Shown: in pieces, positions 1-36,345 of the stretch
Position numbering within the stretch: the first letter of the stretch is position 1
How the letters are laid out: every line of letters starts with the position of its first letter
UHGV virus genome: UHGV-0073579
Strand: one strand, 5' to 3'
Source of the DNA: a virus
DNA: 36,345 bases
Position numbers and translations under genes: made by a program
The notes under the pieces: model-generated
Database searches by the model: none
What the model was told of the DNA's origin: nothing
The model's input: only the letters and a program-made list of their open reading frames with translations

Positions 1-610
1 GCTGACCCGGTATTCTCTCAAATAAAAAACGAGCATTTTTAAATCGACTGACATCTGGAAGAGTTGATACTTTAAAAGTAAGCCCTCGCCCATCTATCTT
101 TTCACCACCTGTTGCAACAGAAAGTAATTCTGATAGAGCTGATGTATCATCATGAACACCATCACCAATAGCCCCCCAACCTCTTACATCATAACTGTCT
201 CTCCATCTTGCTATCTGAAGTTTTGGGTATTTATTCGCTCCATCTGGGTCTTCTAATTGCTGCCGTAACTGATCAGGATCATACTTCAGCACATTCGGAA
301 AATAGAACTGCTGCACACCATATGCATCATAAACAGCCATAGAATGGCCCTGTACAGTAACGAATTTGGCAATCTGTCCGTTATATACCGGATATCCAGC
401 AGCGTTAATGATGATTGGTTGCGAAACAGGAACGTGAGAACCGTCTTCATTCTCCACATAAACCTGAATCTGGTTTTCAGGATTTACTGGGTCAGTGTCA
501 ATTTTACCGATATAAATCTTTCCATTAGCTACGGCTTTAAAAGAACGAGCCATAGTGAAGAGTTGCGAAGGCATGCTTACCACAACATTGGCATTTATTG
601 AATCTGTCAT
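1..610 (-). CDS. Tailspike protein, N-terminal part (gene continues beyond window start)
   Basis: Minus-strand ATG at 610..608 with GGAG 9 nt upstream; translation [14 protein letters not shown]...[38 protein letters not shown] matches the conserved P22-type tailspike head-binding domain; the downstream part diverges; no stop before position 1. Confidence 0.85.
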
Positions 611-666
611 TTAATTTGCTCCAGATACAAGGAATCACCGAAGCATGGCTACGATGAATTTTGGGC

Positions 667-693
667 ATAAAAAAACCCAGCCGAAGCTGGGTT
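667..693 (-). terminator. Rho-independent terminator after ant
   Basis: Hairpin cccagc-cgaa-gctggg followed by a T-run on the minus strand (A7 on plus). Confidence 0.55.
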
Positions 694-710
694 GTCGCGT
701 TGGTTATCTG

Positions 711-1640
711 TCAGTAGTTATGTACTGAAGGAGGTAATTCTTTATTCTTAAGTCTCATCCATGCGGAAAGATTCGTTGGTCCGTCTGGCTCATTGATATC
801 AACATCTCGTGTGTGGTTTATTAAAACGTCTCTTGCCATTCCGATAACATACGAGAACTCATGGCCATAGTCGTAGCATCTGCCGGAATAGTTCGATTGA
901 ATTTGTTTTAGCGCCGGATACAGTTCGCGGAATAATGCCTGTGAGCGGTTGGCATAATCCCATAACCATACAAGGCTGTTTGCTTCTTTTGCAGAAAGCT
1001 CGTTGGTTTTCTTCTCTTGTTTGCCGATGAACTCGCCTTCAAGCGGAACGCGAGCTGCAAGTGACAGAGCTTCGGTAAACTGCTCATCGCTGATTTCTTT
1101 GTATGAACATCCAAAATGGGATTTCAGTGACGACCACATGGTGATCATCGCCTTAGCCTGTTTTTCCTTTGGCAGAGACTGACCGCGACTCATGACGAGT
1201 TGTTTAATGGCTTCCTGCTGTTCAGTGGTGATTTTACCCGGCAACGCCTTTTTAGCTTTGCGTGGGTTAACTACATGGCCTTTAGTCCAGTATTCGTAGA
1301 GCACATCGTCACACTCTTCCTGATACTGGATTACCTTGTCGCGGATTTCAGGGCGGACTTTGTTAGGGCTAATGGTTTGCAGCCAACCTGCAAGTTTGCG
1401 AAGTGCCAAACAAATAATCTCACGGCGCTGTTCATCACTAGGAAGCTGCATTGTGATTTTCACAATGGAGGTTTTAAACCGCTGCTTCATTTTCGTAAAC
1501 TGTGAAGCCCAATCCATACCCATGCCTTCAACGATAGGTTTCATTGGGGTATACGGTTCGCCGTTGTGATTGACAACATAAAGCTCTGCGCCGTGGAATG
1601 GTACATTGATAGTAGATACTGCTGTTGCTATACTTTTCAT
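711..1640 (-). CDS. ant: Antirepressor Ant
   Basis: 309-aa ORF; N-terminus [41 protein letters not shown] as recalled for P22 Ant; lies downstream of arc and opposite mnt. Confidence 0.8.
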
Positions 1641-1673
1641 GTCGTTAATTCCTATGCGTGGTTTTACGATACC

Positions 1674-1720
1674 GAAGCCCTGACTGTTCCCGCAGTTGGG
1701 GCTTCACTGTTTTGATTTCT
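1674..1720 (+). terminator. Plus-strand hairpin plus T-rich tract between ant and arc (possible terminator of a sar-like antisense RNA)
   Basis: gaagccc...gggcttc stem followed by actgttttgatttctttg on the plus strand; no T-run on the minus strand. Confidence 0.35.
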
Positions 1721-1873
1721 TTGCCGCATCAAGCATCACTTCTGAAAACGTGCGCTTGCCACTGAATACTCTTTCTCTTCTCAATTTTTCGTTCGTGCCA
1801 AATGATTCGCCATGAACAAAATTTGGTCTTAAAATGGTAATCGCAATCTCTTTGACTACTGCATCCAAGCGAA

Positions 1874-2026
1874 TCACACCGTTACCCCCTCTCTCTTCAG
1901 GCTGTCTATCAGGCGCTTGATAACCTCTGAGTTAAACGACCTGCACTCTTCCTTTGCCCTGCTACCGATAGCATCCTTTAACGACTGCGGCATCCTTACC
2001 AAAATCTTACTTATTTCTTTCTCCAT
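1874..2026 (-). CDS. arc: Arc-like ribbon-helix-helix repressor
   Basis: Internal ATG at 2026 with GGAGGG RBS; 50 aa MEKEISKILVRMPQSLKDAIGSRAKEECRSFNSEVIKRLIDSLKREG resembles Arc (..NGRSVNSEI.. motif); the track ORF start at 2062 is probably upstream of the real start. Confidence 0.7.
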   Translation of the reverse strand: MEKEISKILVRMPQSLKDAIGSRAKEECRSFNSEVIKRLIDSLKREGVTV

Positions 2027-2062
2027 GTTACCCTCCACACAAACAACTCTTTTCGAATACAA

Positions 2063-2140
2063 AAGATAGCAAAGTGAGTATATCTAGTCAAAATTTTTTT
2101 GCATACACTTTGATATCAAATTGAATACCAAAGGTGTGAT
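2063..2140. promoter_or_regulatory. Divergent arc-ant / mnt promoter-operator region
   Basis: 78-bp AT-rich interval between divergently oriented arc (minus) and mnt (plus); by analogy to P22 Pant/Pmnt; individual operators not resolved. Confidence 0.4.
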
Positions 2141-2389
2141 ATGGCAAAGGGTGTGTCAATTTCTCCAACTACGGTAAGAATCCCTGAATCTTTACGCGAG
2201 GCTCTTGCTGTCAGAGCATCAAAAAATGGTCGCTCTGTTAACTCCGAGATCGTCATGATTTTGCAAGCCGCGATTGATGAAGATAGGTCGCCAAAGTCAG
2301 TTGAGTCATTTGCTCAGCAAGAAGCTGACAAATTCAAAGAGGCGCTGCTTGAGACGCTAAAGACCATGTATGGTAAGGATGAAAAATAA
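2141..2389 (+). CDS. mnt: Mnt-like ribbon-helix-helix repressor
   Basis: 82 aa; KNGRSVNSEIVMILQAAID and C-terminal FKEALLETLKTMYGK resemble P22 Mnt; divergent from arc. Confidence 0.75.
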   Translation: MAKGVSISPTTVRIPESLREALAVRASKNGRSVNSEIVMILQAAIDEDRSPKSVESFAQQEADKFKEALLETLKTMYGKDEK

Positions 2390-2925
2390 TGCTGCACACA
2401 ATTCATTTCTTATGCCCCGTTAACACTGCCACTGTTGGGCAACTTCAGAACCACTGTCTCACCGCATTATCTCAAGGCGCAACTGAATTAAATATCCATA
2501 TATCAAGTCAGGGAGGGGAAACTGCCGCTGGCTTTACTGCGTATAACTTTCTTAAGTCACTCCCTGTTACCGTTAGAACTCACAACATAAGCAATGTTGA
2601 ATCCATAGCTAATATCGTTTTCCTGGCTGGCTCAGAACGTTTCGCAAACCCATTATCAAGATTCCTGTTACATCCTCTATTATGGGGCTTTGCCTCCCCA
2701 GCCGCCGACCATGCCAGATTGAGAGAGTACGGGAAATGCCTCGATAACGATCTTGATCGCTTCGTTGAGACGTTCAATATCGACATCGGAACCCATATTA
2801 GGTGGGCATCCCTGATAGCAGACTCGACCATTTTGGATGCTAACAAGGCTCTTGAGCATGGCATAATTAATTCCATAAAAACTGCAAGGCTGGCATCCAA
2901 TCAGGCAAACTGGTGGGTTGTTTGA
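2389..2925 (+). CDS. ClpP-fold (S14-like) serine protease homolog
   Basis: 178 aa; start overlaps the mnt stop (TAATG); ISSQGGETAAGF / SNVESIANIVFLAG / RFLLHPL segments align to ClpP INSPGG / AASMG / MIHQP, with candidate Ser and His retained. Confidence 0.65.
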   Translation: MLHTIHFLCPVNTATVGQLQNHCLTALSQGATELNIHISSQGGETAAGFTAYNFLKSLPVTVRTHNISNVESIANIVFLAGSERFANPLSRFLLHPLLWGFASPAADHARLREYGKCLDNDLDRFVETFNIDIGTHIRWASLIADSTILDANKALEHGIINSIKTARLASNQANWWVV

Positions 2926-2952
2926 TGGGTAAATCATGATTACTCCTTATAA

Positions 2953-2977
2953 AAAACCCACCTGACGGTGGGTTTTA
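2953..2977. terminator. Bidirectional terminator between convergent operons
   Basis: aaaaacccacc-tgac-ggtgggtttt: GC-rich hairpin flanked by A-run and T-run. Confidence 0.6.
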
Positions 2978-3400
2978 TTAGTGCTTGTATAGCTTGAACT
3001 CCCTGTCGAGCCATAAGACATAAAAAGTGGCTCCTATCTTATAACCAACCATAGGTGCCTTAGAGCAAAATCTGAACGCAATGAAATCCACATCTTGAGT
3101 AACATGCTTAGGAATCGGAGCCTTTATCGCGTTTCTGGCAATTTTTTCCGTCCCAAGCCCGTGTTTATCAGATTTTCGTATCTCATCCCATGACATCTGA
3201 CTTAACCTGAACAGCCTATCTGCAAATGCTGCCTTTTCATGCTTTTGGCAGCAATCTAGGCAATACCCCTTTTGTAGGTATCTAAGAGAAAATACAGGCG
3301 GACTTTTGTCTACATCATGAGATTCGTGATGGATAGAGAGGCCAACAGTAGCAGAGCTCTCTTTATCCCTCTGTTTTATTCTTCCCTTAACTCTAGACAT
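2978..3400 (-). CDS. Hypothetical 140-aa protein, coupled to the Panacea-domain gene (candidate toxin/effector)
   Basis: ORF starts 5 nt after the upstream gene's stop; basic N-terminus, Cys/His cluster (HHESH...CLDCCQKH); no family recognised. Confidence 0.5.
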   Translation of the reverse strand: MSRVKGRIKQRDKESSATVGLSIHHESHDVDKSPPVFSLRYLQKGYCLDCCQKHEKAAFADRLFRLSQMSWDEIRKSDKHGLGTEKIARNAIKAPIPKHVTQDVDFIAFRFCSKAPMVGYKIGATFYVLWLDREFKLYKH

Positions 3401-3405
3401 ACACG

Positions 3406-3849
3406 TCAGTTAATTAACGTTTTGAAAAAACCTTTCATAGAATCAAGTGTGATTTCTTGGCTAACCGCACCCTCAATGTAAGCATCTTTCCATGGCTGCT
3501 CTTCGTGAGTCATATTGCGCAGTTTCCAGGCAGAAAACTGACCATAAACTTTATACACCTCATCCAGCAATTCAATTTCATCTTCACTGAATTTTTTAGC
3601 GTCAAAGTTTTCTGGCGCAGGTAAAGCTCCGTTACCACAGTCCCTATATTTACGATACAATTCAGGAACTACTGGCCCATGCATCCAGGCTTCAATTTTC
3701 TCATTAAATAGCGGCTTACCCAGAAGAACCAGAGAAAACCCTTGGGCATAATACGTCAACTTCTGAATTTTTAGGTTAGAGATAATGTCGCCACTTTCTT
3801 CATCGCAATGCGCCAAGAAGTAGTCGGCGACATCAAAACAAGTGAGCAT
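3406..3849 (-). CDS. Panacea-domain (DUF4065; SocA/GepA-like) protein
   Basis: N-terminal DVADYFL...KIQKLTYYAQGFSLVLLGKPLFNEKIEAWMHGPVVPELY pattern typical of DUF4065; start chosen at the ATG with GGAGG 7 nt upstream. Confidence 0.7.
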   Translation of the reverse strand: MLTCFDVADYFLAHCDEESGDIISNLKIQKLTYYAQGFSLVLLGKPLFNEKIEAWMHGPVVPELYRKYRDCGNGALPAPENFDAKKFSEDEIELLDEVYKVYGQFSAWKLRNMTHEEQPWKDAYIEGAVSQEITLDSMKGFFKTLIN

Positions 3850-4223
3850 AAACATACCTCCATCTTGATAGCCGCAGCTATGTATACAACTGTGTCAAGT
3901 TGCATTTAATACCATAACAAAGCTGTCATCAATCCTTCAGAGGCTAACTTACAACCACTTTCTCGACACGTTTAAATCATTACGTTTCACATTTACTGCA
4001 TTTTCGCCGAAGTTACCTATAAGGTAATGTCACATTTCCTGCAAGTTTCATGCAATGTTGAAAAGTGAGCTATTCACTTTTCTATGACACTAAACACCAA
4101 AAATAGCACTTTTTGCTAAATCATTAGTCCAAGTTGTGGATGGTTTGTCGTTGACACGTTTTCACACACCACTCCACCAATACAGTATCATCTGGTATCC
4201 TGCTCAAAACTAAGGAGGTTGGT

Positions 4224-4451
4224 GTGAAGCGATGGTTCCTCATAATTACTGTTTTCGCGATCATTTACACTATTTTCCCTGCATTAAAAGCACCAATGCA
4301 AATAATTTCGCTAGCAATAATTGCAATTGGTGCTTTCATTGCAGTAGCCGTACTTGTGTTTAAGGTTTTAAAGTTTTTAGTTTGGCTATCAAAAGATGAT
4401 GGATGCAAAGTTCATCAAGAAAAAGAAGGCAAAATAACCAAAGTTGACTAA
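4224..4451 (+). CDS. Small predicted membrane protein (two hydrophobic helices)
   Basis: GTG start with strong RBS taaggagg 5 nt upstream; 75 aa with two hydrophobic stretches; divergent from the Panacea operon. Confidence 0.55.
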   Translation: MKRWFLIITVFAIIYTIFPALKAPMQIISLAIIAIGAFIAVAVLVFKVLKFLVWLSKDDGCKVHQEKEGKITKVD

Positions 4452-6571
4452 CTGTCACTAGCGAGCCATGTAATAATCCCCGTGCGGGCAATGGTTTTTG
4501 CTTCATCTGTTGATAAGGTTTTCTCCCATCTCTTAAATGCCCCAGATTGCATCAGTTTCCTTTCTATTACGCGTCTCACTTCTGCTCTGTCTACTGGTGC
4601 GTTTTGCAGGCGAAATAGCATTGATTTAAACTCAGGAGAAGACAGTAGAGCATCAGCAGCCTTTATCCTGCTTGTTTTCCCTGACATCAATGCTGACGTT
4701 ATCACCCCTGTTGCACCTACACCAGGAAGACCAGATAAGCTTGTAATACCTTCCGCCGCAGCGGCTTTTGAGGCTATTCCATAAATTTTTGCGAGACTAC
4801 CCTTTTCTTTCAGAAAGTTATTAACTTGCTGATCCACAAGACTACTAGCATACTGCTTACCAGTATTGAGTCTATTCATAGCCTTAGCTGCTTGATAAAT
4901 CGTATCAAGGCGCTTTGATGCATCTGTGCCAATAGCATCACGGAGAGCCTTCATATTGGCCCCATTGCGTGACATTCCGTTATACCATTTTACAAATCCA
5001 TCAACTCCTAATTGCTGACCAGGTGATTTGGCATAGCTGGTAAATGCTTTATTCATTGAGGTGAGCGCAACTTCCTGCCGCATATCCTTTGGAATCGACT
5101 TCATTAATTGCCTAAAGTCGCCACCGTTTCCTTTTGCCATATTAACAACAGCACTTTCAACTTTTGGAATTGCTGATTGCTGAAGTTTTCTACCCAAGAC
5201 GGTTACAGCATCATCTTCAATGGATTTTCGTTTTTTTACCAACTCCTTACCAAGCGTCCATAATTCCCCTGCGCCATATTTTTCTGCGACAGCCTGTTGG
5301 TCATCTGTTATGGCTGCATATAACTTTTTAAGAACACCTGTTTCTTCATCCTTGAATGGACCAGAGCCTTTGCCAATAGCTTGTCCAACCTGCTTTCTAG
5401 CGAGATCTAAACGCCCATACGTTGGCAAGGTGTTTGGATCAAGTCGGTTCAATGTCCGCTTCATTATTGGAGATAATTCATCAATTCCACCTATGTCATC
5501 AGCAAAATCCTCTAAAAAATTCAATGTATTAGTTGCCTCAATCCGGTCTCTTACAGGAACCTTTTCGGCAATTTTGTTGTAGATGTTATCTGACTGATTT
5601 TGTAATGATGAAATGGTTTTATCAAAATTATCTGCAAGCCTGTCAGAAACCAGTTGCTTATCAAGGCTTCCCCCAAATGAAGTTATCATTTCATCAGCTT
5701 TTCTTCCTAATTCAGTAATAAAACGCTTATGCGCCTCACTAATCTCTGTTCCAGGGAGACTTGCCACTGCATTATCAAGAGCCCTGACAGCAGGATTATT
5801 AGAGATCATGCCAGGAGTGGCATAATTTTCCAGTTCTAGCTCACGAATAGCATTTATCGCGTTAAAATCAGGATTAACTTCATCGGCGAAATCTTGAATA
5901 GCTCGTTGCCCGCCGATAAATTTATTGTCCATTGCGCCAGCAGCTTTCTTTAACGTTGCTTTAGATGATTTACTACCCATCCCTACGGATGAGCGATAAA
6001 TATCTCCGGCACTATTTTTAATTTTTCCTGCAATCTTCCCAAACGCTGGACCAACAATCTCTGCTACAGGGCCAGCCACAGCGCCAATAGCAGCTCCAGA
6101 AGCAACATCGCTATTTGTTCCATTGGCTACAATAGCCCCTTCTCCAGCACCAAGCCCTGCGGCGGCAGCCAGCCTTGCCGCCCCTTTCGGAACCTGAGAA
6201 ATAATCCCACCACCACTAACAAATGGTGCTGCTTGTCCAACGAACTCACCAACATCTTGTGCGGTTGATGGTTTTGCCGCTAACTTCTGCTGTAGAGACT
6301 GAATTGCGGCTTGCTCTTCTGGTGTCATATCCTGAAATAGACCAACACCTTTACCAACATCCATCAATCCACTGAGAACGCCATACATAAAACGGTCGAA
6401 GCCGTTAGCATTATTAACAACATTTTCCTGTCTGGAATTTTCCTCTGGTGAAACCAAAGGTGATTGCTGCTGCTCTGCTTGGGAATCAAGCACAAAACCA
6501 TCAGGAAGCTGTGAGTTATCAGGCTGATTATCGAGAACAAATCCTTCGGGTAAACCTACATCGGTTGCCAT
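4448..6571 (-). CDS. Ejection (internal) protein, P22 gp16-like
   Basis: 707-aa ORF immediately downstream of the gp20-like gene in the conserved gene order; Gly/Ala-rich. Confidence 0.65.
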
Positions 6572-7899
6572 TGTCCGTTCCTATAAATGAGTTTCTGACC
6601 AGTTTTAGGGTTCGTTGCCGTCGCGCCTTCTGATATCCAACTTGGCGCAGCTTTTGTCTGCCCATTACCACCTTGTGGTGTAGGCTGCGCTGGGACATCG
6701 TCAAATAGCTTGGCCTTCCTTCTCCCTAAGCTTTTTTTTAGCCCTTGAGGAATAGTATCTCCATACGTATCCAGATATTCGTCTACCTGCTGGTTAAACT
6801 GCTGCCCCATAGCGTTGGCGTTAATTTTGGCTGCGTTAACAATGTTATCCCTCGCTTCCTGTGACAAGCCATTCCCTGCATTAAGCTGGTCTACATATCC
6901 TTTTATCTGCCCCCATATGCCATCAGAGCGCATGACCTGAACCTGTTCACCTTCGCGAACAACTGACTGAGGGTCGAGAGACTTCATGTAATTAAAGATA
7001 ATCCCAAGTTGGGCAGCGCCAGTATTTACCTTGCTAAGGGCTTGCAGAGAGTTTGCCGCCGCTCTGACAGAGTTATAATTTTTGCCAAAATTGGTAATAT
7101 CAGAATTTAATCCCTTAATTAAGTCTGCTGACGGCTTACCTTTTTGCCCCAGCTCCATTAGCTTCAATCCCATCTCATCTGAGTGCATTTGTGCCCGCTG
7201 AGCCCTGTCTAGTTGAGCGTTCTGGATATTTGCCCATCCTCTCGCATTCTCCATATCAGCCTGACGGATGCTTTCATCCAATCGCCCTTTCTCAAGTTGG
7301 CGACCAACCATCTTATCCTGATAATCCAGCATTTTATCCGGACCAACAGCCCCTAGCGTCATAGTAGTCAGCATGTGTGATAGCTGCTCTGGATTCTGGA
7401 TACCTGTCTGAATCATCCAGTCAGCATTAGCGCCAACGCGATTTAACCTGTCCTTGTTGTCAGTAATGAATTTACTGTAGGCTTCCGGTCCCTGAGAAAG
7501 AGCGACGTTAGCCCTCATGGCTAAATCGCCCATATCGTTGCGTTGCTGATCATTAAGACCGGAAAACGCCTGTTGTGCCTGTGCAACAAACGCTGGATTT
7601 TCCTGGGCAAACTTAAATAGTCCCGATGGATCACCAGAAGCCCATGCATCAGCGTGAACCTTATTGAACGCACTAATAGCTTTCTGTTGCTGTTCCTGAT
7701 TGTAAATATCAGCAACTCCAGCCAGACCACGTAACGCGGTCAGACCAACGTTATTTGCACCTGAGCGAGCCAGTTCATTGTTTTCGCGGATCAGACCAAG
7801 CGTTGCGTTAATGTCGCTTGCCTTTGGCGCATTCTCATTTTGCGCACCGATGCCAGCAAGAAACCCACCAGAATTAATACCCTGTTGCCACGTAGCCAT
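6556..7899 (-). CDS. Ejection protein, P22 gp20-like
   Basis: 447 aa; position between gp7-like and gp16-like genes; sequence recalled as gp20-like. Confidence 0.8.
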
Positions 7900-7909
7900 T
7901 GATTACCCC

Positions 7910-8602
7910 TTAAAACAACGAGCCAAGCAGACCAAGACCAGCACCGATACCAGCACCCCACGGAGTTGATAGCTCGAGAGCACTGGCTATGCCACCACCC
8001 AAAAGTGCACCGGATGCAGCACCACTAACCCCCTGCTGCAATGCTGACGGTCGGTTGGCGTTTGCCGCAGCCAGCGCCGCGCTTTGCTGTGAAATCTGAC
8101 TCATGTTGTTGGCATATGTTTGCCCGGCGTTTGCCTGTCCCTGAAGAGCGCCAAGACCGATATTTGCCAGGTTGTTGTAATTGTTCATTTGTCCAGATAG
8201 CCATTGCTGACCAAGCGTTGGTGCGATTGTTGCTAACTGATTACTGGTTGCGGTGGAACCCAATCCACCTGTTGCTTCCGCTGCCGCCAGACTCTGATAG
8301 CGAGCCTGACCAGCAAGATCTTTGTACTGCTGAGAGTTGTAATACTGGTTAAGTGCCTGACCTTGCCCCTCCAGAGACGATAAGTTCTCGAGGCTGCCGA
8401 CATACTTCTCAGCCAGAGGAGTAAACGGTTTCAGGTTGTTCATGATGGTGTTGAACTGCTGATTTTGCAGGTCTGCGGCATACTTCTGAGCTTCTGCGGC
8501 ATACTTTGCACTTTTATCAGAACTGCCACCTTTCCCGCCTTTTTCAGGGTAATAAGGTTCCTCGCCGCGCAGTTTTCTGCCCAGCTTAAATGCATATAAC
8601 AT
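7910..8602 (-). CDS. Ejection protein, P22 gp7-like
   Basis: 230 aa; MLYAFKLGRKLRGEEPYYPEKGGKGG N-terminus and Gly-rich C-terminus ...TPWGAGIGAGLGLLGSLF match P22 gp7. Confidence 0.85.
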   Translation of the reverse strand: MLYAFKLGRKLRGEEPYYPEKGGKGGSSDKSAKYAAEAQKYAADLQNQQFNTIMNNLKPFTPLAEKYVGSLENLSSLEGQGQALNQYYNSQQYKDLAGQARYQSLAAAEATGGLGSTATSNQLATIAPTLGQQWLSGQMNNYNNLANIGLGALQGQANAGQTYANNMSQISQQSAALAAANANRPSALQQGVSGAASGALLGGGIASALELSTPWGAGIGAGLGLLGSLF

Positions 8603-8604
8603 GG

Positions 8605-9060
8605 CTATCTCCCGTGATTCAGGAAGTCGATTAGTTCTTCGCGTGTTGCGCTGTAAAAAGTCACGTCATCCACGCCTTTGAAGTATTTCTTGATGGTTCC
8701 TACACGCTTAAGGCCAATCATTGCGCAGTACATCTGACCGTGGCGGAATTTGCGCGCAGCGAACGATGTGACGCACTGAACGGTGGTGTTAGTCAGAATG
8801 TATCGCCAGAACGCCAGCCCGATTTCCTTGCTGAAGCCGCGAATCTCTGGCAGGTACATGGCGTGGCAATCGAATGTCAGCGGCTGAATCTCCTGATAGT
8901 AAACAATGCCGCCGAACTGTCCGTGCACGTTAACCTCAAAGTAACGGCATTCAGGTTTGTAGTCGTATCCATCACCGTTGTTGCTCCCGGCGATAATGTC
9001 AGGGTGATTTCCTACTGCTTCTATCAGGTCGATGTTTCGCGTTGGTTTGAATGTAATCAT
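8605..9060 (-). CDS. P22 gp14-like head/ejection-associated protein
   Basis: 151 aa; position between tail needle and gp7 genes. Confidence 0.65.
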   Translation of the reverse strand: MITFKPTRNIDLIEAVGNHPDIIAGSNNGDGYDYKPECRYFEVNVHGQFGGIVYYQEIQPLTFDCHAMYLPEIRGFSKEIGLAFWRYILTNTTVQCVTSFAARKFRHGQMYCAMIGLKRVGTIKKYFKGVDDVTFYSATREELIDFLNHGR

Positions 9061-9761
9061 CAGTCAATCAGCCCATGTAATCTAAGTGCCGTTTCAATCG
9101 CCAGAATACGCTGCCGCGCCTGCTGCAAACCTGTAGCGAGAGCCGCGACTTCGGATTGTGTGTACGTAGTGCCGACCGTGTATGACTGGTTAGCGTTGAA
9201 TGAGCCAAGAAGAGGTGTACCTGTGGCTGCAGTCCATCCGGTATTTCTTGCTCCAACAACCTGAATTCCATCAACTGAATATGATGTTTTTACATCCAGC
9301 GGTGACGCAAGAGACTGCGATTCGGTTACGGTTTTCGATACGTAATCACTCTTAATGCCAGAGACATCGTTTTCTACGTCATCCAGTCTTTGGTCAACAG
9401 TGACCAGATGCGCCTGAATATCGATAACCTCATCCAGCAAGTAATCAACATCGCTACGCAGTACGACTATCTTCCCTTCGGCAGTTGTTAACCTGACCTC
9501 AAGTAGATTTATCGCTTTTGTGTTTTCGGTGATTCTTGCGTCGTGATCAGCCAGTTCGACATCCTGTTCATCGTTTTTTACCTGGGCATCGTAAGCGCCC
9601 TGACCAGCCTGATTTGCCTTCCCGGCAATTGCGCCGACATCAGCCCCCTGATTAATGACATACAGCAGGTAAGACTGGCTGAATATATTGCGTGGAAGGA
9701 TTGATGTATCGAGTCGTGTAGCCTGAATTGTTACCGGCTCATTGAGATTCGAATCAGCCAT
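9060..9761 (-). CDS. Tail needle protein, P22 gp26-like
   Basis: 233 aa; [25 protein letters not shown]...[21 protein letters not shown] matches gp26 at both ends. Confidence 0.9.
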
Positions 9762-11179
9762 TACTCAATCCTTATCTGGCAACCAGACAGAGTGACAGGT
9801 GACTTCGTGATAACGCGCAATTTGAAGCCGACATTTTTCCTGATGCGCCCTACTCGCTTCCACAAAACACGTTTGTCGTAAACGAACGGTTCATTCTGCT
9901 CAATCATCTGCTCACGCCCGTAATTGATGCCGTCAGTGGTTGCAGAGAGAAAAAGGCGGTCAGCATACTGAGCGACACCAGTCGATGATTCAACTTCCAG
10001 ATCAAAACATCTGGCGTTCTCAGCTTTGAAGAGTGGTGTAAACAACAGGTGTTCTTGCTGTAGCCCATACTGGCTGCTGATATCGAACTGCAATTTGCCG
10101 ATAACCGATTCCAGCTTATCGCCGCACGTTATCTGATTGCCTTCGTAAATGAAGTCGATAGCGCGGTACACATCGTCATACAGGCCTGTTTTCAGCACAC
10201 ACCATTGCGGACCATTGGCGCTTGAAGATGCGTCGTACACGAGGACGTGACGCGGAAGGTGGATAATCAGCAACTCATGAGCATCAAATCGCAGAGACTC
10301 CATCACGCCATCAGCCAGTTCATCAGCAGTGTAGGAGCGGAGGATTTTCTCAATGCTCGCGCTGGCGATTGGTGACACCTGACCGGAGCCGATGATGTAT
10401 ACAGACGGCGCACCTGTTGCCGGATTGCTGATGAACGCATAAGAATCAGCGAATGGCGTTTTGCAGTAAGTCCCAGCAATACCTTTCTGTACCATCAGCG
10501 ATGGCTGCGCGACATACAAAGCAGCACCAACTGTAGTTGCGCCTGTCAGGGAGAAATATTCAATCGTCGATGAACCAAAGCAGACGATAAAGTCTCGCCA
10601 TGTACCTATGCCGATGATGCCGTCAGGCTGAGACTCAGCACGATATTGTGCGCTGTAACGGTCAGGATGCGATTCGTCTTCAAGGTCAGTGATAAACCAT
10701 GAATCAGTGCCGTCTTTTGACCACGCATAACGCCCACGCAAGCGCGTAATGTCGCGGACTGAGCCTAACTCATACTGCGTGAATCCACTGTCTGTAGGCC
10801 AGTTTGAGACGGTTTTAACCGTGCCATCATAGCGATACTCGACCAGTTGACCATTAACGCCTACAGCCTGAGATGTTCGACCATGCGCCATTGATACGCG
10901 ACCACTTCCGGCGACGTCACCTACTTCGCTTTCGCCTTTGTAGAGCTTGCCGCCACACACACGATAAACAGCATTCTGCGCCATGTTGTACTCGACGCCG
11001 CGCGATACGCCGTTCACATCAGAACGTTTGGCAATGCCCGGGAATGAGCGAAGATATCCGCTACTGTTGAGGATTTCTTTGGGGGTAGCCAACATATTCA
11101 CTGGCAGATAGTCGATATAGTCGGCGTTTCGAAAGTCTTTGCCGACACCTTTCATAAGCGGAAGTTGCTGAATCGGCAT
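9761..11179 (-). CDS. Tail accessory / portal-closure protein, P22 gp10-like
   Basis: 472 aa; [48 protein letters not shown]... is near-identical to recalled P22 gp10. Confidence 0.9.
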
Positions 11180-11188
11180 TTATTCACC

Positions 11189-11650
11189 TCACGTACTCGG
11201 ATCATCTTTCTCGATGTAAAACCGATTCCACGTAAACGCGCTTTTGTTACCACTACCGCGAGGCATGTCATTTCGCCGCTCAAGTGGTGGTATTTTGGTT
11301 AAAGCGATGCAGATTGTCTGATATGCACTGTCAGCAGCGGTAAGGAGAGCGTCTGACGGCTGAATGACGTTATCCATGCACACTTGCACAGCGAGTTTCA
11401 AAGCGACGCCATCATTTGCCCATGCAGGGATACCTGAATCATCGTCAGGTAACGGCATGATGCCGTTTTCTGTATCAGCAAACTGATACCCAAGCTCGAT
11501 ACCTTTAGCCTGCCATGCTGCCATCATGTCTTCGAGGTCATTAATGGCATCTTCAATTGCCTGAGGTTCAGCATCTGTCAACGTGGCATTGGAATACAGC
11601 CCAGCTTTTCGTAAAGCCTTTAGAACGAGATCACCCTTCGTTTTCGCCAT
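11189..11650 (-). CDS. Head-tail adaptor, P22 gp4-like
   Basis: 153 aa; KTKGDLVLKALRKAG...ATLTDAEPQAIEDAINDLEDMMAAW resembles gp4. Confidence 0.8.
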   Translation of the reverse strand: MAKTKGDLVLKALRKAGLYSNATLTDAEPQAIEDAINDLEDMMAAWQAKGIELGYQFADTENGIMPLPDDDSGIPAWANDGVALKLAVQVCMDNVIQPSDALLTAADSAYQTICIALTKIPPLERRNDMPRGSGNKSAFTWNRFYIEKDDPST

Positions 11651-11819
11651 CTTCTTCCGCCTTAGCCACTTTTTGCTTCGTTGCGGTTTCTTCAGGAGTT
11701 TTTACCCAGCCTTTTTTCAGGTGAGATTTAACTTCTTCGTCATCAACAATGATGTAATCGACAGCAAACTGACCACAGGTGATCATGTTGCCCGGCTTAT
11801 AGAGCATTGTTCGTGCCAT
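11631..11819 (-). CDS. Small hypothetical protein downstream of coat gene
   Basis: ATG at 11819 with GGGAGAAG RBS, placed just after the coat terminator; 62 aa; the longer track ORF reads through the terminator hairpin. Confidence 0.4.
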   Translation of the reverse strand: MARTMLYKPGNMITCGQFAVDYIIVDDEEVKSHLKKGWVKTPEETATKQKVAKAEEDGENEG

Positions 11820-11828
11820 TGTCTTCTC

Positions 11829-11855
11829 CCAATAAAAATGGGGCCGAAGCCCCAC
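11829..11855 (-). terminator. Rho-independent terminator after coat gene
   Basis: ggggc-cgaa-gcccc hairpin followed by a T-run on the minus strand. Confidence 0.55.
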
Positions 11856-11860
11856 CTAAA

Positions 11861-13114
11861 TTACTGCCCGGCAATAACGATGCCCGTATATTCAGGAACC
11901 AGTACAGAGCAACCGTACAGAGTGGTGAAACGCGCAGTGGTTACGCCTTTGATGTGGTCGAAGGAGTAAGACATGATCAGCGTAGCGCCCTGCTCGGTGG
12001 TTGCCGTCATTACCTGTGGACCCTGACCAGTCGGGAACGCCAGTTTGCCGTACATCAGCTCAACAGAACCATCAGCCCAGAACAGGTTAGCAGGTGCTGC
12101 GTTCTTGTTGAGAATGGTGATTGCTGCTGATTCTGCCGGTTTGGCATCGACGTTTGCATATGGACGACTCGCAACATCGGTATTTTCAACAGGGAGAATC
12201 TTTGGAGAGATTGTTACGGTAGTTCCGCTAACAGCCAGAACACGGAATACCTGCGGTTGCCCGGTGGTATCTTTTGTGATCTGGTGTACGGAATTCACAC
12301 CGGCAATGGTGAACGCATCACCAACCTGCAAGCCAGATGCAGATACCGTAATAGTCCCCTGTCGGTTATCAACTGGCATACCATTTGAATCTTTCGCTTC
12401 AACCTTGTGTTCAGGTTGGCCTGATACTGTCAAGGATTCAGCGCTTCCTTTCGGTAATCGACCAGAAATATCGGTCTTGTAGCTATCAAAGGAAGCAACC
12501 GGAGGGATCTGCGCTTTTTCGTATGCTGTCAGGGTTGCGCCCTGAGCATAGGCACGGTGACCAAGCTCGCCAGCAAGGTCTTTGTAGTTGAAGGGGTTCC
12601 AGAAAGAGCGACGATTGATACCCTGCGGTACACCAATCGCCGTCATGGTGGCATCAATACCTGCCGCACAGTTCCACAAATCACGGCCCTGTGTGCCTGT
12701 GGTTGAGTCAGCCATCGTGATCACGTTAGTAGCACGCTGCGTGACCATGGAAATCAGGTCCGAGTCAATCTGTGCAGCAAGGCGCATACCTGCGGCGCGA
12801 CCAGCTTCAGTTTTATGTTCCGGGTCACGCATTTCACGCGCATCCAGAGTGTACAGAATGTTTTTCGGCTCCTTGAACACAGAAGGAACAAGGCGCTGAA
12901 CCAGTGCTGTTGGCGTTTTGCCGCTGAGGTCTAGGCCCTCCTCAATGTTCATGTGGTAATGCTGCGGACGATACAGAACATCACCTGCTCGCTGCATTGC
13001 TGTATCACCGGGACGGAATTTTTTAGCGTTACGGGAAACTACGCAGGCGGCCTCAAAGCCTTCAACGTAGTTTTCGAACATGATTTCAAGGTCTTTTGCT
13101 AATTGGTTAGCCAT
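11861..13114 (-). CDS. Major coat protein, P22 gp5-like
   Basis: 417 aa; position after the scaffold gene; segments such as ANLFWADGS resemble P22 coat. Confidence 0.85.
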   Translation of the reverse strand: MANQLAKDLEIMFENYVEGFEAACVVSRNAKKFRPGDTAMQRAGDVLYRPQHYHMNIEEGLDLSGKTPTALVQRLVPSVFKEPKNILYTLDAREMRDPEHKTEAGRAAGMRLAAQIDSDLISMVTQRATNVITMADSTTGTQGRDLWNCAAGIDATMTAIGVPQGINRRSFWNPFNYKDLAGELGHRAYAQGATLTAYEKAQIPPVASFDSYKTDISGRLPKGSAESLTVSGQPEHKVEAKDSNGMPVDNRQGTITVSASGLQVGDAFTIAGVNSVHQITKDTTGQPQVFRVLAVSGTTVTISPKILPVENTDVASRPYANVDAKPAESAAITILNKNAAPANLFWADGSVELMYGKLAFPTGQGPQVMTATTEQGATLIMSYSFDHIKGVTTARFTTLYGCSVLVPEYTGIVIAGQ

Positions 13115-13132
13115 GCTTAATGCTCCGATAGG

Positions 13133-14026
13133 TTATTTTTTTGCCTTTTTAGCGGCGAAATACGGCGTCCAGTCACCAGTTTCCAGCGCCTTGGCTTTCA
13201 GTTTGTCGAGGTTATTGATTACTGCGCCGTTGCTCCCCTTAACTGTCGGGGTTGTGGCTGCCGTGGTTTTTGCTTTTGGCATGATTCTGGCCTTCGATTC
13301 GATACGTTCCAGCAGACGACCAATTGCTACGGGGTTGGTAGCTTCTGCCAGTTGCTTGCGCAGTTCAGCGTTGCGACCAAGCGCCAGAACAACGATTTCC
13401 GGCTTCTCTGACTCAAGAAGGATCATGTCCTGAATATGAACAGGAACATCTTCGCGTACAGCCTGCTCTGCATCCTGGTAGCCAGCCACTTTCAGTGCTT
13501 TTACTCTCTGCATGTAATTGGCTGCTTTCTGCTGAAGCGTTGCGGTACGCGCCTCTTCCTCTCGTTTCCGCTCTCGTACTTGCTCCTGATATTTGCCGTT
13601 ATCCTCTGCCCACTTAGCCATGCGTTGCTGATAGATTTCTTCATCGAAACCGATGTCCTCATCATCCAGTTTTGGCATTCGCGGTGGTTGAGTGATTACC
13701 GGCTGCTGCTCGACGGGTTTCTGAGACTGACGCATCAGCTCTTTCAGCTCGCGGTCTTTCTCTTTAATCGTCTTGCGCAGGTGTTTTACCAGTCCATGCT
13801 CTGCGCCATCTTCGCTGGTTGGCGAATCCAGCTTTTCGTCACCAAAGTAGAATTCCTGTTCTGATTCGTCGTCATCAGTTTCAGTAGCTTCCTCTACATC
13901 ATTGCCGGATGACTCACTGCCATCTTCTGTTTCGACTTCTTCAGCCAGTTCGACATCATCAGGAATCTGCTCTGATGTATCGGTTTCGATTTCAACTTCT
14001 GGTGTGTTTTCTGCCATCTGGTCCAT
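13133..14026 (-). CDS. Scaffolding protein
   Basis: 297 aa, very acidic N-terminus, predicted coiled coil, basic C-terminal tail; sits between portal and coat genes. Confidence 0.65.
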   Translation of the reverse strand: MDQMAENTPEVEIETDTSEQIPDDVELAEEVETEDGSESSGNDVEEATETDDDESEQEFYFGDEKLDSPTSEDGAEHGLVKHLRKTIKEKDRELKELMRQSQKPVEQQPVITQPPRMPKLDDEDIGFDEEIYQQRMAKWAEDNGKYQEQVRERKREEEARTATLQQKAANYMQRVKALKVAGYQDAEQAVREDVPVHIQDMILLESEKPEIVVLALGRNAELRKQLAEATNPVAIGRLLERIESKARIMPKAKTTAATTPTVKGSNGAVINNLDKLKAKALETGDWTPYFAAKKAKK

Positions 14027-14116
14027 TTGTTACCCCTGTTTACTCGATGTTCAGCCCATCGGAAGGCAATAGGGTGCCAGGCCTCATAAAGACAGCCATT
14101 GCACGTTATGGGTTAA

Positions 14117-16315
14117 TTACTGCTGTGGTTGTTGCTGAGTTGATTTTTGCAGGATGCTGCTGATGTCCATGCGCTGCGCATGGCCCTGCGCCTGACTTTT
14201 CAGGACAAGCTCTGCATCAGCACGGGCATTATCTCCTTGCTGTTGCTGGAACTGTCCGAGCAGTTTCAGCGCCTCACGGATATCAGATTTTTGCTGGCTA
14301 TCGGCAGATGCGAGGATTTTCACAACATTTGCCGCAGCAACCTGAGCATCCGTCTGTGCCTGGAATGCTTTAACCTGAATGGCTGCTTGTTCGTTCTGCG
14401 CTTTCTGCAATTCAGCCTGACCAGCAAGAAGCTGACCTTGCGCTGCAATCATAGCCGGATCCGGCTGACTGGCCTGTTGTTGTTTCGCCTGCTCAACCAT
14501 CTGCTGTTCTTCTGGCGTTCTCGGCTTGATAACTCCAGACAGAATCAACTGATTGCGGTTGTATTCTTTCAGGTCGTCCATCCCTTCGCCGTCCATATTG
14601 TCGAGAATAAGAGACGACACAAGGTCGTGTTTCGGCGTTCCGGGCGGGATAAGTGCCAGCATGGAAAGTAACGACTTAACCGTTGCATCACGGCGAGTAG
14701 CGAACGACTGACCGACATCGACAGTCACTTCATAGTTACCCTGCGAAAGGTCATTAAGCGCGATAACCTGCCCTGTCTGACGGTCAACCACTTCACCAGT
14801 CATCAGCGCCACGTCATCGCTGCCGTCCTCATTAACGATACGCATCGGCGTATCACTGCCATAGACCTCACGCGCCATAGAAAGCCACACAACGCCAGCG
14901 CGGCGCATGGATTTAGCCATGTTGTCCATGTAGATATAGGACTGCGTGTCCATCCGGTTAAAGATGCTATCAACGGTATCGGTGGCGACGTTGCTCGGCA
15001 TGTTCTCAAACTGCGACGCACCTGTAATTTGCTGAATAGCCGTTCCGGTGTACTGCAATAGCCCGGCAAGAGCTGGCGGCATTTGTGTCGGAGGTGTATA
15101 ACTGCTGACCTGAGCATGCGCAGTAATATCTCCGTTTTTGTTTTTCAGACTGACCATCGGCAGGAACGCCGGGCGCTTTTTGTTGCGCTCCGCCCAATGA
15201 GTGGCAAGAGGACCAGGAATCATGTCAACATCAACTACAGGAATGCCATCGCCGCCAGCCTGAGTAGCGTTATCTGCAATCATGGAAACCATCAGGTTCT
15301 CAAGACGCTGTGCATCCATCGCTTTTGCTGCGTGGCCTTCGATTCGCTCCTGATTATCAACAAATGAACGACGCCCATATACCGGGATGAGAGGAATATG
15401 TTCGCCCGGAATACGCTTCGGTTCTTCCAGCCATTCAGCGCCAGACAGAAGACCGCAATAAACTCGGCGTTTCTTCACTGTCCGCTCACCAATCAGTTCG
15501 AATGCGCCATCGGTCAGCTCGTCGACAATATCTTTGATTTGATCTTCATCATAGATTGCCGTTTCTCCGCTAACAGGGTTACGCCATGCTGTGAGCTTCA
15601 CCTTCTCTACGCGAACTTCGTAGTAGCGTCCAACATAGATGGCATCAGGCGTTGACCAGTCATACTGAGTACCAGTGTTATCACGAGAAAGGCTTGCCGC
15701 GATGGAATCAGGGTATTCAGCCTCGAACGCTTTAGGCGTCATGGAAAACATTTCCATAGCCCACATAGCATCAGATCGGTCATATTGCTTGCTGTCCTGA
15801 TCGAAGAAGACGCATGTCGCTGGGTCGTAAACAGGAAGAAGACTGATGCGTCGCTGATCGTTACTCGGATCCATTTCATCTTCGTAATCGGCACACATGC
15901 GGAAACAACCGAATCCGCCCGTTACAGCATCATCAAATGCGTTATCACACGCTTCGCCACCGGATGTTTCCTGATAGTCAGCGCGGAATTTGCCGTTCAT
16001 CTTTTCGGCTAACGCTTCCGATGCCTTATCGTCCTTCGGCCTGAATTTAACGCTGATGCGATTCTGTCGATACTCGCCAATGATGCGATCACATTCACGG
16101 GCAATCTTATTTAGTTCAAAGCGCGGGTAATGCTCAAACCTGCCTTCATCAAATGAGTAACCAGCGTTTGTGCTGCCTTCCCACTGTGCGCCGGACACCC
16201 GGACGAAACGTTGAGCCTCAATAATCTGCTCACGCATATCCTGCGTTGCTGACCAGGCATTATCAAAGTTGCACAGCACCTTGCGATGCCAGTCAGTCAT
16301 CTTTTTTTCTGCCAT
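14117..16315 (-). CDS. Portal protein, P22 gp1-like
   Basis: 732 aa; GEHIPLIPVYG motif and long Gln/Ala-rich C-terminal helix (TPEEQQMVEQAKQQQ...AQGQLLAGQAELQKAQN) as in P22 portal. Confidence 0.9.
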   Translation of the reverse strand: MAEKKMTDWHRKVLCNFDNAWSATQDMREQIIEAQRFVRVSGAQWEGSTNAGYSFDEGRFEHYPRFELNKIARECDRIIGEYRQNRISVKFRPKDDKASEALAEKMNGKFRADYQETSGGEACDNAFDDAVTGGFGCFRMCADYEDEMDPSNDQRRISLLPVYDPATCVFFDQDSKQYDRSDAMWAMEMFSMTPKAFEAEYPDSIAASLSRDNTGTQYDWSTPDAIYVGRYYEVRVEKVKLTAWRNPVSGETAIYDEDQIKDIVDELTDGAFELIGERTVKKRRVYCGLLSGAEWLEEPKRIPGEHIPLIPVYGRRSFVDNQERIEGHAAKAMDAQRLENLMVSMIADNATQAGGDGIPVVDVDMIPGPLATHWAERNKKRPAFLPMVSLKNKNGDITAHAQVSSYTPPTQMPPALAGLLQYTGTAIQQITGASQFENMPSNVATDTVDSIFNRMDTQSYIYMDNMAKSMRRAGVVWLSMAREVYGSDTPMRIVNEDGSDDVALMTGEVVDRQTGQVIALNDLSQGNYEVTVDVGQSFATRRDATVKSLLSMLALIPPGTPKHDLVSSLILDNMDGEGMDDLKEYNRNQLILSGVIKPRTPEEQQMVEQAKQQQASQPDPAMIAAQGQLLAGQAELQKAQNEQAAIQVKAFQAQTDAQVAAANVVKILASADSQQKSDIREALKLLGQFQQQQGDNARADAELVLKSQAQGHAQRMDISSILQKSTQQQPQQ

Positions 16316-16316
16316 A

Positions 16317-17732
16317 TCAACCTACACCACAAGGAATTGAGTAACTGGAATAGTCGGGTTGCGCAGCCGACTCCGGGCAATGCATACACATCATCATCGC
16401 ATCAGCCAGGTTAGGAGATGGAATACCGAGCTTCTGCTTCATTTCGACCTTAGTCATTAGCTCCAGCTTCCCGTTGTTATTGAATTTGCGCTGAATCTGC
16501 GTCAGTTCTGCAAACAGCTTCTCCAGCATCTTCTCGCCTATCGCTTCTTTGTCGAAGCTCAGCATGTCGTCGGGGTCTGCATACTCACCGTGGACAACCG
16601 CCCGATATGTCAGATACAGCCTGTCAGCCAGTGCGTAATAGAATTGCGCTCGCTTATTGCGGAATACATCGCCAATAGTGCGAACGTTGTCGCCCTGTAC
16701 GACTTCATCAGCCCATGCTCCAGCCTGATATGGTGCATCTTCATCAAATGGCGATTCGCTGCCCTTGAACATCGTGGCGGTGATTTTCTTACCGGAGAAC
16801 GCTTCCGTTGTCTGTCTGCGTAGCCCTGCACCGACACCATCACCATCCCACAAGTAGTGGTCAGCACCGTCTTCAATCGCCAGCGAAGTAGCCCAGTCAG
16901 CCCCCTCGTTGATGTCCATCAGCAGACCTTCGGCAATGCGCTTAACTACCGAACCGTGACGCGATGCATAACCTTTAGCATCCGGCCCTGTATCTGACGG
17001 GTCATGAGCAGAAACAACAGCGCCTTTCGCTTTCCATCCTAGTTTCTTGTGCGCATCGGTTGCGGCTTCAAGCCATTCACGTTTGATGATTGCCATATCA
17101 CTTGCGCTTACTGGCTCACCAAGCCAGATGTGACGATACAGTGTCGGATTTCTGCGTTTACACTCTTCCATCTCCAGACGGAGAACTTCAGGAAAGTGCG
17201 GGTTGTCGGTGTAGTTCACCGTCAGCAGACAAATATCATCGGGAGGATTTACGACGAATCGCTGATAGGTATCGTCGAGGATGTTTTTCGGGTTAAAGCT
17301 CACCCATATTTCGGAAAACGGCTTGCGGATGGTTGGTATCAGGATATCCCACGATTCCTTCGTTACCGCTTCCGCTTCTTCCACCCAGCAGATATCAATG
17401 CCTTCGAGCGATTTAATCTTCGTCGGGTTGTTTTTGATGCCGTAGAACATGAATTCAGCATTCGTTCCGAGATGACGAATCATTGAACGCTGAATTTCAA
17501 ACTCAGCCGAATACCCTTCCCGCTCTATGGTGTCTTCAAGCAGTCGGATTACCGAATCGCTGATACTGTTTTGCAGTTCACGAGCGCAAAGAATACGCAC
17601 AGGCTGCCGACGTGCCGCCTCAACAAGCAGCCTCGCAATTGCCCATGATTTACCGCTACCTCGACCGCCTTTGGCGACTTTGTAGCGATGCGCCTCAATG
17701 AACGGTTCAAAGATAGGATTAATCGAGGTCAT
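16317..17732 (-). CDS. Terminase large subunit
   Basis: 471 aa; Walker A KGGRGSGKSWA near the N-terminus; downstream of TerS. Confidence 0.9.
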   Translation of the reverse strand: MTSINPIFEPFIEAHRYKVAKGGRGSGKSWAIARLLVEAARRQPVRILCARELQNSISDSVIRLLEDTIEREGYSAEFEIQRSMIRHLGTNAEFMFYGIKNNPTKIKSLEGIDICWVEEAEAVTKESWDILIPTIRKPFSEIWVSFNPKNILDDTYQRFVVNPPDDICLLTVNYTDNPHFPEVLRLEMEECKRRNPTLYRHIWLGEPVSASDMAIIKREWLEAATDAHKKLGWKAKGAVVSAHDPSDTGPDAKGYASRHGSVVKRIAEGLLMDINEGADWATSLAIEDGADHYLWDGDGVGAGLRRQTTEAFSGKKITATMFKGSESPFDEDAPYQAGAWADEVVQGDNVRTIGDVFRNKRAQFYYALADRLYLTYRAVVHGEYADPDDMLSFDKEAIGEKMLEKLFAELTQIQRKFNNNGKLELMTKVEMKQKLGIPSPNLADAMMMCMHCPESAAQPDYSSYSIPCGVG

Positions 17733-18151
17733 TTTCCGAATAGAGTACTCATCGGTGATGTTTCAATCTGGATTGCGCCGCCGTCCTTACCGACAAGCTC
17801 GTTAGTTACCTTGTCGCCATACTTACGGGGATTCATTCTGGCCAGCGCCCATTTGCGGGTATCAACGCGAAGTCTTGCCTTTGCCACCTCAGCAGCATCT
17901 GGAATCGCATTGTCAGCAATTTCGAATATCTCTTCGAAAATAGAATCAGCTCGTGCCTCAGTTGCCTTCGCGTACTTGTCGCGAAAATCCTCATGCTTTG
18001 CCAACCAGCGGAAAACAGTGGACTTATCCGGCATACCAGGACGCTTACATACTTTCAGCAAACTTTCGCCAGAAGAAAGCAACGAGCAGATATCGTCAGC
18101 CACCTCCGGCATATAATCAGAGGGGCGACCAGCTTTTGGTTCAGTCGCCAT
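17729..18151 (-). CDS. Terminase small subunit (Sf6 gp1-like)
   Basis: MATEPKAGRPSDYMPEVADDICSLL... recalled as Sf6-type TerS; start at third codon (18151) by RBS spacing. Confidence 0.8.
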   Translation of the reverse strand: MATEPKAGRPSDYMPEVADDICSLLSSGESLLKVCKRPGMPDKSTVFRWLAKHEDFRDKYAKATEARADSIFEEIFEIADNAIPDAAEVAKARLRVDTRKWALARMNPRKYGDKVTNELVGKDGGAIQIETSPMSTLFGK

Positions 18152-18355
18152 ATTCATCTCACTTAATTGTCATTTCAGGCTGAGGACTCTTTCGCGCTTT
18201 CAATCAATGACTGCTTTAGCAATTCGAGTGTGCCAATCGCCTCACATAAACTGATTTCACCATCGTAATCATGAATGACGCTTTCCAGCCGATCGTATAG
18301 CTCTTGAGTAATTGGGAATTTCTTCTCCTTACCCAAATTGATTACGCGGCTCACA

Positions 18356-18598
18356 TCATGCTCCGGTGGTGAACAGGTCTAACGCTTCCTTCGATTTACG
18401 CACCGCTTCAAATGTGCGGATCGTGATATCCGAATTAGCGCCGCCTGATTGGAAGTGAATTTTGAATAGCTCAAGCTTCAACTCGTCAGTACCAATGAAC
18501 TGAAATGCTTCTTCTGCGGCTGCGTTCTGGTTCATGACCAGTTTATAAATCTCTAACTGGAATTTCTGTTCTTCAGTCATGGGAATAATCTCTGCCAT
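18356..18598 (-). CDS. Hypothetical protein
   Basis: 80-aa ORF with GGAG RBS, between lysis and terminase genes. Confidence 0.45.
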   Translation of the reverse strand: MAEIIPMTEEQKFQLEIYKLVMNQNAAAEEAFQFIGTDELKLELFKIHFQSGGANSDITIRTFEAVRKSKEALDLFTTGA

Positions 18599-19045
18599 TG
18601 TTGGCTCCGTTTATCCGTTAAAAGGGATATCAGTTAAGATATCCCGTGTAGGGTATAAGCCATTGTCGAGACCACTCATTGAATGGCCTCTGCAATAACC
18701 GATGTCTTTCCATCAGTCCGCCACCACAAAGAATCTTTTTTGCCATAAGGCTGGAGGTTCATCTTTCAGTGGCTGCCAGTGTTATTTCCCCACTTTCTGG
18801 CTTGGGTTGTTTCGCTGTACTGCCGTAACTGGTTACCCAGAATAAATTTTGGTTTCATTATCAAGCCCATCCGTAGATAGGCTTTGTAATGAACTGGCTC
18901 TTATCTCAACGCAGCCCCTTACCGCGCGCCAGATGCTCAATATCAAGCATCAGCAATGAGATGTTTAATCTGGATTCACTCCAGAAGTGATCACCACCCT
19001 GTCTACAGAGCCAGATGTGAAGGATGATGAGTAAAATTATCGCTA

Positions 19046-19483
19046 TCATCGAAGGCATTGCGTCCTGATGTATTCCTGCAGGTAGTTAACCTGCGCGGTT
19101 ATCCTGTCGATTCCACTTCGGAGACGGTAATAATTGAGTTCAGCATCTGCTGTAAGTCTTGGGCTTTCTCCATCGCCCATGCTGCTGGCTCTGGTCGTTG
19201 ACTTTGCACAGGTGGCAGCGACTTGCAGGCGCTTACGCCCAGCAGAAACATCAGCACGGAGACTTTCGATAGTCGCGTTAGCATCAGCAAGTTCCTTTGT
19301 GTATCTGGCGTCAAGTTCTGCTACATCACGTTGACGCTTCTGCATGTCAGCGATAATGGATGCGGCCTTATCACGCTGCTCTTTGTAGGTAATGGCGTTA
19401 TCACGGTAATGATTAACAGCCCATGACAGACAGACGATGATGCAGATAACCAGAGCGGAGATAATCGCGGTTACTCTGCTCAT
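19046..19483 (-). CDS. Rz: Rz i-spanin
   Basis: 145 aa; [35 protein letters not shown]-terminal TM segment as in lambda Rz. Confidence 0.85.
19099..19284 (-). CDS. Rz1: Rz1 o-spanin lipoprotein (embedded in Rz, +1 frame)
   Basis: First ATG at 19284; signal peptide [20 protein letters not shown] with lipobox-like VSAC; Pro-rich mature part. Confidence 0.6.
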
Positions 19484-19956
19484 ACCTCAATCTCTCTGAC
19501 CGTTCCGCCTGCTTCTTTAAATTTTGCAATCAGGTTGTCAGCCTTATGCTCGAACTGACCGTAACCAGCCCCCGGCAGTGAAGCCCAGATATTGCTGCAA
19601 CGGTCTATTGCCTGACGGATATCACCGCGGTCAATCATCGGTAAAGCGCCACGCTCTTTAATCTGCTGCAATGCCACAGCGTCCTGGCTTTTCGGAGAGA
19701 AGTCTTTCAGGCCAAGCTGCTTACGGTAGGCATCCCACCAACGGGAAAGAAGCTGGTAACGTCCGGCTGCTGTTGATTTGAGTTTTGGGTTTAGCGTGAC
19801 AAGTTTGCGAGGGTGATCGGAGTAATCAGTGAATAGCTCTCCGCCAACAATGACGTCATAACCATGATTTCTGGTTTTCTGTCGTCCGTTATCAGTTCCC
19901 TCTGACCACGCCAGCATATCGAGGAACGCCTTACGTTGATTATTGATTTCCACCAT
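19480..19956 (-). CDS. R: Endolysin, lambda R-type lytic transglycosylase
   Basis: 158 aa; [39 protein letters not shown] essentially lambda R. Confidence 0.92.
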
Positions 19957-20263
19957 CTTCTACTCCGGCTTTTTTAGCAGCGAAGCGTTTGATAAGCGAA
20001 CCAATCGAGTCAGTGCCGATGTAGCCGATGAACACGCTCGTTATATAAGCGAGATTGCTACTTAGTCCGGCGAAGTCGAGAAGGTCACGAATGAACCAGG
20101 CGATAATGGCGCACATCGTTGCGTCGATTACTGTTTTTGTAAACGCACCGCCATTATATCTGCCGCGAAGGTACGCCATTGCAAACGCAAGGATTGCCCC
20201 GATGCCTTGTTCCTTTGCCGCGAGAATGGCGGCTAACAGGTCATGTTTTTCTGGCATCTTCAT
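19940..20263 (-). CDS. S: Holin, lambda S-type with dual-start motif
   Basis: 107 aa; [34 protein letters not shown] essentially lambda S; Met1-Lys2-Met3 dual start. Confidence 0.92.
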
Positions 20264-20387
20264 GTCTTACCCCCAATAAGGGGATTTGCTCTATTTAATT
20301 AGGAATAAGGTCGATTACTGATAGAACAAATCCAGGCTACTGTGTTTAGTAATCAGATTTGTTCGTGACCGATATGCACGGGCAAAA

Positions 20388-20417
20388 CGGCATGAGGTTG
20401 CGCTAACAACCTCATGC
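20388..20417 (-). terminator. 12-bp perfect-stem hairpin (candidate tR-prime-like terminator/attenuator)
   Basis: ggcatgaggttg-cgctaa-caacctcatgcc; followed on the minus strand by GTTTTG. Confidence 0.3.
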
Positions 20418-20505
20418 CACCCGCGTTCACGAAGGTCATGTGTAGAAGGCCGCAGCGTAACTATCACTGATGAATTCAGGATAGCCAGTGGCTACTGCTC
20501 AGTTA

Positions 20506-20581
20506 TGGTGCTGGTTAACGGACTTGAACCGCTACCCATTCGCTTACAAGGCGACTGCTCTACCATTGGAGCTAAACCAGC
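20506..20581 (-). tRNA. tRNA-Thr (anticodon UGU)
   Basis: Hand-folded 76-nt cloverleaf: acceptor GCTGGTT/AACCAGC, D-arm GCTC-CAATGGTA-GAGC, anticodon loop CTTGTAA, T-arm AGCGG-TTCAAGT-CCGTT, 3' ACCA; one G-A mismatch in anticodon stem. Confidence 0.6.
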
Positions 20582-20586
20582 ATGTT

Positions 20587-20661
20587 TGGCGGGACAGCGT
20601 GGACTCGAACCACGATAAGAAGGTTAACAGCCTTCCGTAATGACCTTTATATGACTGACCC
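20587..20661 (-). tRNA. tRNA-like element, Asn-type anticodon arm (GUU), aberrant D-arm; possibly a pseudo-tRNA
   Basis: T-arm CGTGG-TTCGAGT-CCACG and anticodon arm GAAGG-CTGTTAA-CCTTC match tRNA-Asn; acceptor has one T-T mismatch; D-stem does not pair. Confidence 0.4.
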
Positions 20662-20752
20662 AAATAAAAAAAGCCACCGTTGCAACTTAAGAGTCACTAA
20701 CGGCAGCTTATGCGAATAGTGTTGCTCATTTGCTCAATGATGTCAACACGTT

Positions 20753-21241
20753 CTATGCTACATGTTTAATTTTCTCTACACGTTTCCGGTTTTTAAACGC
20801 ACTATCCAGAACCGGATAAATCATAAACAACGAGGCATTGAGGATTTCGTCAACTTCCCGGCGACAGGTTGCGAGCGATGGTTTTTGAATGCGCCCGCCG
20901 CCCCGGCATAACATCTTGCGAGGTCTTGCGACACGATGATAGTAAGATGCAATGGCGTGCTTGGAAGATCCATGAGCGTAGTAGCTGAGGAGGATGCCAA
21001 ATGCTTTCTTGTCAATGTACATGACGGAATCGACGACCTGAGAAATCAACATTCCATCATCATCATTGCACATTGGCCTTGTCATAACTCTTCCCGGCTC
21101 TACGCTCTCCATGAACTTCGCTATTACGCTGCTCATGCGCTTTTCCAGACGACCTGAATAAACCCATGCGCCCCACAGTTCAAGCCAGCCATTCAGCCAC
21201 TCGTGCTGTTCTTTGGTGAGGTTTAGTTCTCTTATGCTCAT
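20753..21241 (-). CDS. Antitermination protein Q-like
   Basis: 162 aa; lies between the nin region and the tRNA/lysis block; family assignment from memory and position. Confidence 0.6.
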   Translation of the reverse strand: MSIRELNLTKEQHEWLNGWLELWGAWVYSGRLEKRMSSVIAKFMESVEPGRVMTRPMCNDDDGMLISQVVDSVMYIDKKAFGILLSYYAHGSSKHAIASYYHRVARPRKMLCRGGGRIQKPSLATCRREVDEILNASLFMIYPVLDSAFKNRKRVEKIKHVA

Positions 21242-21426
21242 CGTCTTCCCCTTTTGCCCTGTTTGACCATCAGGACGCCGTTAACTATTACGTGACGCTC
21301 GCCTTTGCTGTCTCGGTTGTACTTGAGCACTGTTCCTCTTGCGCAGGAAAGCATCCTCGCAACTTCGGTCTGATTGCCTCGTGTCTGAATAAGAAGATCT
21401 GGTATCGTTTGAATTGTGGCGTTCAT
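21238..21426 (-). CDS. ninH: NinH-like protein
   Basis: 62 aa; IPDLLIQTRGNQTEVARMLSCARGTVLKY resembles lambda NinH. Confidence 0.75.
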   Translation of the reverse strand: MNATIQTIPDLLIQTRGNQTEVARMLSCARGTVLKYNRDSKGERHVIVNGVLMVKQGKRGRR

Positions 21427-21785
21427 ACGCTCTCCAGTTCGGTGATTTTTATTCCAAGCCGTCCGCCTGGTACTTTCACACCACGAATTACGCGAATGTC
21501 ATCGAATTGCTCGTCGTCTTCCGCAAATCCGGCGTGGATAAGGGAGTCGAGTAAACCTTTCAGGATGTTGTCGAGGTCGCGGCGGCGGGAGTCTGGAACG
21601 TCTGCGATAACTTTGATGCGGAGTCGTGATTTGGTGAAAATGTCTAACTTAAGTTGGCGGATAATTTGCTGAACGTCTTTTCGGTATTTCTGGCCTTTAT
21701 CGCTGATGTAATATTGGCTTCCCCGTCTTCGCCAGTAGGTGTTCACCGACGGCGGGTATGGAAGCACAAACTGATATTCGTTCAT
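21423..21785 (-). CDS. rusA: Holliday junction resolvase RusA
   Basis: 120 aa; LPYPPSVNTYW...DSRRRDLDNILKGLLDSL...GGRLGIKITE matches RusA. Confidence 0.9.
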   Translation of the reverse strand: MNEYQFVLPYPPSVNTYWRRRGSQYYISDKGQKYRKDVQQIIRQLKLDIFTKSRLRIKVIADVPDSRRRDLDNILKGLLDSLIHAGFAEDDEQFDDIRVIRGVKVPGGRLGIKITELESV

Positions 21786-22060
21786 TGGACAAACACCCTC
21801 CCATTGTTAACCAATTTTTTGAGGGTAAGCACAATGGCCCGATCCATTTCAGCCCTTCGCTCTTCCCTGCTCATATCTCTCCCATTATCAATTCTTGAAT
21901 GACAATCAACACATAGCGCAGCAGTAAGGCAATCATCTACTTTAATCCCAACCCCCTTCCCTTCATTTCTGTGAGCGGCCTGAACTCCGTATCTTCCGCA
22001 AAGAACGCAAAATTCAATATCCCTGACTGCCTGAAGCCATTTTTTGCTTCTAAACATCAA
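21782..22060 (-). CDS. Cys-rich small protein (DUF1364-like), commonly paired with rusA
   Basis: 92 aa with CVLC...C...CVDCH cysteine pattern; ends 4 nt inside the rusA start. Confidence 0.5.
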   Translation of the reverse strand: MMFRSKKWLQAVRDIEFCVLCGRYGVQAAHRNEGKGVGIKVDDCLTAALCVDCHSRIDNGRDMSREERRAEMDRAIVLTLKKLVNNGRVFVQ

Positions 22061-22559
22061 TCCCCTCCAAAAAACGTCGGTACGCTGATTTGTTTTTTAT
22101 GTTGCACACTGTCTGCGCACAAACACCAAATTCTTTGGCTATATCTCTGTATTTGCCTTTTGATTTATATATTGATTTCACTTGTTCTGGCGTTAGTTTG
22201 CAGAAGTGATGATTAAAACCATGAACAAGCAACCCGGAATCAAATCCATGTTTAGCATTTTCTGTTCGCGTTACCCACTCGAGATTTTCAACTTTATTAT
22301 TAAGTTTATTTCCATCCTTGTGATTAACTTCCGGTTTGCCATCTGGGTTATCAATAAATACTTCTGCAACAATTCTGTGAACCATTTTATATGATGGTCT
22401 TTTCCCGCCACCTGGATACAGACCGACAAATGCATATCCTCCTGGTTTAATACCATGAGATAATTTTTTTGATTTACGGCATGAAATGATGTCTCCATTT
22501 TCAGTTACTTTATATATACCCTCAAAGCCGGGGATATCTTTTTCTTTAACATCACTCAT
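22050..22559 (-). CDS. HNH homing endonuclease (NUMOD4-like N-terminus, C-terminal HTH)
   Basis: 169 aa; GFEGIYKVTENGDIIS; HNH core EVNHKDGNKLNNKVENLEWVTRTENAKHG. Confidence 0.85.
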   Translation of the reverse strand: MSDVKEKDIPGFEGIYKVTENGDIISCRKSKKLSHGIKPGGYAFVGLYPGGGKRPSYKMVHRIVAEVFIDNPDGKPEVNHKDGNKLNNKVENLEWVTRTENAKHGFDSGLLVHGFNHHFCKLTPEQVKSIYKSKGKYRDIAKEFGVCAQTVCNIKNKSAYRRFLEGIDV

Positions 22560-22728
22560 CGTCTTCTTCCTCGTACATTGAGCTATTCGGATCGCTCATC
22601 AGTTCTGCGCAGCAGTGCTCACACACGTGAACTTCCAGCACATGCAGCTTCTGACCGCAGTTAGCGCACGTTAAAGCTCGCTCGACGCTTTCTTTCTGGT
22701 ATTGAAGAGATTGGGATGGACTAAGCAT
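22552..22728 (-). CDS. ninF: NinF-like protein
   Basis: 58-aa ORF below the track cut-off, translated by hand: [58 protein letters not shown]. Confidence 0.7.
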   Translation of the reverse strand: MLSPSQSLQYQKESVERALTCANCGQKLHVLEVHVCEHCCAELMSDPNSSMYEEEDDE

Positions 22729-23146
22729 TATTAGCGTCCTGCATCATGAGAAAGACAATCATGGCGGCGCGGAGAGGCGATTCGCCACAGAAGTAGTAGC
22801 CAGGAATATTTTCCCATTCCCAACAACCTTCCTCTAAATCACCTCCTGACCATGCGCACCATTCTTTTTCCGCTGTCATCCACATAGTGCTGATTTTGCT
22901 TTCAGTGATAATTGGCCACGCGTATTCAGGATTATTGCAAGGATTGAAGCAATTCCCGTTTGAAGAACGGAAGCCATTAATATCCCTTTTTTGCGTCTGC
23001 CAAATAGGACCTCTTTCGTCAGTGGGGATCTCAGAATCGAAGTCTGCTTCGTCATCAGGTATGAAGAAATGCTCCTCCATATCTAAAGCCTCACATACTC
23101 GTCTGTTAATTTCAAAATCACTTAACTGTGAATAATCCATTGTCAT
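22721..23146 (-). CDS. NinX-like (DUF2591-type) protein
   Basis: [25 protein letters not shown]...; start chosen at the ATG overlapping the ninE stop (ATGA); alternative start 6 nt downstream has better SD spacing. Confidence 0.55.
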
Positions 23147-23319
23147 TTCCTCGCACGATGTCTTAGCCACCGGATATCCCACAGGTGAGCCGTGTAATTG
23201 AAGGTTTTTACGTCAGATTCTTTTGGGATTGGCTTGCGTTTATTTCTGGAGCGTTTCGTTGGAAGGTATTTGCAGTTTTCGCAGATTATGTCGGTGATGC
23301 TTCGTCGCTGTCGTCTCAT
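23143..23319 (-). CDS. ninE: NinE-like protein
   Basis: [52 protein letters not shown] recalled as lambda NinE; start directly after the ninB stop. Confidence 0.65.
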
Positions 23320-23756
23320 GCCGCCCTGTCTCCCCATCTTGCTTTCCACTCCAGAGCCAGTCGAGCTTCGTCTGACCACTTAACGCCACGATCTGTACCG
23401 AATGCCTGTATAAGCTCTAATAGCTCCGCAAATTCGCCTACACGCATCCTGCTGGTTGACTGGCCTATTACCACAAAGCCATTCCCGGCAAGGTTAGGAA
23501 CAACGTCCTGCTGCTTTAATGCTGCGGTAAACACACACTTCCAGCTTTCTGCATCCAGCCAGCGACCATGCCATTCAACCTGACGAGAGACGTCACCTAA
23601 GCAGGCCCATAGCTTCCTGTTTTGGTCTAAGCTGCGGTTGCGTTCCTGAATGGTTACTACGATTGGTTTGGTTGGGTCTGGAAGGATTTGCTGTACTGCG
23701 TGAATAGCGTTCTGCTGATGTGCTGGAGATCGAATTTCAAAGGTTAGTTTTTTCAT
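23316..23756 (-). CDS. ninB: NinB recombination mediator (Orf family)
   Basis: [56 protein letters not shown] essentially lambda NinB; start at internal Met with GGAGAGG RBS. Confidence 0.9.
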
Positions 23757-23769
23757 GACTTTCCTCTCC

Positions 23770-23804
23770 CCCAAATAAAAAGGCCTGCGATTACCAGCAG
23801 GCCT
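23770..23804 (-). terminator. Rho-independent terminator after replication operon (tR2-like position)
   Basis: aggcctgc-gattacca-gcaggcct hairpin followed by TTTTTATTTG on the minus strand. Confidence 0.55.
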
Positions 23805-23833
23805 GTTATTAGCTCAGTGATGTAGATGGTCAT

Positions 23834-25714
23834 TTAATACTCCGTCACGTTTTCCTGTCGCCACGCCTCGTCATATTCCGATTTCGGCATATTGGCGATG
23901 TAGCTATATGGCGATCCTGATTCAAGTTGCAGGAACTGGTGCGATTGCTCGTCAAGGAACAACGGGACACCACCTTCCCAACCTTCGCCGTTACGTTGTT
24001 TTTCAAGCATCAAAACAGATGCCGGAGATGCCAGTAGCTGTTCGTCCTTCTCTGACATCTTTTCACCACTCTGAACTCTCTGTAACGCTCTCTCGCGAGC
24101 CTTGTTACGCCAGATGATAAAAAGGTTGTCTGTCAGGTCTGTTATCGCTCCAGAGCCTTTTACGTCCATTTTCCCGGTTGGTTTTTCTTCGCTGTCTCCT
24201 TTTCTGGAGTGAGTAACGAGAATGACGTGGGAGTTTGTTTTGTTTTTGAAGTCACAAATCGAGTCAACAAATGCTTTCTGCCCGTTATAGTCATCGTCAC
24301 CTATGCCGCATTTCATCAGGCTGTCGATGATGAATAACTGGATGCCGTATCGGCGGCGAGCGTAGTCGAATATTTCGATCAGCCTGTCGGCTTTCGCCGT
24401 TCCGGTCAGGCCAAACACCCAGAGTCTTTCGTCATAAAATTTAAATGCAGAGTCAATTTCCAGCACTGGCGGCATCTTGCAGCACGTTGCCTGACGGGTA
24501 AGTCGCTTAAGGAGAATACCAGGCTTCAGCTCAAGTGACGCGATGCATGTCTTCACACCCTGACGCATTGCCTCAAGTGCCATATGCCCGACAACCTCCG
24601 TTTTTCCGTGACCGTTCACACCATTGACCAGCGTCAACTCTGCCTCACGGAACTGGAATTTATCTGCCAGAGATTCCCACGGTGGATTAAACAGATACTG
24701 CTGCTTGCCGTAGAAAGCGTTGATAGTGTCCTGGTAAAACTCTCGCGCGCTGTAGAGTTCTTCAGGGTCGAAGTAGGATGCCGTGCCGATGTACTGCCAG
24801 ATTTCATCCTCGGTAACACCGTTCATCAGGCATTCGTTGATGTCTTTGTACGGCAGAGTAACAAGACGGCAACGATGTTCACCGAGTCGGCTTGCGATTT
24901 CCCTTGCGGCTTCACGACCAACATCATCAACGTCCATCGAGATGAATATTTCCTCAAACCTGTCGAGGTTGTGATACTCAAACTCAATCCACTGTTGCTT
25001 AGCGCCTTTTCCTCCACCAAACGGCACGGATAACGCCGAGATGCCGTATTGCGCATAGCTCATACAATCAATTTCGCCTTCGCAAAGCACAACCGCCCTC
25101 ACGCCAGCGTCCAGAGCCTGCCATCCGAACAGACAAGGTTCACAATCACCTTCTGCCATAATGACTTTCTTCCCGTCCGGGCGCTCAGTGCTGATTCGCT
25201 TGACCTGCAACAACTCACCATCGCGTTTGTACGGAAGCACCAGTGCATCAAGTTCTCGTTCTCCATTCCACACCTTGCCGCTGACAACCTCGTAGCGCTT
25301 TACGACTTCTGGCGATATGCCACGCGATTGCAGGTACTCAAGATGGGATTCTGTTCTGGTAACGTAGCGGGCTATTTTCTTGCGATCAGGTCTGGAGAAT
25401 TTCTTCTCACGTTTGGCATCGAAATGGTGATCGTCATCCTTGATACCGAGAAATGCTTTCGCTTCCTGCATAGCCTGATGCAGGTTAATTCCACGACATG
25501 CCATCCACAAATCAAGCATGTCACCGCCGTCTCCCTCAGCGAAATCAGCCCATTTTTTCTTGCCGCTAAGATTGACCTTAAGGCTGTTTCCCTTGTCACC
25601 ATTGACGTTACCGGCAACCCACTCATGCCCCTCTTTCTTGCCGTTTGGCAACAGGTGCGGAGCCACCCTGTCAACCTGCGCCCAAAGCAGGTCGCTAAGT
25701 TCACTTGGCGTCAT
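23834..25714 (-). CDS. Bifunctional primase-helicase (Toprim domain plus SF4/DnaB-like ATPase)
   Basis: 626 aa; Toprim-like CEGEIDCMSYAQYGI; Walker A VNGVNGHGKTEV; Walker B LFIIDSLMK. Confidence 0.8.
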   Translation of the reverse strand: MTPSELSDLLWAQVDRVAPHLLPNGKKEGHEWVAGNVNGDKGNSLKVNLSGKKKWADFAEGDGGDMLDLWMACRGINLHQAMQEAKAFLGIKDDDHHFDAKREKKFSRPDRKKIARYVTRTESHLEYLQSRGISPEVVKRYEVVSGKVWNGERELDALVLPYKRDGELLQVKRISTERPDGKKVIMAEGDCEPCLFGWQALDAGVRAVVLCEGEIDCMSYAQYGISALSVPFGGGKGAKQQWIEFEYHNLDRFEEIFISMDVDDVGREAAREIASRLGEHRCRLVTLPYKDINECLMNGVTEDEIWQYIGTASYFDPEELYSAREFYQDTINAFYGKQQYLFNPPWESLADKFQFREAELTLVNGVNGHGKTEVVGHMALEAMRQGVKTCIASLELKPGILLKRLTRQATCCKMPPVLEIDSAFKFYDERLWVFGLTGTAKADRLIEIFDYARRRYGIQLFIIDSLMKCGIGDDDYNGQKAFVDSICDFKNKTNSHVILVTHSRKGDSEEKPTGKMDVKGSGAITDLTDNLFIIWRNKARERALQRVQSGEKMSEKDEQLLASPASVLMLEKQRNGEGWEGGVPLFLDEQSHQFLQLESGSPYSYIANMPKSEYDEAWRQENVTEY

Positions 25715-25821
25715 GATTCCCTCAGATTGAGATTTTTAAACCAGAAATCGACAAACGAAATACTTAACCAGCCGTGGTTATAACCAGCGACCAGTAGCGA
25801 TTTGATTTTTGATTTCATGGT

Positions 25822-26682
25822 TCACCTGTCGAAAAACACGTAGCCAGTTTTCGATACGGTGATTGCGGATGATGGTTTGGATTGTGGTTGAATAGTTTCT
25901 GGCTTCTCGTCGTTCCAGCGTTGACCGTTCAGGTAGCTCGATGGTAACAACCTGTCGAATCCGAACTGCTTACCATTCCTGCATGCGATGTCTTCTGCCA
26001 GCATCGTGGCAAACTCGCTTGCCGTACCCCTGGTAGTTTTACGCCATTCCCTGAACTGTGTTCTGAATGCCGAAGCTGCGTTTTTCTTCCCGGCTTTCCG
26101 CATGCCTGCACACCAGAATATTTCCTCGAATGCCTTGTCGGTTTCTTCGTGACGGTCATGTGATTTTTCACACTCCGTCCGAACACTTTCGGACATAGTG
26201 TTTTTATTATTTCTTTTTTCTTTTGTAATAGTTTCTTTTGTGTGTCCCTGTTTTGGTGACAGCGCTGTCACCGTTTTGGTGACACTTTTTGTCACCAATG
26301 TAGTGACATTATCACCAGAGTAGTGACACCCTTCTATTTGCCATTCCTCGATGTTCTTGTTAGGACCGATTTGCTGGCCTTCGCGAAGGATAACCTTCAT
26401 CGCGATAAGCTCATTCTTGGCCTTGTTTACCTTCTGTCTTGGCAGCCTGGTAATTTGAGCTAACTGACTATCAGAGATGCGATCCATCTTTTTACCGTAG
26501 CCGTATGTTTTACGGCATATGGCGTGGGCAACCTTGCTCTGATTTTTCGTTAAATCTGCGCCGATAAGCTCTTCATACAGGGCATTTGCAAGACGGGTAT
26601 AACCATCTTCAACTTCTGCCACACGACGCTCCACAGGCCGTTGTGAAGGCCTTAAATGTGTTACGGTTGCAAGATTACTCAT
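25822..26682 (-). CDS. Replication initiator, lambda O-like N-terminal domain with a different C-terminus
   Basis: N-terminus ...[56 protein letters not shown] resembles lambda O; iterons lie inside the gene. Confidence 0.8.
26195..26335. repeat. Candidate replication origin: iteron array plus AT-rich tract inside the O-like gene
   Basis: At least six GGTGACA/TGTCACC units within about 26250-26330, next to an AT-rich stretch at about 26195-26245. Confidence 0.6.
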
Positions 26683-26821
26683 GACCTTTCTCCTTCTGCA
26701 TCAGCTTCACTTTTTCCAACTCAGCCCGGAATCGACCAGGCTGCTTGAAGCTGGACAGGAAGCGATCACGTAGTATGTGTTTGTGAATTTTGTCCTGGTA
26801 AGGACTGAGTTGTTTTGTCAT
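26675..26821 (-). CDS. Small ORF (48 aa) between cII/c1 and the replication initiator
   Basis: ATG with AGGAG 7 nt upstream; [48 protein letters not shown]; stop overlaps the O-like start; below the track cut-off. Confidence 0.4.
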
Positions 26822-26855
26822 AATGACTCCTGTGGATTGATCCAGTCTTTCTACA

Positions 26856-27134
26856 TCAGGCCTCGAAGAATTCGCAGTTCTTCGGGGCTTTTTCTTTTGT
26901 CAGCATTCTGGCTACTTTCTTAGCCAGTTCCGCCAACTCCTCGTCTTCAACACCCCACTCCAGTACAGCCAGAAGCATGGCCATCTTTGGGATAAAGCTG
27001 TCTTTCCATCGCGAAATTTGCGATTCATTGATCCCTAATGCATCAGCAACCTTTCGCTGACCACGTACAGCAATTCGATTCAGGATGTTGCTTGTAATTG
27101 CATTCGCTTTCTTGCGAGTACTTGTAAGTTCCAT
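26856..27134 (-). CDS. cII: CII-type transcriptional activator (P22 c1-like)
   Basis: Start at internal Met: [61 protein letters not shown]. Confidence 0.8.
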
Positions 27135-27192
27135 ATGTAAGTATTTCCTTAACAAATAAGAAGTTATGCGCATCAACTTATGCGCGTTGTAT

Positions 27193-27236
27193 TCCCGCAT
27201 TTCGGCGGGAATGAGGACCATGACTGTTAAAGAGCA
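27193..27236 (-). promoter_or_regulatory. nutR (boxA plus boxB hairpin)
   Basis: Minus-strand tgctctttaacag (boxA-like), spacer, then hairpin tcccgc-cgaaat-gcggga; same elements as at the nutL site. Confidence 0.6.
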
Positions 27237-27242
27237 ATTTGC

Positions 27243-27428
27243 TTATGCCGCTTTGCGGTAAGCGCTTTCTTGATACTTCAGGGCGCCAGCTGTAACGACT
27301 TCCAGTCGATAGGCGTCTTTCTCTGGGATGACTTCCTTCCACTGAGAGACTGCTGCGTCGCTAATGCCTAACGCTTTAGCTACAGCACGCTGGGTTCCGA
27401 AGTGGTCGATAACATCTTTCTTGTACAT
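27243..27428 (-). CDS. cro: Cro repressor (P22-type)
   Basis: 61 aa; MYKKDVIDHFGTQRAVAKALGISDAAVSQWKEVIPEKDAYRLEVVTAGALKYQ essentially P22 Cro. Confidence 0.9.
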   Translation of the reverse strand: MYKKDVIDHFGTQRAVAKALGISDAAVSQWKEVIPEKDAYRLEVVTAGALKYQESAYRKAA

Positions 27429-27508
27429 AGACTCGCTCCGAAATTAAAGAACACTTAAATTATCCACTAAAGGAATCTTAAGTCAAGTTTATTTAAGATG
27501 TCTTAACT
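27429..27508. promoter_or_regulatory. OR operator region with pR and pRM
   Basis: Three about 18-bp operator-like sites with ATTTAAG...CTTAAAT half-site symmetry between divergent cro and c2. Confidence 0.65.
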
Positions 27509-28159
27509 ATGAAAACTCAATTGATGGGAGAGCGCATTCGCGCTCGGAGAAAAGAACTCAAGATCAGGCAGGCCGCACTTGGAAAGATGGTCGGCGTGTC
27601 TAATGTTGCCATATCTCAGTGGGAACGCTCTGAGACAGAGCCAAATGGAGAGAATCTTCTCGCCCTGGCTAATGCGTTGAAGTGTTCCCCTGACTATCTG
27701 ATGAAAGGAGAGGAAAGTCTTTCAAACATTGCCTATCACAGTAGGCATGATCCAAGAGGGTCATACCCTCTGATTAGCTGGGTGAGCGCAGGATGCTGGA
27801 TGGAAGCTGTAGAACCATATCATAAGCGTGCAATAGATAACTGGTACGATACAACCGTAGACTGTTCAGAAGATTCGTTTTGGTTGGACGTGAAGGGAGA
27901 CTCAATGACGGCTCCGGCCGGTCTCAGTATCCCTGAAGGAATGATAATACTCGTCGATCCTGAAGTAGAGCCGCGTAACGGGAAACTGGTAGTTGCAAAG
28001 CTCGAAGGAGAAAACGAGGCAACTTTCAAGAAGTTAGTTATTGATGCAGGCAGGAAGTTTCTAAAACCACTTAACCCACAATATCCGATGATCGAGATCA
28101 ACGGAAACTGCAAAATCATCGGCGTAGTTGTCGATGCAAAACTAGCAAACCTTCCATAA
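27509..28159 (+). CDS. c2: Prophage repressor, P22 C2-type (HTH plus S24 autoprotease domain)
   Basis: 216 aa; MKTQLMGERIRARRKELKIRQAALGKMVGVSNVAISQWERSETEPNGENLLAL... and C-terminal ...GDSMTAPAGLSIPEGMIILVDPEVEP... essentially P22 C2. Confidence 0.95.
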   Translation: MKTQLMGERIRARRKELKIRQAALGKMVGVSNVAISQWERSETEPNGENLLALANALKCSPDYLMKGEESLSNIAYHSRHDPRGSYPLISWVSAGCWMEAVEPYHKRAIDNWYDTTVDCSEDSFWLDVKGDSMTAPAGLSIPEGMIILVDPEVEPRNGKLVVAKLEGENEATFKKLVIDAGRKFLKPLNPQYPMIEINGNCKIIGVVVDAKLANLP

Positions 28160-28185
28160 GGGGGCATTCGCCCCTTTTTTTTATT
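28160..28185 (+). terminator. Rho-independent terminator after c2
   Basis: ggggc-attc-gcccc hairpin followed by T8. Confidence 0.55.
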
Positions 28186-28204
28186 TCCTTTAAAAATCAA
28201 AGCC

Positions 28205-28285
28205 AAACTTAAGTTACGGAAGAAAATTTAAGTTTTCTTCAAAAATACTCTTGACCATTAATTAAAGAGATCTTAAATTTAAGCC
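28205..28285 (+). promoter_or_regulatory. pL promoter with OL operators
   Basis: -35 TTGACC, 17-bp spacer, -10-like TAAATT; overlapping operator-like site attaaagagatcttaaat and a second upstream. Confidence 0.5.
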
Positions 28286-28324
28286 ATCAGCAGGACGCTG
28301 GAAGCCAAACGGAACAGATTGGCA

Positions 28325-28366
28325 GGCTCTTTAACATTGATGGGATTGTCCCGCCGAAATGCGGGA
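28325..28366 (+). promoter_or_regulatory. nutL (boxA plus boxB hairpin)
   Basis: ggctctttaaca followed by hairpin tcccgc-cgaaat-gcggga; boxB is the exact reverse complement of the element at 27193-27210. Confidence 0.6.
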
Positions 28367-28679
28367 ACCAAAGAGTAGTTGGCTTTGGGGTGACGTGAAG
28401 TGCAGCTGCACGACGGCAACCGGAAGATAAGCACCCGGCGCGTCACCGCCAAAGTCAATTCCATAGGCGTTATGCAGCCGCCACCATATTCAAGAAAGCT
28501 GCACAAGAGGTAGGAGGATTTATGTGAATGCATAACTTCAAAACCGAGGTTAATTAAATCTCTCGATCCGAGCATCGACCTATTAGGTGGCGAGATGCTC
28601 TTTCTGCCCCTCAGTTCGAGGGGCCAGAAACCACTTTGCAATCACTATCAATTCCAAAGTTGTTTCATCGGAGGTCAAC

Positions 28680-28979
28680 ATGACAGTAGTCATTACATAT
28701 CTGGCTGACGATAACGCCAGAAATCGCCGCAGAGCACGCAGACAGGCTCAACGTGAACAGGCAATGCAAGAGCAGCGACTGGCGCGAAAGATTGCGCTAA
28801 AGCTCTCTGGTTGCGTCAGAGCAGATAAAGCAGCATCACTCGGAAGCCTTCGCTGCAAGAAGGCAGAAGAAGTCGAGCGTAAACAGAATCGTATTTACTA
28901 CCGCAAGCCACGCAGTGAAATGGGTGTGACTTGTGTTGGTCGCCAGAAAATGAAATTAGGCAGCAAACCACTTATTTGA
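28680..28979 (+). CDS. N-like antiterminator with arginine-rich motif
   Basis: Start at internal ATG with GGAGG RBS; MTVVITYLADDNARNRRRARRQAQREQAMQEQRLARK; first gene after pL and nutL. Confidence 0.7.
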   Translation: MTVVITYLADDNARNRRRARRQAQREQAMQEQRLARKIALKLSGCVRADKAASLGSLRCKKAEEVERKQNRIYYRKPRSEMGVTCVGRQKMKLGSKPLI

Positions 28980-28990
28980 GAGGAATTAAT

Positions 28991-29614
28991 ATGTCATCAA
29001 TCCGCTTAACTACGAGAATGAAAGAGAAAATCGCTCGTAACGCTTTAATTAAGTCTGGGGTTTTCACTGAACTTGAAGAAGTAACAAAGTTAAAGAACCA
29101 GCTTGCACTTGACGCCAGAGTTATTGCGTTTGGCGGTAAAAAGAAAACTGAGGAAGTGGATCAGTTATCATCCAGGTTAGTAGCTATAAGTGAAGAACTT
29201 GAAAAGATGGGATGTTCATTTTACTCATACGATGTTCGTTCTACTTCAATTTATCTGACTGTATCTGGCAGAAGGGTTGGATGGCATTCATATGGGAAAG
29301 ACGGCAACGGCGAAGATATATTGCTCCCTACTCCAACCAAAGATAAATGCATGTTTGATGCAGAACACGAAATAACAAAAAGGTTTGATGAAATCTGCGC
29401 ATTGCAACAAAAACTTGAAGCCAAGAAAAAGGATATCGAATCAAATGTATGGGCTGCTTTGAACTCAGTCACAACAGTTAAGCGACTTATTGAAGTTTGG
29501 CCTGAAAGCAAAGAATTGCTACCAAAAGAAGCAGACAAAGCAAGTACAGCACTTCCTGCTTTACGGGTAGAAGATTTGAATAAGATGATTGGACTTCCTT
29601 CCGAGTCCGCATAG
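28991..29614 (+). CDS. Hypothetical 207-aa protein, first gene after N
   Basis: ATG at 28991 with GAGAGGAA RBS; no family recognised. Confidence 0.55.
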   Translation: MSSIRLTTRMKEKIARNALIKSGVFTELEEVTKLKNQLALDARVIAFGGKKKTEEVDQLSSRLVAISEELEKMGCSFYSYDVRSTSIYLTVSGRRVGWHSYGKDGNGEDILLPTPTKDKCMFDAEHEITKRFDEICALQQKLEAKKKDIESNVWAALNSVTTVKRLIEVWPESKELLPKEADKASTALPALRVEDLNKMIGLPSESA

Positions 29615-29838
29615 TCGGCCTTTATTTTTGGCACTAACAACAGAATAAACACTGCACTGTGTATTCATTCCAACGAGTGAATACACGGAGCAATGTCGCT
29701 CTTAACTAAACAGGAGCCGACTTGTTCTGATTATTGGAAATCTTCTTTGCCCTCCAGTGTGAGGGCTTTTTTATATGCATACCAATAACGCTTCACTCGA
29801 GGCGTTTTCGTTATGCAATCAAATATAAGGAGTTACCC

Positions 29839-29973
29839 ATGATGCACTTTCAGCTCGCGGGTAGCGGCGTCATGTCCGCTTTCTACCCGCACGAATCTGA
29901 ATTATCACGCCGAGTTAAACAATTAATCAGAGCAGCAAAGAAACAACTGGAGGCGTTATGCGCAATGAAATAG
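29839..29973 (+). CDS. cIII: CIII-like protease inhibitor
   Basis: Start at internal MM; MMHFQLAGSGVMSAFYPHESELSRRVKQLIRAAKKQL parallels lambda CIII MQYAIAGWPVAGCPSESLLERITRKLRDGWKRL. Confidence 0.6.
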   Translation: MMHFQLAGSGVMSAFYPHESELSRRVKQLIRAAKKQLEALCAMK

Positions 29974-30110
29974 CCATTAATCACCAGATGCTTCGTGCGG
30001 CACAAAACAAAGCAGTAATAGCCAGATTTATTGGTGATTCAAAAATGTGGCTTGAAGCAAATAAAGCGATGAAATCAGCTATCAACCTTCCGTGGTATCG
30101 CAGGAAATGA
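29958..30110 (+). CDS. kil: Kil-like small protein
   Basis: 50-aa ORF below the track cut-off; GGAGG RBS; ...AVIARFIGDSKMWLEANKAM... resembles lambda Kil ...ATFIGDEKMFREA... Confidence 0.45.
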   Translation: MRNEIAINHQMLRAAQNKAVIARFIGDSKMWLEANKAMKSAINLPWYRRK

Positions 30111-30185
30111 GTTTTACAGATAACTGGTCAGACGAAGAATTCATTCGTCAGATGAAAGATTTAATCGGTAACGAAGGAGATATTC

Positions 30186-30356
30186 ATGTCACTTGCAACC
30201 ACAGTGAAGGAGAGCAAGTTACAGAGACGCATGTACACGCAGAAAGCTCTCTGGTATCGCCATAATGGTGACCGCGAAGGAATGCGGGTATGCCTTAATT
30301 TGTCCAGAGTCGAAGTATTAAACCAGCGTTATTTCCTTGGGCCATGTCCATTCTGA
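30186..30356 (+). CDS. Small ORF (56 aa) immediately upstream of the recombinase
   Basis: ATG with GGAG 8 nt upstream; overlaps another 52-aa ORF (30107-30265) in a different frame; unclear which is expressed. Confidence 0.3.
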   Translation: MSLATTVKESKLQRRMYTQKALWYRHNGDREGMRVCLNLSRVEVLNQRYFLGPCPF

Positions 30357-30364
30357 GGTGAATT

Positions 30365-31072
30365 ATGGATTTGAATAAATTCGATGAGCCATTCAGCCCT
30401 GAAGATATCGAATGGCGAATACAGCAAAGCGGTAAAACACGCGATGGCAAAGTGTGGGCTATGGTGCTGGCTTATGTCACGAACCGGGCAATCATGAAAC
30501 GCCTGGACGATGTTTGCGGCAAAGCAGGATGGCGCAATGAATACCGCGATATTCCCAACAACGGAGGCGTTGAATGCGGCATATCAATCAGGATTGATTC
30601 CGAATGGGTAACCAAATGGGATGCTGCTGAAAACACGCAGGTAGAAGCCGTCAAAGGTGGTCGTTCCGGTGCAATGAAGCGCGCTGCCGTTCAGTGGGGA
30701 ATCGGTCGGTATCTGTATAACCTTGAGGAAGGTTTTGCACAAACATCTCTCGATAAAAAGCAGGGATGGCACAGGGCAAAACTCAAGGATGGAACAGGAT
30801 TTTACTGGCTCCCTCCATCGCTGCCGGGATGGGCAATCCCAGCATCAGATAACAAATCACCACCAGAAAATACCAACCAGAAATCTCCATCGGTTGACTG
30901 CGAACAAATCCTGAAAGACTTCAGCGATTATGCATCGAAAGAAACTGACAAGAAAAAACTCATCGAGCGTTATCAGCGTGACTGGCAATTAATGGCTGGC
31001 AATGAGGATGCGCAGGCTAAATGCGTTCAGGTAATGAACATCAGAGTTAACGAGCTAAAACAGGCGGCATAA
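30365..31072 (+). CDS. ssDNA-annealing recombinase: Rad52/Sak-like N-terminal domain with Erf-like C-terminal tail
   Basis: 235 aa; Rad52-type GIGRYLY motif; C-terminus ...YASKETDKKKLIERYQRDWQLMAGNEDAQAKCVQVMNIRVNELKQAA matches the recalled P22 Erf C-terminus. Confidence 0.75.
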   Translation: MDLNKFDEPFSPEDIEWRIQQSGKTRDGKVWAMVLAYVTNRAIMKRLDDVCGKAGWRNEYRDIPNNGGVECGISIRIDSEWVTKWDAAENTQVEAVKGGRSGAMKRAAVQWGIGRYLYNLEEGFAQTSLDKKQGWHRAKLKDGTGFYWLPPSLPGWAIPASDNKSPPENTNQKSPSVDCEQILKDFSDYASKETDKKKLIERYQRDWQLMAGNEDAQAKCVQVMNIRVNELKQAA

Positions 31073-31588
31073 ATGGCAAGCAGAGGCGTAAATAAGGTGA
31101 TCATTATTGGTCGCCTTGGGCATGATCCAGAAATCAGATATTCACCATCAGGAACGGCATTTGCAAACATTACAGTTGCTACGTCAGAACAATGGCGTGA
31201 TAAGCAAACTGGAGAGCAAAAGGAGCAGACGGAGTGGCACCGTGTGGTAATGAGCGGGAAACTGGCAGAAATTGCCAGCGAATATCTGCGAAAAGGCTCT
31301 GAGGTTTATCTTGAAGGCAAATTGCGGACAAGAAAATGGCAGGATCAAAGCGGACAGGATAGGTTCACTACCGAAGTCATCGTGGGCGTTGGTGGAACCA
31401 TGCAAATGCTTGGTGGAAAGCAAGGAGGCAATGAACAGTCTTCACCTCAGCGAAATAACGGTCAGCAACAAAGACAGCAATCTCAGCAGCAGGGGAATCA
31501 CAGCGAACCACCTATGGATTTTGACGACGATATACCCTTTGCACCAGTAACTCTCCCCTTCCCTCGTCACACTATTCACGCAATTTAA
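31073..31588 (+). CDS. ssb: Single-stranded DNA-binding protein
   Basis: 171 aa; OB-fold N-terminus, Gln/Gly-rich linker, acidic C-terminal tip DFDDDIPF. Confidence 0.9.
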
Positions 31589-31596
31589 GGACTTAC

Positions 31597-32145
31597 ATGA
31601 ATCACTTAATGGTTGACCTTGAAACAATGGGCAACGGACCATACGCGCCAGTTATTTCTATTGGGGCGGTGTTCTTTGACCCGAATACCGGAGAAACAGG
31701 AGAAGAGTTCTCGGTAAATATCTCGCTTGAGTCATCAATGCGATATCGGGCGCGTCCTGACGCTTCAACGATTTTATGGTGGATGGAACAGAGTGAAGAA
31801 GCCAGAAAATCGCTAACCAGCAACACTCAGGAGCTTTCAACGGCTCTTTCATGGTTATCTGAATTCATCATAAAGAACGCTAACCACAAATTCGTTCAGG
31901 TTTGGGGGAATGGAGCATCATTTGACTGCGTTATTCTCCGCAACAGTTATTCGCTGACAGGGCAGCCAGTTCCGTGGCAGTGGTGGAATGACCGCGACGT
32001 AAGAACAATCGTCGAGCTTGGAAAGGTAATAGGATTCGACCCTAAGCGAGATATGCCATTCAAAGGAACTCGCCACAACGCGCTTGATGATGCCATCCAC
32101 CAAGCCAAATACGTTTCAGCAATCTGGAAAAAATTAGCTAAATAA
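31597..32145 (+). CDS. DnaQ-like (DEDDh) 3'-5' exonuclease
   Basis: 182 aa; MVDLETMGN (Exo I), FDCVILRN, HNALDDAIHQA (Exo III) motifs. Confidence 0.75.
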   Translation: MNHLMVDLETMGNGPYAPVISIGAVFFDPNTGETGEEFSVNISLESSMRYRARPDASTILWWMEQSEEARKSLTSNTQELSTALSWLSEFIIKNANHKFVQVWGNGASFDCVILRNSYSLTGQPVPWQWWNDRDVRTIVELGKVIGFDPKRDMPFKGTRHNALDDAIHQAKYVSAIWKKLAK

Positions 32146-32161
32146 TCAACAGGAGAAAAAC

Positions 32162-32455
32162 ATGCCAGCGCCTCTGTATGGTGCAGATGACCCACGCCGC
32201 TGTTCCGGCAATTCCGTATCGGAGGTGCTGGATAAATTCAGAAAAAACTACGATCGGATAATGTCGCTACCGCAGGAAACGAAAAAGGAAAAGGAATTTC
32301 GCCATTGTATATGGCTTGCAGAGAAAGAAGAACGCGAGCGAATTTACCAGACATCAATCCGACCATTCCGCAAAGCCACATATACCCACTTCCCTGAAAT
32401 TGACCCGCGCCTGCGTAATTACCGCTCACGCTATGGCGCTATCAGTAATGACTGA
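32162..32455 (+). CDS. Hypothetical protein
   Basis: 97-aa ORF in the early-left operon. Confidence 0.45.
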
Positions 32456-32465
32456 GGAATTTACT

Positions 32466-32633
32466 ATGAGAGGACTTGCATACAATCCCGGCATTCTTCC
32501 GGCAGAAATGATTATTCGCCAACGCGTAAAGCCAATGCCATCGAGAGAGGAATTGCTTAAGAGAAATTCTTTTCCATCAGTGAATCAAAACAAATATCTG
32601 AATGCGATGTGGCGCAAAGGAGGCAACCAGTGA
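32466..32633 (+). CDS. Small hypothetical protein
   Basis: ATG at 32466 with GAGGAA RBS; 55 aa. Confidence 0.4.
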
Positions 32634-33154
32634 GCAAGATTGATTATCAAAAGCTTCGTGAAATTGCTGAAAAAACAAAAATTGCTGGTGAAGCACCTGT
32701 AATGCCTTTCGATCAGCGAATTAATGCGCTTAACGATTTTATGAAGCACTTTTCGCCAGATATCGCGCTGGCATTGTTGGATGAACGGGAAAGGAACCAG
32801 CAATACATCAAATCCCGCGACCAGGAGAACGAGGATATTGCGCTAACGGTAGGGAAGCTGCGCGTTGAGCTTGAAGCAGAAGAGAAAACATCAGCAGCTA
32901 GACTTGAGGCGCTCGACCGCACCCACAAAATGTTCCAACGGGAACAATGCAGGGCAGAGGCCGCAGAGAAGCGTATTGCTGAACTGGAAGCGCGGGAAGT
33001 TCAATTACCGACTCGCTACGACCTTCGATATGGACACCCGATAAATGCAGATGAGCGACAAGTCATGATACCTAAAGAAAATGGCAGTTGGCTTTACCTG
33101 ATTGACCTAGAACACGCATTACGCGTCGCTGGCATTCGCATCAAAGGAGAGTGA
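32630..33154 (+). CDS. Coiled-coil protein, Ea22-like
   Basis: GTG start overlapping the upstream stop (GTGA), AGGAGG RBS; central coiled coil. Confidence 0.45.
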
Positions 33155-33155
33155 G

Positions 33156-33671
33156 ATGGCGTTAACACACCGCGAACTCTGTCAGATTGCGTACAAGTTC
33201 CTTAAGCGCAACGGGTTCAAGGTTTGCTTTCATGACCGCTTTATAGCTGTAACCAGTACCGGAGAACAGCCAGATGCTATGGGATTCAGAAATTCAGCAT
33301 CATGCTTGATAGAGGCGAAGTGTTCTCGTGCTGACTTGTTGGCAGATAGAAAAAAGCGTTTCCGTAAAAATCCGTCTCTTGGAATGGGCGACTGGCGATT
33401 CTTTATTAGTGAGCCGGGAATTATTTCAGTTGAGGATTTACCTCCCGGCTGGGGATTACTTCACGTTGTTAACGGAAGAGTACGGAAAGTACATGGATGG
33501 CCCAAGGGGAATTGCTGTTGGGGTAATCCTGACGATAAGCCATTTACTGGGAATAAGCAGGTTGAATGCGATTACATGTTATCTGCATTAAGGCGCATGG
33601 AGCTAAGAGGACACCTTAATGAAATATATGACGGTGTAATTGTTAATAAGAAAGAAGGAAACGCGGCATGA
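33156..33671 (+). CDS. Hypothetical protein with PD-(D/E)xK-like nuclease motif
   Basis: 171 aa; ...GEQPDAMGF...(17 aa)...CLIEAKCS fits a D...E-x-K nuclease signature. Confidence 0.45.
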   Translation: MALTHRELCQIAYKFLKRNGFKVCFHDRFIAVTSTGEQPDAMGFRNSASCLIEAKCSRADLLADRKKRFRKNPSLGMGDWRFFISEPGIISVEDLPPGWGLLHVVNGRVRKVHGWPKGNCCWGNPDDKPFTGNKQVECDYMLSALRRMELRGHLNEIYDGVIVNKKEGNAA

Positions 33672-34051
33672 CAACTTTAACCGACAAAGAAATGATTAAA
33701 GAAATCAAAGAGCGCATAGGCAGCCTGGACGTGCGAGACAATATTGAGCGCCGGGCTTATGAAATTGCGCTGGCATCGCTGGAATCCGAACCTGTAAGCC
33801 AAACTTACAAGTTGAACGAGCTGTCGGGCAACTCTCCGGTAATTCCGGATGGTTGGATAAGCTGTAGTGAGCGGATGCCGGAAGAAACGGGTGACATTAT
33901 TGTTGTTTCGGATGGCATTGTAATGTCCGGGATTTCTTATTCTCGTCGTGACGGGTTCTATATAGCCGCATTGGAGTACGACGACGATGAACCAATTGGC
34001 GGTGTAACCCACTGGATGCCACTACCAGAACCGCCGCAGGAGGTGAAGTGA
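33668..34051 (+). CDS. DUF551-domain protein
   Basis: 127 aa; C-terminal ...GGVTHWMPLPEPP typical of DUF551. Confidence 0.65.
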   Translation: MTTLTDKEMIKEIKERIGSLDVRDNIERRAYEIALASLESEPVSQTYKLNELSGNSPVIPDGWISCSERMPEETGDIIVVSDGIVMSGISYSRRDGFYIAALEYDDDEPIGGVTHWMPLPEPPQEVK

Positions 34052-34486
34052 TGGACTCCTTCGCGAAATATACGATTATTGACTGGATAGCATTCCTTCA
34101 GGTTTTGCTCATCTGGTTTTATATGGCTTACAGGAGTGGACAGTGGATTGTCAGTGTAGCCTGTAGCAAGTGATGGCGTTGGTGGAACCGAAAGAATAAA
34201 AAAGCGCTGGCCTTGGATTCGTTTTACGAAGCATTCAATCTTAACAGTCTTCAGCCTGGTTCTGTCGTTGTAGTCACCACTCAAAGTGGCATGACCATTC
34301 AGATTCATAAACCAAAAGAGGAAAAATGATGTGGCCTATATGTGTTAATTGCGGACGGATGTGCCTATCTGGATGGTGCCGAAAGTGCGACAAATGCACG
34401 AAGCAAAGACAATAACAATCCTCGCACTCGCGGGGATTTCTTTTATCTGAACTCGCTACGGCGGGTTTTGTTTTATGGAGATGATT

Positions 34487-34786
34487 ATGGCTTGTTCAAC
34501 ATTCAACCCTTTAACGTTACAGAAATACCATCCAGACCCTGAAGATTTATGCTCACTGTGTGGCGGAAATCATGGTAAAGCCGCCATGATCGAATGTAAG
34601 GACAAAATCCACATATGCCTTAATTGCGTTGATATCCTCGTTGATATCAAAAATGAAAGAGAAGATAAAAAGCGTAGCGAGGCTATTCGCGCCTTAGATT
34701 CATGGATGCGAGATGGGTATAGTGCTGCGCAAATTTATGACTTAGCAATATCAAAAGGCGAAATACCAGGTGTGCGAATCGAATAA
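34487..34786 (+). CDS. Hypothetical Cys-containing protein
   Basis: Start at the ATG with GGAG 8 nt upstream; CSLCGGNHG...CLNCVD pattern. Confidence 0.45.
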   Translation: MACSTFNPLTLQKYHPDPEDLCSLCGGNHGKAAMIECKDKIHICLNCVDILVDIKNEREDKKRSEAIRALDSWMRDGYSAAQIYDLAISKGEIPGVRIE

Positions 34787-34806
34787 GAAGCGCACTCAAG
34801 CATCTT

Positions 34807-34989
34807 TTGGAGAAATCACTAATGCACTTCCGAGTTACAGGTGAATGGAATGGAGAGCCATTTAACAGAGTTATCGAAGCAGAGAACATCAACGACTGCT
34901 ACGACCACTGGATGATATGGGCGCAGATAGCACATGCAGACGTAACCAATATTCGAATTGAAGAACTGAAAGAACACCAAGCCGCCTGA
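34807..34989 (+). CDS. Small hypothetical protein upstream of xis
   Basis: 60-aa ORF with GGAG RBS; followed by a terminator hairpin. Confidence 0.4.
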   Translation: MEKSLMHFRVTGEWNGEPFNRVIEAENINDCYDHWMIWAQIAHADVTNIRIEELKEHQAA

Positions 34990-35003
34990 TGGCGGTTTTT
35001 TCT
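34978..35003 (+). terminator. Rho-independent terminator upstream of xis
   Basis: gccgcc-tgat-ggcggt hairpin followed by T6. Confidence 0.5.
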
Positions 35004-35028
35004 TGCGTGTAATTGCGGAGACTTTGCG

Positions 35029-35247
35029 ATGTACTTGACACTTCAGGAGTGGAACGCACGCCAGCGACGCCCAAGAAGCCTTGAAACAGTTCGTCGATGG
35101 GTACGCGAGTGCAGGATATTCCCTCCTCCGGTTAAGGATGGAAGAGAGTATCTGTTCCACGAATCAGCGGTAAAGGTTGACTTAAATCGACCAGTAACAG
35201 GTAGCCTTTTGAAGAGGATCAGAAATGGGAAGAAGGCGAAGTCATGA
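35029..35247 (+). CDS. xis: Excisionase Xis (lambda-type)
   Basis: 72 aa; MYLTLQEWNARQRRPRSLETVRRWVRECRIFPPPVKDGREYLFHESAVKVDL essentially lambda Xis; overlaps int start. Confidence 0.95.
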   Translation: MYLTLQEWNARQRRPRSLETVRRWVRECRIFPPPVKDGREYLFHESAVKVDLNRPVTGSLLKRIRNGKKAKS

Positions 35248-36295
35248 GCGCCGGGATTTACCCCCTAACCTTTATATAAGAAACAATGGATATTACTGCT
35301 ACAGGGACCCAAGGACGGGTAAAGAGTTTGGATTAGGCCGAGACAGGCGAATCGCAATCACTGAAGCTATACAGGCCAACATTGAGTTATTTTCAGGACA
35401 CAAACACAAGCCTCTGACAGCGAGAATCAACAGTGATAATTCCGTTACGTTACATTCATGGCTTGATCGCTACGAAAAAATCCTGGCCAGCAGAGGAATC
35501 AAGCAGAAGACACTCATAAATTACATGAGCAAAATTAAAGCAATAAGGAGGGGTCTGCCTGATGCTCCACTTGAAGACATCACCACAAAAGAAATTGCGG
35601 CAATGCTCAATGGATACATAGACGAGGGCAAGGCGGCATCAGCCAAGTTAATCAGATCAACACTGAGCGATGCATTCCGAGAGGCTATAGCTGAAGGCCA
35701 TATAACAACAAACCCGGTCGCAGCCACTCGCGCTGCAAAATCAGAGGTAAGGAGATCAAGACTTACGGCTGACGAATACCTGAAAATTTATCAAGCAGCA
35801 GAATCATCACCATGTTGGCTTAGACTTGCAATGGAACTGGCTGTTGTTACCGGGCAGCGAGTTGGTGATTTATGCGAAATGAAGTGGTCTGATATCGTAG
35901 ATGGATATCTTTATGTCGAGCAAAGCAAAACAGGCGTAAAAATTGCCATCCCAACAGCATTGCATGTTGATGCTCTCGGAATATCAATGAAGGAAACACT
36001 TGATAAATGCAAAGAGATTCTTGGCGGAGAAACCATAATTGCATCTACTCGTCGCGAACCGCTTTCATCCGGCACAGTATCAAGGTATTTTATGCGCGCA
36101 CGAAAAGCATCAGGTCTTTCCTTCGAAGGGGATCCGCCTACCTTTCACGAGTTGCGCAGTTTGTCTGCAAGACTCTATGAGAAGCAGATAAGCGATAAGT
36201 TTGCTCAACATCTTCTCGGGCATAAGTCGGACACCATGGCATCACAGTATCGTGATGACAGAGGCAGGGAGTGGGACAAAATTGAAATCAAATAA
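35225..36295 (+). CDS. int: Tyrosine integrase Int (lambda-type)
   Basis: 356 aa; MGRRRSHERRDLPPNLYIRNNGYYCYRDPRTGKEFGLGRD... through ...HLLGHKSDTMASQYRDDRGREWDKIEIK essentially lambda Int. Confidence 0.97.
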   Translation: MGRRRSHERRDLPPNLYIRNNGYYCYRDPRTGKEFGLGRDRRIAITEAIQANIELFSGHKHKPLTARINSDNSVTLHSWLDRYEKILASRGIKQKTLINYMSKIKAIRRGLPDAPLEDITTKEIAAMLNGYIDEGKAASAKLIRSTLSDAFREAIAEGHITTNPVAATRAAKSEVRRSRLTADEYLKIYQAAESSPCWLRLAMELAVVTGQRVGDLCEMKWSDIVDGYLYVEQSKTGVKIAIPTALHVDALGISMKETLDKCKEILGGETIIASTRREPLSSGTVSRYFMRARKASGLSFEGDPPTFHELRSLSARLYEKQISDKFAQHLLGHKSDTMASQYRDDRGREWDKIEIK

Positions 36296-36345
36296 TGATT
36301 TTATTTTGACTGATAGTGACCTGTTCGTTGCAACAAATTGATAAG
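36296..36345. other. attP P-prime arm with Int arm-type binding sites (core lies just beyond the window end)
   Basis: tgattttattttgactgatagtgacctgttcgttgcaacaaattgataag matches the recalled lambda attP P-prime arm; contains AGGTCACTAT and CAGTCAAAAT arm-site motifs in reverse complement. Confidence 0.85.

Follow-up and report, generated by a model that had tools for sequence, protein, structure and literature searches.

The gene at 28991..29614 on the + strand encodes a 207-aa protein of the Nmad5 family (Pfam PF18757), and the reading of it that we prefer, at a probability of roughly one in three, is that of a small and soluble accessory protein, without enzymatic activity of its own, that serves the replication, recombination or processing of phage DNA. 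The window in which the gene lies, by which we mean the whole 36,345-nt stretch of DNA that was analysed (UHGV virus genome UHGV-0073579), represents a P22-like (Lederbergvirus) phage or prophage of E. coli, with CUS-3, Kapi1 and 720R6 among its relatives.

A preliminary description of this DNA had matched the gene to no family and left it unassigned, a label that is an artefact of reading the sequence without tools. PF18757 ('Nucleotide modification associated domain 5') matches the protein over its full length at 243.2 bits (E=3.7e-72) against a gathering cut-off of 27 bits, with protein residues 4-203 aligned to profile positions 1-206 of 206, and phrog_1965, a PHROG family annotated without function, matches at E=1e-83. 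Copies with 100% identity already carry the RefSeq label 'Nmad5 family putative nucleotide modification protein', while copies of 96-99.5% identity are found in mEp235, HK542, HK244, Kapi1, APC_JM3.2 and in Stx1 and Stx2 phages. Gene and family alike stand in existing catalogues, and the element is not of a new kind. Scanning the 207-aa protein against Pfam at E<=1 gave nothing beyond Nmad5 above cut-offs, a weak match to YfjL_C (E=0.0045) falling below its cut-off, and an NCBIfam scan of the protein gave no match. A PADLOC scan of it likewise returned no family at E<=1; as PADLOC covers defence systems and not counter-defence proteins, this silence is uninformative on an anti-defence role. 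A literature search on PF18757, on HK542, HK244 and mEp235, and on Enc34 replication modules gave nothing on the window gene. The Nmad domains were reportedly defined by Iyer et al. in 2013. The 'NMAD' domain of the validated and predicted defence systems from DefensePredictor is Nmad2, not Nmad5, and is irrelevant here.

A search with the Nmad5 profile (E<=0.001) recovered 2293 clusters at 50% identity. Almost all of the best-scoring members listed (about 270) are ~200 aa in length, and all listed members with Pfam annotation carry PF18757 alone. The domain is present in 379 of 50,697 deposited phage genomes and the gene in 211 of 5426 complete E. coli genomes; a profile search of genome contigs found 4 loci only. 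A plasmid collection yielded 6 matches only, five of them on plasmids of 24-49 kb, phage-like in size; all 6 are non-mobilizable, which rules out a conjugative leading-region gene. The Nmad5 family is thus essentially confined to phages.

The reading frame is truly coding. Across 68 distinct alleles from close relatives of the window gene, codon position 3 varies at 149 sites but position 2 at 48, and internal stops are absent from all 68; to judge from these alleles, the gene is under purifying selection. The frame runs from an ATG at 28991 to a TAG at 29612-29614, and its start codon is shared, in that homologues begin with the same MSS. For that reason a TTG start at 28931, which would give 227 aa and overlap N, was rejected; an antisense ORF at 29251-29652 was taken as spurious. 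A ribosome-binding site, GAGGA (28980-28984, + strand; read from sequence), stands 6 nt before the ATG, and the ATG itself comes 12 nt after the stop codon of the upstream N-like gene, which encodes 99 aa. The ORF, its first place after N and its good ribosome-binding site therefore stand as the preliminary description gave them, as does a soluble-looking product: the protein looks soluble because its GRAVY is -0.39 and its predicted structure is a confident globular alpha/beta model, and hydrophobic segments are absent. The description 'mildly acidic' has to be dropped, as calculation gives a pI of 7.65 and a net charge of about +0.7 (the family median pI is 7.7).

The gene sits in what has the layout of a lambdoid pL operon. 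A cI-like repressor gene (27509-28159) with its own terminator lies upstream of a pL-like promoter candidate (28251..28279, + strand; TTGACC, 17-nt spacer, TAAATT), which was found by consensus scan and whose putative function is taken from the lambdoid layout. This is followed by a nutL-like site (28596..28624, +), assigned by analogy with lambda and P22 and made up of a boxA-like TGCTCTTT (28596-28603, +; read from sequence) and a boxB-like 7-bp hairpin, GCCCCTC-AGTTC-GAGGGGC (28606-28624, +), that was recovered in the RNA fold. The N-like antiterminator gene itself (28680..28979, +) encodes 99 aa with the arginine-rich motif NARNRRRARRQAQ; over its last 35 residues the product has 57% identity to lambda N, and a weak Pfam N_peptide match (E=8e-4) falls below cut-off. 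The next gene downstream of Nmad5 is cIII (29839..29973, +; 44 aa, Pfam cIII E=2e-30), after which come kil (29958-30110; Pfam Lambda_Kil E=1.7e-20) and, in the same operon and in this order, a Rad52-like annealase, an SSB, an Rv2179c-like DEDD 3'-5' exonuclease (31597..32145, +; Pfam E=2.8e-73) and Abc2.

No intrinsic terminator-like site is predicted between pL and the Nmad5 stop codon, a result that bears on intrinsic sites and is compatible with Rho-dependent termination between N and Nmad5, and the gap between these two genes is too short for any terminator. It is on this account that we consider the Nmad5 gene to be probably immediate-early, co-transcribed with N from pL. The first terminator-like site after pL is a strong intrinsic terminator ~135 nt past the Nmad5 stop codon (29749..29772, +), consisting of the hairpin GCCCTC-CAGTGT-GAGGGC (29749-29766) and a run of six T (TTTTTT). 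Also within the 229-nt spacer downstream of Nmad5, which is highly structured (folding z=-7.4), are a 14-bp hairpin with the loop CAAC and without a T-run (29657..29688, +) and a second, weaker terminator-like hairpin (29787..29812, +); an Rfam search over 28150-30400 gave nothing significant. A consensus-only promoter scan, which is weak evidence on expression, found no other promoter-like site on the + strand from pL (28251-28279) to 30113. Expression from a repressed prophage is unlikely, given that no second promoter-like site is seen upstream of the gene on this strand.

Comparison with lambda defines the position of the gene closely. The DNA at 29611..29815 (+) is lambda-homologous intergenic DNA by blastn and the lambda annotation: the 167 bases from the Nmad5 stop codon (29611-29777) share 95% identity with lambda 34087-33920, a stretch that begins at the ral stop codon, and the 39 bases at 29777-29815 share 97.5% identity with lambda 33522-33483, immediately upstream of cIII. 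The left junction is the conserved 3' end of N. Since the flanks match the 3' end of lambda N on one side and the DNA from the ral stop codon on the other, the Nmad5 gene, as far as these alignments go, exactly replaces the lambda sieB-orf28-ral block; ea10 is also absent from the window relative to lambda. The preliminary description had placed the gene in the slot that holds sieB and ral in lambda, and the conserved flanks make that claim sharper than it was.

The gene also changes company freely. Homology to the window stops within ~100 nt upstream in 73 of 88 close relatives, and among the 82 of these 88 with enough downstream sequence, 150-250 nt of downstream homology is kept in 45 and none in 23. 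In relatives the gene follows at least 5 different N alleles, at 12 or 62 nt, and is followed by at least 15 different genes. From their arginine-rich motifs, we take the N alleles to be window-type, lambda-type, P22-type, phi21-type and HK97-like. The Nmad5 gene and its downstream hairpins are thus a discrete mosaic module. In the Stx2a phages, which account for 48 of the 77 phage records matching at the DNA level, the matching stretch stops near codon 35, and in the one Stx2a record inspected the gene is split near that codon by an IS3-family element. The window gene behaves like a dispensable accessory gene, since it travels as a mosaic module, occurs in few E. coli genomes, is split by an insertion sequence in Stx2a and has a homologue in Dhillonvirus that can be deleted.

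AlphaFold2, run with 149 diverse homologues, gave a model with a mean pLDDT of 91.8 and a pTM of 0.81 (an earlier model from 22 sequences had a mean pLDDT of 85). Predicted are N-terminal helices at 8-22, 24-46 and 50-72, a small beta region at 86-121, a long helix at 127-158 and three short helices at 163-182 that bear the WPE motif. The tail, residues 181-207, has a pLDDT of 50-65, in contrast to >90 for the rest of the model. When PDB sequences were searched with the profile, coiled-coil noise alone came up (E>=0.35), and no solved-structure relative of the confident model was found. Across the 149 homologues P178 and N197 are invariant, and I14, A18, R43, G48, G93, T162, L166, W170, P171, E172, L176, L196 and G201 are nearly so. 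Several of these fall in the conserved motif T-V-K-R-L-I-E-V-W-P-E-S-K-E-L-L-P (29474..29524, +; codons T162-P178), which includes the codon for R165 (29483-29485, +), the second member of a K164-R165 pair just before WPE; others fall in the C-terminal tail motif LPAxxVxDLNxxIGLP (29552..29599, +; codons L188-P203), which is among the best-conserved of the family. The conserved residues are for the most part G, P, W, A and L, together with R43, E172 and N197, and no catalytic-type set of His, Cys, Asp or Ser is conserved among the 149 homologues. Residues of this kind are structural or serve surface binding; they do not make up a catalytic set. That the tail is strongly conserved and yet predicted with a pLDDT of only 50-65 suggests a flexible docking motif, which would become ordered only on a partner.

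Genetic evidence on the family comes from its Dhillonvirus members. Mutants of these phages that escape Tmn carry nmad5 K216E (SM_A8) or K296E (SMS22), and reverting the escape mutation restores Tmn sensitivity (Yamashita et al. 2025, PMC11846954). In the same study deletion of nmad5 was possible, gave no Tmn escape and left sensitivity unchanged, while the wild-type gene could not be cloned and was apparently toxic (PMC11846954). The Tmn-escape genetics look more like an altered function than a lost one. The SM_A8 protein aligns with the C-terminal half of the window protein at 33% identity over 101 aa (E=8e-14), and its K216 aligns to the window's R165, within the pair just before WPE; that the escape mutation falls at this position indicates that the conserved tip of the protein, as the model places it, matters functionally. 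Ksap1, through which Dhillonvirus triggers KpAvs2, is an unrelated 74-aa protein, and Anti-Tmn (ORF35) is not adjacent to nmad5.

To see what company the gene keeps across the family, we grouped 243 Nmad5 loci into 45 lineages at 70% identity and counted neighbours within three to four genes of Nmad5. A family-A DNA polymerase lies near Nmad5 in 6-8 of the 45 lineages and a DUF2800 PD-(D/E)XK nuclease in 6. In 6 there is an Enc34-type SSB, with SSB, Nmad5 and PolA often following one another in this order; in 5 a DEDD exonuclease of the Rv2179c-like or RNase T-like type directly adjoins or overlaps Nmad5, and both gene orders occur; and in 7 the neighbour is a cI-like repressor, with Nmad5 the first or near-first early gene, much as in the window, all of these counts being associations and not enrichments, as there were no matched control phages lacking Nmad5. 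Other recurrent neighbours are primases, helicases and the recombination proteins YqaJ, DUF3799 and AAA_24. The Rv2179c-like exonuclease of the window is on this pattern a candidate functional partner of Nmad5. In a minority (Dhillonvirus, ZRG1 and L097) the gene is placed in a head-gene module, which does not easily fit a role in replication, and in the lambdoid relatives linkage to the recombination module is loose, since the downstream neighbours there are highly variable. Taken together, the deep conservation of the family, its usual replication and recombination neighbours and the unchanged Tmn sensitivity on deletion suggest that Nmad5 is a partner in DNA metabolism rather than a fast-evolving immune inhibitor.

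The Pfam name would instead imply a modification enzyme, or an obligatory subunit of a modification pathway. The name derives from modification-enzyme neighbours (aGPT-Pplase, 5-hmdU DNA kinase and others) in a subset of the family, and such neighbours were indeed seen. In YuA, Nmad5 (gp15) adjoins a 5-hmdU DNA kinase inside the thymidine hypermodification cassette of YuA/M6-like phages; in an N4-like phage it adjoins ThyX; in a temperate phage (L096) it lies two genes upstream of an MT-A70 methyltransferase gene; and in a metagenomic phage (L094) it adjoins a PurZ/MazZ/DatZ-like cluster, which we take to be genes for Z-genome (2-aminoadenine) biosynthesis. Enzymes of this kind are beside the gene in 4 of the 45 lineages only, however. 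Searching the 187 ORFs of the window by phmmer with 12 modification enzymes from YuA, L094, L096 and As2 gave 0 matches at E<=10, and Pfam scans of the window's pL operon and nin region found no modification enzyme and no methyltransferase. Moreover, thymidine hypermodification of M6 has been reconstituted in vitro from gp51-gp54, which belong to other enzyme families (PMC8989533), so that Nmad5 is not among the enzymes needed for that pathway. Given that catalytic-type residues are not conserved, that the window holds no such enzymes and that the M6 pathway was reconstituted without Nmad5, we regard an enzymatic role as very unlikely.

More weight attaches to the proposal that Nmad5 is a dedicated early anti-defence protein, Ral-like in that it would bind and neutralise a host nuclease or NTPase immunity, or re-tune a host modification enzyme, and so protect phage DNA on its entry or induction. 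This is a possibility that we take seriously while doubting it. The ral/sieB slot favours anti-defence over DNA metabolism, as the gene stands exactly where lambda has sieB-orf28-ral, directly after N whichever of the N alleles precedes it, and is a cI-adjacent early gene in the 7 lineages noted above. Its predicted immediate-early expression and its dispensable, patchy occurrence would suit such a protein, and so would the finding that a missense change in a conserved motif of the homologue gives Tmn escape by an apparent gain of function (PMC11846954). Even the neighbourhoods are compatible with anti-defence, in that the nuclease inhibitors Gam and Abc2 are likewise found in recombination modules. 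Set against this, Tmn sensitivity did not change on deletion of the Dhillonvirus homologue (PMC11846954), and the family is deeply conserved, keeping the same motifs in 2293 50%-identity clusters from widely differing phages, which would be unusual for inhibitors of fast-evolving immune proteins. The protein is neutral, and so no acidic DNA mimic; beyond Nmad5 it matches nothing above cut-off in Pfam and nothing in NCBIfam; in lytic phages its gene is often wedged between those for SSB and polymerase; and the window already has Abc2 to act against RecBCD. The anti-defence and DNA-metabolism readings would overlap if the partner were a host nuclease.

The preliminary description had proposed an early anti-defence or exclusion factor, and while the slot, the accessory behaviour and the Tmn-linked homologue keep the first half of that proposal alive, exclusion in lysogens is disfavoured because pL is the only promoter-like site and the protein is soluble. 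Superinfection exclusion or abortive infection from the prophage, in the manner of SieB or Rex, would explain the occupation of the sieB position and perhaps the toxicity of the homologue on cloning (PMC11846954), but the gene is expected to be repressed in lysogens, the protein is soluble and free of hydrophobic segments, unlike the membrane protein SieB, PADLOC finds no match, and the family is common in strictly lytic phages (N4-like, YuA-like and Dhillonvirus). We therefore think exclusion highly improbable, and no more probable is a protein that, together with N or cIII, controls early transcription or the choice between lysis and lysogeny. The latter would account for the tight linkage to N, with a 12-nt spacer in many relatives, and for the position just upstream of cIII, yet the linkage has its explanation in a recombination junction at the conserved 3' end of N. 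The lytic phages that carry the family show no sign of N or of a lambdoid circuit, Nmad5 also lies inside replication and head modules, and Pfam finds no helix-turn-helix or other DNA-binding domain in the protein.

Returning to an accessory protein of DNA metabolism, we can outline how it might act, although both the docking on a partner and the role in DNA metabolism are inferred only. The protein would appear within the first minutes of infection or induction, and N antitermination would not be needed for this. The predicted helical stalk bears the conserved 'tip' (R43, G48-G49, T162, K164, R165 and W170-P171-E172), and is predicted to be followed by the conserved flexible tail LPAxxVxDLNxxIGLP. 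Tip and tail together would dock on a conserved partner, whether a nuclease, an SSB or DNA itself, and the protein would thereby modulate the handling of early phage DNA intermediates. It may be this activity that immune sensors such as Tmn perceive. A bolder and in our estimation improbable extension is that Nmad5 proteins make up a large and so far unrecognised class of early phage factors, of a new fold, whose tip and tail bind a universal DNA-end or fork-processing component (e.g. a DEDD or PD-(D/E)XK exonuclease, or SSB), shielding nascent phage DNA and creating the signature for KAP-NTPase (Tmn-type) immunity, and that lambdoid phages captured it into the ral/sieB slot as a broad counter-defence.

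With ~2300 clusters at 50% identity, the Nmad5 family is very large, and it is without a known function or a structural relative. The present analysis gives it a few handles: the replacement of ral and sieB, the coupling to nuclease, SSB and polymerase genes, and one basic residue, R165, a change at the equivalent of which flips the outcome of Tmn immunity in a homologue. As near-identical copies are carried by tractable coliphages (mEp235, HK542 and Stx1 phages), the function of the family is directly testable in E. coli K-12.

How the window gene relates to known systems can be stated most simply for its own family. With PF18757/PHROG 1965 the protein shares a length of ~200 aa, a single domain and the WPE..ELLP and DLN..IGLP motifs, and it also carries the N-terminal RL..I..NA..KSG and GG turn of the family. 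The family is itself without demonstrated function or solved structure and is named for hypermodification-cassette neighbours; in this the window differs, as it contains none of those enzymes. The Nmad5 proteins of Dhillonvirus exceed that length, with 254 aa in SM_A8 and more in SMS22 (the latter by PMC11846954), and have divergent N-terminal parts, and their genes lie on the opposite strand in a head-gene module, in contrast to the early operon of the window, although both are dispensable accessory genes.

With lambda Ral and SieB the gene shares the genomic slot and the status of an accessory gene of the pL operon. The location is the N-proximal one of Ral in the pL operon, as the match of the flanks to lambda shows, but there is no sequence relationship: at E<=1, Nmad5 was the only Pfam family above threshold, and nothing placed the protein in a Ral family. 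By the lambda CDS lengths, Ral has 66 aa and SieB 184 aa, compared with 207 aa for the window protein, and the window gene, unlike ral, has no space for a terminator between it and N. SieB is a membrane protein, and genes of its type have membrane-associated products expressed from the repressed prophage, neither of which is to be expected of a protein with the GRAVY value and soluble model obtained here and with pL as the only promoter-like site upstream. Nor do the pI of 7.65 and a net charge of about +0.7 fit an acidic DNA mimic of the Ocr/ArdA type. A further parallel is with the host-nuclease inhibitors of phage recombination modules, lambda Gam and P22 Abc2, which are likewise small, early and non-enzymatic, as we suppose Nmad5 to be. 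Their genes have those for exonuclease, annealase and SSB as neighbours, and it is in such surroundings that Nmad5 is most frequently found.

In five unrelated phage lineages (loci L184, L095, L122, L149 and L094, with the pair at approximately 5000–6400 in each), a DEDD exonuclease gene directly adjoins the Nmad5 gene or shares a few bases with it. The exonucleases concerned are Rv2179c-like or RNase T-like, and both gene orders are seen. This arrangement suggests that Nmad5 and the DEDD exonuclease form a functional pair. In the window, an exonuclease of the same family (31597–32145, +) lies 2 kb 3′ of the Nmad5 gene (28991–29614, +).

The N alleles of the window (28680–28979) and of the Nmad5-carrying loci L003–L082 possess at least five different arginine-rich motifs. 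The C-terminal tail ...RKPRSEMGVTCVGRQKMKLGSKPLI is conserved across them, and it coincides with the recombination junction that bounds the Nmad5 module on the left. On the 3′ side of the Nmad5 gene, the lambda-homologous DNA contains a 14-bp hairpin with the loop CAAC and without a T-run (29657–29688), whose palindrome is also detectable in lambda, near 34003–34050; it may serve for cleavage by RNase III, for processing or for protein binding. Further on, at 29777–29778, there is a sharp junction relative to lambda, where lambda position 33920 is joined to 33522. Thus ea10 is cleanly missing from the interval that separates the terminator region downstream of ral from cIII.

A 133-aa antisense ORF (29251–29652, −) lies almost wholly within the Nmad5 gene and was treated as spurious. 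Elsewhere in the window, a 169-aa ORF with NUMOD4 and HNH_3 domains (22050–22559, −) resembles a homing endonuclease; it lies in the nin region, with the NinX-like ORF on one side and a DUF968-like fragment on the other. Within the pL operon, the 171-aa ORF at 33156–33671 (+), between the Ead/Ea22-like gene and the DUF551 gene, is without a match in Pfam.

In the one record of this kind examined, that of Stx2a phage LC616058.1, an insertion sequence of the IS3 family, whose orfA has 108 aa and orfB 296 aa, interrupts the Nmad5 gene after approximately codon 36. The split gene and its insertion occupy 630–2626 of locus L244, which is 10500–14000 of the record, and the N gene 5′ of it has an arginine-rich motif of the P22 type. 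Of the Stx2a-converting phages, 48 records match at the DNA level, and the break seems to be common to all of them, since those listed match only from approximately codon 34 on.

In two Providencia-type temperate phages (L092 and L105), a homologue of the window protein, 47% identical to it in L092, opens an early operon beside a cI-like repressor. After it come an unknown protein of 234–251 aa, a DUF2800 nuclease, an Enc34-type SSB and, in L092, a family-A DNA polymerase as well. This layout forms a bridge between the 'first early gene' position of lambdoid phages and the replication-module position of lytic phages.

Follow-up and report, generated by a model that had tools for sequence, protein, structure and literature searches.

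The gap between cIII and the recombinase gene of a CUS-3/Sf6-like lambdoid phage probably holds three small genes: kil, a putative Arf-like peptide gene and a gene of the HkaM family

The question addressed here is what is encoded in the gap between the cIII gene and the recombinase gene of the virus genome UHGV-0073579, of which a stretch of 36,345 nt, referred to as the window, was analysed. The genome is that of a CUS-3/Sf6-like lambdoid phage (a lambda/P22-like phage of E. coli), in whose early-left (pL) operon the gap covers the stretch from kil to the recombinase gene. The first-pass annotation had filled it with three open reading frames of 50, 52 and 56 aa, of which the last two overlap in different frames, and this layout holds: the start of ORF50 (kil) overlaps the 3' end of cIII by 16 nt, the ATG of ORF52 overlaps the stop codon of kil as ATGA (30107-30110), and ORF56, which is read in the +1 frame with respect to ORF52, shares 80 nt with it (Table 1). 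The ribosome-binding sites described for ORF50 and ORF56 are also found, and ORF56 indeed ends just before the recombinase gene, with 8 nt between its last nucleotide and the recombinase ATG. We consider it probable, taking all parts of the explanation together, that the gap consists of three genuine and tightly packed small genes, kil, ORF52 and ORF56, which share one transcript. Protein-level constraint is apparent in the sequences of all three, while translation of ORF52 and ORF56 is suggested by their evolution and their ribosome-binding signals. A search for internal promoters returned one weak promoter-like match that was not above shuffled sequence, terminator-like hairpins were found only upstream of cIII, and an Rfam scan of 28000-32000 (E<=1) gave just one chance-level match, elsewhere. 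A conserved RNA structure was rejected for 30080-30215, where the fold seemed stable (z=-2.6) but the consensus energy in a four-sequence alignment reached only -3.4 kcal/mol.

Table 1. Features of the window from cIII to abc2, with the basis of each assignment
Feature	Position	Strand	Basis or remark
cIII gene, 44 aa	29839..29973	+	Pfam cIII PF08134, 2e-30; same layout in HK97, Sf6 and mEp235
kil Shine-Dalgarno GGAGG	29949..29953	+	4 nt 5' of ATG; read from sequence
kil (ORF50), 50 aa, ATG start, net charge +7	29958..30110	+	Pfam Lambda_Kil, phrog_2055, BLASTP to lambda Kil
ORF52, 52 aa from ATG, net charge -9, putative acidic Arf-like peptide gene	30107..30265	+	phrog_2123; annotated as Sf6 gene 30
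ORF52 conserved N-terminal 21 codons, MSFTDNWSDEEFIRQMKDLIG	30107..30169	+	frame-specific pN/pS
ORF56 Shine-Dalgarno AAGGAG	30174..30179	+	6 nt 5' of ATG, within ORF52 codons 23-25; read from sequence
Overlap of ORF52 tail (frame A) and ORF56 N-terminal helix (frame B), 80 nt	30186..30265	+	pN/pS per frame
ORF56, 56 aa, net charge +6, HkaM-family predicted helical hairpin, end ...NQRYFLGPCPF	30186..30356	+	phrog_1723, HkaM BLASTP, AF2
Recombinase Shine-Dalgarno GAGGTG, overlapping ORF56 stop TGA (30354-30356)	30355..30360	+	read from sequence
Rad52-family single-strand annealing protein, 235 aa	30365..31072	+	Pfam Rad52_Rad22 7.2e-26; phrog_1097 4.7e-129
Phage SSB, 171 aa, 15 residues beyond DDDIPF motif	31073..31588	+	Pfam SSB 2e-38
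Rv2179c-like 3'-5' exonuclease, 182 aa, recombination module	31597..32145	+	PF16473, 2.8e-73
abc2, the phage's actual anti-RecBCD gene, downstream of recombinase	32162..32455	+	PF11043 Anti-RecBCD_p2, 2.6e-63, full length

The presence of these genes is an ordinary finding, as all three have been known since they were annotated in HK97 and Sf6 in 2000-2003. Sf6 genes 31, 30 and 29 and HK97 kil, gp42.1 and gp42 are the counterparts of the three small genes of the window; the small ORFs are annotated as well in HK022, mEp235 and CUS-3, and a PHROG family exists for each. The ORF52/ORF56 module is found in 1111 of 5426 complete E. coli genomes (~20%), where RefSeq annotation often presents it as empty intergenic DNA and PGAP often omits ORF52. 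A literature search for functional data on gp42, gp42.1, Sf6 gp29/gp30 and HkaM found no assigned function.

The first of the three genes, previously described as Kil-like on the basis of an FIGD.KM..EA motif, is by sequence a member of the Lambda_Kil family. The motif is present in ORF50 and aligned with that of lambda Kil, the protein matches the Pfam model Lambda_Kil (PF06301; cut-off 27.6 bits) over profile positions 1-31 of 31 with a score of 72.6 bits (E=1.7e-20) and phrog_2055 at 1.2e-35, and BLASTP to lambda Kil itself gives 17/30 identical residues (57%; E=3e-9). As in lambda, HK97 and Sf6, kil of the window directly follows and overlaps cIII, whereas it differs from lambda Kil in length (50 aa vs. 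47 aa) and at both the N- and C-terminal ends. Lambda Kil is a ZipA-dependent inhibitor of FtsZ assembly, and family membership suggests that kil of the window may likewise block host cell division.

At the other end of the gap, ORF56 clearly evolves as a real gene. In the comparison of the window with mEp235, the unique part of ORF56 has a pS of 0.61 and a pN of 0.15, and in that with the Enterobacter phage L092, ORF56 has a pS of 0.99 and a pN of 0.17. The pN/pS of 0.13-0.28 (0.13 in the unique part vs. mEp235) is confined to its own frame, the other frames being at ~0.9-3. Membership in the first set of loci required a 100% identical ORF56 protein; the all-synonymous ORF56 pattern of that set is therefore circular and was left out of the evidence. 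The Shine-Dalgarno sequence of ORF56 is kept in L092 as GAAGGAG. AF2 predicts a helical hairpin with a pLDDT of 91.9, in which the helices comprise residues 7-27 and 30-51 and the mean pLDDT falls from 93-98 in the helices to ~71 in the last 6 residues. Neither Foldseek against the PDB (best E 0.9, generic hairpins only) nor a PDB profile search with ORF56 (nothing below E=0.5) returned an informative relative, and neither ORF52 nor ORF56 matches a Pfam, NCBIfam or PADLOC model. The protein matches phrog_1723 at 9.4e-36, and the label "recombinase" carried by that PHROG is unsupported, because a hairpin of this size (56 aa) is no recombinase.

ORF56 is 100% identical to Sf6 gene 29, and HK97 gp42 is an identical copy too. 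More distantly, BLASTP finds HkaM of HK620 (NP_112046) with E=9e-10 and 33% identity, and intermediates between the two exist; by sequence, ORF56 is a member of the HK620 HkaM family, which corresponds to phrog_1723 and has no Pfam model. The family comprises 35 clusters and, among its more distant members, ~17 representatives; native lengths range from 54 to 65 aa, and its alignment retains 12 invariant columns down to 39% identity. When representative bacterial genomes were scanned, only 7 loci were recovered; it is thus a narrow family, restricted to phages of enterobacteria. HkaM was first annotated as "arf" by position and was called an orphan by Hutinet et al. (2018). It shares with ORF56 a similar size, the helical hairpin, a ..F-L-x-x-P-F end and the slot immediately 5' of an annealing-protein gene, but its tail is SELPF rather than the GPCPF of the window, and its next gene encodes Sak4 rather than a Rad52-type protein. 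In HK620, recombineering was as active with sak4 plus ssb as with the complete module, and hkaM is therefore dispensable for oligonucleotide recombineering (PMC5928155).

The position of the ORF56 homologues is nearly constant. In the loci examined they lie upstream of a single-strand-annealing gene, directly so in all but three, and the annealing genes that follow fall into three Pfam families: Rad52 (the window, L085 and L094), ERF (HK97, L086, L089, L109 and L113) and Sak4/AAA_24 (L087, L090, L092, L093, L101 and HK620). The most distant family member, P0094, occupies the same slot with one short called gene before ERF. The three exceptions are S9-5, with an HNH insertion between the ORF56 homologue and the annealing gene; L107, in which one 61-aa called gene precedes ERF; and a contig from a metagenome, where 49 nt separate the ORF56 homologue from an unclassified gene. 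The idea that ORF56 goes together with a phage SSB gene does not hold in general, as HK97-type ERF modules are without a canonical SSB gene adjacent.

At most of the junctions read in the divergent loci, the end of ORF56 (TTC followed by TGA or TAA) is separated from the next gene by 7-8 nt, with 12-16 nt in some Sak4-type loci. A stop codon that overlaps or abuts the Shine-Dalgarno sequence of the recombinase, at a spacing that recurs before three recombinase families, could mean that ORF56 is mainly a translational-coupling leader that hands ribosomes to the recombinase start, its peptide being secondary. We regard this as improbable: the strong conservation of amino acids, in both pN/pS and invariant columns, and a confidently predicted fold speak for the peptide, and the recombinase has a good Shine-Dalgarno sequence of its own in a start region with no special RNA structure (z=0.14).

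The status of the middle gene, ORF52, is less simple. The ORF listed for it begins at an upstream GTG (30092), and its ATG is preceded by only AGGA, 1 nt away. Because this Shine-Dalgarno sequence is poorly placed, ORF52 would most likely be started by termination-reinitiation at the kil stop codon. The protein matches phrog_2123 over its full length (1e-41), is intact in ~90 of 99 loci and has divergent homologues in the Enterobacter phage L092 and the Pseudocitrobacter prophage L101. In three pairwise comparisons of sequences that are 68-75% identical at the DNA level, codons 1-21 have a pN/pS of 0.24-0.40 in frame and ~0.7-3 in either of the other frames (Fisher p = 0.0001, 0.001 and 0.06), and the replacements in the N-terminal part are conservative (D/E, I/V, S/T). 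Judged by these ratios, purifying selection in ORF52 is limited to the first ~21 codons. The frame-specific conservation that the first-pass annotation had proposed as a check is thus found for ORF56 and, in ORF52, for this N-terminal part only.

Beyond these codons nothing comparable is seen. Within the overlap, pN/pS exceeds 1 in frame A (ORF52) and is 0.28-0.38 in frame B (ORF56). Selection for a long ORF52 tail was rejected, since simulated synonymous recoding of ORF56 gives P=0.22-0.44 for the openness of frame A, and lineages without ORF52 have short as well as long open stretches in the frame of the ORF52 tail. Beyond ~21 residues, ORF52 is probably just the product of reading ORF56 in its -1 frame up to the first stop codon. 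The AF2 prediction for ORF52 has low confidence, with a pLDDT of 59 overall and the best score, a mean of ~73, in a helix predicted at residues 9-20.

Such an unconstrained tail, of a length within chance expectation, and a poorly predicted structure raise the alternative that ORF52 is non-functional, being either a fortuitous ORF or a kil-coupled upstream frame that tunes the initiation of ORF56, over whose Shine-Dalgarno sequence its reading frame runs. At least 8 lineages with ORF56 are also without ORF52, and among close haplotypes its unique part has 6 synonymous and 14 non-synonymous variants, while a nonsense allele and an IS truncation of ORF52 occur in near relatives; its frequent omission by PGAP points the same way. 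Against this stand the frame-specific ratios and conservative replacements in the first 21 codons, and the homologue in L101, where the block of homology begins at the ORF52 start codon though the upstream gene differs. In addition, the N-terminal 18 residues are reused in RecT-type modules, where they are kept as an ORF with another acidic tail. A non-functional ORF52 appears unlikely to us, and a gene with a functional head is the reading that we follow.

A further alternative is that ORF52 and ORF56 are a single 83-aa gene like HK97 gp42.1, which either a frameshift mutation has split here or programmed +1 frameshifting joins. Two extra bases fuse the frames into gp42.1 in HK97, and seven fused proteins of 81-82 aa are present in databases. 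The split arrangement, however, occurs in 86 of the loci scored and the fused one only in HK97 among them, and every fused form has a junction of its own and 1-4 member sequences, which is what private indels or sequencing errors would produce. ORF56 has a strong Shine-Dalgarno sequence and ATG of its own, and its homologues also stand alone at 56 aa without ORF52. The stop codon of ORF52 and its surroundings vary between lineages, and there is therefore no conserved slippery site. With fused forms so rare and no conserved shift site, both the single fused gene and the programmed frameshift were rejected, and we consider them hardly credible. Two separate genes, the upstream one ending inside the downstream one, remain the preferred arrangement.

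As to what ORF52 may be, the closest known counterpart is Arf of P22 (PF17585, 47 aa). In P22 the gene order is c3-kil-arf-erf-abc1-abc2, so that arf has the slot of ORF52 after kil, overlapping the kil end, and before an annealing-protein gene. Both proteins are small and acidic (net charge -9 in ORF52 vs. -11 in Arf), and both carry an (F/W)SDEEFI motif at the N-terminus. The first ~21 residues of ORF52 would form an amphipathic helix with this Arf-like motif, and ORF52 may be an Arf-like acidic cofactor. In profile comparisons, the Phage_Arf model, which scores P22 Arf itself at 121 bits, matches neither ORF52 nor its L092 homologue at E<=10, ORF52 compared with phrog_2445 gives E=0.011, and hhalign of the ORF52 family with the Arf family gives a probability of only 9.8% (E=0.0033) over 19 columns at the SDEEFI motif. 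The two also differ in that the similarity ends at residue ~21, and in that arf abuts erf directly in P22, which is without an HkaM-like gene, whereas the tail of ORF52 overlaps another gene.

The same gene order bears on a suggestion of the first-pass annotation, which had likened the position of ORF56 to that of the RecBCD-modulating genes abc1 and abc2 of P22. That analogy fails: the slot before the recombinase gene is that of arf in P22 and of gam in lambda, abc1 and abc2 come after erf, and the abc2 gene of the window lies 1.8 kb downstream. ORF56 or ORF52 could still be a small RecBCD modulator comparable to Abc1/Abc2, given that lambda gam, a RecBCD inhibitor gene, sits between kil and bet and that ORF52 and ORF56 are, like the genes for Abc1/Abc2 and Gam, small members of the same operon and recombination module. 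Yet both precede the recombinase gene, comparisons with Pfam, PHROGs and NCBIfam link neither of them to Abc1, Abc2 or Gam, and the window, HK97 and HK620 each have, besides the ORF56/HkaM gene, a true abc2, which in HK97 and HK620 follows erf or sak4. A role in modulating RecBCD is thus very improbable. We infer that both proteins assist the phage recombination module as accessory factors, taking the functional slot of P22 arf rather than acting as RecBCD inhibitors.

The end of ORF56 offers a possible mechanism for such an accessory role. The C-terminal Pro-Phe (Pro55, Phe56) is invariant, and all the distant representatives of the family end in PF; the end of ORF56 fits the family pattern F-[LIM]-x(1-5)-P-F-COOH. 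The pair is kept across variation in the Pro codon (CCA/CCG/CCC), in the stop codon (TGA/TAA) and further downstream. For Phe only the codon TTC occurs, and selection on this residue is therefore inseparable from DNA-level conservation of the junction. The C-terminal tip of SSB (..D-D-D-I-P-F-COOH) is the docking peptide for SSB-interacting proteins and phage annealing proteins, and ORF56 and HkaM similarly present Pro-Phe-COOH on a tail that is predicted to be flexible. The likeness is closest in the HkaM subgroup, whose [DE]-[LM]-P-F end, as in SELPF (HkaM), DELPF (L094) and DEMPF, together with NDLPF, resembles the D-I-P-F of SSB (DDIPF/DEIPF). Unlike the SSB tip, the tail of the window (L-G-P-C-P-F) has no acidic residues, and in one family member, which ends in GKLPF, a Lys precedes L-P-F. 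Annealing proteins recognise the last 7 residues of SSB (bioRxiv 10.1101/2020.04.14.041095).

Based on this likeness, the mechanism that we tentatively prefer, while thinking it unlikely, is that the flexible Pro-Phe-COOH tail of ORF56 acts like the SSB tip. The tail would dock in the SSB-tail pocket of a partner that is common to all the annealing pathways, and the candidate partners are the annealing protein itself and a host SSB-interacting enzyme. A fuller version, in which ORF56 and HkaM would be SSB-tail mimics serving as a universal adaptor or decoy and ORF52 would act beside them as an acidic partner of the Arf type, with a tail that arose by read-through into the ORF56 gene (overprinting), seems improbable.

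Whatever the mechanism, ORF52 may serve as a clean small case of a selected functional head with a tail that free-rides on the alternative frame of a neighbouring gene. The HkaM-type gene, for its part, almost constantly accompanies phage annealing proteins of three families, and SSB-tail mimicry, if true, would explain how one tiny gene comes to precede three recombinase families. Settling the function of the HkaM-type proteins bears on the poor transfer of recombineering modules between hosts.

The three small ORFs that fill the interval between cIII and the recombinase gene are genuine genes, already annotated in other phages. Sf6 annotates all of them, as gene 31 (kil-like), gene 30 (52 aa) and gene 29 (56 aa), mEp235 as Kil and two hypothetical proteins, and HK97 as kil, gp42.1 and gp42; the 801-nt region matches 376 phage records. 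Each ORF has a full-length PHROGs family (phrog_2055 for ORF50, phrog_2123 for ORF52 and phrog_1723 for ORF56); the "recombinase" label of the latter two families is unsupported. Constraint is shown for all three coding sequences, as is the upstream position that ORF56 keeps relative to annealing-protein genes from three families. Of 5426 complete E. coli genomes, 1111 carry the 250-nt ORF52/ORF56 module (30107-30356); in some carriers no RefSeq/PGAP gene is called over it (RefSeq hits H99-H101), so that it appears intergenic there. Homology to the window ends at the ORF52 start codon (30107) and just past the ORF56 stop (30357) among 80 IMG/VR loci, which indicates that ORF52 and ORF56 move as one mosaic module among varied kil and recombinase neighbours.

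Taken as a whole, the window is P22-like and mosaic, with vB_EcoP-720R6, CUS-3 and Kapi1 as its closest phages, and has an early-left operon of lambdoid type on its + strand. In the ORF listing and the sequence, the three ORFs match their description in the first-pass annotation exactly. As read from the sequence, GGAGG precedes the ORF50 ATG by 4 nt and AAGGAG the ORF56 ATG by 6 nt, and the sole Shine-Dalgarno candidate of ORF52 is a poorly spaced AGGA. The ORF50 stop and the ORF52 ATG overlap as ATGA, and ORF56, read in the +1 frame with respect to ORF52, shares 80 nt with it. The recombinase gene has GAGGTG as its Shine-Dalgarno, which the ORF56 stop overlaps, and its ATG comes 8 nt after that stop. 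RNA across the kil/ORF52/ORF56 junctions (30080-30215) folds at -34.2 kcal/mol (z=-2.6 vs shuffled sequence), with no conservation of its structure across divergent relatives. The window SSB has 15 residues beyond the canonical tip, so its DDDIPF motif is internal rather than C-terminal. The SSB of mEp235 is similarly extended, those of Sf6 and of a Pseudocitrobacter prophage (L101) stop at ...IPF, and in both extended forms the Rv2179c-like exonuclease gene comes next after the SSB gene.

Features of the early-left operon in the window
Feature	Coordinates	Strand	Remarks
N-like gene		+	upstream of Nmad5 gene
Nmad5 gene	28991-29614	+	207 aa; PF18757, 3.7e-72; "nucleotide modification associated domain 5"; between N-like gene and cIII
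Terminator-like hairpins with T-runs	29749-29775, 29787-29815		just 5' of cIII; same place as putative terminator (tL2-type) annotated in HK97
cIII	29839-29973	+	
ORF50	29958-30110	+	50 aa
ORF52	30107-30265	+	52 aa
ORF56	30186-30356	+	56 aa
Rad52-family annealing-protein gene	30365-31072	+	
SSB gene	31073-31588	+	
Rv2179c-like exonuclease gene	31597-32145	+	
abc2	32162-32455	+	

The Kil call of the first-pass annotation was right: the score of ORF50 with the Pfam Lambda_Kil model is 72.6 bits (cut-off 27.6), and it shares 57% identity with lambda Kil across 30 residues that include FIGD.KM..EA. Kil is described as inhibiting FtsZ (Haeusser et al. 2014, as cited in PMC9836094), and membership in this family suggests that ORF50 would do the same.

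ORF56, a genuine gene, belongs to the HkaM family: it aligns with HkaM of HK620 at E=9e-10, and the two are linked by intermediates, the S.Kent 1-2-1 protein among them. The family is small, with native forms of 54-65 aa: 35 clusters were found among 5.8 billion proteins, and about 17 further small proteins came from a profile search of 1.84 billion representatives. Compared with mEp235 and Enterobacter phage vB_Ecl_MII_001, the non-overlapping part of ORF56 has pS of 0.61-0.99 and pN of 0.15-0.17 in its own frame and ratios of about 0.9-3 in the other two; within the overlap, pN/pS is 0.28-0.38 in the ORF56 frame and >1 in that of ORF52. Conservation of ORF56 is thus frame-specific. In the AlphaFold2 model, which is confident (pLDDT 91.9), two helices (7-27 and 30-51) form a hairpin, and the tail is looser.

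At all loci examined, a single-strand-annealing gene lies downstream of the ORF56 homologue. It is the next gene in all but three of them, and the gap measures 7-8 nt at most of the junctions read. Three Pfam families are represented among these annealing genes: Rad52_Rad22 (the window and comparison loci L085 and L094), ERF (HK97, L086, L089, L109 and L113) or AAA_24/Sak4 (L087, L090, L092, L093, L101 and HK620). The exceptions are Salmonella phage S9-5 (L091 1679-2149), with an HNH homing endonuclease gene before erf; P0094, the most distant member, with one called 61-aa gene before the ERF gene; and the short metagenomic contig L112, where the next gene, 49 nt on, is unclassified. In L052, an IMG/VR contig, the place of the ORF52 N-terminus is taken by a transposase-like frame whose end lies just upstream, and ORF56 is intact.

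Constraint on ORF52 is confined to its head. In codons 1-21, pN/pS is 0.24-0.40 in its own frame (Fisher p = 0.0001, 0.001 and 0.06) and about 0.7-3 in the others; inside the overlap no constraint is seen in the ORF52 frame, whose open length there shows no excess over expectation from synonymous recoding of ORF56. Frame-specific conservation accordingly holds for the first 21 codons and fails in the overlap. The unique part carries 6 synonymous vs 14 non-synonymous variants among close haplotypes, so the constraint is seen only at greater divergence. The family is narrow, with three divergent homologues: MSIADTWSEDAFVRLMQDLIGSEGG... in an Enterobacter phage (L092), SIADTWTDDAFIRLMKDLIS... with a GTG start in L101, and a RecT-module form in two E. 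coli prophages (L105 1501-1608 and L106), where the first 18 codons (MSFTDNWSDEEFIRQMKE) and a different acidic tail make a 35-aa ORF overlapping the start of the next gene, which encodes a 102-aa acidic protein upstream of RecT. AlphaFold2 confidence is low overall, with a single helix (9-20) as the top-scoring block (mean pLDDT about 73). Of 99 loci, about 90 have an intact ORF52; the gene bears a nonsense allele in one, is cut short by an IS in one, and is absent from at least eight lineages retaining ORF56.

The first-pass annotation had likened the position of ORF56 to that of P22 abc1/abc2. The P22 order is c3-kil-arf-erf-abc1-abc2, where these genes come after the recombinase, and the window has its own abc2; the analogy is wrong. 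ORF52 instead resembles P22 Arf (47 aa, net charge -11, starting MQHEFSDEEFI) in slot, acidity and the shared SDEEFI motif, whose Ser codons differ (AGT vs TCA), placing the likeness at the protein level without shared DNA. However, ORF52 does not match the Phage_Arf model, and profile-profile comparison gave a probability of 9.8%; we therefore call it Arf-like by position and character, not a family member.

HK97 (L001 2905-3156) has two extra bases relative to the window and HK106 (C and G, 7 nt apart) that merge ORF52 and ORF56 into the annotated 83-aa gp42.1; they may reflect a genuine mutation or a mistake in the sequence as first determined. Seven other fused proteins, of 1-4 member sequences apiece, each have a different junction, and the split form occurs in 86 of the loci scored, HK97 being the sole fused one. 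Because fused forms are rare and their junctions all differ, a conserved fusion or programmed frameshift was rejected; the fused forms are private indels or sequencing errors.

Pro-Phe forms the C-terminus of every ORF56 family member. Variation in the Pro codon, in the stop codon and in the sequence downstream argues that at least the Pro is under protein-level selection. Annealing proteins recognise the last 7 residues of SSB (bioRxiv 10.1101/2020.04.14.041095), and HkaM-type tails are SELPF or DELPF compared with DDIPF of SSB, whereas the window tail, GPCPF, lacks acidic residues; that the Pro-Phe-COOH tail mimics the SSB tip is a speculative and rather improbable reading. Hutinet et al. 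(PMC5928155) describe HkaM as an orphan of unknown function and show that, in recombineering, sak4 plus ssb are as active as the complete HK620 module, which makes hkaM dispensable there. We infer that kil and ORF52 are probably translationally coupled and that both ORF52 and ORF56 probably serve the recombination module.

Follow-up and report, generated by a model that had tools for sequence, protein, structure and literature searches.

The gene at positions 30365 to 31072 of the window, as the whole stretch of 36,345 nucleotides analysed here is called, encodes a modular protein of the Sf6 gp28 and epsilon34 gp36 type, in which a Rad52/Sak core is followed by a linker of about 20 residues, predicted to be disordered, and by a 57-residue C-terminal domain (CTD) that is shared with P22 Erf. 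The protein would act in single-strand annealing, and the CTD behaves as an independent evolutionary cassette in phages of Enterobacterales, with subtypes that have been swapped repeatedly between ERF-type and Rad52-type cores. The CTD itself is proposed to be non-annealing and to serve as a peripheral protein-protein adaptor, which would link the annealing ring with whatever machinery generates or coats ssDNA. By analogy with the CTD of Redβ, its most likely target would be the conserved acidic C-terminal tail of SSB from the host, the phage, or both, and a specific phage protein encoded next door would be a less likely target than this tail. We assign a probability of about 80% to this explanation as a whole, that is, a Rad52/Sak core with an exchangeable adaptor CTD that likely targets the SSB tail.

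The gene lies in the early-left operon of a lambdoid phage or prophage of the P22/Sf6 kind, and a kil homologue marks the start of its recombination region. The features, in gene order from the repressor onward, are as follows.

27509-28159, plus strand: repressor, first in the listed gene order
Between the repressor and kil, plus strand: Nmad5-domain gene
29958-30110, plus strand: kil homologue (Pfam Lambda_Kil, E 2e-20)
30092-30356, plus strand: two small overlapping ORFs of 57 and 56 aa, equivalent to Sf6 genes 30 and 29 (phrog_2123, phrog_1723)
30365-31072, plus strand: strand-annealing protein gene, an intact ATG-to-TAA ORF of 235 codons plus stop
30365-30835, plus strand: N-terminal Rad52/Sak-type annealing core, aa 1-157, from Pfam PF04098, the AlphaFold2 (AF2) model and Foldseek
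30836-30898, plus strand: variable low-complexity linker, aa 158-178, holding the mosaic joint, from pLDDT and conservation
30899-31069, plus strand: Erf-type CTD, aa 179-235, predicted three-helix bundle ending in NELKQAA, similar to the 3' end of P22 erf
31073-31588, plus strand: phage SSB gene (Pfam SSB, E 2e-38)
31597-32145, plus strand: DnaQ-like 3'-5' exonuclease of the recombination module, Rv2179c-like (Pfam PF16473, E 3e-73)
32162-32455, plus strand: Abc2 anti-RecBCD protein, 97 aa (Pfam PF11043, E 3e-63)
After abc2 and before the integrase-sized ORF, plus strand: ead/Ea22-like genes
35225-36295, plus strand: integrase-sized ORF, 356 aa, with best phage matches annotated as integrase

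The 57- and 56-aa ORFs lie directly upstream of the annealing gene, in the position occupied by arf in P22, and neither matches Pfam Arf. On the other side, the ATG of the SSB gene abuts the TAA stop codon of the annealing-protein gene, and further downstream the Abc2 protein is 93% identical to that of P22. The annealing-protein gene is 98.6% identical to Sf6 gene 28 at the nucleotide level over its full length of 708 nt, and the whole gene is present at 80% identity or more in 93 phage records, including mEp235, HK75, IME10, ES18, ST64T, and epsilon34. Its orthologues are Sf6 gene 28, ST64T orf-235, ES18 gp49, and epsilon34 gp36.

A preliminary description of this DNA, based on the letters alone, had recognized a Rad52-family signature including GIGRYLY in the N-terminal 120 or so residues and a close match to the C-terminus of P22 Erf in the last 60 or so, and both observations are confirmed by profile searches, alignments, and structure prediction, with its two length estimates not far off. 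The Pfam family Rad52_Rad22 (PF04098) matches aa 4-136 with an E-value of 7e-26 (91.4 bits against a cut-off of 20.3), spanning profile positions 7-153 of 153, and the modelled core extends to about aa 157. The sequence WGIGRYLYNL occupies aa 111-120, with GIGRYLY at aa 112-118. The window protein has no match to Pfam ERF (PF04404) at E ≤ 0.1, and likewise none to phrog_155; P22 Erf scores E 5e-46 on Pfam ERF (aa 5-146) and 4e-53 on phrog_155. The usual label "Erf-like" therefore does not fit the core. The annealing core is identifiable without the tail.

Structure prediction agrees with the profile searches. The full-length AF2 model, built from 110 homologues, has a mean pLDDT of 82.7, and its aa 1-157 form a well-predicted alpha/beta core with values mostly between 80 and 95. 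When this full-length model was used as the Foldseek query, the top 16 PDB matches were all yeast Mgm101 or human RAD52 (E 1e-4 to 5e-3, probability 0.97-1.00), with alignments covering about 125-170 columns; the TM-scores of 0.27-0.46 are modest because the CTD was included in the query. The predicted core fold is Rad52-like, a beta-sheet with a flanking helix, and by family membership the core is expected to form rings, bind ssDNA, and anneal complementary strands. Homologues from other phyla (Lactococcus, Bacillus, Longimicrobium, Gemmatimonadales, and others) share 55-60% identity with the window protein over a match that ends at aa 159-176; homologues from Enterobacterales match aa 1-235.

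The region following the core is of a different kind. Linker residues 162-175 are predicted to be disordered (pLDDT <50 in the full-length model), and the linker contains no conserved column among the 110 homologues. Beyond it, the full-length model places three helices at aa 179-192, 196-209, and 214-234, and a separate model of the CTD only, a 64-aa construct, has a pLDDT of 90.8 with helices at its residues 8-21, 25-38, and 43-63. The CTD is thus predicted to be a separately folding domain on a flexible linker. For Erf itself, a two-domain structure with a separate domain and a flexible, protease-accessible linker was established in 1983 by Poteete, Sauer and Hendrix, and the epsilon34 genome paper, which cites their work, regards the domain swap as consistent with it (PMC2629481).

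Searching the two regions separately, as the preliminary description had suggested, places Rad52_Rad22 on aa 4-136 only and finds no Pfam family on aa 150-235; NCBIfam has no model for the protein, its tail, or P22 Erf. In a pairwise BLASTP comparison with P22 Erf (AF217253 erf), aa 163-235 align to Erf 133-205 with 63% identity over 73 aa (E 2e-30), and the first 160 or so residues of the window protein give no alignment. Identity over the last 60 residues, which include the helical tail at aa 179-234, is 72%, and clear conservation begins at about aa 180. A tblastn search of 50,697 phage records (2.3 Gb) with the last 70 aa recovers P22 erf at E 1e-23, and a chance similarity is therefore excluded by either E-value. 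Conserved CTD columns are L183, F186, A190, L199, Y203, W207, Q217, C220, R227, E230, and L231, which are mostly hydrophobic apart from Q217, R227, and E230. Between the window and P22, the CTD has a pS of 0.70, a pN of 0.13, and a dN/dS of 0.07, indicating strong purifying selection, and the tail is therefore conserved as a protein and not as a DNA site. A conserved DNA regulatory site as the reason for the shared 3' end is ruled out by this ratio together with near-saturated synonymous sites.

The combination of a Rad52-type core with this tail is old and common, being found across prophages of Enterobacterales. The family phrog_1097 matches aa 1-235 against profile positions 2-251 of 251 (E 5e-129). 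A full-length protein search (E ≤ 1e-5) returned 5,591 matches, and of the best 120 almost all span the entire query, with identities as low as 56%, in Cronobacter, Citrobacter, Klebsiella, Pantoea, Erwinia, Yersinia, and others. Judged from these homologues, the fusion is neither fresh nor unusual, and it has been noted before. The genome paper of epsilon34 points out that the gp36 group is called Erf only through its C-terminal 56 residues and that "domain swaps" of this kind were discussed earlier, citing the HK97/HK022, Sf6, and ES18 genome papers on the subject (PMC2629481), and in the Sf6 record gene 28 carries the annotation "similar to phage P22 Erf protein". According to a 2025 survey of lambdoid Rec modules in Genome Research (PMC12315714), annealing proteins are classed by their annealing domain within one Rad52/Beta/Erf/RecT structural family, and its catalogue includes modules of SSB, DnaQ-like nuclease, and Abc2, which is the arrangement seen in the window. 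With the swap published for epsilon34 with reference to Sf6 and ES18, and the module catalogued in 2025, the finding is therefore already known.

Two qualifications to the preliminary description are needed here. It had proposed domain swapping between unrelated families of annealing proteins; the two-module mosaic stands on Pfam, BLASTP, and AF2, but "unrelated" does not, as the literature groups ERF, Redβ/RecT, and Sak/Rad52 together in a single Rad52-like superfamily (Lopes et al., 2010, PMC2896510; PMC12315714). It had also set a chimera against a protein that aligns from end to end with a single family; phrog_1097 does match the full length, yet the breakpoint is real when the protein is compared with P22 Erf and with Sak homologues from outside the enterobacteria.

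Comparison with P22 Erf, with non-Enterobacterales Sak homologues, and with Salmonella phage UPF_BP1 independently places a joint in the linker, at the domain boundary. DNA similarity to P22 erf covers window positions 30902-31072 at 78% identity and ends at the stop codon, beyond which the genes are unrelated (ssb in the window, abc1 in P22), and therefore the tail and the downstream genes were not co-inherited. UPF_BP1 carries the same Rad52-type gene as the window and shares with P22 a block of 94% nucleotide identity that runs from about codon 186 of this gene through abc1 and abc2, whereas upstream of the joint UPF_BP1 and P22 are unrelated. The window and UPF_BP1 share 95.8% nucleotide identity in the core but only 86% in the tail (pS 0.12 versus 0.41), which indicates yet another exchange at the same place. 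The homology of the window to both P22 and UPF_BP1 stops exactly at the stop codon. With joints in the linker and at the stop codon, the tail is therefore a cassette bounded on both sides.

To map its distribution, the 70-aa tail was run in an exhaustive HMMER search (E ≤ 1e-3) against 1.84 billion representative proteins. Only 17 proteins were found, many of them truncated or mis-assembled, and the tail is therefore a narrow family; a word-indexed protein search with the same 70 aa returned only 13 fragments and no architectures. Among the HMMER representatives, the tail is attached to Rad52-type cores in P0015 and P0018, the latter keeping only the end motif GRYLYNLEEGF without a Pfam match, and to ERF cores in P0020 and P0022. 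Diverged tails (38-47% identity) are attached to ERF cores in Klebsiella phage RCIP0034, Erwinia phage vB_EhrS_49, and Morganella phage IME1369_01. The nearest relative of each ERF-attached tail sits on a Rad52-type core (96% identity for P22, 91% for P0020, 86% for P0022, and 80% for the Erwinia phage), while ERF-attached tails are 39-59% identical among themselves, except for the pair of ERF fragments P0020 and P0022 at 88%. Because ERF-attached tails are closer to Rad52-attached ones, exchange between the core types has been repeated and not single. What the present analysis adds to the published swap is that the tail cassette has moved repeatedly between core types and diverges independently of them.

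The genes around the tail bear on what it may bind. The contexts scanned were 23 enterobacterial loci with a Rad52-type core and 4 with an ERF core. An SSB gene lies immediately downstream in 20 of the 23 Rad52-core contexts and in one of the four ERF-core contexts, and is absent in UPF_BP1. The DnaQ-like exonuclease occurs in 6 of the 23 Rad52-core contexts and was not found in the four ERF-core contexts or in UPF_BP1. Abc2 is present with Rad52-type cores in the window, Sf6, UPF_BP1, and one prophage locus (L008), and with an ERF core in P22 only. In P22, RCIP0034, and four Rad52-core prophages the upstream position is taken by an Arf homologue, and elsewhere by an unrelated 56-aa ORF. Across the contexts scanned, none of SSB, the DnaQ exonuclease, Abc1, Abc2, Arf, and the 56-aa upstream ORF accompanies the tail in every case, and a dedicated neighbouring partner is rejected as the main explanation because no companion gene is universal.

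In the preliminary description, the SSB or exonuclease encoded just downstream was proposed as the partner that the tail contacts, and in that form the proposal is not supported. A tail kept for specific docking of these phage proteins, comparable to the CTD of Redβ and λ Exo, would accord with the SSB gene that starts directly after the stop codon and with its frequency among Rad52-core contexts. There are also precedents, as the CTD of Redβ binds its neighbouring exonuclease (PMC6393309) and the cognate SSB from the neighbouring gene stimulates Sak4 (PMC5928155). However, the P22 tail, 96% identical to that of a Rad52-core protein, is followed in both P22 and UPF_BP1 by abc1 and abc2, without a phage SSB or exonuclease, and a dedicated neighbouring partner is therefore unlikely. 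The exonuclease is also missing from most contexts, with an HNH gene in its stead in Sf6, and the end of P22 homology at the stop codon separates the history of the tail from that of its neighbours. Specific docking next door is consequently considered doubtful.

The SSB of the window does not stop at its acidic tip, DDDIPF, but carries a 15-aa extension beyond it. The DNA encoding this extension (31543-31588) shares 98% identity with the final 46 nt of the HNH-type Sf6 gene 26, which in Sf6 and in one prophage locus (L007) separates ssb from the gene that follows and which is absent from the window. The same 15-aa extension is found in the diverged SSBs of two prophages (L010 and L012), whose ssb genes are followed by the DnaQ-like exonuclease. 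The tip of SSB is normally recognized via the carboxylate of its terminal Phe. If so, tip-binding proteins may fail to read the extended phage SSB, and such a masked tip argues further against the phage SSB as the obligate partner of the tail.

A factor common to all these hosts fits these contexts better than a neighbour does, and most plausibly it would be the acidic tip of host and phage SSBs (ending in DFDDDIPF), which is the leading candidate by analogy. The analogy is with the CTD of Redβ, a three-helix bundle that binds λ Exo as well as the last nine residues of E. coli SSB (PMC6393309), and it makes a generic interaction with the acidic tail of host or phage SSB plausible. Redβ (CTD structure PDB 6M9K) and the window protein both combine an annealing core, a low-complexity linker, and a three-helix bundle, but the comparison concerns the manner of working only, as no homology between the CTD of Redβ and the Erf-type CTD was detected (hhalign probability 0.9%). 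Likewise, neither the CTD profile nor the full-length profile gave a meaningful hit when searched against PDB sequences. The structural neighbours of the CTD in BFVD are individually non-significant, although several of the top ones are annealing proteins (SAK3, ERF, and RecT; query TM-scores 0.56-0.80), which suggests that a small helical C-terminal module may be a common accessory of annealing proteins. Several observations run against the SSB tail as the target. The CTD is near neutral (pI 6.4) and not obviously suited to an acidic peptide, the 15 residues beyond the tip of the window SSB would probably interfere with canonical tip recognition, and an SSB gene adjoining the annealing gene in most Rad52-core contexts is also what a specific SSB partnership predicts.

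Alternatively, the CTD may act within its own molecule, for example by controlling ring or filament assembly or by auto-inhibition of DNA binding. The HMMER tail search placed it exclusively at the C-terminal end of annealing proteins, with no convincing free-standing copy, and the oligomeric state of Mgm101 is described as modulated by its C-terminal regions (PMC3655812). Such a role seems improbable, as the same CTD on two cores without detectable sequence similarity is hard to reconcile with a specific internal contact. In the cryo-EM structure of the Erf homologue Gp77, moreover, residues 1-125 make up the ring, and a C-terminal region predicted to have three helices sits flexibly at the periphery, with no resolved contacts (PMC13017515).

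It is decidedly improbable that the CTD couples the protein to Abc2-modified RecBCD and thereby loads it onto ssDNA from the hijacked host nuclease. Abc2 is encoded beside CTD-bearing proteins in the five genomes named above, and it is credited with binding RecC and altering RecBCD (Murphy, 2000, as cited in PMC5928155). However, no Abc2 lies within 4 kb at most of the diverged CTD-bearing prophage loci (L010-L026), HK620, which lacks the CTD, has Abc2 with Sak4, and Abc2 is reported to work with λ Bet (PMC5928155). A single homogeneous family whose likeness to Erf reflects whole-length common descent is barely credible, for although phrog_1097 matches end to end and a distant relationship in fold connects the ERF and Rad52 families (PMC2896510), it is refuted by the sharp breakpoint, at which identity to P22 Erf leaps from undetectable to 72% in the linker, the P22 Erf tail alone matches phrog_1097 only at profile positions 195-251, and the non-enterobacterial Sak homologues (55-60% identity) end at about aa 160.

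The mosaic has practical consequences. RefSeq and PHROGs label the protein "Erf-like", yet its core is of the Rad52/Sak type, and counts of recombinase families based on names would misfile it. The gene also provides a clean textbook example of a lambdoid mosaic joint at a domain linker. If the tail is an element that couples the protein to the host or to SSB, it would be the part to swap when annealing proteins are moved between recombineering hosts. A bolder extension, which we regard as tentative and unlikely in its entirety, is that the tail serves as a portable adaptor cassette that has passed between ERF and Rad52 cores at least three times, diverges independently of them, and sets which host can be used through the SSB tail or another conserved host factor, and that the SSB with the masked tip keeps phage ssDNA free of host SSB partners, the annealing protein meanwhile working with host SSB. 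If this were true, tail grafting could retarget recombineering proteins to Enterobacterales.

In comparison with known systems, the core domain of the window protein is held in common with Sak of Lactococcus phage ul36, other PF04098 relatives, eukaryotic Rad52, and Mgm101. These proteins have other C-terminal regions in place of the Erf-type CTD, and the match to them stops at about aa 160; a Sak-type homologue from a Lactococcus cremoris prophage, for example, aligns over aa 6-159 at 58% identity. P22 Erf, on the other hand, shares the tail of about 57 residues (72% aa identity, E 2e-30) and the general plan of a ring-forming core, a linker, and a small CTD, and its gene has the same place within the early-left operon. 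P22 Erf's core belongs to Pfam ERF (PF04404) and that of the window protein to Rad52_Rad22, with no detectable sequence similarity over the first 160 or so residues, and P22 erf is flanked by arf and abc1 whereas the window gene is flanked by small ORFs and ssb. The window gene is of the same type as those for Sf6 gp28, ST64T Orf-235, ES18 gp49, epsilon34 gp36, and the "Rad52/22 family" proteins of mEp235 and HK75. Sf6 gene 28 shows point differences only and lies in the same place, after kil and two small ORFs and before ssb, but the downstream module differs, consisting of SSB, an HNH gene, and Abc2 in Sf6 and of SSB, a DnaQ-like exonuclease, and Abc2 in the window, as in epsilon34.

The protein encoded at 30365-31072 (+) carries the database name 'Erf-like ssDNA annealing protein' (PHROG phrog_1097 and RefSeq products), despite having a core of the Rad52/Sak type. 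Erf of Salmonella phage P22, itself a member of phrog_155, was examined through its tail alone, and the match to phrog_1097 was confined to profile positions 195-251. The 'Erf-like' name is propagated from this 57-residue tail. The Rad52/Sak core shows unusually high conservation, with 55-60% identity between distant phyla.

Several near-identical enterobacterial phage segments were observed in assemblies titled as unrelated taxa, among the compared loci L007, L010, and L028-L085. L007 (98% identity) is found in an 'Actinomycetes bacterium' MAG and L010 (77% identity) in an assembly titled 'Chryseobacterium sp.', and these labels probably arise from contamination or mis-binning.

The genes of the recombination module following the annealing-protein gene include:

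31073-31588, phage ssb, notably 31528-31588 (acidic tip and C-terminal extension)
31597-32145, DnaQ-like 3'-5' exonuclease (Pfam Rv2179c-like, E 3e-73)

The encoded SSB has a canonical acidic tip followed by 15 further residues. In Shigella phage Sf6 and in L007, an HNH-type gene (Sf6 gene 26) separates ssb from the gene that comes after it, and this HNH-type gene is absent from the window. The last 46 nt of Sf6 gene 26 match 31543-31588 with 98% identity; ssb is therefore fused in frame to the last 15 codons of gene 26. The same extension is carried by the diverged prophage SSBs of L010 and L012. Proteins that bind the SSB tip use its terminal Phe, which the 15-residue extension should mask from them in the window SSB.

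An annealing pathway requires 5'-3' resection, and the 3'-5' polarity of the DnaQ-like exonuclease is therefore odd. The same puzzle was remarked upon in a 2025 survey of lambdoid recombination modules (PMC12315714).

At three of the compared loci, a conserved protein of ~95-110 aa takes the place of SSB downstream of the annealing-protein gene:

L003, 3709-4011
L017, 4716-5000
L021, 2795-3127

This protein, with the motif ...ILRKD.RN.ITAFHR...YY.GWAPALEM..., had no Pfam match in a scan of the L003 copy. It occurs beside both ERF and Rad52 cores and may be another interchangeable member of the module.

Upstream of the recombinase gene are the following:

28991-29614, Nmad5-domain gene (PF18757, 'nucleotide modification associated domain 5', full-length, E 4e-72)
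30092-30265, small ORF of 57 aa, annotated in Sf6 as gene 30 (phrog_2123)
30186-30356, small ORF of 56 aa, annotated in Sf6 as gene 29 (phrog_1723)

The Nmad5-domain gene is located in the early-left operon, flanked by the repressor region and kil. The two small ORFs, just 5' of the recombinase gene, share 80 nt that are read in a different frame in each, and their separate PHROG matches are both labelled 'recombinase'. An Arf homologue replaces the pair in some prophages with a Rad52 core, and in P22 the same position, upstream of erf, is occupied by arf.
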